Origin: Longimicrobiales bacterium
Lineage (GTDB): Bacteria; Gemmatimonadota; Gemmatimonadetes; Longimicrobiales; Gaopeijiaceae
DNA: 64,000 nucleotides
Assembly: GCA_965238005.1 (NCBI GenBank)
Contig: OZ250165.1
Coordinates: 3,616,001 to 3,680,000, forward strand
Direction: 5' to 3'
A program made the position numbers and the translations under genes. The notes beneath the pieces are model-generated. The model did not search any database. It saw only the letters and a program-made list of their open reading frames with translations, and was not told where the DNA came from. Positions 1 to 64,000 of this stretch are shown piece by piece. Within the stretch, counting starts at the first letter, position 1. Every line of letters begins with the position of its first letter.

Positions 1-746
1 TCCACGGGAATCCGGGGCTGCGCTTCGTGGGTGTGGACGACTTCCGTGTGCTCAAGGGTGTGCTCGTGCAGCCCAAGGAGTCGTTCCAGGTACGGATATG
101 TGCCGACGCGGCCCGCCAGCGGGGTGATGAGTTCGTTGTGACGGCGGAGCTCTGCAGCGGTGGTAGCAACGGCCGCAGGGTGCGCCACGCCCGGGCCCAG
201 ATCGTCCTCGCGGTCCGTCAGCCGGATCCTGGGGCTCCCCACGCCCCGGCAGACCAGCCGGCATTGGGGAGGTCCATCGAGACCATCTATTCCGAGACGC
301 TCTTCCACGGACCGGCCATGCGCGGGCTCGTGGAGGTCGAAAGCTGTGGAGACGCAGGTCTGGTGGCTCGCTGCCGGGTGGCACCACCGCCGAAGGACTG
401 GATGAAGGAGCCCGTGCGCAGTCGGTGGATCGCCGATCCCTTGGTCCTCGACAGCGGCCTCCAAGCTATGATCGTCTGGACCTCGGACCGGGTAGGGGAG
501 GCCTCGCTGCCTTCGCGGCTCACGCGCTACCGCCAGTTCGTGCCGACGTTCCCTTCGGACGGCGCGCGCATCGTCATCAACGTGCGTGACCGAACGAACA
601 CGCGCGTCGTTTCGGACATCGACTGGGTGGGGGAAGACGGGCGCTTGCTGGCCCGGCTCGAAGGGTACGAGTCCGTCGTGGACTCCTCTCTGAGCAAGGC
701 GTTCCGCCAGAACAGACTCGACGAGAGCGCGCCGAAGCAGGCGTAA
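1..746 (+). CDS. pfaA: PUFA synthase PfaA-like subunit, C-terminal PKS dehydratase (PS-DH) region; 5' part outside window
   Basis: LFHGPAM and DPLVLDSGLQ motifs of a PS-DH domain; TAA at 744-746, 5 nt before a PfaBC-like gene. Confidence 0.75.
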   Translation, partial: HGNPGLRFVGVDDFRVLKGVLVQPKESFQVRICADAARQRGDEFVVTAELCSGGSNGRRVRHARAQIVLAVRQPDPGAPHAPADQPALGRSIETIYSETLFHGPAMRGLVEVESCGDAGLVARCRVAPPPKDWMKEPVRSRWIADPLVLDSGLQAMIVWTSDRVGEASLPSRLTRYRQFVPTFPSDGARIVINVRDRTNTRVVSDIDWVGEDGRLLARLEGYESVVDSSLSKAFRQNRLDESAPKQA

Positions 747-751
747 CGGCT

Positions 752-3700
752 ATGTCCTCACCCGAGCCGATCGCAATCGTCGGCCTCGGCGGGGTGCTCC
801 CCGGTGCCGCTACACCCGATGACTTCTGGCGCGTCGTCGAGGCCGGCATCGACACCGCCTCCGAGCCACCCCTGGGCCGCTGGCACCTGGATGTGGAGCA
901 GGCGTACGATTCCGAGCACGCCCGGGCGGATCACGTCTACTCCCGGCGGGCCTGCTTCGTTAGAGACTTCGAGCTGGATCCGACCGGCCTGTATCTGCCA
1001 GCGGAGCTTGTCGACGCCCTCGATCCCATGGTCCACCTGGCGCTGCACGCCGGCAGGCAGGCGTGGCACGACGCCGTCACCGATCCGGTCGATCCCGGAC
1101 GCGTGGGTGTCATGCTCGGCAACATCGTCCTCCCCACGGTGTCGGCTTCGGCCATGGCCGACTGGATCCTGGGGCGTCGCTTCGAGCGCGAGCTCTTCCG
1201 GGCGGCCGGCGTACCCATGCCCATGGAGGATCGGGCCCCGGTCGGGGCGATCAACCGCTGGGTCGCCGGGCTTCCCGCCGCCATGCTGGCAAGGGCCCTG
1301 GGCCTCGGTGGGGAGCGGTTCTGCCTGGACGCGGCGTGCTCCTCGTCCCTCTTCGCCCTGGAGCTCGCCGTCGACGCCCTCCGGAGTGGCCGCCTCGACG
1401 CCGTCCTCGCCGGCGGACTGTCCCGGCCCGACTCCCTGTACACCCAGATGGGATTCTCCCAGCTCCTGGCCGTCTCACCCACAGGCCGCTGCTCTCCCTT
1501 CGATCACAAGGCTGACGGCTTGGTGGTGGGCGAGGGCGCCGGAGTTCTGGTAGTGAAGCGCCTCTCCGACGCACTGGAGCATGGAGATCGGATCCGAGCC
1601 GTCGTGAGGAGCGTAGGCCTCTCCAACGACGTGGAGGGCAGCCTCCTGGCCCCCAGCCAGGAGGGACAGCTGCGGGCCATGCGAGGCGCTTACGGAGCGG
1701 CCGGTTGGCGCCCGAGCGACGTGGATCTGGTGGAGTGTCACGCCACGGGCACGCCGGTGGGTGACGCCGTGGAGTTCGCGAGCCTGCAGGCGCTCTGGGC
1801 CGATGAGGACGCCCCCGAAGCGAGCTGCGTCATCGGTTCGGCCAAGTCCAACACCGGCCACCTGCTGACCGGGGCCGGAGCCGTCGGGCTTCTCAAGACC
1901 GTGTTGGCCATGGAGCATCGGGTTCTGCCCCCGACAGCCAACTTCGAGGAGCCGGGGGACAAGGTCGACCTCGCCCGGAGCCCGTTCCGAGTGCTGCGAG
2001 GGGCAGAGCCCTGGGAGGCCCCGTCGAGTCACCCGCGTCGTACGGCGGTGAGCGGCTTCGGCTTCGGGGGGACCAACGCCCACGTGCTTCTGGAGGAGTT
2101 CGGGGAGCCCTCGGCCGGGCGTGCCACAGTCGCCGTTCCGGAGCTGCCCGCGCCCGAGGGAATCGCCATCGTGGGCATGGGCGCCCGTATCGGCCCGTGG
2201 CAGGATCTGGAGTCCGTCCAGCGGCGGATACTGGGCCGCGGGGATGATCATCCGGTTCGCGCCAAGGAGAACCACTGGGGGGTGCCGGACCCTCCGCTGG
2301 GGTGGTTCGTCGAGGAGCTCGAGATTCCCTTCGGCCGCTTCAAGATCCCGCCAAAGGAGATCGAGGAGGCTCTCCCCCAGCAGATTCTCATGCTCCAGGT
2401 GGCCGAGCGCGCCATCGTGGACGCCGCCCTGGACGATGTCGAGCGCCTTCGCACAGGTGTGTTCGTGGGGGTCGAACTCGATCTCAACACGACCAACTAC
2501 CACCTGCGATGGGCCGTGCGATCCCGGGCCGCGGATTGGGCCCGGAGGCTGGAGCGTCCGACCCAAGGAGCAGAGTTCCAGAACTGGGTGGACGAGCTCT
2601 GCGATTCCCTCACGCCCGCGCTCAACGCCAACCGCACCATCGGCGGTCTCGGCTCCATCGTGGCAAGCCGGGTCGCCCGGGAGTTCGGCCTCGGCGGTCC
2701 GAGCTACGTCCTCGCCAGCGAAGAGACCTCCGGCATGTCGGCCCTCCAGGCAGCGATCCGAGCGCTCCAGACCAGACGACTCGACTGTGCCGTCGTGGGG
2801 GCCGTCGACCTGTCCGGAGACGTCCGCGCCCTGCTCTCTCTGGCCAGTACGGATGGCGTGGCGGGTGACGGCGTTCCGCGCCCCTTCGACGGAGAGTCCC
2901 AAGGCGTGGTACCCAGCGACGGCGCGGTCGCTCTCGTGCTGAGGCGGGAAGACGAGGCCCGACAGGAGGGTGATCGTATCTACGCGGTTGTCCGGGGCGT
3001 AGGAAGCGCGGGCGGAGACCTGGCGGACGCGAGCGCCGAAGCCATCCGCCGGAGCTGCCGGGAAGCCCGTGTCGACCCCGATGACGTTCCTTACGTGGAG
3101 GGCCACGGCGGCGGGGTGCCGAAGGAGGACCGATCGGAAGCCCGAGCGCTGACAGAGGTCTTCGGAGCCGACACCATCCTCGGATGCACCAAAGCCCGCG
3201 TTGGTCACACGGGAGCTGCGGCGGGGCTCGTCTCGGTCCTCGGGGCCAGCCTGGCGCTCTACCAGCAGGTGCTACCCGGGGCCAACCGACGCGACCGAGC
3301 CATGCCTGGAGACGGCTCTGCGGCCGGGCCTGCGCGTGTTCCCGAATCGGACACGGGCCTGATTCCGCTGGCCGACTCCCGTCCGTGGGTCCGCGATCGA
3401 ACCGACGGTCCGCGGCGGGCCGGCGTTCTGGCGGTATCTCGAGGCGGATCCTGCTCACACGTAGTGTTGGAGGGACTGGACGAATCGGCGCGTGAGGAAG
3501 AGCGATCGAGTCCCCTGGGCCCCTTGCACGAAGGGCTCTTCGTGGTGGAAGGCGACGACGACGAGGCTGTGGCCGCCGGCCTGAGACGCCTCGCCGACTT
3601 CGCCGCGGCTACGCGGTCGGCTCCGGTGCACGCCCTGGCGCGACGCTGGTGGCAGGAACAGCCCCTGCGGCCGGGCGCCGCCCGGGCCATCGCCCTGGTC

Positions 3701-6700
3701 GTCCGTGATGCCGGCGAGGTTGAGAGCCTCGCCCGGTCCGCGGCCGACCAGATCGAGGCGGGTGCCGACCCGTCGGATCGGAGCGCCGGCCGGGTCTTCT
3801 TCTCGCGAGAGCCCCTGGGACCCGAGGGTCAGCTCGCCTTCGTATATCCCGGCTCGGGGAGTCAGTTCACCGGAATGGGCCGGGAGCTCTGCCTCCAGTG
3901 GCCGGAGAGCCTGCGAGCGCGGGAGGGGAGCAGCGAGAAGCTGAGCTCCCAGTTGAGGACGCCGGAGATCTGGCGGACCGGCCCCACCCCCACCGATGCC
4001 CGTACGGTGCTCCTCTCCCAGGTGGCGCTGGGCACCCTGGCCACGGACCTCATGTCCCGTTTCGGCGTGCGCCCCGACGCGGTGGTCGGTTACTCGTTGG
4101 GAGAGACGGCGGGGCTGTTCTCCACGGGAGCTTGGCACGAGCGGGACGAGATGCTTCGCAGAACCACCGAGAGCGATCTCTTCGTGACCCAGCTCGCGGG
4201 CCCCTGCACCGCCGCCCGCGCCGCCTGGAATCTCGACGAGGATGCTCCGTTGGAGTGGCGGGTCGGGGTGGTCGACCAGCCCGCCGACAAGGTGAGAGAG
4301 GTCCTGGAGGGGCGAGAGCGGGTCTACCTGCTCATCGTGAATACTCCCGGCGAGTGCGTCATTGGTGGCGACGCAGACGCGGTGGATGAAGCCGTCCAGG
4401 CCTTGGGCTCGGCGTTCCATGCGCTCCAGGGTGTCACCACCGTGCACTGTGAGGTCGCCCGCGAGGTGGAGAAGGCTTACCGCGACCTGCACCTGCTCGA
4501 TACCCGCCCACCGGAGGGTATGCGCTTCTACAGCGGGGCCTGGGGAGAGTCCTACGACGTGGACCGGGAGCGGGCTGCCGACTCCCTCCTTGCCCAGGCG
4601 CTCCACGGAGTGGACTTCCCCAAGACTGTACGCCAGGCCTACGAGGACGGCGTACGCATCTTCCTGGAGATGGGGCCAGGAGCGTCGTGCACGCGCATGG
4701 TTTCGAGAATCCTCGACGGTCTCCCCTTCAGGGCGCGCTCCATCTCCTCGCCGACGCAGGACGAGCCGGACGCCGTCCTCAGGGCCCTTGCCATGCTCGT
4801 GGTCGAGCGAGTGGAGGTCGATCTCACGCTCCTCTATCCCGGCGTCGTCGAGCCCGAGGGCGAGTCGGGACCGGCCATCCGGGTTCCCATCGGCCAGGTG
4901 GGCTTTGGAGCGATGCCCGTGGGAACCGTGGCGGCGGAGCCCGTCGGAACCGTGGCGGCGGAGCCCGGCGGAACCCTACCGAGCGCTGAGCCCCACGCGT
5001 CTCTCCCCACGGAGCTCCCCCCGGGTCTGGCGGTCGCCGTGCGGGCCGCCCAGAAGACGGTGGAGGCCCACGAGGCTTTTCTCCGCTCGGCCGAGCACAC
5101 CCGGCAGCTGGCAGCGGCCCAGCTGGCGCATCAGCAAGACTTGATGCACGCCTTGGCCAGCGGGGGCGCAGCACCCTTGATCCCGGATCTGGGCGCTGCC
5201 GTAGCGGCAGTGGAGTCTGCACCGCCGCCCACCGCCTCTCCCCCGGTACCACCCGAGACGACCCGCGACGCCCCCGCTCCGGTGCGCTCCATCACCCTGG
5301 ACCGCGACCAGCTAATGGAGTTCGCCGTCGGCTCCATCGGAGATGTGCTGGGTGAGCGCTTCGCCCACGTGGACAGCCACTCGACCCGCGTGCGATTGCC
5401 CGACGAGCCGCTCATGCTCGTCGACCGCGTCATGACCATCGAGGCCGAGCCCCAGTCCATGACCTCGGGGCGGATCGTGACGGAGCACGACGTGCTCGAG
5501 GGCGCCTGGTACCTGGACGGGGGACGCATCCCTACGTGCGTCGCTGTCGAAGCAGGGCAGGCCGACCTGCTCCTCTCGGGCTACCTGGGCATCGACTCCG
5601 AGACGAAGGGCCTGGCAGTGTACCGGCTCCTGGACGCCGTGGTGACCTTCCACGGAGAGCTGACACGGCCGGGTCAGGTTATCGTCTACGACATCCGAAT
5701 CCTCCGGTTCTTCCGGCAGGGCGACACCTGGCTGTTCCGCTTCCAGTTCGACGCCACGGTCGACGGGCGCCCGCTCATGACCATGCGGGAGGGCTCAGCA
5801 GGCTTCTTCACGCAAGGAGAGCTCGATGCCGGGAAGGGCATCGTGTTGACCGGCATGGAGCAGCGGGCCATGCCCGGCCGGCGGCCCGACGACTGGCGGG
5901 AGCTGGTCCCCATGCGCAAGGAGTCCTACGACGCAGAACAGGTCGAGGCGCTCCGGCGTGGTGACCTGGCCGGCGCGTTCGGTGAGGAGTTCGCCGGACT
6001 CGGCGTGACCCGTCCGCTCACGATCCCCGGAGACCGCATGCGGCTGGTTCACCGGGTCACGGAGCTCGACCCCGAGGGCGGACGCTACGGCATCGGGAGC
6101 ATCGTGGCGGAAGCCGACATCCATCCTGACGACTGGTTCCTCACCTGCCACTTCGTCGACGACGAGGTGATGCCGGGCACGCTGATGTACGAGTGCTGCC
6201 TGCACACGCTGCGGATCTTCCTCCTTCGCATGGGCTGGATCGCCGAGGATGGAGCCGCAACATGGCAGCCTATCGTCGACGTGAAGAGCCGGCTCAGATG
6301 CCGGGGCCAGGTGCTGGCCTCTACGGAGATGGTCACCTACGAGATCAACCTCCAGGAGCTCGGCTACGACCCCGAGCCCCACGCCATCGTGGACGCCATG
6401 ATGTACGCCGACGGCAAGCTTATTGTGGACATCCGCGACATGTCCGTCCGGCTGACCGGCGCGAACCGGGCTCAACTGGAGTCTCTTTGGGCGAACCGAG
6501 GCGCCGGCGCTTCCCCCGACCTGACACCGAAGAGCACGGCAGCGACGCATGCGAGGACGGAGGCCGCTGACGCCGCCTCCGCAGAGTCGCTGGCCCCCGG
6601 GAGCGCTCCCTCCGAGATCACCGTCGTCGAGTCGCCCGGCGGCGCCCCCAAGGTCGTGGCTCTCTATCGGGACCCGTCGGTCCCGTACGACAAGGCGAGC

Positions 6701-7762
6701 ATCCTGGCCTTCAGCAGCGGCAAGCCGTCGGAGGCGTTCGGCGAGGTCTACAGCTCCTTCGACAGTGGTCCGCGGCGCATCGCCCGGCTTCCGCGTCCCC
6801 CGTACCAGTGCATCGATCGTGTTACGTCGGTGGAGGGGGAGCCCTTCGTCATGAAGGCGGGGGCCAAAGCCACGGCTCAGTTCGACGTCACAGCCGACCA
6901 CTGGTACTTCGCGAGCAACCGCCAAGGCGAGATGCCCTTCGCCGTGCTCCTGGAGGTGGCGCTCCAGCCCTGCGGGTGGCTGGCGGGATACGTGGGGTCG
7001 GCTCTGGCCTCCAACACGGACGTGCGCTTCCGTAACCTGGGGGGCGAGGCCGTGCAGCTGGCCAGGATGACCGCCGGCACAGACGTGATCACCACCCAGG
7101 TGGAGCTCACCAGCGTCTCCTTGTCAGGGGGGATGATCATCCAGCACTACTCCATGTCGCTGGCCGCCGATCGTCGGGGGCCACTGTACGAGGGGACCAC
7201 CTACTTCGGCTTCTTCTCGGACCAGGCCCTGGCTGATCAGGTCGGCATGCGCGACGCCGTCATCCATGATCCCCCGTCTGCGGAGCGCCAGCGTGGGCTG
7301 AGCTTCCCGCTCCCAGGCGAGCGGCCATTCCCCGACGAGCACTTCCGTATGGTGGACCGGATCGATCTCCTGGTGCCCGACGGCGGCCCGAACGGTCTCG
7401 GATGGATCGAAGGATCCATCGACGTCGATCCGGGTGCCTGGTTCTTCGAGGCCCACTTCTACCAGGATCCCGTGTGGCCCGGCTCCCTCGGCCTGGAGGC
7501 GTTCGTACAGCTGCTCAAGGCGTACGCCGCCAAGCGCTGGCGTCTCGGTGAGGCGGCCGAGTTCCGTACGCCCCCCAGTGACAACCGCCATCGATGGAGC
7601 TACCGGGGCCAGATCGTCCCGGGTTGCCGGCGCGTGCAGGTGTGCGCCAGCATCACTGCAGTGAACGACGACCGGCGAACCCTCATGGCCGACGGATTCC
7701 TTTCGGTGGACGGCAGGACCATCTATTCGATGAACGATTTCAGCCTGGAGGCGCGCGAGTGA
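752..7762 (+). CDS. Fused PfaB/PfaC-type PUFA synthase subunit (KS-CLF-AT-FabA-like DH domains)
   Basis: 2336 aa. KS has DAACSSS, HATGT and GHLLTGAG. The second KS-like domain has Glu in place of Cys (LASEETSG). AT has GYSLGE. FabA-type DH motifs DWFLTCHFVDDEVMPG and WFFEAHFYQDPVWPG, plus two degenerate DH repeats. Confidence 0.9.
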   Translation: MSSPEPIAIVGLGGVLPGAATPDDFWRVVEAGIDTASEPPLGRWHLDVEQAYDSEHARADHVYSRRACFVRDFELDPTGLYLPAELVDALDPMVHLALHAGRQAWHDAVTDPVDPGRVGVMLGNIVLPTVSASAMADWILGRRFERELFRAAGVPMPMEDRAPVGAINRWVAGLPAAMLARALGLGGERFCLDAACSSSLFALELAVDALRSGRLDAVLAGGLSRPDSLYTQMGFSQLLAVSPTGRCSPFDHKADGLVVGEGAGVLVVKRLSDALEHGDRIRAVVRSVGLSNDVEGSLLAPSQEGQLRAMRGAYGAAGWRPSDVDLVECHATGTPVGDAVEFASLQALWADEDAPEASCVIGSAKSNTGHLLTGAGAVGLLKTVLAMEHRVLPPTANFEEPGDKVDLARSPFRVLRGAEPWEAPSSHPRRTAVSGFGFGGTNAHVLLEEFGEPSAGRATVAVPELPAPEGIAIVGMGARIGPWQDLESVQRRILGRGDDHPVRAKENHWGVPDPPLGWFVEELEIPFGRFKIPPKEIEEALPQQILMLQVAERAIVDAALDDVERLRTGVFVGVELDLNTTNYHLRWAVRSRAADWARRLERPTQGAEFQNWVDELCDSLTPALNANRTIGGLGSIVASRVAREFGLGGPSYVLASEETSGMSALQAAIRALQTRRLDCAVVGAVDLSGDVRALLSLASTDGVAGDGVPRPFDGESQGVVPSDGAVALVLRREDEARQEGDRIYAVVRGVGSAGGDLADASAEAIRRSCREARVDPDDVPYVEGHGGGVPKEDRSEARALTEVFGADTILGCTKARVGHTGAAAGLVSVLGASLALYQQVLPGANRRDRAMPGDGSAAGPARVPESDTGLIPLADSRPWVRDRTDGPRRAGVLAVSRGGSCSHVVLEGLDESAREEERSSPLGPLHEGLFVVEGDDDEAVAAGLRRLADFAAATRSAPVHALARRWWQEQPLRPGAARAIALVVRDAGEVESLARSAADQIEAGADPSDRSAGRVFFSREPLGPEGQLAFVYPGSGSQFTGMGRELCLQWPESLRAREGSSEKLSSQLRTPEIWRTGPTPTDARTVLLSQVALGTLATDLMSRFGVRPDAVVGYSLGETAGLFSTGAWHERDEMLRRTTESDLFVTQLAGPCTAARAAWNLDEDAPLEWRVGVVDQPADKVREVLEGRERVYLLIVNTPGECVIGGDADAVDEAVQALGSAFHALQGVTTVHCEVAREVEKAYRDLHLLDTRPPEGMRFYSGAWGESYDVDRERAADSLLAQALHGVDFPKTVRQAYEDGVRIFLEMGPGASCTRMVSRILDGLPFRARSISSPTQDEPDAVLRALAMLVVERVEVDLTLLYPGVVEPEGESGPAIRVPIGQVGFGAMPVGTVAAEPVGTVAAEPGGTLPSAEPHASLPTELPPGLAVAVRAAQKTVEAHEAFLRSAEHTRQLAAAQLAHQQDLMHALASGGAAPLIPDLGAAVAAVESAPPPTASPPVPPETTRDAPAPVRSITLDRDQLMEFAVGSIGDVLGERFAHVDSHSTRVRLPDEPLMLVDRVMTIEAEPQSMTSGRIVTEHDVLEGAWYLDGGRIPTCVAVEAGQADLLLSGYLGIDSETKGLAVYRLLDAVVTFHGELTRPGQVIVYDIRILRFFRQGDTWLFRFQFDATVDGRPLMTMREGSAGFFTQGELDAGKGIVLTGMEQRAMPGRRPDDWRELVPMRKESYDAEQVEALRRGDLAGAFGEEFAGLGVTRPLTIPGDRMRLVHRVTELDPEGGRYGIGSIVAEADIHPDDWFLTCHFVDDEVMPGTLMYECCLHTLRIFLLRMGWIAEDGAATWQPIVDVKSRLRCRGQVLASTEMVTYEINLQELGYDPEPHAIVDAMMYADGKLIVDIRDMSVRLTGANRAQLESLWANRGAGASPDLTPKSTAATHARTEAADAASAESLAPGSAPSEITVVESPGGAPKVVALYRDPSVPYDKASILAFSSGKPSEAFGEVYSSFDSGPRRIARLPRPPYQCIDRVTSVEGEPFVMKAGAKATAQFDVTADHWYFASNRQGEMPFAVLLEVALQPCGWLAGYVGSALASNTDVRFRNLGGEAVQLARMTAGTDVITTQVELTSVSLSGGMIIQHYSMSLAADRRGPLYEGTTYFGFFSDQALADQVGMRDAVIHDPPSAERQRGLSFPLPGERPFPDEHFRMVDRIDLLVPDGGPNGLGWIEGSIDVDPGAWFFEAHFYQDPVWPGSLGLEAFVQLLKAYAAKRWRLGEAAEFRTPPSDNRHRWSYRGQIVPGCRRVQVCASITAVNDDRRTLMADGFLSVDGRTIYSMNDFSLEARE
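4916..4975 (+). repeat. 24-bp tandem duplication (2.5 copies) in the PfaBC inter-domain linker
   Basis: cccgt(g/c)ggaaccgtggcggcggag x2 plus partial copy; encodes PVGTVAAE repeats. Confidence 0.85.
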
Positions 7763-8838
7763 GGTATTCGCGTGTGGTCATCGAGCGCTTCGGCTACGAG
7801 CTGGCGCCGTGCATCGTCACGTCCGACGAGCTGGAGGAGAGGTTGGCCCCAGCCTATCGCCAGCTGCACATCCAGCCAGGCCAGTTGCTCCTCATGACGG
7901 GGATCCAGGAGCGCCGTTATTGGGATCCGGGATACACCGTGACCCAAGGCGCCACGGCCGCCGCCCTGAAGGCGCTCCGCGACTCGCCCATACCGGCCGA
8001 CGCCCTCGACATGCTGATCTACGCCGGCGTGTGCCGGGAGCACTTCGAGCCCGCCACGGCCTGCCACGTCGCCGCCGGCCTGCAGAAGGCCGGCCAACCG
8101 ATCCGGCCGTCGGCCCACGTCTACGACGTGAGCAACGCGTGTCTCGGCGTCCTGAACGGCATTCTCGACATCGCCAACCGCATCGAACTGGGCCAGATCC
8201 GAGCGGGGATGGTGGTGAGCTGCGAGACCGCCCGGGACATCGTCGACACGACCATCGCCCGCCTCAACGGCCGTCCGGACATGGAGCAGTTCAAGACGGC
8301 CATCGCAACGCTCACGGGTGGATCGGCGGCCGTTGCGGTGATCCTGAGCGACGGCTCCTTCGGCGAGTCGGACAGGAGGCGCCTCCGAGGAGCGGTGGTC
8401 GAGACGGCCCCCGAGCACCACATGTTGTGCCGCTGGGGCTTGGAGGCCCACCCCGCGAGCCAGGCGAACGGAGCGGAGCCCAGCCTGCGGGAGTTCGCAA
8501 GCACCGACGCGCCCGCCGTGCTCGAGCACGGCGTAGCCCTGGGCGCCCGGACCTGGGACGAGTTCCTCAAGGAGATGGAGTGGCCCGTCCAGCAGGTCGA
8601 TCGAACCGTCTGCCACCAGGTCGGCTCCGCCCATCGCGACGTGATGCTGCGGACCATGGGCCTTTCCCCGGAGCACGACTTCGTGACCTACGAGTATCTG
8701 GGAAACACCGGGACGGCAGCCCTGCCGGTGGCCGCGGCCCTGGCTCAGGAGCGGGGATTCATAGAGCCCGGACATCGGGTCGGCCTTCTCGGCATCGGCA
8801 GTGGCCTGAACTGCATGATGTTGGGAGTGGATTGGTGA
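7759..8838 (+). CDS. oleA: OleA thiolase-fold acyl condensing enzyme
   Basis: GTG start overlaps pfaBC stop (GTGA). MRYSRVVIE..YELAP start; EPATA, DVSNACLG (catalytic Cys), CHQVG, GNTG and GIGSGLNCMMLG motifs. Confidence 0.92.
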   Translation: MRYSRVVIERFGYELAPCIVTSDELEERLAPAYRQLHIQPGQLLLMTGIQERRYWDPGYTVTQGATAAALKALRDSPIPADALDMLIYAGVCREHFEPATACHVAAGLQKAGQPIRPSAHVYDVSNACLGVLNGILDIANRIELGQIRAGMVVSCETARDIVDTTIARLNGRPDMEQFKTAIATLTGGSAAVAVILSDGSFGESDRRRLRGAVVETAPEHHMLCRWGLEAHPASQANGAEPSLREFASTDAPAVLEHGVALGARTWDEFLKEMEWPVQQVDRTVCHQVGSAHRDVMLRTMGLSPEHDFVTYEYLGNTGTAALPVAAALAQERGFIEPGHRVGLLGIGSGLNCMMLGVDW

Positions 8839-9722
8839 GCACCCTCTACCCATTCGCCCCCCACTACCTGCACATCGCCGGAAACCGGCTCCACTACGTC
8901 GACGAAGGCTCGGGCGAAGCCGTGCTCATGCTTCACGGCAATCCGAGCTGGTCGTTCTTCTACAGGGATCTCATCCGGGAGCTCATGGGCGGCCATCGCA
9001 CCGTGGCGCCCGATCACATCGGGTGTGGCCGCTCCGACAAGCCCGATGACGGGAGCTACGAGTATACGTTGGCCTCTCGTGTCTCGGACGTGAGCTCGCT
9101 GGTGGAGGAGCTGGACCTGCGAGACATCACCCTGGTGGTCCACGACTGGGGCGGGATGATCGGGATGGCTTGGGCCGTTCGAAACGTCCAGAGGCTCTCA
9201 CGCCTGGTCGTTATGAACACGGCCGCGTTTCCGCTGCTGGACGACAAGCGCATTCCCGCTGCCCTCTCGCTGGCCCGGACCCCGGGCCTGGGCGCCCTCC
9301 TGGTGCGCGGCGCCAACGCCTTCGCCCGGGGGGCGGTCCGCACCTGCGTGACGCGTGCGCCCATGTCGAAGGAGGTGGCAGCCGGCTACCTCGAGCCGTA
9401 CGACTCCTGGGCTCACCGCATCGCGGTCCATCGCTTCGTGCAGGACATACCGCTTCACGACGGCCACCGTGCCTACCCCATCGTCCGTGAGACTGCGGAC
9501 TCCCTAGACCGGCTCGCCGGAATTCCCATGCTGATCTGCTGGGGCATGAAGGACTTCGTGTTCCACAGCGAATTCCTCGACGAGTGGATTGCTCGCTTCC
9601 CCGCCGCCGAGGTGCATCGCTTCTCGGACTGTGGACACTACGTTCTCGAGGACGCCTCGAAGGAGATCGCACCACTGGTCCGTCACTTCCTCGAGGCGCA
9701 CCCGCACCGCGCGTCCACATGA
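8835..9722 (+). CDS. oleB: OleB beta-lactone decarboxylase (haloalkane dehalogenase-like alpha/beta hydrolase)
   Basis: GTGA overlap with oleA; HGNPSWSF, VHDWGG and GHYVLED motifs; position within oleABCD. Confidence 0.9.
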   Translation: MSTLYPFAPHYLHIAGNRLHYVDEGSGEAVLMLHGNPSWSFFYRDLIRELMGGHRTVAPDHIGCGRSDKPDDGSYEYTLASRVSDVSSLVEELDLRDITLVVHDWGGMIGMAWAVRNVQRLSRLVVMNTAAFPLLDDKRIPAALSLARTPGLGALLVRGANAFARGAVRTCVTRAPMSKEVAAGYLEPYDSWAHRIAVHRFVQDIPLHDGHRAYPIVRETADSLDRLAGIPMLICWGMKDFVFHSEFLDEWIARFPAAEVHRFSDCGHYVLEDASKEIAPLVRHFLEAHPHRAST

Positions 9723-11533
9723 GCGACGAGACCTCCCCCACCCCGCACGGCGGCCTGACCGACGATCCCTCTCCGACCAAGCACGGCGGCCTAACCAACG
9801 AGCACGCGCCCGACTCCGTCAGCGGCCCGGCCCACCACGACTCACGTGCCCCGCGCCCGGCCGCAGGCCACGTCAACGTGGCGGCCTACCTACCCGAGAC
9901 GGCCAGCCGGCACCCCCATGCCCTGGCCGTAGCGGTGACCGTGGGGAGGAACCCGGACGGGACGGGGCGCTACACGAAGCTGACGGCGGCCGAGCTCGAC
10001 CGGCGCTCCGACCGGATCGCCCACGCCCTCGTCGGCGCCGGAATCGGCGAAGGCGTGCGCACGGTGCTCATGGTCAAGCCCAGCCTCGAGTTCTTCGCCC
10101 TTACCTTCGCCATGCTGAAGGTCGGCGCCATCCCCGTCATGGTCGATCCCGGAATGGGAACGAAGAATCTGGGACGCTGTCTGGCGGACGCGGAGCCCGA
10201 GGCGTTCATCGGGATCCCGAAGGCCCACGTGGCCCGGATCGTCCTCGGCTGGGCCAAAGAGACCCTGAAGACCAAGGTGACCGTGGGTCGCCGACTGTTC
10301 TGGGGCGGACATTCCCTGGCCGCCCTCGAGGCCCGGGCACCGGAGGAGCCCTATCCGGTGCTGGAGCCAGACCCGGAGCAGACCGCTGCCATCCTGTTCA
10401 CCAGTGGAAGCACGGGGATCCCCAAGGGGGCGGTAACTCCGTTTCGGGTCTTCTCCGCACAGGTCGACGCCCTCCGGGACGTGTACGGGATCGAGCCCGG
10501 TGAGCGGGACCTGGCGACGTTCCCACTTTTCGCTCTCTTCGGTCCTGCGCTGGGAATGGCTTCGGTGGTCCCCGATATGGACGCCAGCCGCCCGGGCACC
10601 GCGGACCCGGAGCTGCTCTTCCAGGCGTTCCGTGACTTCGAATGCACCAACCTCTTCGCCTCTCCGGCGCTCATCGACAAGCTGGGACGGTACTGCGACG
10701 ACCAGGGTCTCGAGCTGACCTCTCTGCGCCGCGCGATCTCGGCGGGGGCTCCGGCGTCGAATCCGGCCCTGGAGACGTTCCAGCGGTGCCTCCCGGCGGG
10801 AGTCGAAGTGCTCACGTCCTACGGTGCCACGGAGTCACTGCCCATCTCGTACCTGGGGAGCGAGACCATCCTCCGGGAGACTCGGCAAATCACGGACCAG
10901 GGCGGAGGCGTCTGTGTCGGGAGACCGATGCCCGGAATGGACGTCCGGATCATCCCTATCCACGACGATCCCGTCGAGCGCTGGTCTGACGATCTTGCTC
11001 TGCCCGTGGGCGAGATCGGCGAGATCGTCGTCCGCGGCCCGGTGGTGACACCGTCGTACTATAACCGGCCGGAGTCTACCAAGCTGGCGAAGATCCCCAC
11101 GCCCGACGAAGGTCTCTGGCACCGCATGGGAGACGTGGGCTACCTCGACCAGAGCGGGCGCCTCTGGATGTGCGGCCGCAAGGGCCACCGCGTCGAGACC
11201 GAAAGGGGTACGCTCTTCACGATCCCGTGCGAGGCCGTCTTCAACACCCATCCCGCGGTTCGCCGGACCGCACTGGTAGGGGTGGAACAGACGGGCAAGA
11301 CGATACCGGTCCTGTGTGTGGAAAGGGAGCCCGGTGCCACCCTCGACGACAGCGTGCTCACCCAGGAGCTCCTCGCCATCGCACAGAAGCATGAGCATAC
11401 GCGGGAGATCGCCACGGTCCTTTACCACCGGTCCCTCCCGGTGGATGTGCGCCACAATGCGAAGATCTTCCGCGAGGAGCTGGCGGCGTGGGCCCAAAAG
11501 AAGCTGGGGTCGGCCCGGGGGAAGCTGACGTGA
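9719..11533 (+). CDS. oleC: OleC beta-lactone synthetase (AMP-dependent ligase)
   Basis: ATGA overlap with oleB; FTSGSTGIPKG, SYGATE, WHRMGDVG and PVDVRHNAKIFRE motifs. Confidence 0.9.
   Translation: MSDETSPTPHGGLTDDPSPTKHGGLTNEHAPDSVSGPAHHDSRAPRPAAGHVNVAAYLPETASRHPHALAVAVTVGRNPDGTGRYTKLTAAELDRRSDRIAHALVGAGIGEGVRTVLMVKPSLEFFALTFAMLKVGAIPVMVDPGMGTKNLGRCLADAEPEAFIGIPKAHVARIVLGWAKETLKTKVTVGRRLFWGGHSLAALEARAPEEPYPVLEPDPEQTAAILFTSGSTGIPKGAVTPFRVFSAQVDALRDVYGIEPGERDLATFPLFALFGPALGMASVVPDMDASRPGTADPELLFQAFRDFECTNLFASPALIDKLGRYCDDQGLELTSLRRAISAGAPASNPALETFQRCLPAGVEVLTSYGATESLPISYLGSETILRETRQITDQGGGVCVGRPMPGMDVRIIPIHDDPVERWSDDLALPVGEIGEIVVRGPVVTPSYYNRPESTKLAKIPTPDEGLWHRMGDVGYLDQSGRLWMCGRKGHRVETERGTLFTIPCEAVFNTHPAVRRTALVGVEQTGKTIPVLCVEREPGATLDDSVLTQELLAIAQKHEHTREIATVLYHRSLPVDVRHNAKIFREELAAWAQKKLGSARGKLT
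9725..9796 (+). repeat. Imperfect 36-bp tandem duplication at the OleC N-terminus
   Basis: Encodes DETSPTPHGGLT / DDPSPTKHGGLT. Confidence 0.75.
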
Positions 11534-12549
11534 AGGTGCTCGTCACTGGCGCGGGCGGCTTCCTGGGAGGCGCCATCGCGCGGGCACTGAAGGAGCGGGG
11601 CGACGATGTGCGCGGATTCTCCCGAGGAGATCATCCCGAGCTGGTATCCCAGGGCGTCGAGCAGCACTGCGGTAACGTGGCCGATCCGAAGGCCGTGACG
11701 GAAGCGGTCCGGGGCGTGGACATCGTCTTTCACGCGGCCGCGAAGGTGGCCGCCGGAGGGCGCTACAGAGACTTCTACGGCACGAACGTGAGGGGCACCG
11801 AGAACGTCATCGCCGCCTGCCGCGAATGCAGGGTGGGATCCCTGGTCTACACGTCCACGCCCAGCGTCACCTTCGGGCTAACGGATCTGGAGGGGGTGGA
11901 CGAGTCCATCGGCTACTCGGACCACTTCGAGGCCTTCTACGGTGAGACCAAGGCCAAGGCCGAGCGTCGGGTCCTGGCAGCGGCCTCGGACGGGCTCCGT
12001 ACCGTGGCCCTGAGACCTCACCTGGTATGGGGTCCCGGCGATACGTCCGTCCTGCCTCGTGTCGTGGAGCGCGCTCGGAAAGGCCAGCTCCGTCGCATCG
12101 ACGGTCCTCCGAAGCGCTCGGGCCACACATACATCGACGACGCCGTCCGGGCGCACCTGATCGCCGCCGACCAGCTCATGGCCGGCGGACAGGAGGCCTC
12201 TCGGATCAACGGCCGTCCCTACTTCATCAGCGCAGGGGAGCCGGTCGAGATCTGGACCTTCCTGAACGGGCTGCTGGACGCGGCGGGAGTTCCCCCGGTG
12301 GAGAAGCGCATATCGCTCCGGGCCGCCATGGCCGCCGGATGGGTGTTGGAAAAGCTGCACGCCCTGTCCGGGGGCAAGGGCGACCCCCGGATGAGCCGGT
12401 GGATCATCCGGGAGCTCACCACGTCCCACTGGTTCGACATCAGCGCCGCCCGTAGGGACCTGGGCTACGAGCCACAGGTGTCGATGGAAGAGGGGATGCG
12501 CCGGCTTGCGGCCTGGGTGACAGAACAGGGTGGCGTTCCCGGTGCCTGA
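11530..12549 (+). CDS. oleD: OleD 2-alkyl-3-oxoacid reductase (3-beta-HSD-like SDR)
   Basis: GTGA overlap with oleC; TGAGGFLG, YTSTPSV, YGETK and LRPHLVWGPGD motifs. Confidence 0.9.
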   Translation: MKVLVTGAGGFLGGAIARALKERGDDVRGFSRGDHPELVSQGVEQHCGNVADPKAVTEAVRGVDIVFHAAAKVAAGGRYRDFYGTNVRGTENVIAACRECRVGSLVYTSTPSVTFGLTDLEGVDESIGYSDHFEAFYGETKAKAERRVLAAASDGLRTVALRPHLVWGPGDTSVLPRVVERARKGQLRRIDGPPKRSGHTYIDDAVRAHLIAADQLMAGGQEASRINGRPYFISAGEPVEIWTFLNGLLDAAGVPPVEKRISLRAAMAAGWVLEKLHALSGGKGDPRMSRWIIRELTTSHWFDISAARRDLGYEPQVSMEEGMRRLAAWVTEQGGVPGA

Positions 12550-13255
12550 GGGCTGGTGGCCGGCCCGGGACTGGACACCGCCCGGCGAGCACTTCATCGA
12601 CGTGTGGCGGCTGGATCTGACCGTCCTGGAAGAAGACTGGGACCTCCTCAGCCCGGACGAATCCGAGCGTGCGAGCTGCATCGTCGTAGAGGAGAAGCGG
12701 GATCAGAAGGCAGCAAGCCGGGCTCACCTGCGGCGCATACTGGCCCGGTACCTCGACGCTGATCCCAGGAGCCTTCGCTTCGAGTACGGAGAGCACGGCA
12801 AGCCGGGCCTTGCCAAGAACCTCAATCCGAGATTCAACCTCTCCCACTCCGAGAAGGTTGGCCTCGTCGGGGTGACGACGGACGTCCGCATCGGCGTCGA
12901 TGTGGAGCAGGCGCGCGAAGGACGGGCCTTCTCGGACCTGGCGCAGCGGTTCTTCTCCGTGGAGGAGAGCGCGGCGCTGGAAGAGCTCACCGAGTCGGAG
13001 CGGCCGGCGGCCTTCTACCGGGCGTGGACCCGCAAGGAAGCCTACCTCAAGGCGTTGGGTACCGGCCTGAGCTTCCCGTCGAGCGCGTTCACGATCGAGT
13101 ACGCGACGGAGGGCCCGGGCCAGCTGGTGGCCACCGAGATGCCCGGGGATGATCCTGCCGTCTGGCGCTTCGCCGACGTGGAACTGGGCTCCAACTTTAC
13201 GGGCGCCATCTGCTTCGAGGGACCGGAGCGTCTCATTCGCTGGTGGGAGGCCTGA
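12530..13255 (+). CDS. Sfp-type 4'-phosphopantetheinyl transferase (PfaE-like)
   Basis: GKP, FNLSHS, IGVDVE and WTRKEAYLKALG motifs; overlaps oleD by 20 nt. Confidence 0.9.
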   Translation: MAFPVPEGWWPARDWTPPGEHFIDVWRLDLTVLEEDWDLLSPDESERASCIVVEEKRDQKAASRAHLRRILARYLDADPRSLRFEYGEHGKPGLAKNLNPRFNLSHSEKVGLVGVTTDVRIGVDVEQAREGRAFSDLAQRFFSVEESAALEELTESERPAAFYRAWTRKEAYLKALGTGLSFPSSAFTIEYATEGPGQLVATEMPGDDPAVWRFADVELGSNFTGAICFEGPERLIRWWEA

Positions 13256-13296
13256 GCCGGGAAGACGAGTGGTGGCAGGTCTTCCTATTGCTCGCC

Positions 13297-13358
13297 CTAC
13301 TCCTGCTTGAGCGCCTGAATCGGATCCACCACGCGGCTCTCCGTCCGGGCACGAGGGC
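13297..13358 (-). pseudogene. ADOP-type ABC permease C-terminal remnant (frameshifted)
   Basis: Minus strand reads ALVPGRRAA, then after a frameshift VDPIQALKQE-stop, the typical PARRA..VDP..ALR.E terminus. Confidence 0.6.
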
Positions 13359-13790
13359 ATGCTTACCGGCTTGTCCAAGTACGCGGGCGAGGAGGTGCGC
13401 AGACGGGGATCGAGCCCGAAGCTGCAGGTGCTCAATACCGCGCTCATGAGTACACAGTCCGGCATGACGATCGAGGAAGCCCGTGTGGACACCGAGTACT
13501 GGGGGCGACTCGTGGAGTCGGCCGTGGGGGCACATCTGGCCAACGCCGCCGCGGGTGGTATCTGCCAGACGTTCTACTGGCGTGAACGCAACCGCGAGGT
13601 GGATTTCGTGGTGAAGTCCGGTCGGATCGTCACGGCCATCGAGGTCAAGAGTGCCCGGGCGCGCGGCTCCCTGCCCGGAATGGCAGCCTTCGCGAAGGCC
13701 TTCAGACCGGACCTAATGTTACTCGTAGGTGGAGACGGGATCGCCCTCGAGGAGTTCCTTCTCAGACCTGTGGAACACTGGGTAAGATGA
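13359..13790 (+). pseudogene. C-terminal DUF4143 fragment of an AAA+ ATPase
   Basis: SSPKLQVLNTAL, GRLVESAVGAHL and YWRERNREVDFV..IEVKS; the N-terminal AAA domain is absent and the upstream frame is closed. Confidence 0.7.
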
Positions 13791-13889
13791 GCCCCGGAGC
13801 CTCGACTACGGCACCACGCTTCAGCTAGGAGCGGCCGCACCCCGTCACTCGTACGGGCTCCTCCATCCCCCTTCCCTCCGACGTCGAAC

Positions 13890-14102
13890 TGGGCCGCGGG
13901 AATGCCGGTGGTTGTAAGCACGCGCGTCACCACGGGCCGGACCCTGCCCCTCTACGCAGGAAAAGGGAGCGGCGTGACCCTAAAAGAGATCGGGTGCATC
14001 TTCGCGGACAATCTGAGTCCCCAGAAGGCCCGGGTGATGCTGTTGGCCGCTCTAGCGGCCCCGCCCCGCGCTGGTGGGATCGAGGCGTACTTCAGCCGAT
14101 GA
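13890..14102 (+). pseudogene. L-asparaginase C-terminal fragment
   Basis: GMPVVVSTRV..G and DNLSPQKARVML motifs; catalytic N-terminal domain missing. Confidence 0.7.
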
Positions 14103-14129
14103 GACTTGTCGGTGGGGTGGAGGCTGAGA

Positions 14130-14690
14130 TCACGGCACCCAGGTCGTGAGTTCCGTGGCTGGCCGCCGGGCTTTCCCTTCCGGTTGGCTCTCGGGCTCGC
14201 CGATGTGGACGGTAGCCACGATCCTCTCCCCGTCGGGGAGTCCGACCGCCGCACGAGCGGCGGGGTCGTCCATGACGGCGCCCGTCCTGATATGGGTCCC
14301 CAGCCCCATCGTCTGCGCGACGAGCGACAGATTCTGGATGCCCATGAACGCGGCCGCGTAGTCCTCCTCGCGGATCTCGGGGTTGTCGTGCAGCGTGATG
14401 GCGACCGCGAGCATGGCCGGCAGCGCCTCGTGGGTCTCGGCCACCTTCTCGACGACAGCCTTGGCCGCCTCGGGATCGTCGACCCGTTTGGCCTTCCGGC
14501 ACCCCAGGGCCTCACCATAGGCACGACGTGACCGGGGCCCGAGCACATAGAAACGCCACGGCTCCGTCATGCGGTGGTTCGGGGCCTGACAGGCCGCGCT
14601 GAGCAGCTGCTCGATCTCCTCCTGCGTTACGGGACGGTCGGTGAACGTCTTGATCGAGCGACGAGCGTTGATGGAATCGATGATGTTCAT
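14130..14690 (-). CDS. Nitroreductase family protein
   Basis: RRSIKTF, APNHRMTEPWRF and IQNLSL..GLG motifs; start set at MNIIDS. Confidence 0.88.
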   Translation of the reverse strand: MNIIDSINARRSIKTFTDRPVTQEEIEQLLSAACQAPNHRMTEPWRFYVLGPRSRRAYGEALGCRKAKRVDDPEAAKAVVEKVAETHEALPAMLAVAITLHDNPEIREEDYAAAFMGIQNLSLVAQTMGLGTHIRTGAVMDDPAARAAVGLPDGERIVATVHIGEPESQPEGKARRPATELTTWVP

Positions 14691-14771
14691 ACGCCGGAGA
14701 TTAGGGTCTGCGCGTGTCCGAAAGCTGTACAATTTCGGGGATCCCGCCTACCGCGCCAGTGAGGAGGGGAG

Positions 14772-15932
14772 TCAGCTCGCCGAACCGACCTCCTCCGGCG
14801 CCCGCCCGACGATCCGCTCGTACGCATCCGGATCCGTCGCTCCTTCCGTGGCGATCGCGAGGACCCGAGCGTCCACCCCCATCCGGAGGGCCGATCTCAG
14901 CGACGGCGCCGATGCGACCGCCTCCAGGCCCGCCAGGCCGGCCACCCCCGACTCCCCGGCCACGACGGAGGGGTCGCCATCACGGCCCTCGGCCAATCGC
15001 CTCATGAGCGGCTCCACACGCTCCTCTGCCACCGTCATGAAGGCGTCTACACCTGGCTTGAGGATCGTCCACGCCAGGGGCGAGATTTCTCCGCAGGAGA
15101 GACCTCCCATGATCGTGTGGAGCGATCCGGACGCGTGTGACGGCTCGCCCGCGACGGCGCTCTGATAGAGACAGTCGGCCTCCTCGGGCTCGACAACGGT
15201 GAGGATCGGGCGCTCGACGCCATCCAGCTCCCAGAGGTGGCCGCACACGGTTGCGGACAGACCGCCCACCCCGCCCTGGAGGAACATGTGGGTGGGTCGC
15301 TGTCCGTTTGGAATATACCCCAGGATCTCGTCCACCATCACGCTGTAGCCCTGCATGACCCAGCGCGGGACCTCCCCGTACCCTTCGTACGAGGTGTCCG
15401 AGACCACGTGCCACCCGTTGTGCCGAGCATCCTCGTCCGCCCGGACCACCGCCTCGTCGTAGGTCCCCTGCACCCGGACGGTCCGGGCGCCGAAGGCCGC
15501 GATCTCATCCACTCGCCGCTCGGTCACGTGCTCCGGCAGATAGATAACGCACTGGCAGCCGTGGTTCCTGGCGCCCCACGCGACAGAGCGCCCATGGTTC
15601 CCGTCGGTCGCGGACGTAACGGTGACCGTATGGCTGAGTGCGTGATGGTCATCGCCGAGCTCACGCTCGAGCACCCGCAACACGCCGTACGCACCACCCA
15701 GCGCCTTGAAGCTCGCGAGGCCGAAGCGGGTCGACTCGTCCTTGAGCCAGAGCTCGCCCACTCCCAGGTCATGGGCCAGAGCAGGGAGGGAATGGAGCGG
15801 AGTCGGGTGATAGTCCGGCCAACCCCGGATCTCCCTCGCGGCGCGCCCGTACTCGGCGAGGCTGATGACCGCCCGCTCCGAGTTCCCGTAGGGGCGCACT
15901 CGGTCCAGGTTCGGATTGAGAAGGAAGGACAT
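14772..15932 (-). CDS. dpaL: Diaminopropionate ammonia-lyase (PLP, fold type II)
   Basis: YHPTPL, KDES.RFGLASFKALGG, ATDGNHGRSVAW, QGGVGG and GESGVAGL motifs. Confidence 0.88.
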   Translation of the reverse strand: MSFLLNPNLDRVRPYGNSERAVISLAEYGRAAREIRGWPDYHPTPLHSLPALAHDLGVGELWLKDESTRFGLASFKALGGAYGVLRVLERELGDDHHALSHTVTVTSATDGNHGRSVAWGARNHGCQCVIYLPEHVTERRVDEIAAFGARTVRVQGTYDEAVVRADEDARHNGWHVVSDTSYEGYGEVPRWVMQGYSVMVDEILGYIPNGQRPTHMFLQGGVGGLSATVCGHLWELDGVERPILTVVEPEEADCLYQSAVAGEPSHASGSLHTIMGGLSCGEISPLAWTILKPGVDAFMTVAEERVEPLMRRLAEGRDGDPSVVAGESGVAGLAGLEAVASAPSLRSALRMGVDARVLAIATEGATDPDAYERIVGRAPEEVGSAS

Positions 15933-16104
15933 GCTCAGGCCGCCGGGATCGCCGCCGGCCGTCCCGAATGCACCCGCTCTGCGTAGAGAGACGCCGAAAG
16001 ATCGCCCACCTGCCAGGGCCCCCAAAGGAGGCCAAACCCGATCTTCGCTTGTGTCTTCAACAGGATGGCTCCTGGTGCGTCCCGAAGAGGCGACGCCGGC
16101 TCGG

Positions 16105-16563
16105 TCACTCGTCGTGACGCGACTCTTGGCCGCCCGGGGGCTTCCTCGGCTGGTACACGATCTGCTGCAGCATGCCGGCCCGGCGGGGAAGCTCCATCTC
16201 CCCCGCCGGCATGGCGTTGGCGCTCAGGATGTAAGCCAGGACGTCCGCACTCTGCTGGCTGTTCAAGCTGCCGGGGTTGTCCATCGGCATGGAGATGCGT
16301 ATCCGGCGGGCCAGCTCGCTGAGTGGAACACCGTTCCAGTTCGAGCCGAACCGCCCACCCCTCAGCGGAGGCGCCAAGGCGATGCCCTCGAGCTCCCAGC
16401 CATGGCACACCGAGCATGCCGGACCATAGATTTCGGCACCCCGCTCCGCCTGCTCCATGGTGTAGACCCCGTCCCACACCGACTGCTGTGCGTCGAGCGG
16501 TGCGTGAGCCCCGCCGACAAACACCAGGCCGAAGACCATCGCAGCCATCACTTCCGCCTTCAT
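16105..16563 (-). CDS. Exported monoheme cytochrome c
   Basis: Signal peptide, SVWDGVYT..QA.RG, CSVCH heme motif, distal MP; lies downstream of a PQQ dehydrogenase remnant. Confidence 0.85.
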   Translation of the reverse strand: MKAEVMAAMVFGLVFVGGAHAPLDAQQSVWDGVYTMEQAERGAEIYGPACSVCHGWELEGIALAPPLRGGRFGSNWNGVPLSELARRIRISMPMDNPGSLNSQQSADVLAYILSANAMPAGEMELPRRAGMLQQIVYQPRKPPGGQESRHDE

Positions 16564-16611
16564 GGGCCCTCACAGGGCCAAGTACGCCGCGCGCACGGTG
16601 GGACGGGCGTC

Positions 16612-16701
16612 ACTTCGGGCCCCCTAACTTCGGCCCCCCTAACTTCGGGCCCCCTAACTTCGGGCCCCCTAGCTTCGGGCCCCCTAACTTCGGGCCCCCT
16701 A
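16612..16701. repeat. 15-bp tandem repeat x6 (acttcgggcccccta)
   Basis: Six contiguous near-identical units with no spacers; the last unit contains the stop codon of the PQQ dehydrogenase remnant. Confidence 0.95.
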
Positions 16702-16891
16702 GCCTTCATCGGGCAGCGTGTACGCGATGGACTCGCTCGTGTAGTCGCCACCGCTGACGGCGATGACGATGTACTGCTTTCCGTCCACCATGTACGTCAT
16801 GGGCGACCCACTCACCTGGGCCGGTATCCACACTTCGCCCACCTGCTCGCCTGAGCCCCGGGGCGCCATGATGCGGGCGTACGACAAGATG
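16699..16891 (-). pseudogene. C-terminal remnant of a PQQ-dependent (glucose-type) dehydrogenase with a micro-inversion
   Basis: Minus strand SGEQVGEVWIPAQVSGSPMTYMVDGKQYIVIAVSGG. The segment that normally precedes it (RGAMMRAYDK) is on the plus strand at 16859-16891. Confidence 0.75.
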
Positions 16892-16962
16892 ATCGTTAGC
16901 TCCTGGCCGAAAAGAAGAGGGACAATCTATTCGGCACGCACAGGACCGCCAGCCCGGCTTCG

Positions 16963-17052
16963 ATCCTTGGAGCCACGGGGCTCCTGGCCGCCTACTTGCC
17001 GGCGGCGCGCGCCACAAGGGTGGATCCGGTGGAATCGTTACGGGCCGACTGA
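16963..17052 (+). pseudogene. ADOP-type ABC permease C-terminal remnant
   Basis: Reads ILGATGLLAAYLPAARATRVDPVESLRAD-stop with no upstream ORF. Confidence 0.7.
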
Positions 17053-17121
17053 TCCCCAGCCGGAAAACCTTCGCAGGGTCGCACCCGTGCACGGAGCTGG
17101 CGGATCTCCTATCGTGCCGGA

Positions 17122-17814
17122 ATGAAGACGCCCACGATCTACCGGCTCCGACCCGGGCGCGTGGCGCTGCACCTCGGCCTCATCGCCGGGGTTCTCGCTG
17201 TCGTCCACATCGTCGCCATGCAGATCATCTTCAACGACGATCTGGGGCTGGCGGACCGGTGGGGACTGGAGTACTGGCACCTCTCCATCTTCGATCTGGA
17301 CGAAGAGGCCAGCTTCGGCACCTGGTTTACCGTGGTGATCCTGCTCATCGCCGGCCGTCTGCTATTGGCCCGGGCGAGGGTCCTGCGTGCCGAGGCGGAC
17401 CCGTGGTATCTGTGGTGGCTGATTCTGGGAATCGGCTTCCACATCCTCTCCCTCGACGAGGTCGTGGGAATGCACGAGCTGCTGAACACGATCATGGAGG
17501 ACACGCCCTGGACGGTCGTAGGCTTCTGGATCGTCGGGATCGTGGGCTTGTCGTACCTGCCCTTCCTCTGGCAATACCGGTGGCGGGCTGCGGGCCTGTT
17601 TCTCCTCGCGGGCGCCATCTACGCCGGCGGGGCCGTGGGCGTGGAGCACTTCACCGGCGCTGACGTGAATTCCCTCCACTACAACATGTGGACCACCCTC
17701 GAGGAGGGCATGGAGATGGCCGGCGTCATCGTGTTCATTTACGCGCTGCTGGACTACATGCCTGGAGAGCGGAATGACACGCTTCAGCTGGAGCTGAGTG
17801 CAGCCCACTCATAG
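17122..17814 (+). CDS. Multi-pass membrane protein of unknown function
   Basis: About 6 hydrophobic segments; LSLDEVVGMHE and EEGMEMAG motifs. Confidence 0.75.
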   Translation: MKTPTIYRLRPGRVALHLGLIAGVLAVVHIVAMQIIFNDDLGLADRWGLEYWHLSIFDLDEEASFGTWFTVVILLIAGRLLLARARVLRAEADPWYLWWLILGIGFHILSLDEVVGMHELLNTIMEDTPWTVVGFWIVGIVGLSYLPFLWQYRWRAAGLFLLAGAIYAGGAVGVEHFTGADVNSLHYNMWTTLEEGMEMAGVIVFIYALLDYMPGERNDTLQLELSAAHS

Positions 17815-18006
17815 CTCCAGCTCCCACGTCTCCTCCACCATCTCCTGGCCGAAGCTCCCGTGGGGCTCCTGGTACCCCCGCCGAGGAGCGTCACGACGGT
17901 CTCCATGGCGCCGGCCAGGCGCTCCCGATCCCGATCCGAAAGGGTGCCGAGCACGTCGGAGACCATGGTGCGCACCGCCTCATCCAGCTCCGCCCAGGCC
18001 CGCCGC
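17809..18006 (-). pseudogene. MarR-GNAT bifunctional gene remnant with an internal deletion
   Basis: MarR C-terminal helix (RRAWAELD..DRERLAGAMETV) joined out of frame to a GNAT tail (EPHGSFGQEMVEETWELEL-stop). Confidence 0.55.
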
Positions 18007-18233
18007 TCGACCGGGAAGCCCGTCCGTTTCGCGCTACGCACGTTGGGCGGCCCGGACGACGTGTCGGGTGCCGAGCCGGCGGACCTGACCTGGCTTTCGG
18101 CCGTCCCGGCCGATGTCGTGGATGCGGCTCGATCGACGGACGTTGTCGGCCCCGCGGGGGCGTCTGCCGTGCCGTCCGCGGGTCATCGCCACGCGCGGGA
18201 GCAGCCGAAGCGGACCGCCGTTCGTGGACTACT

Positions 18234-18530
18234 GTGGGCCTTTCTTCCGAGCTCCTGACGCTGGCGCCAGAGGCCGACGAAACCGACACCCTCATGCGAG
18301 CCCTTCGTGAGGGACGGATCGCGGGAGCGGGCCTGGATGTGACCGAGCCCGATCCGCTCCCCGTCGACCACGAGCTCTGGGGCATGCCCAACGTTCTCAT
18401 CACCCGACACCTCGGCGGGGACGGGGACGGTCACATGGAGCGCATGTGGCTCCTGTTCAGAGAAGACCTCCGCCGCTTCGTGAACGGAGAGCCGTTGCTG
18501 TCGGTGGTGGACAAGCGCCGGGGGTATTGA
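18234..18530 (+). pseudogene. D-2-hydroxyacid dehydrogenase C-terminal remnant
   Basis: ALREGRIAGAGLDVTEPDPLP..LW..PNVLIT and VVDKRRGY; NAD-binding core is missing. Confidence 0.75.
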
Positions 18531-18536
18531 GTCGGC

Positions 18537-19418
18537 TCAGACGCCGAACTTGCTGAAGTACCCGATCACCAGGGCACCACCGGCCGGCAGATTCCGGCCA
18601 TCCAGCGGCACTCTCCAACCGAGCTCGAACGCTCCCAGCGCGGTCTCGTACCACAGGGATGGCGTTAGCTGAAGGTAGTGGCGCCGGCTGTTGACGATGG
18701 GGATGCCCTCCTGGATGGGCGTGTCTCCGTTCCACCCCTCGGCGACCAGCTTGTATTGGAATCTCCCAACGGCCCCACCCACCTGCGCGAGGAAGAAGAT
18801 CTCCTCTCCCGGATCGATAGCCGCCTTTTCATTGAGCTCCCGCCGCCGATAACCGACCCACCCGTTCACGTACACGGAGCGGGGCCAGAAGGAGTGCCCT
18901 ATCTCGGCCATGATCTCCCAGTCCGTCTGACCTTCGCTGAGGGGGATGATCTCCGCGTCGATGGGGGCCTCGCCGATAGGGATCTTCACGCCACCCCTGA
19001 TGGCGAACGGAAGGCCCACGCCCAGGTACTTCAGCGGAGCCACCCTCAACCAGACGTTGGCGTCACCCAGCCCCTCCGTCGACCGGTCGCCACCGGCGTC
19101 GGAGAAGGACAGGGAGTTGAGCGAGCCCCGAGCCCACAGGTCCCAATTCGGGATCAGGCCCACCGAAGCGGTGACGAATAAGGCTGTGGAAGTGGCGTGG
19201 CCGTCGAAGGGGATGGCGTTCTTGTCGCCGGCTTGGTCATAGCGGTCTCGGGTGTCCTGGCGGTACACTTCGGCGCTGATCCACCCCTTCCCCGGTGCCT
19301 CCACCCACTGGGCATCCAACGCGCCCGGCAGTAGCAGCATCGGTCCAGCAGCAACGGCAGTCCCCAAAAAAAAGAGCGCGGCGCGATTGGATGTAGTCGG
19401 AAGCAGCTGGAAACCCAT
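18537..19418 (-). CDS. Exported, probable outer-membrane beta-barrel protein
   Basis: Signal peptide, aromatic-rich alternating strands, GLGD..VWLR motif. Confidence 0.6.
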   Translation of the reverse strand: MGFQLLPTTSNRAALFFLGTAVAAGPMLLLPGALDAQWVEAPGKGWISAEVYRQDTRDRYDQAGDKNAIPFDGHATSTALFVTASVGLIPNWDLWARGSLNSLSFSDAGGDRSTEGLGDANVWLRVAPLKYLGVGLPFAIRGGVKIPIGEAPIDAEIIPLSEGQTDWEIMAEIGHSFWPRSVYVNGWVGYRRRELNEKAAIDPGEEIFFLAQVGGAVGRFQYKLVAEGWNGDTPIQEGIPIVNSRRHYLQLTPSLWYETALGAFELGWRVPLDGRNLPAGGALVIGYFSKFGV

Positions 19419-19586
19419 TCATCTCCCCCCAGGGAGGATCCACTCCGGACGGCCCCTCCGTAGAGGTCCGCGCGCGGCCACCCGTATGAATCATGGCGAG
19501 TCGGCAAAGGTTCCGGCAGCGGGGTCCTCATCGGCGATCGCACGAGTGGGTCCGGGCGAGGAACCGCCAGGTACCCGGGGTGTCCG

Positions 19587-21314
19587 ATGGGTTCCATGAG
19601 CACGGTGGAAGCCCTCGTCGATCTGCTCGGAGAGATCGACGGAAGAGGATACAAGGCCTACAAGGCCCTCCGCGGCGTCTGGGCCTTTCCCGACTTCGTT
19701 CTGCACGTGGACCACGTGCAGGGGGACCCCTTCGCCGCGCCGAGCCGGGTACGGGCTCTCCTGCCCGCGGACACCACGGGGCTGGCATCGGTGGCTTGCG
19801 ATACCGCCTCCCGCCGCCTCGGCGTGGCCAGCCTGCTGGCCCGACGTTTTCATCAGGCGGCACTCGCCACCATGAAACCCCGGGGGATCGGCAAGAGCGG
19901 CGTCATCGAGATCGAGAGCCCGGGCCAGGAGGTCGTGGCCCACACGGCTGTGATCGTGGCCGAAGACGGCAGCCTGGAGGCGCGGTTCACGGTAGGCCTC
20001 CCTGCATCCGGCCGCCGGGTGCTGGGCGGGGAGGCGGTGGCCCTCCTCGCGGAGGACGTCCCGGCCGTGGTGAATGCGAGCCTGCGCCAGGAGTCCGTGG
20101 GAGCCGACGAGGTGCTGCGCCACGCCCTCACCAACGAGGACGCCGAGGCGCTGCGCGCCTCCCTCGAGGCCCATGGGTGGGTAGCGTTCGTGGCAGACGG
20201 ATCGTCCCTGCCACGGCGGAGCGGCATCGACGACCGGCCACTCGCGGGAGATGCCGTGCCCTTCACCGCTCCCGCAAGTCTCTCGGCCAGCGTCGAGCTG
20301 CCCAACGCCGGCACGCTGACGGGCATGGCTCTGCCCCGAGGCGTGAGCCTCGTCGTCGGAGGAGGCTATCACGGAAAGAGCACACTGCTCCGCGCCCTCG
20401 AGGGGGGAGTCTACAACCACCGCCCCGGGGATGGTCGCGAGTTCGTGGTATCCGATCCAGGAGCGGTGAAGATCCGAGCCGAGGACGGCCGCTCCGTGTC
20501 GGGGGTGGACATCTCTCCCTTCATCGACGGACTCCCGCAGGGCCAGGACACGCACGCGTTCTCCACCCCCAACGCATCCGGGTCCACCAGCCAGGCCGCC
20601 TCGATCATGGAGGCCCTGGAGGCCGGCGCCACCACGCTGCTCATCGATGAAGACACGGCTGCCACGAACTTCATGATCCGCGATCGCCGCATGCAGGCCC
20701 TCGTTCCCAAGTCGGGAGAGCCCATAACCCCCTTCGTCGACCGGGTGAGAGCGCTGTGGGAGGAGTGGGGTATCAGCTCCGTGATCGTTCTCGGCGGAAG
20801 TGGAGACTATCTGGATGTGGCTGACACGGTGGTGGCCATCAAGGAGTTCCGCCCCCGTGACGTGACCGAGGAGGCTCGCCGCGTCGCCGAGGAACTCCCT
20901 ACCGGACGCCACCCCGAGACCCCGGGCCCCATGGGGCCGTTTCCGTGCCGTGCCCCGGTCCCGGGCTCCGTGGATCCCAGCAGAGGCCGGCGCGAGGTGG
21001 ATCTCAAGGTCGGCGACCGGGAGACCCTCGTGTTCGGGAGGCACGTGATCGATCTTTCGGCCGTATCGCAGCTGGTATCACGAGCGCAGACGAGGGCCGT
21101 GGGACGGGCTCTGGTGCTGGCCCGGGAGAAATTCATGGACGGGCAGCGGTCAGTGGGTGAGATTTCGGACCTGGTTTCGCGTATGATTGAGAATGAGGGT
21201 CTCGACGCTCTGGACGAGCGACGGACCGGCGATCTGGCCGCGTTCCGGCCTTTGGAGTTCGCCGCCGCCCTCAACCGGCTGCGCACCCTGGAAGTGAACG
21301 TGCACACAGGCTGA
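19587..21314 (+). CDS. ABC-class ATPase domain protein (ABC_ATPase family)
   Basis: HVQGDPFAAPS, Walker A GGGYHGKST, NASGSTSQAA, LLIDEDTAATNFM, AALNRLR. Confidence 0.88.
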   Translation: MGSMSTVEALVDLLGEIDGRGYKAYKALRGVWAFPDFVLHVDHVQGDPFAAPSRVRALLPADTTGLASVACDTASRRLGVASLLARRFHQAALATMKPRGIGKSGVIEIESPGQEVVAHTAVIVAEDGSLEARFTVGLPASGRRVLGGEAVALLAEDVPAVVNASLRQESVGADEVLRHALTNEDAEALRASLEAHGWVAFVADGSSLPRRSGIDDRPLAGDAVPFTAPASLSASVELPNAGTLTGMALPRGVSLVVGGGYHGKSTLLRALEGGVYNHRPGDGREFVVSDPGAVKIRAEDGRSVSGVDISPFIDGLPQGQDTHAFSTPNASGSTSQAASIMEALEAGATTLLIDEDTAATNFMIRDRRMQALVPKSGEPITPFVDRVRALWEEWGISSVIVLGGSGDYLDVADTVVAIKEFRPRDVTEEARRVAEELPTGRHPETPGPMGPFPCRAPVPGSVDPSRGRREVDLKVGDRETLVFGRHVIDLSAVSQLVSRAQTRAVGRALVLAREKFMDGQRSVGEISDLVSRMIENEGLDALDERRTGDLAAFRPLEFAAALNRLRTLEVNVHTG

Positions 21315-21401
21315 CGCAGCCGGCTCGCCCGCTCGTCTGGACCCGTCGCCTTTGTATTCCTGGTGCCCCCACGGGGGGCGCTCATCCGATAAGGAAGAGC
21401 C

Positions 21402-24158
21402 ATGTCTTCGCCTGCCCGCTGTTCCACCCGCAGCCCCCTAACCGCCCTGGCCATCCTCGCCTTGCTGGCGACCGCTCCGCTGATGGCCCAGGAGGTCACT
21501 CGCGTCACCGAGGTCGAGGGGATCACAGAATACGGCCTCGACAACGGCCTGCGCTTCCTCCTTTTCCCCGACGCCAGCAAGCCCAGCGCGACCGTTAACA
21601 TCACGTACTACGTAGGGTCGCGACACGAGGCGTACGGCGAGACCGGGATGGCACACCTCCTCGAGCACCTGGTGTTCCAGGGGACGCCCGACCATCCGGA
21701 CATCACGGAGGAGCTCACGGAGCGGGGGACCCGCCCGAACGGCACCACCTCCTACGACCGCACCAACTACTTCGAAACCTTCCCCGCCACGGAGGACAAC
21801 CTGGAGTGGGCCCTCGACTTCGAAGCCGACCGCATGGTCAACTCCTTCATCGCCGCCGAGGATCTCGACTCGGAGATGACGGTGGTCAGGAACGAGATGG
21901 AGTCGGGAGAGAACAGCCCCTTCCGTATCCTCATGCAGCGCACCCTCTCCACCGCCTATCTGTGGCACAACTACGGGAAGTCGATTATCGGCGCCCGCTC
22001 CGACGTGGAGAGCGTGCATATCGACCGGCTCCAGGCCTTCTACAGAAAGTACTACCAGCCCGACAACGCCTTGCTGATCGTGACGGGGAAATTCGATGAG
22101 GAGCGGGCCATAGAGCTCATCGTCGAGACGTTCGGGCAGATCCCCAAGCCGGATCGTTCCGGAGCCAACACGCTCTGGGAGACATACACCCGTGAGCCCG
22201 TGCAGGACGGGGAGCGCATGGTCACGCTCAGGCGCGTCGGAGACGTCCAGGTGGTCATGATGTCGTACCACGTCCCTCCGGGGTCCCATGCCGATTACGC
22301 GGCAGTGGACCTCCTGGCGCAGGTAATGGGGGACCAGCCGTCCGGCCGGCTCTACAAGGCTCTGGTGGAGCCTGGGCTCGCCGCGTCCACGGGAGCCTTC
22401 GCCTACCAGCTTCGGGAGGCCGGACCCCTGCTCGCCTTCGCCCAGGTTCGTGCCGAGGACGATCTCCAGGCGACCTGGACGGCCATGGACGAGGCCCTCG
22501 AGGGGGTGATTCGCGATCCGGTCACGGGCGAGGAGGTCGAGCGGGCCAAGGCCGCTTTGCTCAAGAGTGTGGAGCAGGTCTTCAACAACCCGGAGCGCAT
22601 CGCCCTGCAGCTCAGCGAATGGGCCTCCATGGGCGACTGGCGTCTCTTCTTCGTGCACCGAGACAGGATCGAGACGGTGGAGCCCGCCGACGTGCAGCGA
22701 GTGGCCGCCGAATACCTCAAGCCCGACAACCGAACCGTGGGGCTCTTCTACCCGACCGAGGAGCCGGATCGCGCCGAGATTCCCGAGCTCCCTGACATCG
22801 CGACGGAGCTGGAGGGATACACCGGTCGAGAGGCCGTGGCCGCAGGCGAGGAGTTCGATCCGTCGCCGGCGAACATCGAGGACCGGACCGCCCGGTACAC
22901 GCTGGCCAACGGGATGAAGGTCGCACTTCTCCCCAAGTCGACCCGCGGCGAGACCGTGGTAGGCCGCTTTCGCGTGATCCTGGGTGACGAGGAGGCCCTC
23001 ACGGGGCGTGCCACCGCCGGGAGCATGGCCGGTGCCATGCTGATGCGGGGCTCCAGCGGACACACGCGTCAAGAGATCCAGGACGAGCTCGATCGGCTGA
23101 AGGCCTCGGGGTCCGTCTCGGGAAGCGTGACTCAGGCCTCCGGTCAGGTCCAGACGACCCGCGAGCACCTGCCGGCGGTGCTGCGACTCCTGTCGGAGAT
23201 CATCCGGGAGCCGACCTTCCCCGCCGACGAGTTCGAGACGCTCAAGGAGCAGCGCCTCTCGGGCCTCGAGCAGCAACGCTCAGACCCCAACGCCCAGGCG
23301 CAGATCGCCATCGGCAGACACATGAATCCGGTGCCCCCGGGCCACCCGAGCTACACGGAGACTGTGGAAGAAGCCGTCGCCGCAATGGAGGCCGTCACCC
23401 TGGAGGACGCCAGAGCCTTCTACAACGACTTCTACGGCCCCCAGCTGGGGACGCTGGCGCTCGTCGGCGATTTCGACGAGGTCGAGATGCGAGCGGTCAT
23501 CGAAGAGGCCTTCGGGGACTGGAAGAGCCCGCACGCGGCCACGCGGGTGGCCACCGAGTTCTACGACCCACCGGCCGAGCACCTCCAGATCGAGACCCCG
23601 GACAAGGCGAACGCCATCTTCATCGCTCAGCAGACCCTGGCCCTCCGGGACGACAACCCCGACTACGCGGCCCTGTTGCTGGGGGGCTACATGATCGGGG
23701 GCGGTGTGATGAACTCGCGACTGGCGAAGCGCATCCGCCAAGAGGATGGGCTCAGCTACGTCGTGGGTGGCAACATCAGCGGTCATCCCATCGACGAATC
23801 GGGCGCGTTCATGGCGTTCGCCATCTACGCACCGGAGAACGCGGAGAAGCTGGAGGCCGCGTTCCGCGAAGAGATCCAGAAGGTCCTCGACGAGGGGTTC
23901 CCCGCCGACGAGTTGGAGATCGCGAAGCAGGGATACCTACAGTCGCGCCAGCTGAGCCGAGCCCAGGACCCGTCCCTGGTGAGCGCCCTCACACAAGGCC
24001 TGTACTTCGACCGTACCCTCATGTGGGACGCCGAGCTGGAGGAGCGTATTCAGGCTCTCACGGTCGAGGAGATCAACTCTGCCGTGCGTCGATACCTGGA
24101 CTTGAGTAAGATGACCACCGTGAAGGCGGGCGACTTCGAGGGCGCCAAGCGAAGGTGA
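21402..24158 (+). CDS. M16 family zinc peptidase (pitrilysin/PqqL-like), exported
   Basis: Signal peptide, HLLEH inverted zinc motif, NGTTSYDRTNY, duplicated M16 halves. Confidence 0.92.
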   Translation: MSSPARCSTRSPLTALAILALLATAPLMAQEVTRVTEVEGITEYGLDNGLRFLLFPDASKPSATVNITYYVGSRHEAYGETGMAHLLEHLVFQGTPDHPDITEELTERGTRPNGTTSYDRTNYFETFPATEDNLEWALDFEADRMVNSFIAAEDLDSEMTVVRNEMESGENSPFRILMQRTLSTAYLWHNYGKSIIGARSDVESVHIDRLQAFYRKYYQPDNALLIVTGKFDEERAIELIVETFGQIPKPDRSGANTLWETYTREPVQDGERMVTLRRVGDVQVVMMSYHVPPGSHADYAAVDLLAQVMGDQPSGRLYKALVEPGLAASTGAFAYQLREAGPLLAFAQVRAEDDLQATWTAMDEALEGVIRDPVTGEEVERAKAALLKSVEQVFNNPERIALQLSEWASMGDWRLFFVHRDRIETVEPADVQRVAAEYLKPDNRTVGLFYPTEEPDRAEIPELPDIATELEGYTGREAVAAGEEFDPSPANIEDRTARYTLANGMKVALLPKSTRGETVVGRFRVILGDEEALTGRATAGSMAGAMLMRGSSGHTRQEIQDELDRLKASGSVSGSVTQASGQVQTTREHLPAVLRLLSEIIREPTFPADEFETLKEQRLSGLEQQRSDPNAQAQIAIGRHMNPVPPGHPSYTETVEEAVAAMEAVTLEDARAFYNDFYGPQLGTLALVGDFDEVEMRAVIEEAFGDWKSPHAATRVATEFYDPPAEHLQIETPDKANAIFIAQQTLALRDDNPDYAALLLGGYMIGGGVMNSRLAKRIRQEDGLSYVVGGNISGHPIDESGAFMAFAIYAPENAEKLEAAFREEIQKVLDEGFPADELEIAKQGYLQSRQLSRAQDPSLVSALTQGLYFDRTLMWDAELEERIQALTVEEINSAVRRYLDLSKMTTVKAGDFEGAKRR

Positions 24159-24162
24159 TCCC

Positions 24163-24381
24163 CTAGTTGGAGCTCTCTTCGTCGGAGTATCCACCCTCGG
24201 AGAGGAGCTCTCTTAGGCGGCCCTCGCGCTCCGGCAAGTGCGTCTTCGAGATAGCCCTGGCGAGGACGATGCGGTCTTCATCCGAGACCTTGTCCAACAT
24301 GTTGATTGGGGCGCCGTAGCGCAGGAGGATGCGCTTGGCATCAACGACCACCGAATCGGTAACGACTACTGAATCGGTCAC
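24163..24381 (-). CDS. Small hypothetical protein (72 aa)
   Basis: RBS-like ggggaggg upstream; protein-like composition; N-terminal TDSVVV duplicated. Confidence 0.55.
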   Translation of the reverse strand: MTDSVVVTDSVVVDAKRILLRYGAPINMLDKVSDEDRIVLARAISKTHLPEREGRLRELLSEGGYSDEESSN

Positions 24382-24470
24382 TTACCCTCCCCGGATCAAC
24401 CGTGGACCGTAGACGTGAAATCGGCTAAATGTAGTTTCTTCTACCACCTAAGCCAACGGATGCCTCACGC

Positions 24471-25754
24471 GTGACCCCGCTGGTCCGATACTCGGGCGCC
24501 GTCCTCGTTCCAGTGGCCATCGGCGTATTGACCGGTCTCTGGGTGACTGCCTCGGCCTTCGAACGGCTGCGGAGGGAGGCCGATCTTCGCATAGCGGCCT
24601 CGGCTACGGACCTCATCCAGCAGGAGATGGGCGCAGCACGCGACGCCCTGCTGGAGGAGGCGGAGGCCGTCCAGCCGACTCCTCCCTACGCACGGGCGGT
24701 CGAGGCGGCCCTGCGCGGCGACACGGTGCTGGCTCTCGGTAGCTCGGAAGAGAGCCTCGAGCTCACCGTGGCGTACGGCGAGGGACCCCTGGTCCGGGTT
24801 GCGACGGGCCCGTTCCGGCCCACGGTGCTCGAGCTGCTTCCGAGCATCGCCGGGTACCGGCTTGCACTCTACCTGCGCGGCAGGCGCACGGTGACGACGG
24901 TGCCGACGTTCAGTCCCGAAGTGCTGCACCCGGAGGTCCTCTTTGCGCTGGCCCGTCAAGCCGAGGGGATGGCTCTGGAGTCGGACGGGGTCGCCGGTGC
25001 TTTGCGGGCCTTCCAAACCATCCCGGGTCGTCCGTCGGACGTTGCAGTGCTGGCGGCAGCCGAGGACGACACGAGCATCGAGGCCGCTGGCATGACCGCC
25101 CCCGTCACGGTTTTGATGGTGGTCCTGTTGTTGTCCGGCTTCGCCGCCTGGACCACCTACAACCCCCGTCGGCCGTCGGTTCCTGTGGCGGGGCCGGTCG
25201 AGCAATCGACCCTCCAGTGGTCGCTGGTGGTGCTGGTGCCCGTGATCGCGGGTGTGGCCATCGTACTTTCGCTGGATCGGGATTACCGGCGGAGTGCCGC
25301 CGCGAGCATGCGGGACCAGCTGAATCGGGCGATCATCCTGGTCAAGCAGGTCGATCGGATCAGCTCCGTCTCAGCCGCGGGAGCCATTACCGGATTCGAT
25401 GCGGCCCGGCTTCGGGCCGGTGGAGTCGAGGCGGCGACACGGGACGATGTCGAGCTGATCAGCGCACTCGAGGAGCTACGTCCCCCTCCCCCGAGCTTCA
25501 CGTCGTCCGGTGTCATGGACGTCGACGGCGACACCCGATTCTACTCGGCGGCGCGGACCCCCGGCGGTGCCACTCTGGTCTTGATCGGACCCACGATGAC
25601 CAGGCGGTTGCGAGATGTCCGCCGGAGTCTTGGCCTCGGGGGCCTGCTGATCGTCCTGCCGCCGCTGCTGTTCCTCTGGCTGTCAGAGCGTCCCGGCTCG
25701 GAGTCGGCCTCCGAAGGGCCTGATGACGAGCCTCCTACCGGAGACCGAGCCTGA
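24471..25754 (+). CDS. Hypothetical membrane protein
   Basis: 427-aa ORF with 4 hydrophobic segments separating soluble regions. Confidence 0.6.
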   Translation: MTPLVRYSGAVLVPVAIGVLTGLWVTASAFERLRREADLRIAASATDLIQQEMGAARDALLEEAEAVQPTPPYARAVEAALRGDTVLALGSSEESLELTVAYGEGPLVRVATGPFRPTVLELLPSIAGYRLALYLRGRRTVTTVPTFSPEVLHPEVLFALARQAEGMALESDGVAGALRAFQTIPGRPSDVAVLAAAEDDTSIEAAGMTAPVTVLMVVLLLSGFAAWTTYNPRRPSVPVAGPVEQSTLQWSLVVLVPVIAGVAIVLSLDRDYRRSAAASMRDQLNRAIILVKQVDRISSVSAAGAITGFDAARLRAGGVEAATRDDVELISALEELRPPPPSFTSSGVMDVDGDTRFYSAARTPGGATLVLIGPTMTRRLRDVRRSLGLGGLLIVLPPLLFLWLSERPGSESASEGPDDEPPTGDRA

Positions 25755-26017
25755 CCGGTCAGACGCTCGAGCTCGTCCGGCACGCCGGGCCGACGACCAC
25801 CCTTGCCTCTGTCTCTCGGTCGTGGACTCAGGTGATGTGCGAACTAGGAGGGGGGTGAACCGGATCGCCGTTAGTTCTTCCACAGGGTGAGATGCCGTAT
25901 GCCGGGAAAGGGTTGCCGGGGGACATGGCTACATGTCAGCGTGGCCGTGGGCGGCCTGATGACGATGGGCGTCGGAAGCTGGTTCCTGGGGCTGTGAGCC
26001 GGCCCGGCGCGGGCGGG

Positions 26018-26145
26018 TTAGTTCTGTTGCTCACGCCAGAGCCAGACGGCGAGGCCACCGGGCCCTATAACGGCGAGTACGCTGGCCCACAGCGGCACCT
26101 CGAAGCCGCCGACCGTGAGGTCTACCCGGAAGAGCAGGCGCAGCG
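26018..26145 (-). pseudogene. Small membrane protein C-terminal remnant
   Basis: LRLLFRVDLTVGGFEVPLWASVLAVIGPGGLAVWLWREQQN-stop with no start codon. Confidence 0.4.
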
Positions 26146-26152
26146 CGGCAGC

Positions 26153-26657
26153 TCACTTCTCTGCGAGGCTGGCGTAGAGTCGCTTGACCATCTGGATCTG
26201 GCCGGCGTGATATGTGTCGTGCAGGACGATCCCCATGAGTAGATCGGCGTACGTGTATTCGCTCTGTCCGCCCGACAGCTCGTCCAGGCGCGACGGGTCG
26301 AAGTCTCGCATCGCCTCGAGGAGCAGAGTGTGATACTCGCGCACCGGGGCCCGGTCCTCCTTCCAAGAGCTCGCCGTGATCTCCTTGGGCGGAGCCGGCC
26401 AGTTGGAGGGTGAGCGGGGGAATCCGCCGTGGGCCCCTCCCGTGATCCTGCGCCGGATCGCGTAGTTCCAGTAGGCGACATGCAAGGAGATCCCAGATGC
26501 TGTGCCGGTCGGGCGCCGGTTTCCACGCCGCCTCTTCCGGTTTCACTCCCCGGAATGCCCCGAGCACGCTGGCGCCACCGTGCCACAGCTTCGTGCCCGC
26601 CGGTGGGTCGAAGAGCCCGAGCGTCATCTCGAGCCTGCGGTCTTCCAGGTGCGCCAT
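26153..26657 (-). pseudogene. DinB-family protein with a frameshift at about 26486
   Basis: WHGG...HSIWDL continues in another frame as LHVAYW...HDTYHAGQI; real mutation or sequencing error. Confidence 0.75.
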
Positions 26658-26661
26658 CACT

Positions 26662-26930
26662 CTACTCGTCGCTCCCATACCTGGCCACGAGCCTGCGAAC
26701 CGTCTTCATGTTCCGCATGGTGCTCGGCACCCTCCCTGTCGCCTTCGCCAGACCCGCCCCGAACAACTCGTTGTTGATGGTGTTGCCGTCTTCAGAGAGC
26801 ACGTCACCCGATAGACCCTTCCGTCTCTCTTGTTCGAGATCCTCGTCGTCCGGTCATCGACGATCTCGACCGCCGTCTCGGCTCCCTCTTGGCCTTTCTT
26901 TCGGTGCAGTCGGTCAGCGTTATCACCGAA
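26662..26930 (-). other. Composite remnant: DUF1697-like C-terminus joined to an unrelated frameshifted fragment
   Basis: AGLAKATGRVPSTMRNMKTVRRLVARYG resembles DUF1697 tails; the upstream piece is frameshifted. Confidence 0.35.
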
Positions 26931-26934
26931 CACC

Positions 26935-28077
26935 TCAGTGCACGGTGAACTTCTGTACACGCCGGCCCGTGGACGCTTCTCCCACGTAGAGGTTTCCCCG
27001 TGAGTCGACGCTCATGCCGTGGGGCCGCAGGAACTGGCCTACCTGTCGGCCACCCCGGCCGAACTCCCCCACCACCTCCAAGCCTGCGCGCTGGAGTATC
27101 CAAACCTTATGGTTCGTCCCATCTGCCAGATACAGCCACTTCTGCTCCGGATCGGGTGACAGCCCGACCACGAAGGCCGACCCGGAGGCGCGCGTGAGCG
27201 GAGCGATGATCCTTTCCGCCACGAACGTCCCGTCGTGTTCGAACACCTGGATGCGGTTCCCTCTTCGGTCTGCGACGTAGATCAGTCCGTCGCTCGATCC
27301 GATGACACCATGGACCGTCGAGAACGCGCGGGGGGGTGGTCCCGCCGGATCGCGGTCACCGAAGTCGTAGTCGTCGTCCGGGGGCTCCCCGTAGGCACCC
27401 CAGTGCCGAAGGTAGTTCCCGGTGTCGCCTTCGTAGACGATCACCCGGCGATTCCGGTAGCCGTCAGCGATGTACACCTCGTTCGTCTCCGGGTCCACCC
27501 AGATTCCCGCTGGTCCACCGAGGAGATTGGGGTCGTCGCTCCCCCCGTTCACGTCGTATTCACCGAGGGTCATCACCAGTTCACCATCGCGCGTGAACTT
27601 CATGACCCGGTGATGTCGGAAGGTGCCGATCCAGACGTAGTCGTTGTGATCGATGAAGAGCCCGTGAGGGTTCCGGGGGTACTCCGATACGTCCTGTGTG
27701 GCCGCGTCCCCCCATCCCTGAACCACGTTTCCTTCGGAGTCGAACTCGATCACGTGGGGTGCGGGCACGCAGCACGTCCCGAGAGGCGGATCTTGCACGG
27801 CCGACGCTTCCTCGGGCGTCAATGTCTCCGGTTGGTGTGTCACCCAGACGTGGTCGGACGCATCGACGAAGACCGACGTCACGGATCCCATGATCCACTT
27901 GTTGGGCATCTCCTTGGGCCAGGAGGGGTCGACCTCGAACCGTGGCGTGCCACCATCGGCTGCGGTGGCCGCGCCACCCGCATCTCCGGACCCCGGCTCA
28001 CACGCAACGAATACGATCGAAAACGTCACAAGCAACGCGAGCGTGAGGCTTAGACGGGATTCAACGACTCTCTTCAT
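26935..28077 (-). CDS. NHL-repeat beta-propeller lipoprotein
   Basis: Lipobox VFVAC; FEVDPSWP, YIADGY.NRRV, YVADR.GNRIQVF and GRRVQKF repeats. Confidence 0.88.
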   Translation of the reverse strand: MKRVVESRLSLTLALLVTFSIVFVACEPGSGDAGGAATAADGGTPRFEVDPSWPKEMPNKWIMGSVTSVFVDASDHVWVTHQPETLTPEEASAVQDPPLGTCCVPAPHVIEFDSEGNVVQGWGDAATQDVSEYPRNPHGLFIDHNDYVWIGTFRHHRVMKFTRDGELVMTLGEYDVNGGSDDPNLLGGPAGIWVDPETNEVYIADGYRNRRVIVYEGDTGNYLRHWGAYGEPPDDDYDFGDRDPAGPPPRAFSTVHGVIGSSDGLIYVADRRGNRIQVFEHDGTFVAERIIAPLTRASGSAFVVGLSPDPEQKWLYLADGTNHKVWILQRAGLEVVGEFGRGGRQVGQFLRPHGMSVDSRGNLYVGEASTGRRVQKFTVH

Positions 28078-28176
28078 GATTCCTCCAACGTTTCCGCGCC
28101 GTGGCGCGACATGAACGGGCGACTCGAGGCCAGACTGAGGGGTCGGCCTTCGAATCGGAGGGCTCAACCACCGGCC

Positions 28177-28968
28177 CTACGTTTGCGCGGCCTTTTCGGC
28201 CGTCATCAGAACCGCCTTTACGCCGTGGGCCTCCGCGGAGTTCTGCGTGGACTGCTTTCGGAACCGGAAGGTCGGGACAACAGCAGATTTCACGCGGCTG
28301 AACCCGGACTCTTCCAGGAGCCTGAACATCTCTCCTTCCAGGAGAGCACCTCCGATTCAGGCCGCCCAGAGCTTGGGGTCATTCACGATAGATTGAGGGA
28401 GCTGCTTGCCGCTGACGATGTCCGTGATCGAGATCCGCCCGCCGGGCTTCAGGACACGGAACATCTCCTCCATCACCCGCCGCTTCCGGAACGAGAGATT
28501 GATGACTCCGTTGGAGATGACGACGTTCACCGACTCGTCGGGGAGGGGGATGTCTTCCATCCTGCCTTCGTGGCACTCCATCTCGGAGCCGGTGGCCGTG
28601 GCGTGCGCCTGAGCCCTCAAGCACATGTATGGGTTGAGGTCGACGCCGATCACCTTCCCCGTAGGCCCCGCACTCCATGAAGCGATGATCGCGTCGAGCC
28701 CGGCTCCGCTCCCCAGGTCGAGAACCGTCTCGCCGGGCTGGACGTTGCTGCGGAGGTGGGGGTTGCCTACCCCGGCGAAGGAAGCGACGGCGCCGGGTGG
28801 GGCCCGATCGAGCCAGTCGGACTGATAGCCGAAGAGCTCTGCGGCCTGCCGCCCGTGGAAGAAGTGGAACTCACCTTCAGGGTGGTCCGCCACGTCCTGA
28901 TACATGCGGACAATCTCGTCCTTGAGGAACTCCTCGAGTGATTCCTGGGCTTCAACAGCGTCCGCCAT
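28177..28968 (-). CDS. Selenocysteine-containing ArsM-fold SAM methyltransferase (263 aa; Sec at 28357-28359)
   Basis: VLDLGSGAGLD SAM motif. In-frame TGA in LWAA-U-IGGAL matches the conserved ArsM Cys. The frame stays open 59 more codons to TAG, and a SECIS-like hairpin follows the UGA. Confidence 0.85.
28317..28353 (-). promoter_or_regulatory. Putative bacterial SECIS element
   Basis: After the UGA: AUCGGAGGUG-CUCUCCU-GGA-AGGAGAG. Perfect 7-bp stem, G-starting apical loop 17 nt after the UGA, lower GGAG/CUCC pairing. Confidence 0.75.
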
Positions 28969-29028
28969 ATGGTCTCTCCTGGTCGCACGGCCGTCTGGCC
29001 GCCGGTTCGTGGCTCACGCCACCCTACC

Positions 29029-29800
29029 CTACGACTCGGGGCCGTGCAAGGCAGGGGAGTGGTCACTGGCCACCAGATCGAGGACGCCATCGTCCAGAGC
29101 CTGCCACAACGCTTCTCGGTGTCGGGCCTCCCGGATGGGAGGTGCGCACTTGAAGTTGGTGGCCCCGTCGGGCACCTCCTCGGCCGCGAATGTGAGGTAG
29201 TGGGGACACGTCTCGGCGGTCACCGGGAGTCCGCGGCCGCGGGCCTCGGCGAGCACGTCGGCCGTCTCAGCCGCCGATACGTGGACCACGTGCACCGCCG
29301 CGCTCGTCTCCGCGGAGAGCCGTACGAGGGCGGCAACGGCCTGTGTCTCCGCACTTGTAGCCCAGCACCCCGGCGTCCCGGAGCGGCGCGAGCTGGTCCC
29401 GATTGGCTGGCACGACGCCGCCCCAGACCCCGTAGTCCACCCAGCAGCGCCCCTCAGCGGCAGCCGTCTTGGCCTTCAGCGCGGCTGGCCTGGTGGTGAC
29501 CGGGCTGCTGTTGAGCGGCATGTCCCCCAGGGTCGTGATGCCGCCTGCCGCCGCCGCTTTGGTAGCCGTTTCGAAGCCTTCCCAGTTGGCGCGTCCCGGG
29601 TCATTGACGTGAACGTGTGAGTCCACCAGGCCGGGCATGACCATGGCGTCGCCTGGGTCCAGGTGGGGCGCGTCCGGGGTCGGAGTGCTCGGGGGCTCGA
29701 CCGCCACGACGACCCCGCCGGAAACCACGACGGATCCCGGGCGGACCCCCTCGGGTGTGACCACCCGGGAGCTGGAGACGATCAGGTCGGGCGCTTTCAT
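29029..29800 (-). pseudogene. allB: Allantoinase remnant (internal deletion and 3' truncation)
   Basis: PGLVDSHVHVNDPG, WEGFETATKAAAAGG and GYKC, then a frame switch to VHVVHVS, ETCPHYL, FKCAPPIR and SDHSP, then a stop. Confidence 0.82.
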
Positions 29801-29871
29801 CGAAGCGAACGATGTGCCGAGGGCGGCGGAGCAGCTATAGATTCCAACAGACCCCTCCCACTCGAGAGGCC

Positions 29872-30444
29872 ATGAGCAACCCCCCTGAAGTGCGCATCGG
29901 CGTGCCGGATTGGACCCGCGAGATCGTCGACTGGGACCGGCGATACGCGTCGGACGAAGACAAGATGAGGCTCGTCATCGACCTGTCCCGCGAGAACATC
30001 CTCCGGGGCACCGGGGGGCCCTTTGGGGCCGCCGTGTTCGAGCGGGAGAGCGGAAGACTGGTCTCCGTGGGCGTGAACCAGGTCGTGCCCCTGAACAACT
30101 CCGTGCTCCACGCCGAGATCGTCGCCTTCATGCTGGCCGAGGCGGCCCTGGGCTCGTTCACCCTCGGAGAGGAGGGTATGCCGGCCCACGAGCTGGTCTC
30201 CTCGTGCGACCCCTGCGCCATGTGCTTCGCCGCCATTCTCTGGGCCGGCGTCGAGCGGGTCGTCACCGGTGCCAGCCACAAGGACGCGAAGCGGCTTTCG
30301 TTCGACGAGGGGCCCGTATTCACGCGCTCACACGAGTACATGGAAGAGCGGGGGATCGAGTTCGTGCGTGGCGTGATGCGGGCCGAGGCCCACCAGGTTT
30401 TGGAGGAGTACGGACAGCGCGGTGGGTTGGTGTACAACGGATAG
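29872..30444 (+). CDS. Nucleoside/guanine deaminase (cytidine deaminase-like)
   Basis: GGPFGAAV, HAE, PCAMC and FDEG motifs. Confidence 0.88.
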   Translation: MSNPPEVRIGVPDWTREIVDWDRRYASDEDKMRLVIDLSRENILRGTGGPFGAAVFERESGRLVSVGVNQVVPLNNSVLHAEIVAFMLAEAALGSFTLGEEGMPAHELVSSCDPCAMCFAAILWAGVERVVTGASHKDAKRLSFDEGPVFTRSHEYMEERGIEFVRGVMRAEAHQVLEEYGQRGGLVYNG

Positions 30445-30746
30445 GAAGGCCGGCACTCCCGACACGGAGCCCAGTGACCCAATACGTACGATCTGACTTA
30501 AAAGATACGTACGCCAGGCGGGTCTAGCCCCCCGCCCTGGGGTTCGTCAGACGTCGCCTGGCCATGGCGTGCGCGACGGCCTCCTCCTGCCGCAGCCTCG
30601 TTCTGACACCTCGGAAGGCCGAGCCCTCGAAGGTCCCGATCATCACGCGGCTCAGCGCACGAGCGAAGGCTCCTTCCCGACCGCCCATCCGGCACCTAGC
30701 TTCGCGGCCAAGTTTCCGAAGTCGGGCTAGCTGCTGAGGAGCGCCC

Positions 30747-32321
30747 TTGTCACTCCAGCCGAAGGAACGGTGGGCCACCCGAATCGGCCTCGTCCTGGCC
30801 ATGGCCGGGAACGCCGTCGGGCTGGGCAACTTCCTCCGCTTCCCGGTCCAGGCGGCCCAAAACGGAGGCGGGACGTTCATGATCCCGTACTTCATCTCGT
30901 TCCTGATCCTCGGTATCCCGCTCATGTGGATGGAATGGACCATCGGCCGCTTCGGAGGTCGCCAGGGTCACGGCACCGTTCCCGGCATGTTCGACCTGAT
31001 GACCGACGGGAAGCGCTCCTGGGCCAAGTATGTGGGTGTGATCGGCGTGGTGATGCCCCTCCTCATCTTCATCTACTACACGTACGTGGTGTCGTGGATG
31101 TTGGGCTTCAGTTTCTTGAGCCTCACGGGTGGGTACTTCGGGTTGGGGGACGTGGGCGGGATGCGGGACTACGTGTACTCGTACCAGGACGTTTTCGAAT
31201 CGTCCGCGCACGGTCCCTGGATCACCATCCTCTTCTTCATGGTCACGCTGGCCTTCCTCGCAGCCGTGCTCCGGCGGGGTGTGAGTCGAGGCATCGAGAA
31301 GCTGGCGCTGATCGGCATGCCGATCCTGTTTCTCTTCGCCATCGTCCTCCTGATCCGGGTCCTCACGTTGCCGCGGGCCATGGCCTCGCCCATCGACGGG
31401 CTCAACTTCATCTGGAACCCGGACTGGGCCGGCCTCCTCAACGCGCGAGTCTGGCTGGCGGCGGCCGGGCAGATGTTCTTCACCCTCTCCCTGGGCGTCG
31501 GAACGATTCACACGTATGCGTCGTTCCTGAGGAAGGAGGACGACATCACGCTGGCCGGCCTGTCCACGGCCACCACGAACGAATTCGCGGAAGTGGTCCT
31601 GGGCGGGACAATCGCGATCCCCGCCGCCATCGTCTTCTTCGGAATGGACGAGACCCTCGCCATTGCCCGCGACGGGACGTACGACCTGGCCATAGTAGCC
31701 ATGGGCAGCGTCTTCCCCGTGCTGCCCGGGCCGCAGCTCACGTCACAGCTCTTCGGACTACTATGGTTCGCGCTGCTCTTCATCGCAGGCATCACCTCGA
31801 GCGTGGCGCTGGCCAGCCCGGCCATCGCATTCCTTCGGGACGAGTTCCAGATGAGCCGCGACCGGGCGGTCGGTATCGTCATGGCGATCGCCGCCGCCGT
31901 CGGCCTCCTCCACGTCGCGTTCTACACGCGGGGCTTTCTGGCCGAGTGGGACTACTGGATCGGAACCTTCGGCCTCGTATTGTTCGCCACCATCGAGGTA
32001 TTGCTGTTCTCATACTTCTTTGGGGTCGACCGGGGGTGGAAGGAGATGCACGAGGGAGCCGAGCTCCGGGTGCCGAGCATCTACCGGCCCATCGTGAAGT
32101 GGGTCATGCCTCTCTTCCTGGTCGTTCTCCTCGCCTGGTGGAGCGTGACCGAGGCCGTACCCACTCTGTTGATGAAGACCGTGACCGACCCGGAGACCAT
32201 CCCCGTCCGCTGGGCGAGTCGCGCCGTGATGGTGGCCGTCCTGATCCTGGGCCTCTACCTGGTGAATCGCGCCTGGCGGAACCGGCCAGCCGTCAGTACG
32301 CCCGAGCTGGCCCCGTCATGA
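30747..32321 (+). CDS. Sodium-dependent transporter (NSS/SNF family)
   Basis: AGNAVGLGNFLRFP, NGGG.F.IPY, QMFFTLSLG; about 12 TM segments. Confidence 0.92.
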   Translation: MSLQPKERWATRIGLVLAMAGNAVGLGNFLRFPVQAAQNGGGTFMIPYFISFLILGIPLMWMEWTIGRFGGRQGHGTVPGMFDLMTDGKRSWAKYVGVIGVVMPLLIFIYYTYVVSWMLGFSFLSLTGGYFGLGDVGGMRDYVYSYQDVFESSAHGPWITILFFMVTLAFLAAVLRRGVSRGIEKLALIGMPILFLFAIVLLIRVLTLPRAMASPIDGLNFIWNPDWAGLLNARVWLAAAGQMFFTLSLGVGTIHTYASFLRKEDDITLAGLSTATTNEFAEVVLGGTIAIPAAIVFFGMDETLAIARDGTYDLAIVAMGSVFPVLPGPQLTSQLFGLLWFALLFIAGITSSVALASPAIAFLRDEFQMSRDRAVGIVMAIAAAVGLLHVAFYTRGFLAEWDYWIGTFGLVLFATIEVLLFSYFFGVDRGWKEMHEGAELRVPSIYRPIVKWVMPLFLVVLLAWWSVTEAVPTLLMKTVTDPETIPVRWASRAVMVAVLILGLYLVNRAWRNRPAVSTPELAPS

Positions 32322-32461
32322 CGCCTCTCGCCCTCACCCTGATGATCTCGAGCATGGGCCTCGTCACGGCTCTCGAGATCTACTGCATCTGGCGCTTGCT
32401 CTCTCCGAAGCAAGGAAAGATCTCCGGCGATGTCCCCGACGCGGACGAGGACGCCGGATAG
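32318..32461 (+). CDS. Small single-TM protein, possible MetS-like NSS transporter subunit
   Basis: ATGA overlap with the transporter stop; 47 aa, MTPLALTLMISSMGLVTALEIYCIWRLL then an acidic tail. Confidence 0.65.
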   Translation: MTPLALTLMISSMGLVTALEIYCIWRLLSPKQGKISGDVPDADEDAG

Positions 32462-32489
32462 GCCGCCTCAGCACGCAACGCGCCTGAAC

Positions 32490-32668
32490 CGCCGGCCCGG
32501 CACCGCCAATCGGGGAACGTCGGTGGCCAGCGAGTGGTTCCACACCAGCACCAACTCCTCGGGACTCGAATAAGGCAGAGGGCGGAAGAGGACCGCATTG
32601 GCGATGCTGAAGATCGCCACGTTGCTGCCGATCCCGAGCCCGAGAGTGAGCAGGATGGCCGCGGTGAA
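32490..32668 (-). pseudogene. ADOP-type ABC permease N-terminal remnant
   Basis: [43 protein letters not shown], preceded by an in-frame stop and quickly degenerating. Confidence 0.75.
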
Positions 32669-32724
32669 TCAGAGGGCCGACAAAGTCGCCCCTCTTACTA
32701 GTCTAGGCGACTGACGAACACATC

Positions 32725-33222
32725 ATGACACCGAATACATCCCGAAGATTGAACACTACATCTACTGATCGCAAATCACGATCCCTGAGTTCGGGGGGCC
32801 CAGCCTACGTTGCCGCCGTGGCTCTTCTCCTCTCCTCCTGCTCAGCCGACACCGCCGGCGATACAGGGGGCGACTCGCCGGAGCCGGCGGCGGCAGAGGC
32901 TCCCGAGACGCGCCGGAGCCGAGTCGACACGGTCCGGGTGACCCTCGACGAGTACTCAGTCGGCATGCCGCCGGTGCTCCCGGCGGGACCGACCGTGTTC
33001 AGGTTGGAGAGCAGGGGCTTCGAGGAGCACAACCTCCTGTTCGTGCTGAAGGACGCCGACTCGGTGGTGTGGGAGAGCGAGGGCAGGCTGAGCCCCTACG
33101 AGACTCGGGTGGTGACCGTTGATCTCGTGCCGGGAGCCTACACGGTAGTGTGCGACTTCTCGGGCCACGAGGGCCGGGGGATGTTCACCGACCTGTTGGT
33201 GGAGCCGGACTCGATATCCTAG
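32725..33222 (+). CDS. Cupredoxin (blue copper) lipoprotein
   Basis: Lipobox LLSSC; type-1 Cu ligands HNL...CDFSGH..GM. Confidence 0.75.
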   Translation: MTPNTSRRLNTTSTDRKSRSLSSGGPAYVAAVALLLSSCSADTAGDTGGDSPEPAAAEAPETRRSRVDTVRVTLDEYSVGMPPVLPAGPTVFRLESRGFEEHNLLFVLKDADSVVWESEGRLSPYETRVVTVDLVPGAYTVVCDFSGHEGRGMFTDLLVEPDSIS

Positions 33223-33297
33223 CGGCTAGTGCGGTGATCCGGCGCCTCGGCACTCTCGGTGGCTCGCGCGGCCGCACGCCACTTCTTCATCAGGCCA

Positions 33298-34023
33298 CTA
33301 GTAGCGCGTTACCGTACAGCCTCCCGAAACCGAGGCTTGAACCACCGGGTCGCCCTTGTATCGGATCCGGGATGCACCGCTCGCGGTCGCATCGAGCTCC
33401 TCCGAGACCCATACGACGGCCGATGAGACTCCCGAGGCGGTGATCATGGTGAGTGACGTCTCGAGGTCGCCGGCCAAATACGTCGAGACGCCGGAGACCT
33501 GCGCGTCGTGACCGAAGGCCCAGCCCGCGGTTCGAAAACTGCTGACGCCAGAGACGCCCACGGAGAGGAAGTCGGTGTCGATGGCGAGCGCCTCACCCTG
33601 CATCACCCCGGAAATCGCGATCCGATTCAGCCGCCGGTAACCTACCGTGTACACGATCTCGGTGATCTCGCGGAAGGTGATGTCGGAGTCGGGTCCGAGG
33701 AAGAGCGTGCCGTCTCGAACCACGGTCCCCAGAAGGGGGAGCACGTTGTCATCGGCACGCACCTCGACGAACTCGGAGTCGGACGGCTGGAGAATGAGGC
33801 GCCCTAGGCCGGAGGCGCTCACGCGCGAGAAGGGTGAGACGGTCCTGGTTTCCGTGACCACGTGGCCCGAGCCATTGATTCGGACGCGATCGTCATCGAC
33901 ATCCAGATCCAGATCCAGGATGCACGCAGAGGGGACCGTCGACGCCAACCACACCACACAGTGGATCATCCACCGCTTGAACCCCGCCGGAGCAAATGCC
34001 CCCCCGATCACGCTCTGTCTCAT
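33298..34023 (-). CDS. DUF2807 / head GIN domain protein
   Basis: GSGHVVTETR, ADDNVL, repeated SGVS and ASGASRIRYKGDP. Confidence 0.82.
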   Translation of the reverse strand: MRQSVIGGAFAPAGFKRWMIHCVVWLASTVPSACILDLDLDVDDDRVRINGSGHVVTETRTVSPFSRVSASGLGRLILQPSDSEFVEVRADDNVLPLLGTVVRDGTLFLGPDSDITFREITEIVYTVGYRRLNRIAISGVMQGEALAIDTDFLSVGVSGVSSFRTAGWAFGHDAQVSGVSTYLAGDLETSLTMITASGVSSAVVWVSEELDATASGASRIRYKGDPVVQASVSGGCTVTRY

Positions 34024-34133
34024 CGTCGTCCCCCTCCACGGCCACTCTCGAGTGCAGGCTCTCTCAGCCCATCTACTCTATTCAACGAGCGAGTTCGGCC
34101 CATCTACTTACTGATCCGCTGCCCTCGGCCGCC

Positions 34134-35177
34134 CTACCTTCGAACCAGCGTGACGTCCCGGATCAGCTCCCGCACCCGGCTGGTCTCGCCTGCAGCTTCG
34201 ATGGCCTGCCACAGATGCTCCACCATCTGTCCGTCGACGAGTCCCGCCGTGCGCGTCGCCAGGCCCTCCGCCTCTCGGAACGCATCGACCGCCTCCACGA
34301 GATCGGCCGTGTAGCTCTGCGACGGGCCGTCCCGTGGGATTTCGGCGGCTTCGGGACGGTAATATCCCGCCGCGTGGAGCATCACCCGGAGCTGCCAGAC
34401 GTCGTTACCTGCGAACCGTCGGAGCTCCCGATAGCCCAAGGTCTGCGAGATTGAGTTCCAGATCCTGCGGAGCTCGGCGACGGGTGTGAGGTGCTCGCAG
34501 ACGTTGATGTCTGTGGTGACCTGGTCGGGCCGCCGGGAGTTCCCGGGACGCGGGTCCGCCACTACCACAGCCGCCGACTGCAGACGACCGGCGCGGCTGT
34601 CGCCCCCCAGAGCCTGGCCGGCGGCCAACGCCTCGATGAGCCGATCCGACAGATGGCGGCCCGTGCCCTCAGTGGCCTCGAAGCTGGCGGCGACCGCGTC
34701 CACCACCTCTGGGCCCACCAGGATGTTTCCCTGGGTCACGTAGTTGGGACCATCACGGTGCCCCGCCCAATAACTGGGACCGGTCCCGGTGTGTTGGGCC
34801 CGTGACCCGTCCAGGGAGATCACGCCCACCTGCCGCCGAGCGGACCCGGTATCGGCCGCCACCGCCTGGGCCAGTGCCGCGTCGGCGCTCATCCCATCCG
34901 CGATGAGATCCAGGAGCTCGTTGCCGTAGGCGACACGGGTGCTGGCCTGGGTCGCAACGGCACCGACACCCGCGCGGACCCAGGGTACGCCGTTCCCCAC
35001 ACAAGGAACTCGTGTCGTGACCGCGACGCCCGACTCCCCGGTTTCCGGATCGATTGCGGCGATGGAGAAGGTGGAGAAGTAGAGGTCGGGCCCCCATTCC
35101 ACGGGCTCCTGGGCAGCGGCGGCGCTAGCCAAAACGAGAACGGTGATCAAAGCCGAGAAAGACGAGCGCTGGAGCAT
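34134..35177 (-). CDS. DUF1028 Ntn-hydrolase-like exported protein with a C-terminal PG-binding-like region
   Basis: STFSIAAIDPETGE.GVAV, GVGAVATQA, QGNIL, AGQ..GGDSR..LQSAA. Confidence 0.85.
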   Translation of the reverse strand: MLQRSSFSALITVLVLASAAAAQEPVEWGPDLYFSTFSIAAIDPETGESGVAVTTRVPCVGNGVPWVRAGVGAVATQASTRVAYGNELLDLIADGMSADAALAQAVAADTGSARRQVGVISLDGSRAQHTGTGPSYWAGHRDGPNYVTQGNILVGPEVVDAVAASFEATEGTGRHLSDRLIEALAAGQALGGDSRAGRLQSAAVVVADPRPGNSRRPDQVTTDINVCEHLTPVAELRRIWNSISQTLGYRELRRFAGNDVWQLRVMLHAAGYYRPEAAEIPRDGPSQSYTADLVEAVDAFREAEGLATRTAGLVDGQMVEHLWQAIEAAGETSRVRELIRDVTLVRR

Positions 35178-35254
35178 GGCATCCCCCGTTGGTTTCCGGC
35201 CCGAGGCGTGGATACGCCGCGCTCGCCGGTCGTCTGCGATAACGGTCTTGAAAC

Positions 35255-35288
35255 ACGGGGAGGCCCCCTTCGCAGGAGACCTCCCCGT
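35255..35288 (-). terminator. Probable intrinsic terminator hairpin downstream of the SmbP-like gene
   Basis: acggggagg...cctccccgt inverted repeat with a GCGA loop on the minus strand, followed by a short T run. Confidence 0.5.
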
Positions 35289-35365
35289 ATCAGCAGCGTT
35301 CCTATCACACTCACGCCTCCGTCCGAACCGTGTGTGACGCGTGCGTGTTCGCCCTCCGGCTGCCG

Positions 35366-35947
35366 CTACATCGTAAAGTGCCTCATGGCCCCCTCTGCCT
35401 GCTCCGTGGCGATGTCGGCGTGCCCCATCCCGGCGTGATTGATGGCGCCCTTGAAACCGTCGATGGCCATCTGGATATGCCGATCGTCCATCACCTTCAG
35501 GGCCGCCTCGGCGTGAGCCAACGCCTGCTCGGCGTGCTCGGCCAGCACTGAGGCGTGACCCATCCCACCGTGTCGGATCGCCTCCTTACCAGCCTGCATC
35601 GCCAAGGCCACGTGGCTGGCGACCTCGAGGTGCGTGAGCGCCTCGTTGGCCTTGCCGGTCGCGATTCCGGCGTGGTCCATGTTGCCGTGATCGATCGCCT
35701 CATTCAGGCTCGCCACGGCCGCCGACGCATGGGGCGTTGTCAACTCCTCCACCGCCAGCTGGGCGTGGGTGAGGGCCAGCTCGGCATGCTGGACGACCAC
35801 GGAGGCATGCCCCATATCGCCATGGCGGATGGCCTCCTTGGTATGCTGTGTGGCTTGTGCGAGGTGGCCGTCCTGCGCCCAGGCCGGCTGGCCCGCAAGA
35901 ACGACCGCCACTCCGGCGAAAAGGCCGGCCTTCAGGATGCGCATCAT
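35366..35947 (-). CDS. His-rich periplasmic metal-binding protein, tandem SmbP-like
   Basis: Signal peptide; four EAI.HG.MGHA-type repeats, i.e. two SmbP-like helical units. Confidence 0.72.
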   Translation of the reverse strand: MMRILKAGLFAGVAVVLAGQPAWAQDGHLAQATQHTKEAIRHGDMGHASVVVQHAELALTHAQLAVEELTTPHASAAVASLNEAIDHGNMDHAGIATGKANEALTHLEVASHVALAMQAGKEAIRHGGMGHASVLAEHAEQALAHAEAALKVMDDRHIQMAIDGFKGAINHAGMGHADIATEQAEGAMRHFTM

Positions 35948-36014
35948 GACTCGCTCCTTGAAACGGGTGGAGGATGAGAAGCTAGGGGACGCAGGCGCCG
36001 GGGTCCAGGGAATC

Positions 36015-37226
36015 CTAGGATTTTCCGCAGAGGGCTGCCCCACTCCGAACGAGATCCTCCACCTGCTCGTCGGTGTAGCCCAGCTCCCCTAGCACCTCCC
36101 GCGTGTGCTCGCCCAGGACCGGGGCACCCCTGCGAACGGATCCGGGCGTCTCCGAGAACTTCACGGGGAACCCCACGGTCCGGACGGATCCGAGCAGTGA
36201 ATGCTCGACCTCCAGAACCATCTCCCGGGCCAGAGTCTGGGGTAGCTCCAACATCTCGCCTACGCTCGCCACCGGTCCGGCCGGGACACCCGCGCCCTCG
36301 AGGAGAGTGAGCCACTCCGCCGTCGTCCGGGCCTTGAAGCGCTCGCCGAGGATGGTGGACAACTCGTCGACATGCTCCATACGGTCTGAGTTCCGCCGGA
36401 AGCGAGGATCCTCGGCGAGCTCGGATAGATCCACCACTTCGACCAGCCGAAGCCAGTTGGTCTGGTTCGAGCCCCCCACTGTGATCCACCCGTCCGACGT
36501 CTCGAAGGCCTGGTAGGGGGCACTCATGGGGTGGGCCGAGCCCAGCGGCCCAGGGGAGTCACCGGTGGCCAGGGCCACGGCTGTCTGCCAGTACGACTGG
36601 GTGATTCCGGCCTCGAAGAGCGAGGTATCCACGCGCTGGCCCCTGCCGGTCTTGAGGCGCTCGATGTAGGCGGCCAAAACGCCCATTGCGGCGAGGATCC
36701 CGGCCGTGATGTCGGTCAGGGGCGGGCCGCACTTCACGGGAGGCCTCCCCTCGCCCTCGCCGGTGACGCTCATGATGCCGCTGTAGCCCTGGGTGATCAG
36801 GTCGAAGCCGCCGAGGTGCGCCATGGGCCCGGTGCGTCCGAACCCCGAGATCTCGCAGTAGATGAGGCCCGGGTTCCTCTCTCTCAGGGCCTCGTACCCG
36901 AGCCCCAACCGCTCCATCGTGCCTCTGCGGTGGTTCTCGATGAGCACGTCCGCACCGTCCACGAGACGGCGAGCGACCTCGAGGCCCCCCTCCGACTTGA
37001 GGTCGAGGGACACGCCCCGCTTGTTGCGGTTCATCATCAGGAACGCCGCCGACTCTCCCTTCAGGTCGGGAGGCATGAACTGTCGCGTGGAATCCCCGCC
37101 CGTGACCGGCTCCACCTTTATGACGTCGGCCCCCATGTCGGCGAGCATGCGTCCACACGTCGGGCCGGCCATGATGTGCGCGAACTCGATGACGCGCAGG
37201 TCGGTAAGGGGTCCCGGGTGACTCAT
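36015..37226 (-). CDS. CaiB/BaiF family III CoA transferase
   Basis: MAGP..G..LADMGADVIKVE, NRNKR, ISGFG.TGP, GFDLITQ, APVLGEHT. Confidence 0.92.
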   Translation of the reverse strand: MSHPGPLTDLRVIEFAHIMAGPTCGRMLADMGADVIKVEPVTGGDSTRQFMPPDLKGESAAFLMMNRNKRGVSLDLKSEGGLEVARRLVDGADVLIENHRRGTMERLGLGYEALRERNPGLIYCEISGFGRTGPMAHLGGFDLITQGYSGIMSVTGEGEGRPPVKCGPPLTDITAGILAAMGVLAAYIERLKTGRGQRVDTSLFEAGITQSYWQTAVALATGDSPGPLGSAHPMSAPYQAFETSDGWITVGGSNQTNWLRLVEVVDLSELAEDPRFRRNSDRMEHVDELSTILGERFKARTTAEWLTLLEGAGVPAGPVASVGEMLELPQTLAREMVLEVEHSLLGSVRTVGFPVKFSETPGSVRRGAPVLGEHTREVLGELGYTDEQVEDLVRSGAALCGKS

Positions 37227-38014
37227 TCCCCTCGGAACCTCGGTGTGCGTCGCTCCAGGAAAGCCTGGACGCCTTCCCGATAGTCATCGGTCTGGAACGC
37301 CTCGTATGCCTCCAGTCGTTCCTCCTCGGTCACGGGCTGCCCGACCGTGAGCCTGCGCACGAACCTCTTGTGCCATCGGTTCACCAGCGGAGCACCGGCC
37401 GCGATGCGCTGGGCCGTGGCCAGTGCCTCCTCCTCCACCGAGTCGTCGGAGACCACACGGTTCACGAGGCCCACCTGGTACGCCCGCTCGGCGTTGAGCA
37501 GGCCACCTTCGAAGAGGATCTCCAGGGTGCCCGAGGCGCCGACCAGCTCCACGAGGGGGCCCAGCTCTCCATAGGACATCGTGAGCCCCAGCCGGTTGAT
37601 GGGTGCGCCGAACCGGCTCGACTCACTGCAGATCCTCAGGTCGCAGGACGCGGCGATCTCGAGCCCGCCGCCGACGCACGCCCCATGGATGAGCGCCAGC
37701 GTCGGGTGGGGACAACTCCGAATGGCGGAGAGGGCGCCTTCCAGCGCCTGGGCGTACTCCTGAACCTGCTCGGGAGTGTTACGCTCGTCCGGAAAGCCGG
37801 TGACGTCAGAGCCCGCGGAGAAGGCTCTGCTGCCGGCGCCCTGGACGACAACACAGTGGACGTCCGGGTCCCGGCCCAGAGTCTCCATGGCAACGGCGAG
37901 AGCCTCCCATCCCTTCCGGTCCAGCACATTCAGCCGGTCCGGACGGCTCAGCGTGACGATGGCCAGGGCATCCACGCGGCGGACCGTCACCCGGTCGGAC
38001 ATTTGGTCGCTCAT
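37223..38014 (-). CDS. Enoyl-CoA hydratase/isomerase
   Basis: AFSAGSD, GACVGGGLEIA..CDLRI, DYREGVQAF; 4-nt overlaps at both ends. Confidence 0.9.
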   Translation of the reverse strand: MSDQMSDRVTVRRVDALAIVTLSRPDRLNVLDRKGWEALAVAMETLGRDPDVHCVVVQGAGSRAFSAGSDVTGFPDERNTPEQVQEYAQALEGALSAIRSCPHPTLALIHGACVGGGLEIAASCDLRICSESSRFGAPINRLGLTMSYGELGPLVELVGASGTLEILFEGGLLNAERAYQVGLVNRVVSDDSVEEEALATAQRIAAGAPLVNRWHKRFVRRLTVGQPVTEEERLEAYEAFQTDDYREGVQAFLERRTPRFRGE

Positions 38015-39294
38015 CGGTAGAAGAGATCGACGGGCCACATGGGAACTGCCGGAACGTAGGTGACCAGCAGAAGCATGGCTACGAGAACGGCCACGAAGTA
38101 GACGTTCACCTTGCTCACCTCCCAGATGTCCGCCTTGGCCACGGAGCAGGCCGTGACCAGGACACTGGCCACCGGCGGCGTCTGCTGGCCGATCCCCAGG
38201 TTCAGCGTGACCACGAGCCCGAAGTGAACCGGATCGATGCCGGCGGCCAGGACCAGGGGCATCACGATGGGCACGACCAGGATGATGGCGGCCGCCGAGT
38301 GGAGAAAGAGACCCACGAGCAGGAAGAACACGTTGAGGAGCGCGAGGATCGCCAGGCGGTTGTCGGTGAAGTCCATGATGCCCTGGGCGACGCGCTGCGG
38401 CACCTGCACCTCGGTCAGATAGTCGCCAAGAAGCGCCGAGGTGGCCACGAGGAGCATGACCACCGCCGTCTGGATGCCTCCGTCGAGCATGGCCGTCCGC
38501 AAGGCCCCGAGGTCGAGCTCCCGGTAGATGCCACCGCCGATGACGATGGCGGCCACCACCGCCAGGCCCGCTCCCTCGGTTGCCGTGACCCACCCCGAGA
38601 AGATCCCGCCGAGGATGATCCCCGGAAGGAGCAGCGCCCAGCCCGCCTCCTTGAGGGTCACGAAGACTTGCCGAAGCCGGAAGGTCGACTCCACAGGAAA
38701 GCCGTTCCTCAGGGCCAGAACGTAGACCACGACCATCATGAGGAGGCCGCCCAGCACGCCCGGAACGATCCCGGCCACGAAGAGCTCAACGACGGAGCTT
38801 CCCGACATCACGCCGTACAGGATCATGGGGATCGACGGAGGGATGATGACGGCCAAGGTGGCCGACGACGACGTGACGGCGGCGGCGAAGGGCGTGGGGT
38901 AGCCCCGCTTCTTCATCGCCGGGATGAGGATGGACCCCAGGGCCGCGACGTCGGCCACTGCGGAGCCGGAGATCTCGGCGAAGAAGAGGGACGCGCTCAC
39001 CGTCACCATGGCGAGGCCGCCCCGGATGAAGCCCACCAGCGCCGACGCCAGGTTGATCAGGCGCCGCGAGATTCCCGACGCGTTCATGATCGCCCCGGCC
39101 AGGACGAAGAGCGGGATGGCGATGAGGGCGAACTTGGTGGATCCGGAGAAGAGAACGATGGCGGCGTTGGGTAGCCCCCCCACTCCGGCCGTGAGCCAGA
39201 TCGCCAAGACCGCCACCACGCCGAGGGAGACCGCAATGGGCACGTTGATGAGGACCAGCGCCACCAGCCCGAGGAACATGAATAGGAGGGTCAC
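38011..39294 (-). CDS. dctM: TRAP transporter large permease
   Basis: AIPLFVLAG, ISGSAVAD, IIPPSIPM, GIDPVHFG, TPPV. Confidence 0.93.
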   Translation of the reverse strand: MTLLFMFLGLVALVLINVPIAVSLGVVAVLAIWLTAGVGGLPNAAIVLFSGSTKFALIAIPLFVLAGAIMNASGISRRLINLASALVGFIRGGLAMVTVSASLFFAEISGSAVADVAALGSILIPAMKKRGYPTPFAAAVTSSSATLAVIIPPSIPMILYGVMSGSSVVELFVAGIVPGVLGGLLMMVVVYVLALRNGFPVESTFRLRQVFVTLKEAGWALLLPGIILGGIFSGWVTATEGAGLAVVAAIVIGGGIYRELDLGALRTAMLDGGIQTAVVMLLVATSALLGDYLTEVQVPQRVAQGIMDFTDNRLAILALLNVFFLLVGLFLHSAAAIILVVPIVMPLVLAAGIDPVHFGLVVTLNLGIGQQTPPVASVLVTACSVAKADIWEVSKVNVYFVAVLVAMLLLVTYVPAVPMWPVDLFYR

Positions 39295-39821
39295 GGGCTC
39301 TCCTCCGGGGCCGGATCGTCGATGCGCCCGGCCGCTGCGTCATCCGCGCCTCCCCGTCTCTCGCCCGGCGGACCAGCGAGCACCTCGGGAAGGGTGAGGA
39401 GCTCGGCGACGATGTAGAGCACCGCACCGATGGGAATCACCGACTGGGTGAATCGCTGAGGCACCCAAGGGAGGCTCACCAGAGTCTCGCCCCCGAGAAT
39501 GCCGAAGACCCTCCACCCCCCCCAAGCCACCACCAGGAAGAAGGTCAGGACGAAGACTTCGCCCAGCAGGATCAGCGGGCGCCGGACGGCGGGGCCGAGC
39601 CCATCCAGGAGCTTGGGGAAGCCGATGTGGACCCGGTGGAGCGCCGCCAACGCCGCCCCGTAGAAGGTGAGCCAGGCCAGGAGGATGGAGGCCACTTCGT
39701 CGTACCAGACCAGGGCGGCACCGAGCTTCCTGAACGCGACGCCCAGGACGACCACCAGCGCCAAAGCGGCCATGAGCGCCAGGACCACGACCTCCAGTGT
39801 GACCCGGAGCCCCCGTCGCAT
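39291..39821 (-). CDS. dctQ: TRAP transporter small permease
   Basis: 4 TM segments, WYDEVA..WLTFYGAA..H; between dctP and dctM. Confidence 0.88.
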   Translation of the reverse strand: MRRGLRVTLEVVVLALMAALALVVVLGVAFRKLGAALVWYDEVASILLAWLTFYGAALAALHRVHIGFPKLLDGLGPAVRRPLILLGEVFVLTFFLVVAWGGWRVFGILGGETLVSLPWVPQRFTQSVIPIGAVLYIVAELLTLPEVLAGPPGERRGGADDAAAGRIDDPAPEESP

Positions 39822-39861
39822 GCGCCCACGAACGGCGTAGGCCCTCTGAGCGGCGGCCGTA

Positions 39862-40875
39862 TCAGCCCCCTGCGAGCTCGAGGGCCCGAGCCACCATGGC
39901 GTCACCGCCCTCCACCGTGCTTCCGAATTCCTGGAAGATCGCGCGGCTCGCCGAGACGAAGGCCTCCCGGTCCACATCGTTCACCTGCACGCCCCCCGCC
40001 CGGAGCTCCTCCAGGACGTAGGCGTCCATGCGGGCAGCCGTCTCGTGGACGAACGCCTGGGTCTCCGCCGCGATCTCGGTCAGGGCGGCCCGTGCGTCTT
40101 CGGGCAGCCGGTCCCAGCTCGCGCCCACCGTGACGTACGCCGGCGTGTAGACATGTCCCGTGAGGGACAGGTACCTCTGGACTTCGTGGAACTTGGAGGC
40201 GTGGATCTGGGCCAGCGGGTTTTCCTGCCCGTCCATGACCCCGGTCTGGAGCGCCACGAACACCTCCGACAAGGCCATGGGCGAGGGATTGGCGCCGAAG
40301 GCCTTGAACAGCCTGACCCGCCAGATCCCGCGGGGGGTGCGGAGCTTGATGCCCGCCAGGTCGGTGGGCGTCACCACGGGCCGCAGGTTGTTCGTCACGT
40401 GGCGAAACCCGTTCTCCCACACCGCGATGATCCTATAGCCACGCTCCTCCGCCAGCGGGACGAGGGTGGGCCACACGATCTCCTCTTCGATGCGCTTCAT
40501 GTGATCTCGGTCCTGGACCAGGTACGGCATCTCGAAGAGGCCGAAGGCGTCGACCGTGGACGACATGATGGTCGAGGGCAGTGCGAAGTCGAGGGTGCCC
40601 AGCTTGAGCTTCTGGAGCATGACCTCGTCCCCTCCCAGCTGGCTGGAGCCGAAGACGCTCACCTCGACCCGGCCCGCCAGCCTTGCGTTGGCCCGCCGGG
40701 CAAACTCCTCCGCAGAGACCGCGAACAGGGAGCCGGGGGCGCCCACGTGGCCGAACTTGAGCTCGATGAGCGACTCCTCCCCGGATTCGCCTCCGCAGCC
40801 GGCGACGCCCGAACCCACGACGAGGGCGATGAGGGCGACGGTCCACCGCGGGCTGCCGCCGCTCCATGCCGTCAT
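39862..40875 (-). CDS. dctP: TRAP substrate-binding lipoprotein
   Basis: Lipobox VAGC; ENGFRH, GIKLRTP, ALQTGVMDGQENP. Confidence 0.92.
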   Translation of the reverse strand: MTAWSGGSPRWTVALIALVVGSGVAGCGGESGEESLIELKFGHVGAPGSLFAVSAEEFARRANARLAGRVEVSVFGSSQLGGDEVMLQKLKLGTLDFALPSTIMSSTVDAFGLFEMPYLVQDRDHMKRIEEEIVWPTLVPLAEERGYRIIAVWENGFRHVTNNLRPVVTPTDLAGIKLRTPRGIWRVRLFKAFGANPSPMALSEVFVALQTGVMDGQENPLAQIHASKFHEVQRYLSLTGHVYTPAYVTVGASWDRLPEDARAALTEIAAETQAFVHETAARMDAYVLEELRAGGVQVNDVDREAFVSASRAIFQEFGSTVEGGDAMVARALELAGG

Positions 40876-42050
40876 GCCGCTCCTCCCTCACCGGCCAGGA
40901 ACTCGAGGGCGACCTGGACACCACCCGCCTGGTGCGGAACACCGGCCATGCTCAGCCCCATCTCGACGCCGCACAGCGTCCCCGCCAAGGTCACGTCGTT
41001 GAGGTCACCGAGGTGGCCGATCCGGAAGACGCGGCCCTTCAGCTTCCCGAGCCCTCCCCCCAGCGACATGTCGAGACACTCCACAATGACCCGGCGGAGC
41101 TCGTTCGCGTCTGTCCCGTCGGGTACCTGAACGCACGTCAGAGCGGAGCTGAAGGCCGACTCTTCGAGGCAGAAGTTCTCGAGCTCCCACGCCGCGACGG
41201 CACGGCGGGTGGCTTGGGCGAATCGCGTGTGGCGTGCGAAGGTGCGATCCAAGCCCTCTTCGCGAAGCATCTTCAGGGCCTCATCGAGCCCGTACATCAG
41301 GTTCGTGGCCGGCGTGTAGGGGAAGTAACCGTCCTCGTTGGACGTCTTCATGGCGGTCCAGTCCCAATACGAGCGCGGAAGCTCCGCATCCGCGTGCGCC
41401 TCCAGAGCCTTCTTGCTCACCGCAGCGAAGCTGAGACCCGGAGGGAGCATGAGGCCCTTCTGGGAGCCGGCGATGGTCACGTCCACGCCCCATTCGTCGT
41501 GGCGGAGGTCCATGGCGCAAAGCGACGACACGGCATCGATCATGAGCAGCGCGGGGTGGTCCGCCCGGTCGAGGGCGGCCCGCGCTGCCGGGATGTCGTT
41601 GGTCACGCCGGTGGAGGTCTCGTTGTGGACCACGAGAACCGCCTTGATCTGATGACCCGTGTCGGCGGTGAGGCACTCCTCCAGAACCGCCGGATCGACC
41701 CCCCTACGCCAGTCCGAGGGCAAGACATCCACCGTGAGACCCATGTTTCGCGCAACCCCTGCCCAGTTCTCCGCGAAGTGCCCGCTGTCGAACGCCGCGA
41801 CCCGGTCGCCCGGGGACAGGGTGTTCACCAGGCCGGCTTCCCACGAGCCACTCCCCGAGGCCGGGTACATGAAGACGTGCTCAGAAGCCCGGAAGACCTC
41901 CTTCAGGCCGGCCAGAATCCTGCGGCCCATTTCGCCGAACTCGGGCGCCCGGTGGTCGATTGTCGGCCGGGCCATGGCGCGCAGGATCCGCTCCGGGACG
42001 TTGGTCGGTCCGGGGAGCTGCAGGAAGTGTCGTCCTGAACGAAACGCCAT
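40872..42050 (-). CDS. Serine-glyoxylate/alanine-glyoxylate aminotransferase (class V PLP)
   Basis: GRHFLQLPGPTNVP, VHNETSTG, DAVSS, GSQKGLMLPPG, FRIGHLG. Confidence 0.9.
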   Translation of the reverse strand: MAFRSGRHFLQLPGPTNVPERILRAMARPTIDHRAPEFGEMGRRILAGLKEVFRASEHVFMYPASGSGSWEAGLVNTLSPGDRVAAFDSGHFAENWAGVARNMGLTVDVLPSDWRRGVDPAVLEECLTADTGHQIKAVLVVHNETSTGVTNDIPAARAALDRADHPALLMIDAVSSLCAMDLRHDEWGVDVTIAGSQKGLMLPPGLSFAAVSKKALEAHADAELPRSYWDWTAMKTSNEDGYFPYTPATNLMYGLDEALKMLREEGLDRTFARHTRFAQATRRAVAAWELENFCLEESAFSSALTCVQVPDGTDANELRRVIVECLDMSLGGGLGKLKGRVFRIGHLGDLNDVTLAGTLCGVEMGLSMAGVPHQAGGVQVALEFLAGEGGAA

Positions 42051-42147
42051 GGGTAGACTCCTGGAGACTGGGACCGGTTCGCGAGCGCAATGTCCCGTCG
42101 ACGGAACACTAGGGCGGAAATAATGGTGCGGAGCTACCTTCCCCGCC

Positions 42148-45111
42148 ATGACGAGCACGACGCGTTCCCGCGGCGACCCTGCGCTCGCCGCCCGCCTCGG
42201 GCGGGAGCTGGAAGGCGATGTGCTCTTCGACCCATTCAGCCGCGGTCTCTATTCCACCGACGCCTCCATCTACCAGATCGAGCCGGTGGGCGTCGTGGTG
42301 CCCCGGACCGTGGACGACGTGTCACGGACGCTGGAGATCGCGGCCGAGAGCGGCTTTTCAGTGACTCCGCGCGGCGCCGGCACCTCCCAGTCCGGTCAGG
42401 CCATCGGGGATGGCCTGGTCATGGATACCAGCAAGTACCTGATCGGCGTCGGGAAGCTCGATACCGATCGGCAGACGATCAGGGTTCGCCCCGGCGTGGT
42501 TCTGGATGACCTCAACCGGATGCTTGCACCCCATGGACTGTTCTTCCCGGTGGACGTGGCCACCGCAGCACAGGCCACCCTGGGCGGCATGGCGGCCAAC
42601 AACAGTGCCGGCGCTCGTTCCATCCGGTACGGGATGATGGTGGACAACGTCCGTCGGGTGGACGGATTCCTGTCGGACGGAACGCCGGTGAGCTTCGGTC
42701 TCGGGACGCCCTCGGACGGGCCCGAAGCCGAGCTCGCCGGCACCCTGGCCGCCCTGAGGCAGCGCGAGGCGGAGGAGCTGGAGCTCCGCATCCCCAAGGT
42801 CATGCGGAGGGTCGCGGGTTACAACCTCGACCGCATATCCCCGCAAGGCGGAGAGATCGTGCGGCTCCTGATAGGCTCGGAGGGCACCCTGGCGTTCTTC
42901 ACCGACCTCGAGCTACAGCTCGCTCCCCTGCCTTCGGGCACGGTCCTGGGAGTGTGTGCCTTCCCCGATCTCGACCGAGCCCTGAAGGCCGTGCGCGCGA
43001 TCGTGGAGCTCGAGCCCTCCGCAGTAGAGCTCGTGGACGGAACGCTTCTGGATTTGGCCCGGGAGATCCCCGATCTGCGAGACGCCGTAACCGAATTCGT
43101 CCGGGGCGAGCCACGCGCCCTGCTCCTTGTTGAGTTCTCGGGCGCCGACCAGGGTCGCCTCTCCGCCGATCTGGACCGACTCCAAGAGCTCATGGGTGAT
43201 CTGGGCCACCCGGGCGCGGTTGTCCGAGCGGAGACCTCCGACTTCCAGCGCCGGATCTGGGCCGTGCGCAAGGCCGGCATGAGCGTCGTCATGTCCATGA
43301 AGGGCGACCGGAAGCCTGTGTCCTTCATCGAGGACTGCACGGTTCCCCTTGAACACCTCCCCGAGTACGGGGCGCGGCTCGAGGAGATCTTCCACCGCCA
43401 CGGAACCACCGGCACATGGTATGCCCACGCGTCGGTGGGCTGCCTTCACGTTCGCCCGATCCTGAACCTGAAGCAGGATTCCGATCTGAAGACGATGCGG
43501 GCCATCGCGGAGGAGGCTCACGAGCTGGTGAGGGAGTTCGGAGGATCGCACTCGGGCGAGCACGGGGACGGGCTGGTGCGCTCCGAGTTCCTGGAGCCCA
43601 TGTTGGGGAGCCGGCTGGTGCGGGCGTTCGAGGGGATCAAGGCGGCCTTCGATCCCTCGGGCACGCTCAACCCCGGGAAGATCGTGAACCCGACCCGCAT
43701 GGACGACCGCACCCTTCTGCGCTTCAAGGCGGGCTACGTGTCGCTTCCCGTCGAGACGTCCATGGACTGGTCCGCGTGGGGCGGGTGGGCCGGCGCCATC
43801 GAGATGTGCAACAACAACGGGGCCTGTCGCAAGCGGGACCCGGGGGTCATGTGCCCCTCCTTCCGGGCGACCCAAGACGAGCGCCACAGCACCCGAGGAC
43901 GGGCGAACACACTGCGGTTGGCCCTCACCGGGCAATTGGGCCCGGACGCCCTCACCTCCGCCGACATGTACGAGACGCTGGCCCTCTGTGTCGGGTGCAA
44001 GGCGTGCCGGAAGGAGTGTCCCACCGGGGTGGACGTGGCTCGTATGAAAACGGAGTTCCTCGGCCACTACCACCGCCGGCACGGGCTTCCCCTTCGCGAG
44101 CGCCTGGTGGCGTGGCTCCCCCGCTACGCCCCGTGGGCTGCACGGTTGCCGGAGCTGGCCAACCTGGGCCGTCCCGGAGGATGGCTGGCACGAGCCGGCG
44201 AGCGGCTGCTCGGCCTCTCGGCGCGCCGGGAACGTCCGCGTTGGTGCCGAGACATCTTTCGAGGCCCAGACGGGCGATCCCTCCGCCGGGGTCCGTCCCT
44301 CGGCCGGCCACCCCATGCGCGTCGTGGCCGAAGGTCGGGTTCCGACGGCGATCCGATGGCGGCGGGTGGTGGCCGAGAGGTCGTCCTCTGGGCCGACACG
44401 TTCAACACGTACTTCGAGCCTGAGAACGTACGTACGGCCGTACAGGTGCTCGAGGCCGCCGGGTATCGGGTCCGCGGGCCCATTCTTCCCCGACGCCCAC
44501 CCTGCTGCGGTCGCACGTTCCTGAACGCTGGCCTGGTTGAAGAGGCCCGCCACGAGGCCCGGCGCCTTCTGAACGCCCTCGGTCCTTGGGCGGAACGTGG
44601 CGTCCCCGTCGTCGGCTTAGAGCCTTCATGCCTCCTCACGCTCCGGGATGAGCTCCCGGACCTGCTCCCCGGGGAGGAAAGCACGAGACTGGCGGAGCAG
44701 GCATTTCTCCTTGACGAGTTCTTGGCCGCCGAAAGAGTCGAGGAACGCGCCCACCTCGACCTCGGTGCGGTGGACGCCCGGAGGGTCCTCGTGCACACCC
44801 ACTGTCACCAGAAGGCGCTGGGCCGTGAGGGGACTACGGAGACGGTCCTCGGATGGATCCCCGGGCTGGAGGTCGAGACGGTCAAGGCGGGGTGCTGCGG
44901 GATGGCCGGGGCGTTCGGCTACGAGGCCGAGCACTACCAGGTGTCCATGGCCATGGCCGAGCTCGATCTGCTCCCGGCCATCCGCAAAGCCGGGTCCGAC
45001 ACCTGGATTGTGGCGGCCGGTACGAGCTGCCGGCATCAGATCGCGCACGGGGCCCGGCGGCCGGCCCTCTCCCTGGGCCAGGTGCTCGTGGCGTCCCTCG
45101 AGCGTCGTTGA
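42148..45111 (+). CDS. FAD-linked, Fe-S-binding oxidoreductase (GlcD/GlcF-type fusion; D-lactate/glycolate dehydrogenase-like)
   Basis: PRGAGTSQ.GQ, HAS.GCLH, SGEHGDG, CNNNGAC, CVGCKAC..CP and CCG motifs. Confidence 0.9.
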   Translation: MTSTTRSRGDPALAARLGRELEGDVLFDPFSRGLYSTDASIYQIEPVGVVVPRTVDDVSRTLEIAAESGFSVTPRGAGTSQSGQAIGDGLVMDTSKYLIGVGKLDTDRQTIRVRPGVVLDDLNRMLAPHGLFFPVDVATAAQATLGGMAANNSAGARSIRYGMMVDNVRRVDGFLSDGTPVSFGLGTPSDGPEAELAGTLAALRQREAEELELRIPKVMRRVAGYNLDRISPQGGEIVRLLIGSEGTLAFFTDLELQLAPLPSGTVLGVCAFPDLDRALKAVRAIVELEPSAVELVDGTLLDLAREIPDLRDAVTEFVRGEPRALLLVEFSGADQGRLSADLDRLQELMGDLGHPGAVVRAETSDFQRRIWAVRKAGMSVVMSMKGDRKPVSFIEDCTVPLEHLPEYGARLEEIFHRHGTTGTWYAHASVGCLHVRPILNLKQDSDLKTMRAIAEEAHELVREFGGSHSGEHGDGLVRSEFLEPMLGSRLVRAFEGIKAAFDPSGTLNPGKIVNPTRMDDRTLLRFKAGYVSLPVETSMDWSAWGGWAGAIEMCNNNGACRKRDPGVMCPSFRATQDERHSTRGRANTLRLALTGQLGPDALTSADMYETLALCVGCKACRKECPTGVDVARMKTEFLGHYHRRHGLPLRERLVAWLPRYAPWAARLPELANLGRPGGWLARAGERLLGLSARRERPRWCRDIFRGPDGRSLRRGPSLGRPPHARRGRRSGSDGDPMAAGGGREVVLWADTFNTYFEPENVRTAVQVLEAAGYRVRGPILPRRPPCCGRTFLNAGLVEEARHEARRLLNALGPWAERGVPVVGLEPSCLLTLRDELPDLLPGEESTRLAEQAFLLDEFLAAERVEERAHLDLGAVDARRVLVHTHCHQKALGREGTTETVLGWIPGLEVETVKAGCCGMAGAFGYEAEHYQVSMAMAELDLLPAIRKAGSDTWIVAAGTSCRHQIAHGARRPALSLGQVLVASLERR

Positions 45112-45353
45112 CACGACGCCGGCCCCGCGAACGCACCCGCTGCACCCAGCACGATCCCGGCCACGGCCAGGCGTAGTAGCTTCCTAGTCATGCCGGGAAC
45201 GTAGAGGGCATCGGACACATCTGGAAGAAGCGGCCGCCTCCTTGCTCGCCCGGCGGTCTTGACCTACGGTGGTCCTTCCGGCTCCGGCGGGTCTCAGGAC
45301 TCTCCGACCCCGCCTTACCCGGACGACCACCGCCCCGCCACCTGGAGGCATCT

Positions 45354-46364
45354 ATGACGCACGACCCGACCTCCGAGGTCCCCATCATCGACGTCGCTCC
45401 CCTTGTGGCCGAAGCCGGCGACCAGGAGGCGGTGGCAGCCAGCATGGGGCAGGCCTGCAGGGAGAAAGGCTTCTTCTACGTCGTTGGGCACGGCGTCAGC
45501 GAGGACCTCCACCAGCGGCTCGAGGAGCTCAGCCACGCCTTCTTCGCACAGGATCTGGAGACGAAGCTCGAGATCCGGATGGCCCTCGCTGGCAAGGCCT
45601 GGCGAGGCTACTTCCCGGTGGGCGACGAGCTCACCTCGGGCAAACCCGACGTCAAGGAGGGGCTCTACTTCGGGTCGGAGCTGAGTGAGGACGATCCTCG
45701 CGTACGTGCGTGCCTCCCCCTACATGGGCCGAACCTCTTTCCGGCGGGGATCCCGGGCTTCGGCTACACGATCCTGGAGTACATGGCGGCCCTGACGGAT
45801 CTGGGTCATGCGCTCATGAGGGGCATGGCGCTGAGCTTGGGCCTGGAGCCGAGCTATTTCCGGGAGCGGTACATGGCGGATCCCCTCACCCTGCTGCGCA
45901 TCTTCCACTACCCGCCCGTAACGGTGGACCCCGAGGTCGAGGAGCAGTGGGGCGTCGGTGAACACACCGATTACGGTGTCCTGACCATCCTAAAGCAGGA
46001 CGACGTGGGCGGGCTCCAGGTCAAGACACGGTCACGGTGGATCGACGCCCCTCCCGTGCCTGACTCGTTCGTGTGCAACATCGGCGACATGCTGGACCGC
46101 CTGACCCGCGGGCTCTACCGGTCCACGCCCCACCGGGTGCAGAACGTGTCCGGACGAAGCCGGCTCTCGTTCCCATTCTTCTTCGACCCCGGATTCGACG
46201 CGCACGTCGAGGCCATCGATCTGAGTAGCGTGCCCATTCTGGAGGACGACAAGGACGAGCGCTGGGACCATGCCAGCGTGCACGACTTCGAAGGCACCTA
46301 CGGCGACTATGTCCTGGGCAAGGTCTCGAAGGTGTTTCCCGAGCTCCGGCGGAGTGTGATGTAG
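45354..46364 (+). CDS. Isopenicillin N synthase-family 2OG-Fe(II) oxygenase
   Basis: GFFYVVGHG, HTDYG (HxD), NIGDML, HRV and RLS motifs. Confidence 0.9.
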   Translation: MTHDPTSEVPIIDVAPLVAEAGDQEAVAASMGQACREKGFFYVVGHGVSEDLHQRLEELSHAFFAQDLETKLEIRMALAGKAWRGYFPVGDELTSGKPDVKEGLYFGSELSEDDPRVRACLPLHGPNLFPAGIPGFGYTILEYMAALTDLGHALMRGMALSLGLEPSYFRERYMADPLTLLRIFHYPPVTVDPEVEEQWGVGEHTDYGVLTILKQDDVGGLQVKTRSRWIDAPPVPDSFVCNIGDMLDRLTRGLYRSTPHRVQNVSGRSRLSFPFFFDPGFDAHVEAIDLSSVPILEDDKDERWDHASVHDFEGTYGDYVLGKVSKVFPELRRSVM

Positions 46365-46412
46365 TGAGCCGGGTGGGTGGCGAACCCACGACCCACGAAT
46401 TAAAAGTCCGAT
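46363..46412 (-). mobile_element. Degenerate 3' half of tRNA-Lys(UUU), att-site remnant (copy 1)
   Basis: Minus strand cggacttttaattcgtgggtcgtgggttcgccacccacccggctcacta gives anticodon arm, T arm and acceptor 3' strand; no D arm. Confidence 0.8.
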
Positions 46413-46635
46413 AGCAGCATATTCGCAGAATGCCGGCGAGGCTGTCCAAGTTGCTACGAGTTGGGGGGGTTAGGGGGTCGATTGTTCTCTCGAGCCCTCC
46501 CTAGATTCGACCAGTTTCGGGGAGTTTGGGGTCCCGGTTGGGGCCCCAACGGCCGGGGGTCCGAGAGCCGGAGCACGACCTTCTCAAGCGCGGGATCCCG
46601 TCGACTCTTCGCGGAGCACGGCCCCATCAAGAAGG

Positions 46636-47720
46636 CTACTCGGCCTTCAACACCATCACGAGATCCACCGCCGTCGCGCTACGAGCGGGTGCCAGGCACG
46701 CCGCGGCGGACACCAGTACCAACACGGCGCCGACAATGAGCAGCGTCGCGGGGTCGTTGGGCTCCATGTCATAGAGGAAGCCGCCAAGCACTCGCGAGAG
46801 CCCGAGGGTAGCGATCATACCGAGGGCAACGCCCGCCATCGCCACACGCATCCCCTGGCTCAGAACCATCCGGAGCACTGCCGCGCGATCCGCGCCGAGC
46901 GCCATCCGGACACCCAGTTCGCGCTGACGTCGCCTCACGGAATGGGACAGAGAGCCATAGAGACCCGCTGCAGCGAGGAGCATCGCGACGATGGCGAACG
47001 CCCCGACGAGCATCGCCTGAAATCGTGGCGTCGTGCGGGTGGCCGACACGCGATCCCGCATGGTGTTTAGGTTCTGCGGAAGCAAATCGGTTTCAGCGAG
47101 AGCCCTGCGCAGCTCGGGCACGATCACGTCTGTCGGCAACTCCGTCCGGACCACGGACCAACGGGACAACAGCTGCGTCACATCCGCCTGGGTATATGGG
47201 ATGTAGATCGCGGGTCGGGATCCTTCTTCGGCACGCCCCTGCACTACGTCCTCGACCACACCCACGATTCGCATCGGGAGGAGGTCGTCACCCGCCCCCG
47301 GACCTTCCGTGGCTCTACGGACGAGCATGTCGATGGGGTCGCCGCCTTCGAGCTGCGTGCGAACGAAGCTCTCGTTGACCAAAACGACGTACTCCGCGTC
47401 GCGCCCATCCTGACGTTCGATCCCCCGCCCCTGGAGTAGTTCGATACCCAGGGTCTCGAGGTATCCCGGGGTGACCACGTACCCAGCGATCCCGTCCCGC
47501 ACTGCCTCGGACGCGTCGTCGGGCAAGAGCAGCCTGGGTGCCCAGCTCGGGGCCTGGAACGGCAAGTCGGATGCTGCTGCCACCGACTCGACACCGGGCA
47601 CGGCGCCGAGCTTGGCAAGCGCCGGGTCCCACACGGTCCAGACTGCCCCACACCAAAACGAACGTCGCCGGCGCTCGACATGGCCGTAGTCATCGTGATG
47701 AGCCCAACACCCAGTCCCCC
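46636..47720 (-). pseudogene. ADOP-type ABC permease, C-terminal half only
   Basis: VPGVESVA, RELGVRMALGA, APARSAT.VD; about 330 aa of a protein normally about 800 aa; degenerate GLGVG remnant upstream. Confidence 0.75.
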
Positions 47721-47868
47721 CGTTCGAGATTCTCCGTCGAGGCCACGCATGTTCAGCGTGTCCGTTACCGGCATACGGAGGCCCGACGAGGTCGACTGGT
47801 CCTCCAGCCGGCCGCCCTGTAGAATGAAAGGGTTTGGACGGCGGAGGCCGTGAGATCGGAGGAGAACC

Positions 47869-49062
47869 ATGATTTCAACGCGTGGAGCGCTCGTTGGCGC
47901 AGCCTCGCTCGGGCTCATCGGAGCGCTTTGGGTGGGGTTGAGCGGTCGGGACACGAGGGCCTCGGTGGGTCAGCAGGCCGACGTCGAGGCCCCGCTGTTC
48001 GAGGTCGATCCGCTCTGGCCGAAACCCTTGCCGGACCACTGGATCCTTGGCTCCATCATCGGCGTTTCGGTCGATTCCCGGGACCACGTTTGGATCATCC
48101 ACCGGCAGACAACGTTCGACGCGAGAACGGAGATCGGTGCGATGGCCGATCCTCCCATCGCCGAGTGCTGTATCCCGGCACCGAACATCCTCGAGTTCGA
48201 CCCGGACGGGAATCTCGTCGGCCACTGGGGTGGCCCGGGCGAAGGCTACGACTGGCCCGAGTCCAACCACGGCATCACCGTCGACCACATGGACAACATC
48301 TGGATCGGCGGAAACGGCCAGGAGGACTCGCACATCCTGAAGTTCGCACGCGACGGGACCTTCCTGATGCAGCTCGGGCAGCCCGGGATGCGCACCGGGA
48401 GCAACGACCGGGTGAACTTCTGGAGAGTGGCGAAGATCTCCATCGATCCCGACGCGAACGAGGCCTATGTCGCCGATGGCTACGGCAACAAGCGCGTGGC
48501 CGTGCTCGATGCCTCGACGGGCGAATTCAAGCGATACTGGGGTGCCTACGGGAACCGACCCGACGACGCCACGATCCCGCCGTACAGTCCCGACGCGGCC
48601 CCCGCGCAGCAGTTCCGGAGCCCGGTCCACTGCGCGGAGATCTCGCGCGACAAGCTGATCTACGTCTGCGACCGCGCGAGCGACCGCATCCAGGTCTTTC
48701 AGAGGGACGGCACGTTCGTGACCGAGGCCTTCGTCGCGCCCGCGACGCTCGGCTCAGGCTCGACGTGGGACATCGCCTTCTCTCGCGATCCCGAGCAACG
48801 GTTCATCTACCTGGCCGACGGATCCAACCAGAAGGTCCACGTCATAGAGCGTGAGTCCTTGGAGGTTCTGACGACGTTCGGAACCGGTGGACGACAGCCG
48901 AGCCAGTTCTTTGGCGTGCACAGTATCGCCACGGATTCGCAAGGCAACATCTATACGACCGAGACCTACGAAGGAAAGCGTCTCCAGAAGTTCGTGTTCA
49001 AAGGCCTCGGGAAGGTCACGGGGAGGGACCAGGGGGCGGTTTGGCCCATCTCCCGCGACTGA
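47869..49062 (+). CDS. NHL-repeat beta-propeller protein, exported
   Basis: RBS ggaggag; FEVDPLWPKP, YVADGYGNKRV, DRIQVF, GKRLQKF. Confidence 0.88.
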   Translation: MISTRGALVGAASLGLIGALWVGLSGRDTRASVGQQADVEAPLFEVDPLWPKPLPDHWILGSIIGVSVDSRDHVWIIHRQTTFDARTEIGAMADPPIAECCIPAPNILEFDPDGNLVGHWGGPGEGYDWPESNHGITVDHMDNIWIGGNGQEDSHILKFARDGTFLMQLGQPGMRTGSNDRVNFWRVAKISIDPDANEAYVADGYGNKRVAVLDASTGEFKRYWGAYGNRPDDATIPPYSPDAAPAQQFRSPVHCAEISRDKLIYVCDRASDRIQVFQRDGTFVTEAFVAPATLGSGSTWDIAFSRDPEQRFIYLADGSNQKVHVIERESLEVLTTFGTGGRQPSQFFGVHSIATDSQGNIYTTETYEGKRLQKFVFKGLGKVTGRDQGAVWPISRD

Positions 49063-49138
49063 GTGATCACCTCGCCATGTCGGATCCAGCTTCCCTCGAG
49101 GTCACCCCTGTCGACGCAGCTGCACAACGGAGGCACAA

Positions 49139-50305
49139 ATGCACATGACACAGACAATATCCCGCCGGGGCTTCGTGGGTGGAGCGGCTGCCGGTCTAGG
49201 TTACCTTGGGCTGGGGCCGGGCGCGGACTTGGCCGCGCAGGGGCCATCAGGGTCGCCGCTGATGCCGTTCGACCAGCAGGCCTATGACTATGACTCCTAC
49301 GCCAAATTGGGGAGCAATGAAAACCCCTATGGCCCTTCCAAGTCGGCACTGGAAGCGATGGATTGGGCCTTCAAGTACAGCAACCGGTATGGCTATCCGG
49401 ATGGCGGCATCCTCTCAGCGATCGCGGAGCACCACGGCGTGGAGGAGGACAACGTTCTGCTCGGTGCGGGCTCAGCAGAGATCCTGAAGATAGTAGGAGT
49501 GATGTTGTTGGATCCCGACAAGAAGGTTCTGGGTGCCGAGCCCTCGTACGACCGGGTGTACCGCATTGCGAGCGGCATCAAGGCGGACGCGATCAAGGTT
49601 CCTTTGCTCGACGACTACCGGCAGGACATCCCGGCGATGATCAGGGCTACGAAGGCGCACCACCGGGACATCGGCTTCGTCTACCTCTGCAATCCGAACA
49701 ATCCGACAGGCCGGGTGGTGTATAAGGACGAGGTCCGGCAGCTCCTCGACGAAATCCCAGAGGACGTGCCGGTTCTAATCGACGAAGCGTACCACCACTT
49801 CGTAGAGGATCCCTCCTACGCGACATCCGTACCTTACGTGCTCGAGGGGCGCCAGGTCATCGTGGCCCGCACGTTCTCGAAGATCTACGGGATGGCCGGG
49901 ATGCGCCTCGGCTACGGCATCGCGCCACCTGAATTGATCCAGCGGATGATCCCCTACAGCACACGCACCGTGAACGCCCTCGTTAAATGGGGCGGTGTCG
50001 CCGCACTCAAGGACGTGCGGTCCGAGGCGCGGGTCCGAAGGGTCACCGTTGAGCTCCGCGACCGAACGACGGCTGAACTTCAGGCCCTCGGGTACAGCGT
50101 TATCCCGTCGCAAACGAACTTTTTCATGGTCCACATTCGCCGGCCAGTGCCAGGCGTCATCGCCGAGTTCAGGAAGAGAGGCGTGCTCGTCGGTCGGCCC
50201 TTCCCACCGCTGAACGAGCACCTGCGCGTATCCGTCGGCACCGACGAGGAGATGGGTCGCTTCACAACAGCGTTCAAGGAGATTTTCTCGATCGCGGCGG
50301 GGTAG
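49139..50305 (+). CDS. Class I/II aminotransferase (HisC-like) with a Tat signal
   Basis: SRRGF twin-arginine; NENPYGPS, CNPNNPTG, DEAY, RTFSKIYGMAGMRLGY. Confidence 0.88.
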   Translation: MHMTQTISRRGFVGGAAAGLGYLGLGPGADLAAQGPSGSPLMPFDQQAYDYDSYAKLGSNENPYGPSKSALEAMDWAFKYSNRYGYPDGGILSAIAEHHGVEEDNVLLGAGSAEILKIVGVMLLDPDKKVLGAEPSYDRVYRIASGIKADAIKVPLLDDYRQDIPAMIRATKAHHRDIGFVYLCNPNNPTGRVVYKDEVRQLLDEIPEDVPVLIDEAYHHFVEDPSYATSVPYVLEGRQVIVARTFSKIYGMAGMRLGYGIAPPELIQRMIPYSTRTVNALVKWGGVAALKDVRSEARVRRVTVELRDRTTAELQALGYSVIPSQTNFFMVHIRRPVPGVIAEFRKRGVLVGRPFPPLNEHLRVSVGTDEEMGRFTTAFKEIFSIAAG

Positions 50306-50391
50306 ACCGAAAGATAGCCGTTCAAACGCGCTTTCGGGCGGACGCGGGCGCGGAGGTGCACCCCCCAAGGCGGTGACACCGAGAGCCACGG

Positions 50392-51441
50392 CTATGGCCT
50401 GAACCGGACATACTTCACGAGGCGCTGGCGGCCGACCTCTCCGGCGTAGATGTTGCCGTCGAAATCTACACCGAGGAATTCCACACCGGTGCCCACCGGC
50501 GCTTCGGAATCGGGAATGAACGAGGTGACCCAGCCGGTCTCGACGTCGCCGATCCGGATCCCCCGCTCCCACCCGGGATTCCACTGCTCGCCCGACATCC
50601 CGTCGCCCGCATACACGATGCCATGCGCATCGACGAACACGGTGCTCGGCCGGCCGAACTGAGTCCACACCGCGAGAAGGCTGCCCTCCTGATCGAAGAT
50701 CTGGATCCGGTTATTCCCCCGATCGGCGACGATGATGCGCCCCTGGGCATCGATCGTGATGTCGTGCGGATCGTTGAACTTGCCTGGATCCCCGCTGCGC
50801 GCCTCCACTCCGCCACCCACCTCCAGGAGAAACTCCCCGTCCCTCGAGAACTTGACGATCCGGTTGTTCCCGCCGCGATGTCCGTCCGAGATCCAGATGT
50901 CGCCATTCGGCGCCACGACGACTCCGGCCGGCCCGTTGAAGTGGCGCGGGCCGTAGCCCGAGACCCCGGCCTCTCCCAGGGTCATCACGACCTCGCCGTC
51001 CTGATCGACCTTGAAGACCTGGTGTCCCAAGCCGCGCTTGAGACCCTCGACCTCACGCGCGTCTCCGGCCGGCGCCCCTTCGGTCACCCACAGGTACCCC
51101 TCGTGGTCCAGGAAGAAGCCGTGTGGGAACGAGAACATCCCCGCGCCGAAGCTCTGCAACACGTTGCCGTCCAGATCGAACTTGAAGATCGCGTCCTGGT
51201 CCGAGTTCGCGCAGTGGTTCGCACCGCACCGGGAAAGAATCCAGAGGTGCTCGCCGTCCGGATCGGGAAAGATGCCGCTCGGCACTCCGAGCTTCCAGCC
51301 GTTCGGCATCTTCTCCCAGCCGTGCACGGCGCGATACGGATTGTTGGCCACCGACTGCGCCTGGGACTCAACTGCCCACGTCGCCATCAACACAGCGACG
51401 CCCATCATCAGGACAGGTCCGACTCGACTGTACCGCGACAC
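50392..51441 (-). CDS. NHL-repeat protein (alpha-amidating lyase-like), exported
   Basis: Signal peptide; FSFPHG, FNGP, SDGH..NNRIVKF, DPH.I..D, ADRGNNRIQIF. Confidence 0.85.
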   Translation of the reverse strand: MSRYSRVGPVLMMGVAVLMATWAVESQAQSVANNPYRAVHGWEKMPNGWKLGVPSGIFPDPDGEHLWILSRCGANHCANSDQDAIFKFDLDGNVLQSFGAGMFSFPHGFFLDHEGYLWVTEGAPAGDAREVEGLKRGLGHQVFKVDQDGEVVMTLGEAGVSGYGPRHFNGPAGVVVAPNGDIWISDGHRGGNNRIVKFSRDGEFLLEVGGGVEARSGDPGKFNDPHDITIDAQGRIIVADRGNNRIQIFDQEGSLLAVWTQFGRPSTVFVDAHGIVYAGDGMSGEQWNPGWERGIRIGDVETGWVTSFIPDSEAPVGTGVEFLGVDFDGNIYAGEVGRQRLVKYVRFRP

Positions 51442-51539
51442 GTTGACCTCCCTGTCAAGCTAGAGCGATGAGCGCGGCAAGGACCTCGTTCATCGCGACC
51501 TCTTTCTCTCGGGGTCGAATTTATTCCGGGCGCGAGGCT

Positions 51540-52049
51540 TTACTTCAGGGTCAATCCTTGGCCGGGGTCGATCCGTACGACGGTGTAAGTAATCGACTCT
51601 GGGACCTCGGAAAAATAGTGCGGCGTGCCTGCCGGGATGATGATGATGTCACCCTCGGCGACCTGACGGGTCACCCCGCCTTCCATTCCGGTACCCGTCC
51701 ACCCGGGCCCAGACACCATGCGCCGGCGAGCCGTGTTTTCACGCGGCCGCGGATCGAGCAAGCGACCACCGGTGACCAACGTACCCGAGCCCTCGAGGAT
51801 GGTGTAGACCTCGGTGACTTCGCTGTGGATTGTGCCGGCGACGACGTTCGCCGAGGGACCGCGATGGACGAGCGCGACGCCGACATGATGCCCGCCCGCA
51901 TCGATGGTTCGTATCGGTGTGTCCGCCACATCGTTGGCGATCGCATTCTCCAAGGCGGCTCGAGTGTCCGCCGCCGTCACGTCAACCGCAGGGATCGAGG
52001 TCGAGCCCGCCTGAGTCAGCACGAGCAAGGCTGCAAGAATGTTCGGCAT
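51540..52049 (-). CDS. Exported cupin-domain protein
   Basis: HSEVTEVYTILEGSG and GDIIIIPAGTPH cupin motifs. Confidence 0.82.
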   Translation of the reverse strand: MPNILAALLVLTQAGSTSIPAVDVTAADTRAALENAIANDVADTPIRTIDAGGHHVGVALVHRGPSANVVAGTIHSEVTEVYTILEGSGTLVTGGRLLDPRPRENTARRRMVSGPGWTGTGMEGGVTRQVAEGDIIIIPAGTPHYFSEVPESITYTVVRIDPGQGLTLK

Positions 52050-52585
52050 TGCCCTCTCCATTGTTGAGGCCGTCCCCGAGGATCGACTTGGGAATCACCG
52101 ATTAGGTCCACTAGTACAGATTCCACCGATGGTCTTCGCGCATGGTTCCGGCCAGACGATACGACAGACTGAGTTCTGTCTCAACACTGGCCGCCTTTGC
52201 TCCGCTGGGTCCGGGTGCCGAGCCCGTTCCCCACCATCATCGCTCGTATGCAGCCATCCGACTCCCCATGCCGCTTCAGCACGCCTCCGGTCTGCCCTCC
52301 GTCGTGCCTTACCAGATCGCGCAAGCGTTGGTTCTGTGCGCCACGACTTCCGTCGTGAGGCCGGCCGTCGGTCCGCTTGCCGCCGACGGCGCGTCGGAGA
52401 GGGTCACCGGTTCTCCGTCGCCCGGATCCTCCGACTGGACGGTCAGGGGTCTCCCAGGTTACCGGGCCGTCCTCTTCGGCCGTGCCGCAGTCGTCCACCC
52501 CGTCGGTCCCCCTTCGGCTCGCCCTTAGCGCTTCCGGGAGTGCTGCTTTCAGCGTTGGTGAGCCTTTGAGCATCCAGGAGCTTGG

Positions 52586-55178
52586 CCACGAGACCGTGGG
52601 GCGGGTAGTCTTCGTTGTCGAAGAGGATCGTGACCGGGGTGCCGGCGGTGACCGTGAATGCGGGGACGTCTTAGCGCATCTGTTCCACGACGGTCTTGAC
52701 GACGATCGCGTCGTCGCCGAGGTCGGGCCTCGCGCCGGCAGCCGGCTCGGCGTCGGCGGAGGACATGCGCACGGGGGCAGCGGCGTTGTGTTCCCACATG
52801 CGCTCGACGGTGCGCGCGGCGATGCGGGCGTGAGCCACCGGCGAGTTCAGTACCAGATCGAGCAGGTCCCGGTTCTCGACATTGTGCTGCTGGTGCGCCC
52901 ACAAGGCCTCGAGCAGGTGGTGGGCGTGGTCGGGTTTACTGGGGTCCCACTGGGCCATCCACCCTTCGGTTTCGCTGATGACTTCGGCGGTCGGCCGCTC
53001 CGACAGCTCGACCCGTGCGCGCTGGCGGACGCCGTTGACCGGATGCTGGAGTGCCGTGAGAAGGACCGGGATCGGCTGCCCGTCCAGCTCCACGTGCGCC
53101 TGGAGAGGCCGGTCCGGCGCCGAGATTCGATAGATGCGTCCGTGCGTGTGATCGCGGGCCGGGTCGCGAATGTTGTGCTGCATGTGCCCGATGATGGCGT
53201 TGGCCCAGTCTGCCACGTAGAGGGCGCCATCGTCCCCGATCTCGAAATCGGTGGGACGGAAGTTGGGGTCCGACGAGGCGAGGAGGTCCGCGGCTTCGGT
53301 GCCGGTAACGTCTCCGGTCACCTCATTGAAGTCCAGCGTGTACTGCTTGATTCCAAGGAACGCGATCACGTTCAGAATGATGAAGTTGCCTTCCATTCTC
53401 GGCGGTAGGTGGGCGCTGGAAATGATGCCGCTGGACGGCACCGGTCTGACGGTGTGTTCCAGGAGGCTTCGCATCTCGAACGTGCCATCCCGATTCGGCC
53501 TGACCTGGAAGGCCGCGCCGCCGGTGGCGTCTGTCGCGTAGTGATAGCCCCAGTAGTCGAAGCTGATGCCGTGGGGATTGGGGGGGTTGGGGGCATGGAA
53601 GCTGAATTCGCGCGTGCGCGGATTGAACCGGTACATGCCCGACACGCCGGACTCCTGGTTCGTCGTCCAGGGGGACTCGACGTTCGAGACGTTGAAGATC
53701 CCGCGCTGGTAGTAGAGGAAACCGTCCGGTCCGTAGACGAAATTGTTGGCCGAATGGTGTGTGTCCGCCGAGCCCAGGCCGCCCATGATCCGGATTCGGA
53801 CGTCCGCGACGTCGTCGCCGTCCGTGTCCTTGAGAAACAACAGGTCCGGGACGGAGGCCACGATCACGCCTCCGTTCCAGAATTCGAAGCCGGTTGGGTT
53901 TTGTACGTAGGCAAACGTGACGGCGCGGTCGGCGACGCCGTCCCGGTCGTCGTCCGGCAGGATGAGGAGCCGGTCGTTCATTTCACCGGTCGGCTCCCAC
54001 TTCGGGTAGGTGCCCCACGTCGCGGCCCACAGACGGCCACGGGTGTCCACGCCGAGCTGTACGGGATTCACGAGCTCCGGAAACATCTCTTCGGAGGCGA
54101 AGACGTTAGCACTGAGTCCGGGCTCCAGGCGCATCTGGGCGATCCCCTGCTCGGCGGTCAGAAAGTCGAGCGTGCCGAGCTTGCTGAAGCCGCCCTGTTC
54201 CTGCGGCTCGTCGAGGTTCGAGACAACCTCGACCGGTGCGGGGACGTTGGAGTCGTCCGGTTGAATCGATTCTCCGTTGGCCGCCGCCCAGATGACGCGG
54301 TCCCGGTTCGCCGTCAAGCGATCGAACTGGACTAGCTCCTGTTGCAGGACGTCGTAGTTCGTCTGGCCGTCAGTGAATGCGAGCGTAGACCGGGTGCCCC
54401 AGATGTCGTTGCCGTCCGTGGCCCGATAGCGGTTGAACCAGTGGCGGTTCTTGTCGAGCACGGCGGTTCGGATCGCGTCGATCGTACCCGGGTCGGTGGG
54501 GGGGGTGCGGCCCGTCACTTCGCGTACGATGACTTCGGCGATCTGCCTGTTGCCGACTTCGCCGAGATGTACGCCGTCGATGGTCAACGGCTCCTTGGCG
54601 GCCTCGAATAACCGCTGGGACGCGGTGTACAGGTCGACGTAACCGACGCCCAGTTCGCCGGCGACCGATTCGGTGGCGTCGGCGTAGCGAGCGAGGCGCG
54701 CGTTGTTCTCGCTTCCGTCCGGGAAGTTGGGGTCGTTCAGGTTCTCGTGCGCGATGGGTGAGAAGAGCACGACGTCGGGCGGCCCGTGGCCCGAGTAGTC
54801 CTGGGCCCGCGTGTGGGTGATCCACTTCGTCAGCGCGACACCGTAGGCGGCCGGGTCCTCATCGTAGGACTCGTTGTAGCCGAACATCGCGAAGATCACG
54901 GTGGCCTGTGAGAGCCCGAGGTAGTCGTCCGGAGAAGGGAAGCCCTCACTTCGTGGACGATGATCGACGCGGTCGCCCGTGAAGCCATGATTGCGAATCA
55001 CCAGCTCATGCTCCGGCAAGGCCGCGTGCATATACGCTTCCAGCCAGCCGTGGTGCTGCATGCGGTCGGCGAGCGCGTTGCCGACGAGGACGATGTGCGC
55101 TCCAGGCTCCAGCTCGACGGCCGGTGGCGTGCAAGCGTTTACGAGGAGTGGCAGGGTCAACAGAATCGGTCTCTTCAT
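52586..55178 (-). pseudogene. PVC-type membrane-bound dehydrogenase-like protein (SGNH + propeller + HEAT) with a nonsense mutation in a C-terminal cupredoxin-like domain
   Basis: 835-aa ORF (DGVHL, FASEE, DTDGDD.AD, HGRIYRI) stops at MR-TAA. The same frame continues DVPAFTVTAGTPVTILFDNEDYPPH. Confidence 0.7.
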
Positions 55179-56254
55179 CGATCGAGTGCTCCATCCAGAC
55201 CCGCGGAGCCCGTTGAGGTCGGTCTGTCGGGTGACATGATGGGAGAGTCGAAACTCGCGAGGTCGGCCGGGCGGACGCCGCGTCGGTATCCGTCGAAGCT
55301 GAACCCAACTGGGTGGTACGGGCCGACCAGCGAGACGTCGTCGTCACGCCGGATTTCGTCCTCCAGGCCCATGGTCCACAGGACGGCGTTGATCAGCATC
55401 CGTCGGAAGCCGTCGTTCAGGAAATCCTCCGAGGCGCCGTGGGTGGACGTGAACACCCGCGCCGGGTTTCCGCTCGCGCCGGTATAGATGCGGGTCCAGG
55501 CCACCGGGAGCGTCTCTTTGTCCGGGTCTGGCGGTGCACCGAACTCCATTCCGTTCAGAACCAGACCAGCAGCGAGGACATCCGCGTCGTCCGGGGGATA
55601 CGCCTGGTAACCGCCGGACTGCACGTGCATGTCGTCGACGCCCCGCAGGATCGGATGGTCGAGCCGTGCCTCGACCGGTATCACGCGTGAGCTCTGCTCG
55701 TGGTTCGTCCCGTAGTGTCCGACCCAGGTCTCGCCCAGGACCTGTTCCCCGAATCCCTGCAAATACTCCTCTCCGTCGTAGTTCCATGAGTACTTCACGA
55801 AGGGGCCGTCGTCGATCTGGAACGCATGGGTCGCGGTGCGCAGACCCATGACAGGACCACCCCGATCGAGGTAGTCGACGATGTGCTGCATCTCCGCGGC
55901 GGGGAAGTCCTGGAACCGAAGCGCCACCACCATGAGATCCGCCGTTTCCAGCGCCTCCAGTCCGGCGATGTTCGAGCTGCCCGGTTCGATGAATCCTTCG
56001 TCGTCCAGGGTGAAGAACACACTGGCCTTGAAACCGTATCGTTGCGCGAGAATCCGACCCATGGCCGGCAGGAGCTCTTCCGATCGGTATTCGTGGTCGC
56101 CGGAGATCAGTACCACGTGCTTGCCCGCTCCCGGGCCGGACGTGCCGTCGAACGTCACGCGGTAGGGATTGTCATCTGGGGGTCCAGGGATGCCCCCGGG
56201 GGCGCAGGCCAAGGCGGCCACGGCGCAAGCCGCGACCCAGAGTCGGACGTCCAT
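55175..56254 (-). CDS. ThuA-like (class I glutamine amidotransferase-fold) lipoprotein
   Basis: Lipobox ALAC; LISGDHEYRSEE, GLRTATHAF, PVAW, INAVLW; 4-nt overlap with the next gene. Confidence 0.82.
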   Translation of the reverse strand: MDVRLWVAACAVAALACAPGGIPGPPDDNPYRVTFDGTSGPGAGKHVVLISGDHEYRSEELLPAMGRILAQRYGFKASVFFTLDDEGFIEPGSSNIAGLEALETADLMVVALRFQDFPAAEMQHIVDYLDRGGPVMGLRTATHAFQIDDGPFVKYSWNYDGEEYLQGFGEQVLGETWVGHYGTNHEQSSRVIPVEARLDHPILRGVDDMHVQSGGYQAYPPDDADVLAAGLVLNGMEFGAPPDPDKETLPVAWTRIYTGASGNPARVFTSTHGASEDFLNDGFRRMLINAVLWTMGLEDEIRRDDDVSLVGPYHPVGFSFDGYRRGVRPADLASFDSPIMSPDRPTSTGSAGLDGALDR

Positions 56255-56385
56255 GGAGCCTCCGTTCCCGTGGTGGTCGAGGGTGTCGCGCCAGGGCGCC
56301 CCACCATTATGCCCGCCGGGAGGGATTTGTACCAGTTGCGGGGGTGATACCTGTCGGAGCCGTGACGGAGCACGGTGCCGTCATC

Positions 56386-56421
56386 CCCGTGCGCTCGTTC
56401 TCGCCCGTGCGCTCGTTCTCG
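56386..56421. repeat. 18-bp perfect tandem duplication
   Basis: cccgtgcgctcgttctcg x2. Confidence 0.9.
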
Positions 56422-56428
56422 AAAAGGG

Positions 56429-56648
56429 CGTCTGACCGAGACCGGACTCGGCGTCGGTACACCACGCTACATGAGTCCCGAGCAGGCGACGGGTGATCAG
56501 CACGTCTTCTGGTTCACCGATGATCGGTTTTTGGACACCAACCTGAGGTCAGTGACTCGTGGTCCCCGAGGTGGCGTCCTCCACGTGTAGGGCGACGACG
56601 GCGAGCACGACGTCGTCCCTCCGCGTCATTCCGAACTGGTTTGTATCG
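56429..56648 (+). pseudogene. Ser/Thr protein kinase remnant
   Basis: RLTETGLGVGTPRYMSPEQATGD activation segment joined to a probable C-terminal piece (LRVIPNWF). Confidence 0.6.
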
Positions 56649-56737
56649 AAGCGAAAAAACAACTCAAAAAACAACGACCCCGTAGCCCGCATAGGCCCCG
56701 TGGTCGTCCAAGTGCTTGCAGCACAGCGTACTACGAC

Positions 56738-56786
56738 AGTGAGCCGGGTGGGTCTCGAACCCACGACCTACGAATTAAAGTCCGAT
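56738..56786 (-). mobile_element. Degenerate 3' half of tRNA-Lys, att-site remnant (copy 2)
   Basis: agtgagccgggtgggtctcgaacccacgacctacgaattaaagtccgat; canonical TTCGA T loop, 1-nt deletion in the anticodon loop; direct repeat of 46363-46412. Confidence 0.8.
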
Positions 56787-57040
56787 CGCCTCCATGTAGA
56801 GCGCATGGCCGAGCACGAAGTGGATCTGCTCGCGCGAGCACAGAGATCAGCGAGCCAGTACCGGCAGAAGATGCACTCGCTGCCCACGACGAGGGTCCGA
56901 GCGGTAAGGCTCGAGCGCGCGAAAGCAGTGCCTCGCCCTCACAGCGTAGCCTCTTGTGAAGCCGTATCTTGCCCTGCGAGTCCAGGACGCACAGGTAGAG
57001 CGTGCGAGCGTGAAGGTCGATGCCGCAGTAGTATCTGGCG
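56787..57040 (-). pseudogene. IS110-family transposase N-terminal remnant, multiply frameshifted
   Basis: YYCGIDLHARTLYLCVLD / RALEPYR / LVVGSECIFCRYWLADLC / FVLGHALYMEAI in successive frames. Confidence 0.8.
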
Positions 57041-57133
57041 CGGTCAGCATCGTAGTGGCACACTGCGTGTGCTGCATGCATCGTGGCGCGCAGCATCAGA
57101 AATGCAGAATCGGTAGGTAGCGCAGGAGGACAC

Positions 57134-59152
57134 ATGACCCGGACGATCGCAACTCTTCTGACCGTGGTGTGCCTGGTAGCGTCGACCGCAGATGCGGAAG
57201 TCGTGCGGATCGAAGTGCGGTACAGGGTGGATCTGGCCGGCGGCAAGTGGTTCGGATTGGCCGGGCCGTACGAAAAACTGATCGGCACGATCTACTTCAC
57301 CGTCGACCCTGACAATTCGGCCAACCGGATCATCACCGACATCGCGCTCGCGCCCAGGAATGCCGACGGCCTGGTCGAGTTTCACTCCGACTTCTTTTTG
57401 ATCAAGCCCAAGTATGTGGAGCGCGGTAACGGCACGGTTCTGTACGAAGTGTCGAACCGCGGAGGGAAGGCGATGCTGCGCTACTTCAATCGCGGCGCCG
57501 GGAGCCTGGACCCGCAGACCGAAGAAGAGATGGGCGACGGCCTCCTCCTGCGCAACGGTTTCACGCTGCTCTGGCTGGGCTGGCAGTTCGACCCGCCGGA
57601 TCGGGACGGGCTCGTGCGGCTGTACACCCCCGTGGCAACCGACGGAGCGACCGCGATCGAGGGGCTGGTCCGAAGCGAAGTCGTCGTGCTGGAACGGGAG
57701 TTCGACCGATCCCTGGCAGACCGGAACCATGTCGCCTACGCGGTCGCCGACCCATCCAATCCGGCGAACATGATGACGGTGCGGGATGCGGTGGGCGGAC
57801 GGCGCAGCGTGGTTCCCCGGAGTCAGTGGAGGTTCGCTCGCCTGGAGAACGGGCAGGTCGTGCCGGACCGGACCCGCGTCTACCTGGAGGGCGGATTCGA
57901 ACCCCACAAGCTCTACGACATCGTCTACACGGCACAGGATCCGCCGGTAGTCGGCCTGGGTCCGGCAGCCATCCGCGACGTGGTGTCCCGGCTCAAGTAT
58001 GGCGCCGCGGAAGAGCTATCCATCCCGGCCGGCGCCATCGACCGCGCGCTGGCGTTCGGGATCTCGCAGAGCGGCCGGTTCCTGCGGACGTTCCTGTTCT
58101 ACGGATTCAACGAAACCGAGGAGCACCGCAAGGCGTTCGACGGCGTCATCTCGCACGTCGCCGGTGGCGGCCGCGGCAGCTTCAACCACCGGTTCGCCCA
58201 GCCGTCCCGCGACGGCCATCCGTACCTGAACAAGCTGTACCCGACCGACATCTTCCCGTTCACGGACGTCGAGCAGACCGACCAGGAGACCGGTATCCGG
58301 GATGGGCTGCTGGCCCGCGTGGATCCGGCATTCATGCCCAAGATCTTCTACACGAACTCGTCGTACGAGTACTGGGGACGCGCGGCGTCGCTGATCCATA
58401 CGACCATCGATGGCACGCAAGACAGTCCGCTGATGGAGAACGTGCGCATCTATTCCTTTGCCGGCGGGCAGCACGGCCCGGGCAGCTTCCCACCGGTGCA
58501 ACAGAGCGGGCAGCAGCTGAGCAACCCCAACGACTATTCTTGGTTCATGCGTAGCCTGTTGCTGGCCATGAACCGCTGGGCCGACGACGACTCACCGCCG
58601 CCTGCGAGCAACTACCCGCGGATCAGCGACGGCGATCTGGTGCTCCCCGAACGGCTGGACTTCCCGCAGCTGCCGGGCGTGGGCCCGCCCGGCGCACCGC
58701 ACAAGGCCTACCGGGTGGACTACGGTCCTGAGTTTGCCACGAAAGGCATCGTCACGATCGAGCCACCGGAGGTAGCATCGGCGTTTCCGATCATGGTTCC
58801 GCAGGTCGATGCCGACGGCAACGAAACGGGTGGCTTGAAGATGCCGAGCGTCGCGGTGCCGCTGGCCACCTACACCGGGTGGAATCTGTTCCGGTCCGAG
58901 TTTGGACCCGAGGACGTGCTATCCACCACGCAGGGGTCCTATATTCCGTTCCCGCGAACCACCGTCGACCGGCAGCAGAGCCGCGATCCGAGACGTGCCA
59001 TCGAGGAACGCTATCGCAGCCGCGAGCAGTACATGGGCCTCGTGTCGGAAGCGGCGCTCCGACTCATCGACGAAGGCTACCTACTCGCCGAAGACCTGGC
59101 GCCAATTCTGGGCCGGGCCAGCGAGCATTGGGATTACTTGATGGACTCGTGA
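57134..59152 (+). CDS. Exported alpha/beta hydrolase domain protein
   Basis: RBS aggagga, signal peptide, YEVSNRGG, GISQSGRFLR nucleophile elbow, EYWGRAASL, PQVDADGNE. Confidence 0.82.
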   Translation: MTRTIATLLTVVCLVASTADAEVVRIEVRYRVDLAGGKWFGLAGPYEKLIGTIYFTVDPDNSANRIITDIALAPRNADGLVEFHSDFFLIKPKYVERGNGTVLYEVSNRGGKAMLRYFNRGAGSLDPQTEEEMGDGLLLRNGFTLLWLGWQFDPPDRDGLVRLYTPVATDGATAIEGLVRSEVVVLEREFDRSLADRNHVAYAVADPSNPANMMTVRDAVGGRRSVVPRSQWRFARLENGQVVPDRTRVYLEGGFEPHKLYDIVYTAQDPPVVGLGPAAIRDVVSRLKYGAAEELSIPAGAIDRALAFGISQSGRFLRTFLFYGFNETEEHRKAFDGVISHVAGGGRGSFNHRFAQPSRDGHPYLNKLYPTDIFPFTDVEQTDQETGIRDGLLARVDPAFMPKIFYTNSSYEYWGRAASLIHTTIDGTQDSPLMENVRIYSFAGGQHGPGSFPPVQQSGQQLSNPNDYSWFMRSLLLAMNRWADDDSPPPASNYPRISDGDLVLPERLDFPQLPGVGPPGAPHKAYRVDYGPEFATKGIVTIEPPEVASAFPIMVPQVDADGNETGGLKMPSVAVPLATYTGWNLFRSEFGPEDVLSTTQGSYIPFPRTTVDRQQSRDPRRAIEERYRSREQYMGLVSEAALRLIDEGYLLAEDLAPILGRASEHWDYLMDS

Positions 59153-60174
59153 CGCCCGCCGCGGGCCATCAGGTCGCCTGAGTCCCTGCTCTGCCGCCCA
59201 GTGCCGACCAGTGCCCGCCCGGGGGATCCGGTCTCCGCGATCCTGGTGGTGGCGGCCACCAGTTCCCGGGTAATGCCCGGTTCGTGGGACGAGTGACCAG
59301 CATCCGGGACGATGACCGCATCCAGCTCGGGCCAGGCGTGGCACAGGTCGTCGAGGTTCTTCACCGGGCAGACCAGGTCGTAGCGGCCGTGCACCGCGAA
59401 GGCCGGGATCGAGCGCAGGCGATCGACCCGGTCGAGGAGCAGGGTGTCAGGCTGGAAACGGACGTTGCGGAAGTAGTGGGCTTCCAGGCGGGCCAGATTC
59501 CAGGCCATCTCCGGCTCACCGAAGACGTCGCTGAACTCCGGGTTGGGCAGGAGGGTGCAGCAGGACCCCTCGTAGATCGACCAGGCCTTGGCCGCCGCCA
59601 GGCCGGCCTCCCGGTCTTCACCGTCGAGTCGCTTCCAGAACGCCTCCAGCAGATCGTCCCGTTCGTTCTCCGGGATCGGCTCGACGAACTGCCGCCACAG
59701 CTCGGGCTGGATCTTGCCCATCTCGTACAGCCACCAGTGGATCTCCTCGTCCCGCAGCATCCAGATGCCACGGAGCACCAGGCTCCGGACCCGGTCCGGA
59801 TGCTGCTCGGCGTAGTCCATTGCCAGCGAGCTGCCCCAGGAGCCGCCGAACACGTGCCAGGTGTCGATCTCCAGCTCTTCCCGGAGCTGCTCCATGTCGG
59901 CCACCAGGTGGGCGGGAGAGTTGTCCTTCAGCTCGCCCGCCGGCGTGGACCGACCGCAACCGCGCTGGTCGAACAGCACCGTGCGGAACCGATCCGGGGC
60001 AAAGAAGCGCCGGTCAGTGGTGGTGCAACCGGCACCGGGGCCACCATGGACGAACAGCATCGGCAGACCGTCCGGCGTGCCGCACTCCTCGTAATAGAGA
60101 GTGTGCAGGTCATCGATCTGCAGCCGACCGGTCCGGTACGGCTCGATCTCCGGGTGGAAGTGTCCGTTGGGCAT
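59134..60174 (-). CDS. pip: Proline iminopeptidase
   Basis: HGGPGAG, DQRGCGRS, FGGSWGS, LRGI, GRYDLVCP, AGHS. Confidence 0.92.
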   Translation of the reverse strand: MPNGHFHPEIEPYRTGRLQIDDLHTLYYEECGTPDGLPMLFVHGGPGAGCTTTDRRFFAPDRFRTVLFDQRGCGRSTPAGELKDNSPAHLVADMEQLREELEIDTWHVFGGSWGSSLAMDYAEQHPDRVRSLVLRGIWMLRDEEIHWWLYEMGKIQPELWRQFVEPIPENERDDLLEAFWKRLDGEDREAGLAAAKAWSIYEGSCCTLLPNPEFSDVFGEPEMAWNLARLEAHYFRNVRFQPDTLLLDRVDRLRSIPAFAVHGRYDLVCPVKNLDDLCHAWPELDAVIVPDAGHSSHEPGITRELVAATTRIAETGSPGRALVGTGRQSRDSGDLMARGGRHESIK

Positions 60175-60176
60175 GT

Positions 60177-60204
60177 CTGCTCCCTCCTCTGCTCCCTCCT
60201 CTGC
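60177..60204. repeat. 12-bp tandem duplication covering the pip ribosome-binding region
   Basis: ctgctccctcct x2 plus partial copy. Confidence 0.7.
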
Positions 60205-60443
60205 TGCCTCGTCTGTCCCTCTGTCCGCTCCGACGGTCCGGAGCCGCACGGTAGCCGGCGAATCGCCCGCTCGCCACTCTCCCCCCGGTCGGCCTGCGGA
60301 CCGAGGAGCACGCTGCGGTTGAGGCCTTATCAGGTGATGATCGATGAAACGGAAGGGTGGACAGAGATCGATATGGTCGAGGAATTCGAGGAGTGGGCCA
60401 AGAAAATCGCCCAAGACTTCGAGGCGGACCTGCGCGCCAGGAA

Positions 60444-62792
60444 CTAGCGTCGGCGTGCTTCACCCTCCAGCTCCGCGATGAGCCGTCGGGCCTCCTCGTC
60501 ACCCGGTCTGAGCTCTAGGAGGTCTCTCGCGTAGCCGAGCGCCCGCTCCAAGAGACCTGCGTCCCGGCTGATGGTTGCCAGGGCGAAGCGCGCGTCCCGG
60601 TAACTCGGATGGCGTTCGACAGTCTGATCGAGAACGGCCAGGGCGCCGCCGGTATCGCCGGTGGTGTGGAGCGCCACTGCATAGACGTAGGCGTAGCGGG
60701 GCCGGTCTCCGCCTAAGGTGGCCGCCTGCTCCAACCATGCCAGCCCCTCGGGGATGCGATCCAGACGGACCATCAGGAGGCCGAGCGCGTGCCTGAGATC
60801 AGCCGCCTCGGGAGCCAGAGCCATACCCTCTCTCAGCAGTTGCTCGCCCTCTGGGTCCCGCCCCGTGACGCGGTAGAGGTCGGAGAGGTTTACGTAGGCG
60901 GGGGTGAAGGACGGCTGGAGCCGGAGAGCGGTCCGGTACTCCCTCTCCGCTGTGACCGCATCTCCCCGCTGCGCGGCTAGCCAGCCGAGATTTGCGTGTG
61001 CTTCCGCCCTGTCTCTGTTTACGGCCTGGGCCGCGCGGTATTCCTCAAAGCCACGCTCCACGGCCATCCGACTGCCGGGCGGAATCATCTGAGTGCGGAC
61101 CGGCGCGAGATCGCGCGCGGCCTGGAGCCTTACCGCCAAAATCGGATCGTCCAACAGCGGAACCGCGAGTTCCGCCTTGACGGCCGGACCGAAGCCCTCC
61201 AAGCCCTGCAGTGCGCCGAGTCGGACGAGTGGATCCGCGTGGGAGAGCTGGCGACGCAACGCAGCCAGGACAGAGGGGTTTGCTGACGGTGGAAGCAGAG
61301 AGAGCGCCGTGGCGCGTGCGATCCCCGGCGCGCTGGGATCTTCAGCGAGAGAGGCGAGTGCGTCCTGGGCGGCAACAGGATCGCTTCGTGCGGCCGCAAT
61401 CACCCGACCGAAGTGCGTGGTGTCCGGCCGGCCGAAACGGGCGGCGAGGATCTCCGCCGCCGCCGTTGGGCTCATCGCCTGGTGGCATCCGGTGCACGGG
61501 TTCGGGACCCCTAGCTCCGCCGACAGATCCGGGCGGGGCACCCGAAAGCCGTGATCCCTGCGGGGATCGACGACCATGTAGGTGCGAGCCGGCATGTGAC
61601 ACGAGACACACTCCGCTCCGGCCGATTCCCGGTTGGCCGGTGCCTGGCCAGCCGAGCCCGGCTCGTGGAAGTGGTGGTCCGGCGTGTCGAACCGTACACC
61701 TTGGTGGCAACGGGTACAGAGTGCGTTACCGGACGCCGTGAGCTCGAGCGAGTGCGGCTCGTGGCAGTCCTCGCACCCGACTCCGGCGCGGTACATAGCG
61801 CTCTGCACGAACGAGCCCCAGACGTAAACCTCCCCATCGATCTGTCCGTCTGTGAAGTACAGGCCCTCCTCGAGCAGCGCCGGCTGATGCGTGTCGAGGA
61901 GCGAGCCGCCGTCGTAGGCAAAGCGCTCGGCCAGGGGAGTCCTGCGGCTGTGGCAATACTCGCAGCTACGGAGCTGCGCACGATCGACCGGCGTCGGCTG
62001 GGGGCGCACCGTACCCGTCTCCATATCCATAACCCAGCGTTTCTCTCCAGCCGCTCCGAGCCGGAGGGCGAACGCCCGGTCCTCCGCGGTCCGCTCTCCC
62101 CGCCGCGTCGCCTCCGCCCAGCGGAGGTGCTCGGATGCCGGTCCGTGGCACGCCTCACAGGAGACGTCGATCTCTGCCCAGGTCGTCCCGTAGCGGTCCT
62201 CCTCGAGAGAGTAACCTTTGCGCACGCCGGTCGAATGACACTCGGCGCACATGAAGTTCCAGCTCTGGTCCGAACCGGTCCAGTGAAGGGGGTCGCCGGG
62301 AGGGACCGGCGCCCCGGCATGAAGATCGAACCAGCGCTGGCCTCCCTCTTCCCGCAGGCGGGAATCCCACGCGATGGTCAGTGCCTGATAGCGGCCCGAC
62401 CCGTATTCAACCAGGTATTGCTGAAGGGGAGACACCCCGAAGGTATAGGCGACCCGATACTCCCCAGGAACGCCATTCGGACCTTCGGTCCGCACCCAGT
62501 ATTCCTCCTCCCTCCGGAAGAAGGTCGAGCTCACGCCGGAAAGAGTGCGGGCCGGACCGTCGAAGTCTCCCAACACCGTTCCAGCCTCCGCCACCTGCAT
62601 CGCCAAGTCGTGGTGTGACCCCTCCCAGAGCTCCATTTGAGGCTGATGGCAGCGGGCGCACCGCTCCCGGCCCACATAGGTCGCATCTGCAGTGGCGGCG
62701 CTACTCCCCGTCCCCGCATCCCCACCACATGCGGCGAGCCCGCACAGTAGGGTGAACGACAGTGCAGAGCAGCATCGCAGCTCAAGCCGCAT
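60444..62792 (-). CDS. Octaheme c-type cytochrome-HEAT/TPR lipoprotein
   Basis: Lipobox LAAC; eight CxxCH motifs (CARCH, CAECH, CEACH, CEYCH, CEDCH, CTRCH, CVSCH, CTGCH); C-terminal TPRs. Confidence 0.88.
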   Translation of the reverse strand: MRLELRCCSALSFTLLCGLAACGGDAGTGSSAATADATYVGRERCARCHQPQMELWEGSHHDLAMQVAEAGTVLGDFDGPARTLSGVSSTFFRREEEYWVRTEGPNGVPGEYRVAYTFGVSPLQQYLVEYGSGRYQALTIAWDSRLREEGGQRWFDLHAGAPVPPGDPLHWTGSDQSWNFMCAECHSTGVRKGYSLEEDRYGTTWAEIDVSCEACHGPASEHLRWAEATRRGERTAEDRAFALRLGAAGEKRWVMDMETGTVRPQPTPVDRAQLRSCEYCHSRRTPLAERFAYDGGSLLDTHQPALLEEGLYFTDGQIDGEVYVWGSFVQSAMYRAGVGCEDCHEPHSLELTASGNALCTRCHQGVRFDTPDHHFHEPGSAGQAPANRESAGAECVSCHMPARTYMVVDPRRDHGFRVPRPDLSAELGVPNPCTGCHQAMSPTAAAEILAARFGRPDTTHFGRVIAAARSDPVAAQDALASLAEDPSAPGIARATALSLLPPSANPSVLAALRRQLSHADPLVRLGALQGLEGFGPAVKAELAVPLLDDPILAVRLQAARDLAPVRTQMIPPGSRMAVERGFEEYRAAQAVNRDRAEAHANLGWLAAQRGDAVTAEREYRTALRLQPSFTPAYVNLSDLYRVTGRDPEGEQLLREGMALAPEAADLRHALGLLMVRLDRIPEGLAWLEQAATLGGDRPRYAYVYAVALHTTGDTGGALAVLDQTVERHPSYRDARFALATISRDAGLLERALGYARDLLELRPGDEEARRLIAELEGEARRR

Positions 62793-62830
62793 GGTGAGTG
62801 TAGTGTTGCCGGAATTTCTGGGGCACGACG

Positions 62831-64000
62831 CTAGCGCCGTGCACCGGAGGCCCGCCTCTCCAGATAGTCCTCGAGACTCCGAAGTGGAGGAATGTGGTGA
62901 GGCTGGAGCGGATGGGAGGTGTCCACAAAGGGCGCAGGGTTCGCAGGGAGCGCACCGGCCAATCGCTCCTTCACACGCTGAAAAGCCGGGTCATCGGCGA
63001 GGTTCCTCCACTCCTCGGGGTCTATTTCATGATCGTAGAGTTCCTCACTGCCGTCGATGTACCGAATATAGCGCCAGCGCTCGTCCCGAACGGAGTATTC
63101 GGAGAACTGGTAGGTGGTCACCACCGGACGGTCCCACTCCGCATCAGGGTCGGTGAGGAGAGGCACAAGGCTGCGCCCGTCCAGCCCCGGCTTCTCCGGT
63201 AGGCCCGCCAGCTCAACCAGGGTGGGAAAGAGATCCAGGAGGGAGACCGTGCGGCGGGAGGTCGAGCCGGCCGCCGTGCCGGTGGGAAGCCGGGCGAGGC
63301 CCTCCGGGATGCGAAACATCAAGACGACCCGGGAGAGGTTCTCCCAGAGGGCGAACTTCCGCCAATGCTCCTTCTCGCCAAGCTGCCACCCATGATCGGA
63401 CCACAGGACGACGATGGTGTTGTCCGCATAGGAGCTCTCATCCAAGGCATCTAGGAGCCGGCCCACCATAGCATCGGCATAGGTGATCGAGGCCAGGTAA
63501 CCCTGGACGGCCTGTGGCCACTGGTCCGCCTCGAGCACATGGGCGTTGTAGCCGCCCCCCCGGTGCGCCACCTCCACGGCACGCTCGGGCAGATCGTCCA
63601 GATCGGTCTCCAATACCGAGGGTAGCACGACCATGTCCAGCGGATAGAGGTCGAAGTACTCCCGGGGGACGTACCAAGGAAGATGGGGACGGTAAATCCC
63701 AGCGGCCAGGAAGAAGGGGCGGTCGTGCTCCCGCTCGAGCTGCTCGATCACCCAACTGACCGACTGGTAATCGCCCATCTCCGACTCTTCGATGTCGAGG
63801 GGCGCCCAGTCGAAGGCGGTGTACATGTCGGTGAACATCGGCATGTTGGCCGTGCTACCACCCGGCACCGGCCTAGGGGATCCGGGCATGTGCCGTTCCA
63901 GGGATGGGAAGTAATCGTCCCAGGAAATGGGATCCGGCTGGTTATTGTGAAAGATCTTGCCAGCCCCCGCCGACCAGTAGCCATTGTCGGCGAAGTAGCG
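62831..64000 (-). CDS. Sulfatase (iduronate-2-sulfatase-like); 5' end outside window
   Basis: Frame open to the window edge (GAGKIFH); PFFLA.G..RPHLPW, WSDHGWQLGEK, ELYDH..DP.E. Confidence 0.9.
   Translation of the reverse strand, partial: RYFADNGYWSAGAGKIFHNNQPDPISWDDYFPSLERHMPGSPRPVPGGSTANMPMFTDMYTAFDWAPLDIEESEMGDYQSVSWVIEQLEREHDRPFFLAAGIYRPHLPWYVPREYFDLYPLDMVVLPSVLETDLDDLPERAVEVAHRGGGYNAHVLEADQWPQAVQGYLASITYADAMVGRLLDALDESSYADNTIVVLWSDHGWQLGEKEHWRKFALWENLSRVVLMFRIPEGLARLPTGTAAGSTSRRTVSLLDLFPTLVELAGLPEKPGLDGRSLVPLLTDPDAEWDRPVVTTYQFSEYSVRDERWRYIRYIDGSEELYDHEIDPEEWRNLADDPAFQRVKERLAGALPANPAPFVDTSHPLQPHHIPPLRSLEDYLERRASGARR

Follow-up and report, generated by a model that had tools for sequence, protein, structure and literature searches.

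Arsenite methyltransferases of the ArsM/AS3MT type, which methylate As(III) with S-adenosylmethionine (SAM) as donor, all carry four conserved cysteines, in CmArsM Cys44, Cys72, Cys174 and Cys224 (PMC6138428). As stated there, all four are required for the first methylation, which turns As(III) into MAs(III); the latter is held by Cys174 together with Cys224, and DMAs(III) is weakly bound by Cys224 alone. Members of this group that contain selenocysteine (Sec) are also on record. Table 1 of PMC13188914 places an 'arsenite methyltransferase' with one Sec in a UxxG motif (PRK11873/NF008823) among the experimentally verified prokaryotic selenoproteins, crediting Fomenko et al. 2007 (Science 315:387); a Sec-containing arsenite methyltransferase also appears in Table 1 of PMC9312934; and a 2008 survey of ocean metagenomes (GOS) counted 8 Sec and 245 Cys arsenite methyltransferase sequences (PMC2398784). 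Three further families, NF041537 (ArsM/AhpD), NF041536 (ArsM/DUF2284) and NF047649 (a methyltransferase/UXPK-star double selenoprotein), are attributed in PMC13188914 to Haft and Tolstoy 2025, and the table in PMC13188914 gives their homologous methyltransferase domain a U at the same UxxG column. The consensus model of Zhang and Gladyshev for the bacterial SECIS element, which PMC13188914 summarises in section 5 and in the legend of Fig. 2, has an apical loop of 3-9 nt with a G in its first two positions, a stem of 4-16 bp, a distance of 16-37 nt from the UGA and a minimum free energy (MFE) of at most -7.5 kcal/mol.

The gene described here lies on the minus strand of a 64,000-nucleotide stretch of DNA (the window, meaning the whole stretch that was analysed, whose positions are used throughout). 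In the list of open reading frames it figures as a 203-aa ORF (28968..28357, minus strand) that ends in ...NDPKLWAA and is followed by TGA. The frame stays open for 59 codons after this TGA, from IGGALLEGEMFRLLEESGF... to ...AEKAAQT and a TAG, and read-through translation with TGA as U gives IGGALLEGEMFRLLEESGFSRVK directly after the Sec, the C-terminus AEKAAQT and a total of 263 residues. We propose, with a probability of roughly 94% as judged from sequence, that UGA-204 is a Sec codon and that the locus is a single intact gene encoding a selenoprotein of 263 residues. We favour this reading because of the Sec machinery encoded in the genome, the conservation of the TGA, a SECIS hairpin with covariation and the conservation of the downstream segment as protein. 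The features of the locus are as follows.

28177..28968, minus strand: predicted selenoprotein gene, ArsM-fold SAM-dependent methyltransferase, 263 codons plus the stop TAG
28975..28980, minus strand: Shine-Dalgarno-like AGGAGA, 6 nt 5' of the ATG, read by eye in ...CCAGGAGAGACCAT-ATG
28968-28966, minus strand: start codon ATG, from reading of the sequence
28357..28359, minus strand: in-frame UGA, putative selenocysteine 204 (equivalent of CmArsM Cys224), from orthologue conservation and PDB alignment
28180..28356, minus strand: post-UGA coding segment, residues 205-263, from conservation and an AlphaFold2 model
28330..28346, minus strand: core of the putative SECIS hairpin, stem CUCUCCU/AGGAGAG of 7 bp with apical GGA, from folding, pair counts and synonymous entropy
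28324..28353, minus strand: possible extended SECIS with a lower stem around the core, tentative, from the MFE fold of the window sequence only
28179-28177, minus strand: stop codon TAG, from the read-through translation

The TGA is the only one in frame within the gene, and the translation holds no additional domain when searched with Pfam. The tryptic peptide holding residue 204 is predicted to be LWAA-U-IGGALLEGEMFR. An ATG-started ORF of 50 aa (28329..28177) is listed in the same frame inside the downstream segment. The initial annotation, made from the letters of the sequence, had described an ORF track stopping at LWAA-TGA in a frame that runs on to AQT-TAG, and had proposed a 263-aa Sec enzyme; the former is exact, with 28177-28968 comprising the coding sequence and its stop, and the read-through from ATG to TAG does yield 263 aa.

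The genome to which the window belongs is a single contig of 4.84 Mb (95.85% complete, 1.73% contaminated). Its matches to selA (555.9 bits, cut-off 267.9), selB (327.6 bits, or 354.9 counting the C-terminal piece), selD (370.9 bits) and tRNA-Sec (71.5 bits with the Rfam model; reported by ARAGORN as tRNA-SeC with anticodon tca) all exceed the curated cut-offs, and selD has an in-frame TGA of its own. The sel genes that the initial annotation had taken to be implied by its reading are therefore found in the window's genome, as selA, selB and selD together with tRNA-Sec. That annotation had also named what would speak against it, namely a genome with no Sec machinery and no other homologue with UGA at the site; the machinery is present, and UGA occurs in homologues.

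In a search of 60 relatives' genomes and the window's own, all nine orthologues from other genomes (65-97% identity) have exactly one in-frame TGA; the copy in a tenth genome (G050) is without residues 138-185 and still keeps the TGA. In tblastn alignments these TGAs all fall in the same column. A scan of one genome per species yielded 242 relatives, and TGA was found at codon 204 in all of the best 80 orthologous loci (76-97% identity), the labels of which are mostly Gemmatimonadota, Longimicrobiales and Gemmatimonadales, with a few bins labelled otherwise. A second Sec clade, 40-44% identical, reads DLWTG-U-IAGALLE, with TGA at the column in 6 loci, and across the two clades TGA occupies this column in 16 loci among the relatives. 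Two other clades have Cys there, in the motif LWAECIVGAT and in the canonical LWVGCVAGAL, so that the alignment of UGA with Cys in homologues, which the initial annotation had suggested looking for by tblastn, is indeed seen. Of 51 rows in the combined alignment, 36 have TGA and 15 have Cys at C/U204, and L200, W201, C/U204, G207 and A208 are invariant. The motif W..C(I/V).GAL, which the initial annotation gave for ArsM/AS3MT, is recovered by these invariant positions, and its column is that of the Cys of solved ArsM chains. In a quick maximum-likelihood tree there are four well-supported clades, on which the Sec/Cys label needs 2 changes; a single origin of the two Sec clades would still be compatible with the sequences. 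One copy (L111) has an extra stop, and in two loci (L034 and L038) the same gene ends with TGA. Two unpublished genomes, G037 and G056, for which the depositors' permission is needed, contributed one Sec row and two Cys rows (L041 and L047). These rows are part of the tblastn alignments, the folds, the covariation, the 51-row alignment and the tree; no claim rests solely on them, and the counts of 80 loci and nine orthologues exclude them.

Just 3' of UGA-204 lies the hairpin CUCUCCU-GGA-AGGAGAG, separated from the UGA by a spacer of 10 nt and with a loop that begins 17 nt past it; it can alternatively be read with a stem of 6 bp, the loop UGGAA and a loop distance of 16 nt. Set beside the bacterial SECIS values in PMC13188914, the loop (GGA or UGGAA), the stem (7 or 6 bp), the distance (17 or 16 nt) and the energy (-9.8 kcal/mol for the 27-nt hairpin segment) all fall within the ranges given there. 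The element is thus like the consensus in its small apical loop with an early G, its stem length, its distance and its energy, while its spacing is near the short limit of the range and its stem is short. What the initial annotation had said of this region, namely that a hairpin of 7 bp with the loop GGA lies 17 nt past the UGA, is correct to the nucleotide if the distance is counted to the start of the loop, and the candidate SECIS that it placed just 3' of the UGA, with a G in the loop, proved to be conserved with covariation.

The MFE fold of the window sequence adds lower-stem pairs (G7-C36, G8-U35 and A9-U34, then G11-U32 and U12-A31, with G13 bulged), for which we found no conservation in the folds of the orthologues. 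The 76-nt fold has an MFE of -34.4 kcal/mol (z = -2.17), and 3 of 200 shuffles were equally stable; the fold by itself is only modestly unusual. The hairpin is placed above chance by the conserved TGA column and by the synonymous sites beneath the stem, which are almost frozen. A scan of positions 28100-29000 against Rfam (E up to 10) gave three chance-level matches and no SECIS family, which is to be expected since bacterial SECIS elements are poorly modelled there.

Across 81 orthologous sequences, codon +4 is GCT in all 81, and codons +5 and +8 are CTC and GGA in 80 each; where the majority residue is kept, CTG accounts for 64 of 65 sequences at codon +6 and GAG for 77 of 80 at codon +9. 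Codons +4, +5, +6, +8 and +9 have a synonymous entropy of about 0, in contrast to 1.9-2.0 bits for the codons of Gly (+2, +3) and of Arg/Leu (+12, +13). In 88 distinct sequences the stem pairs 14-20/24-30 are nearly always paired. Pair 20-24 is UA in 59, CG in 18, a UG wobble in 11 and unpaired in none, its covariation consisting of a Leu-to-Pro change coupled to a synonymous GAA-to-GAG change. Pair 18-26 is CG in 82, GC in 5 and UG in 1; the flip from C-G to G-C occurs in the second Sec clade, through a synonymous Leu change together with a Gly-to-Ala change. The covariation score was reached by none of 500 shuffles, a statistic that overstates independence, the sequences being related, and is not to be read as a probability. 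In a control with slid pairing partners, 51-66% were paired, against 87.9% in the true register. The 16 TGA-bearing loci all form the same hairpin (mean -11.7 kcal/mol); 18 Cys-bearing homologues form assorted unrelated folds (mean -5.2 kcal/mol, two of them reaching -12).

The segment downstream of the UGA is conserved as a protein would be. The 80 orthologues share on average 82.2% identity with the window protein after the UGA and 80.5% before it, and over codons +12 to +33 synonymous positions vary freely and the residues are conserved. An AlphaFold2 model from the 51-row alignment (pLDDT 93.8, pTM 0.92) has a helix at 211-220, a strand at 224-230, a helix at 239-247 and a strand at 251-258 after the Sec, with pLDDT 88-97; since both strands belong to the core sheet of the model, a 203-residue product would be without them. 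When metatranscriptomic contigs from four runs were matched to positions 28050-29050, three runs gave matches on either side of the UGA, at 90-99% likeness. The matching pieces cover 28350-28557, 28747-28966, 28069-28240 and 28202-28377 and come from RNA libraries that may hold DNA. The fourth run gave no match, and no contig of the four runs extends across the UGA by 31 nt or more in both directions.

The truncation of the gene by annotation pipelines, which had been predicted at the outset, is widespread. In a collection of 5.8 billion proteins, 119 of the 120 best matches stop at the TGA: they cover 77% of the query, are 203-218 aa long and end in ...LWA[AS]. The sole full-length entry among these 120, P0009 (271 aa, from a 989-nt contig), has W at the Sec site, presumably from a gene caller using a table with TGA as Trp, and no Cys-coding orthologue is present among them. 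By hand count, at least 22 of the 150 listed representatives at 50% identity end at query position 201-203, and all nine that were fetched from this group terminate in [LA]W-x-x.

Other explanations of the in-frame TGA have to be weighed against this material. Were it a recent nonsense mutation of TGC, the gene would be a pseudogene, and it is true that TGA is one base from TGC and TGT, that homologues have Cys at the column and that degraded copies exist, in G050 without residues 138-185 and at L111 with its extra stop. However, a recent mutation is hard to reconcile with a TGA shared by 80/80 loci (the best 80 of 242 relatives, 76-97%) and by 9/9 relatives down to 65% identity, with purifying selection on the 59 post-TGA codons and with zero Cys-coding orthologues in the 120 best database matches, and we consider it extremely improbable. 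It is also highly improbable that the TGA is a true stop, giving a 203-residue product, with the downstream conservation owed to an RNA element or to the 50-aa ORF (28329..28177). Gene callers do annotate the gene in this manner in 119 of 120 matches, that ORF has an ATG in the same frame, and TGA does serve as a stop in the lineage, even for the same gene in L034 and L038. Yet the product would be without core-sheet strands 224-230 and 251-258 of the model, conservation is unbroken from the first post-TGA codon, before the internal ATG, and has a coding pattern, and the Cys homologues run through this point as single proteins of full length.

The UGA may instead be read through as Trp, Cys or Gly, either by a near-cognate tRNA or under a reassigned code. 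P0009 shows W, and the inserted residue cannot be named from sequence alone. We nevertheless find insertion of a standard residue very unlikely in a genome with a complete Sec system, the selD of which itself needs Sec decoding, at a site that is followed at the prescribed distance by a SECIS-type hairpin with frozen synonymous sites and at which homologues carry Cys, making up the classic Sec/Cys pair. Reassignment of the code, in particular, is contradicted by the genes of this lineage that TGA terminates (L034, L038).

With selenocysteine as the preferred reading of UGA-204, one may picture the following course of events. During translation of the mRNA, the hairpin 3' of UGA-204 would act as a bacterial SECIS, recruiting SelB with Sec-tRNA(Sec), and the UGA would be decoded as Sec and not as a stop. 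The product would be a SAM-dependent methyltransferase of the ArsM/AS3MT fold, in which the selenol of Sec204 is predicted to lie at the place of the metalloid-binding Cys224 of ArsM, beside the methyl group of SAM. The selenolate might then bind a soft electrophile for subsequent methylation, be it an arsenical or some other metalloid or chalcogen species.

The protein matches Pfam Methyltransf_31 (92.3 bits), a class I methyltransferase domain, and its best NCBIfam model is NF008823 (arsenite methyltransferase), with 204.4 bits, under the cut-off of 263. The top 13 Foldseek matches in the PDB are all As(III) SAM methyltransferases (ArsM/AS3MT), with TM-scores on the query of 0.60-0.73, and the best PDB sequence matches by phmmer are CrArsM, CmArsM and human AS3MT (E = 2.7e-25 for 5evj to 2.5e-18). 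An ungapped PDB alignment, of query 150-228 with chain 170-248, sets residue 204 on chain position 224. The term 'ArsM-fold methyltransferase' of the initial annotation thus stands as far as the fold is concerned, but 'ArsM' does not necessarily hold as a label of the substrate, three of the four cysteines being absent. The residues that bear on this point are:

28768..28770, minus strand: Val67 at the position of CmArsM Cys72, FAGVGNP against canonical GCGNP; Val in 80/80 orthologues
28507..28509, minus strand: Gly154 at the position of CmArsM Cys174, SNGVINL against canonical SNCVINL, from the ungapped PDB alignment
28621..28623, minus strand: Cys116, a clade-specific invariant; Cys in 80/80 orthologues, Leu in the other clades, Leu/Val in canonical ArsM
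28573..28575, minus strand: Cys132, a clade-specific invariant in strand beta3 (model strand 130-134), motif ECHEG; Cys in 80/80 orthologues

An equivalent of Cys44 is absent, with no Cys anywhere in residues 1-115, and outside columns 116, 132 and 204 no position has Cys in more than 5 of the 80 orthologues. Compared with the four cysteines of As(III) methyltransferases, therefore, the window protein keeps the Cys224 position alone, as Sec, and the same is true of the 80 orthologues. Because the equivalents of Cys44, Cys72 and Cys174 are absent, arsenite may not be the substrate of the Sec204 protein, and with these three cysteines missing As(III) could not be captured by three thiols in the canonical way, nor could the disulfide cascade run as it does in ArsM. 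Cys116 aligns with V123 of the CmArsM chain (hand count on the alignment). Cys116 and Cys132 might conceivably be co-ligands of Sec204. From the topology, in which Cys116 opens the helix that follows beta2 and Cys132 lies in strand beta3, we suspect that they line the adenine pocket of SAM.

One may speculate further on the substrate. It is a possible, although rather doubtful, interpretation that the Sec-type branch, with its AGxGNP and SNG motifs and a lone U in LWxxUxxGAL, is a distinct enzyme and not an arsenite methyltransferase, its single selenol capturing a substrate that takes one chalcogen ligand. Such a substrate could be dimethylarsenite, from which volatile trimethylarsine would form, a cation resembling methylmercury, or a species of selenium or tellurium. 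In the database there is a protein of 608 aa (P0122) in which a canonical Cys-type ArsM domain is fused to a Sec-type domain, and this fusion hints that the Cys-type and Sec-type enzymes may act in one pathway.

The surroundings of the gene offer no clue to its function, because neither a conserved partner nor ars, mer or selenium genes are found near it. The downstream neighbour encodes an NHL-repeat protein, and upstream lies an allantoinase remnant and, further out, a gene of the deaminase family on the opposite strand. The NHL-repeat flank is common only to the genome from the same genus, and within about 1.5 kb no conserved partner was found in the other 8 orthologous loci.

Our findings bear on two kinds of inventory. 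A gene widespread in Gemmatimonadota is entered in databases as a fragment of 203 residues, frequently named 'arsenite methyltransferase', and both selenoproteome counts and surveys of arsenic-cycling genes built on such annotation would be off, since the protein is predicted to be longer, to contain selenium and to be without most of the arsenic-binding residues. In addition, the pairing of Sec with Cys points to residue 204 as the probable reactive centre, which provides a handle on the real substrate of the branch.

In comparison with the solved ArsM structures, CmArsM, CrArsM and human AS3MT (PDB 4fr0, 4fsd, 6cx6, 5evj and 8xt7), which are its best matches in both sequence and fold, the window protein shares the SAM-binding motifs VLDLGSGAG, the acidic residue that ends beta2 and LKPGGR, and it has Sec204 at the alignment position of Cys224, which is one of the two residues that bind arsenic in CmArsM. 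It differs from them in having no equivalents of Cys44, Cys72 (here Val67) and Cys174 (here Gly154), and in its length of 263 aa with no C-terminal domain, as against 321-387 aa. The double-domain and double-selenoprotein families of the opening paragraph are more distant: the scores are far below the cut-offs (200 against 510 bits for NF041537, 174.8 against 575 for NF041536 and 173.8 against 460 for NF047649), and the window protein, which ends in AEKAAQT, contains only one Sec and lacks an AhpD or DUF2284 domain as well as a C-terminal UXPK.

The closest described system is the Sec-containing arsenite methyltransferase family. The window protein has in common with it the fold family, the Sec position, the motif U204-I-G-G207, which corresponds to UxxG, the presence of one Sec, the Sec/Cys pairing with ArsM homologues and a putative SECIS directly 3' of the UGA. 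Towards the NF008823 model it is sub-threshold, in a comparison made by motif and model. Its clade is centred on Gemmatimonadota and has the invariant Cys116 and Cys132 as its own. Judged by title and abstract, none of the papers found on Gemmatimonadota selenoproteins concerns this gene. From its sequence relationships, the window protein would best be classed with the catalogued Sec-ArsM family, within the ArsM fold, and not as a demonstrated arsenite methyltransferase. The gene is a mis-annotated member of a selenoprotein family that has been catalogued since 2007-2008, and not a new kind of selenoprotein.

The methyltransferase gene is not the only predicted selenoprotein gene of its genome (G000, single contig C1), and a gene resembling the canonical, cysteine-type enzyme lies on the same contig:

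G000:C1 about 1137371-1138747 (L025:880-2256), second ArsM-like selenoprotein gene
G000:C1:578521-579441 (L012), selD with an in-frame TGA
G000:C1:3681148-3681816 (L027/L028), canonical-looking ArsM/AS3MT-type gene, about 1.1 kb past the window end

The product of the second ArsM-like gene is a fusion of 459 residues, joining DUF2652 (91.2 bits) to a methyltransferase domain. Its TGA falls in the UxxG column, as in the Sec gene of the window, and is accompanied by a hairpin related to the one found there; against all NCBIfam selenoprotein models, this product scores under the cut-off. The in-frame TGA within selD indicates that selenophosphate synthetase is itself a predicted selenoprotein in this organism. 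In two orthologues of the Sec gene, L034 and L038, the terminator is also TGA, following ...AEKAKED and ...VKPGGA respectively. As read from these genes, UGA would thus be employed in two roles within a single mRNA, encoding Sec and terminating translation. Two further orthologues, L040 (G050:C6) and L111, are degraded in appearance: the former lacks residues 138-185 and is frame-shifted, with both the TGA and the hairpin retained, and the latter carries an extra stop codon within the matched region.

Directly upstream of the methyltransferase gene lies the remnant of another gene:

window 29029-29800, minus strand, allantoinase remnant, two partial TIGR03178 matches

Of the 441 positions of the TIGR03178 profile, the first piece covers 1-145 and the second, in a different frame, 230-311, which leaves 146-229 and 312-441 without a counterpart. 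In a genome of the same genus (G001), the 1.5 kb upstream of the Sec-gene orthologue contain no allantoinase-like sequence, and the remnant therefore marks a rearrangement breakpoint.

The canonical-looking gene lies some 37 kb away from the Sec gene; it has a mid-gene insertion, and the three C-terminal positions are each occupied by Cys (YGCGDP, SNCVLNL and LWSGCVSGAL). Both enzyme types occur within one polypeptide in the database representative P0122, a protein of 608 aa in which motif reading distinguishes an AhpD/CMD-like N-terminus, a canonical Cys-type ArsM domain (GCGNP, SNCVINL, SCCLGGAL) and a last, Sec-type domain that terminates, at ...DAWAT, exactly at the Sec column. The fusion of the two domains in this protein suggests a common pathway for the two enzyme types.
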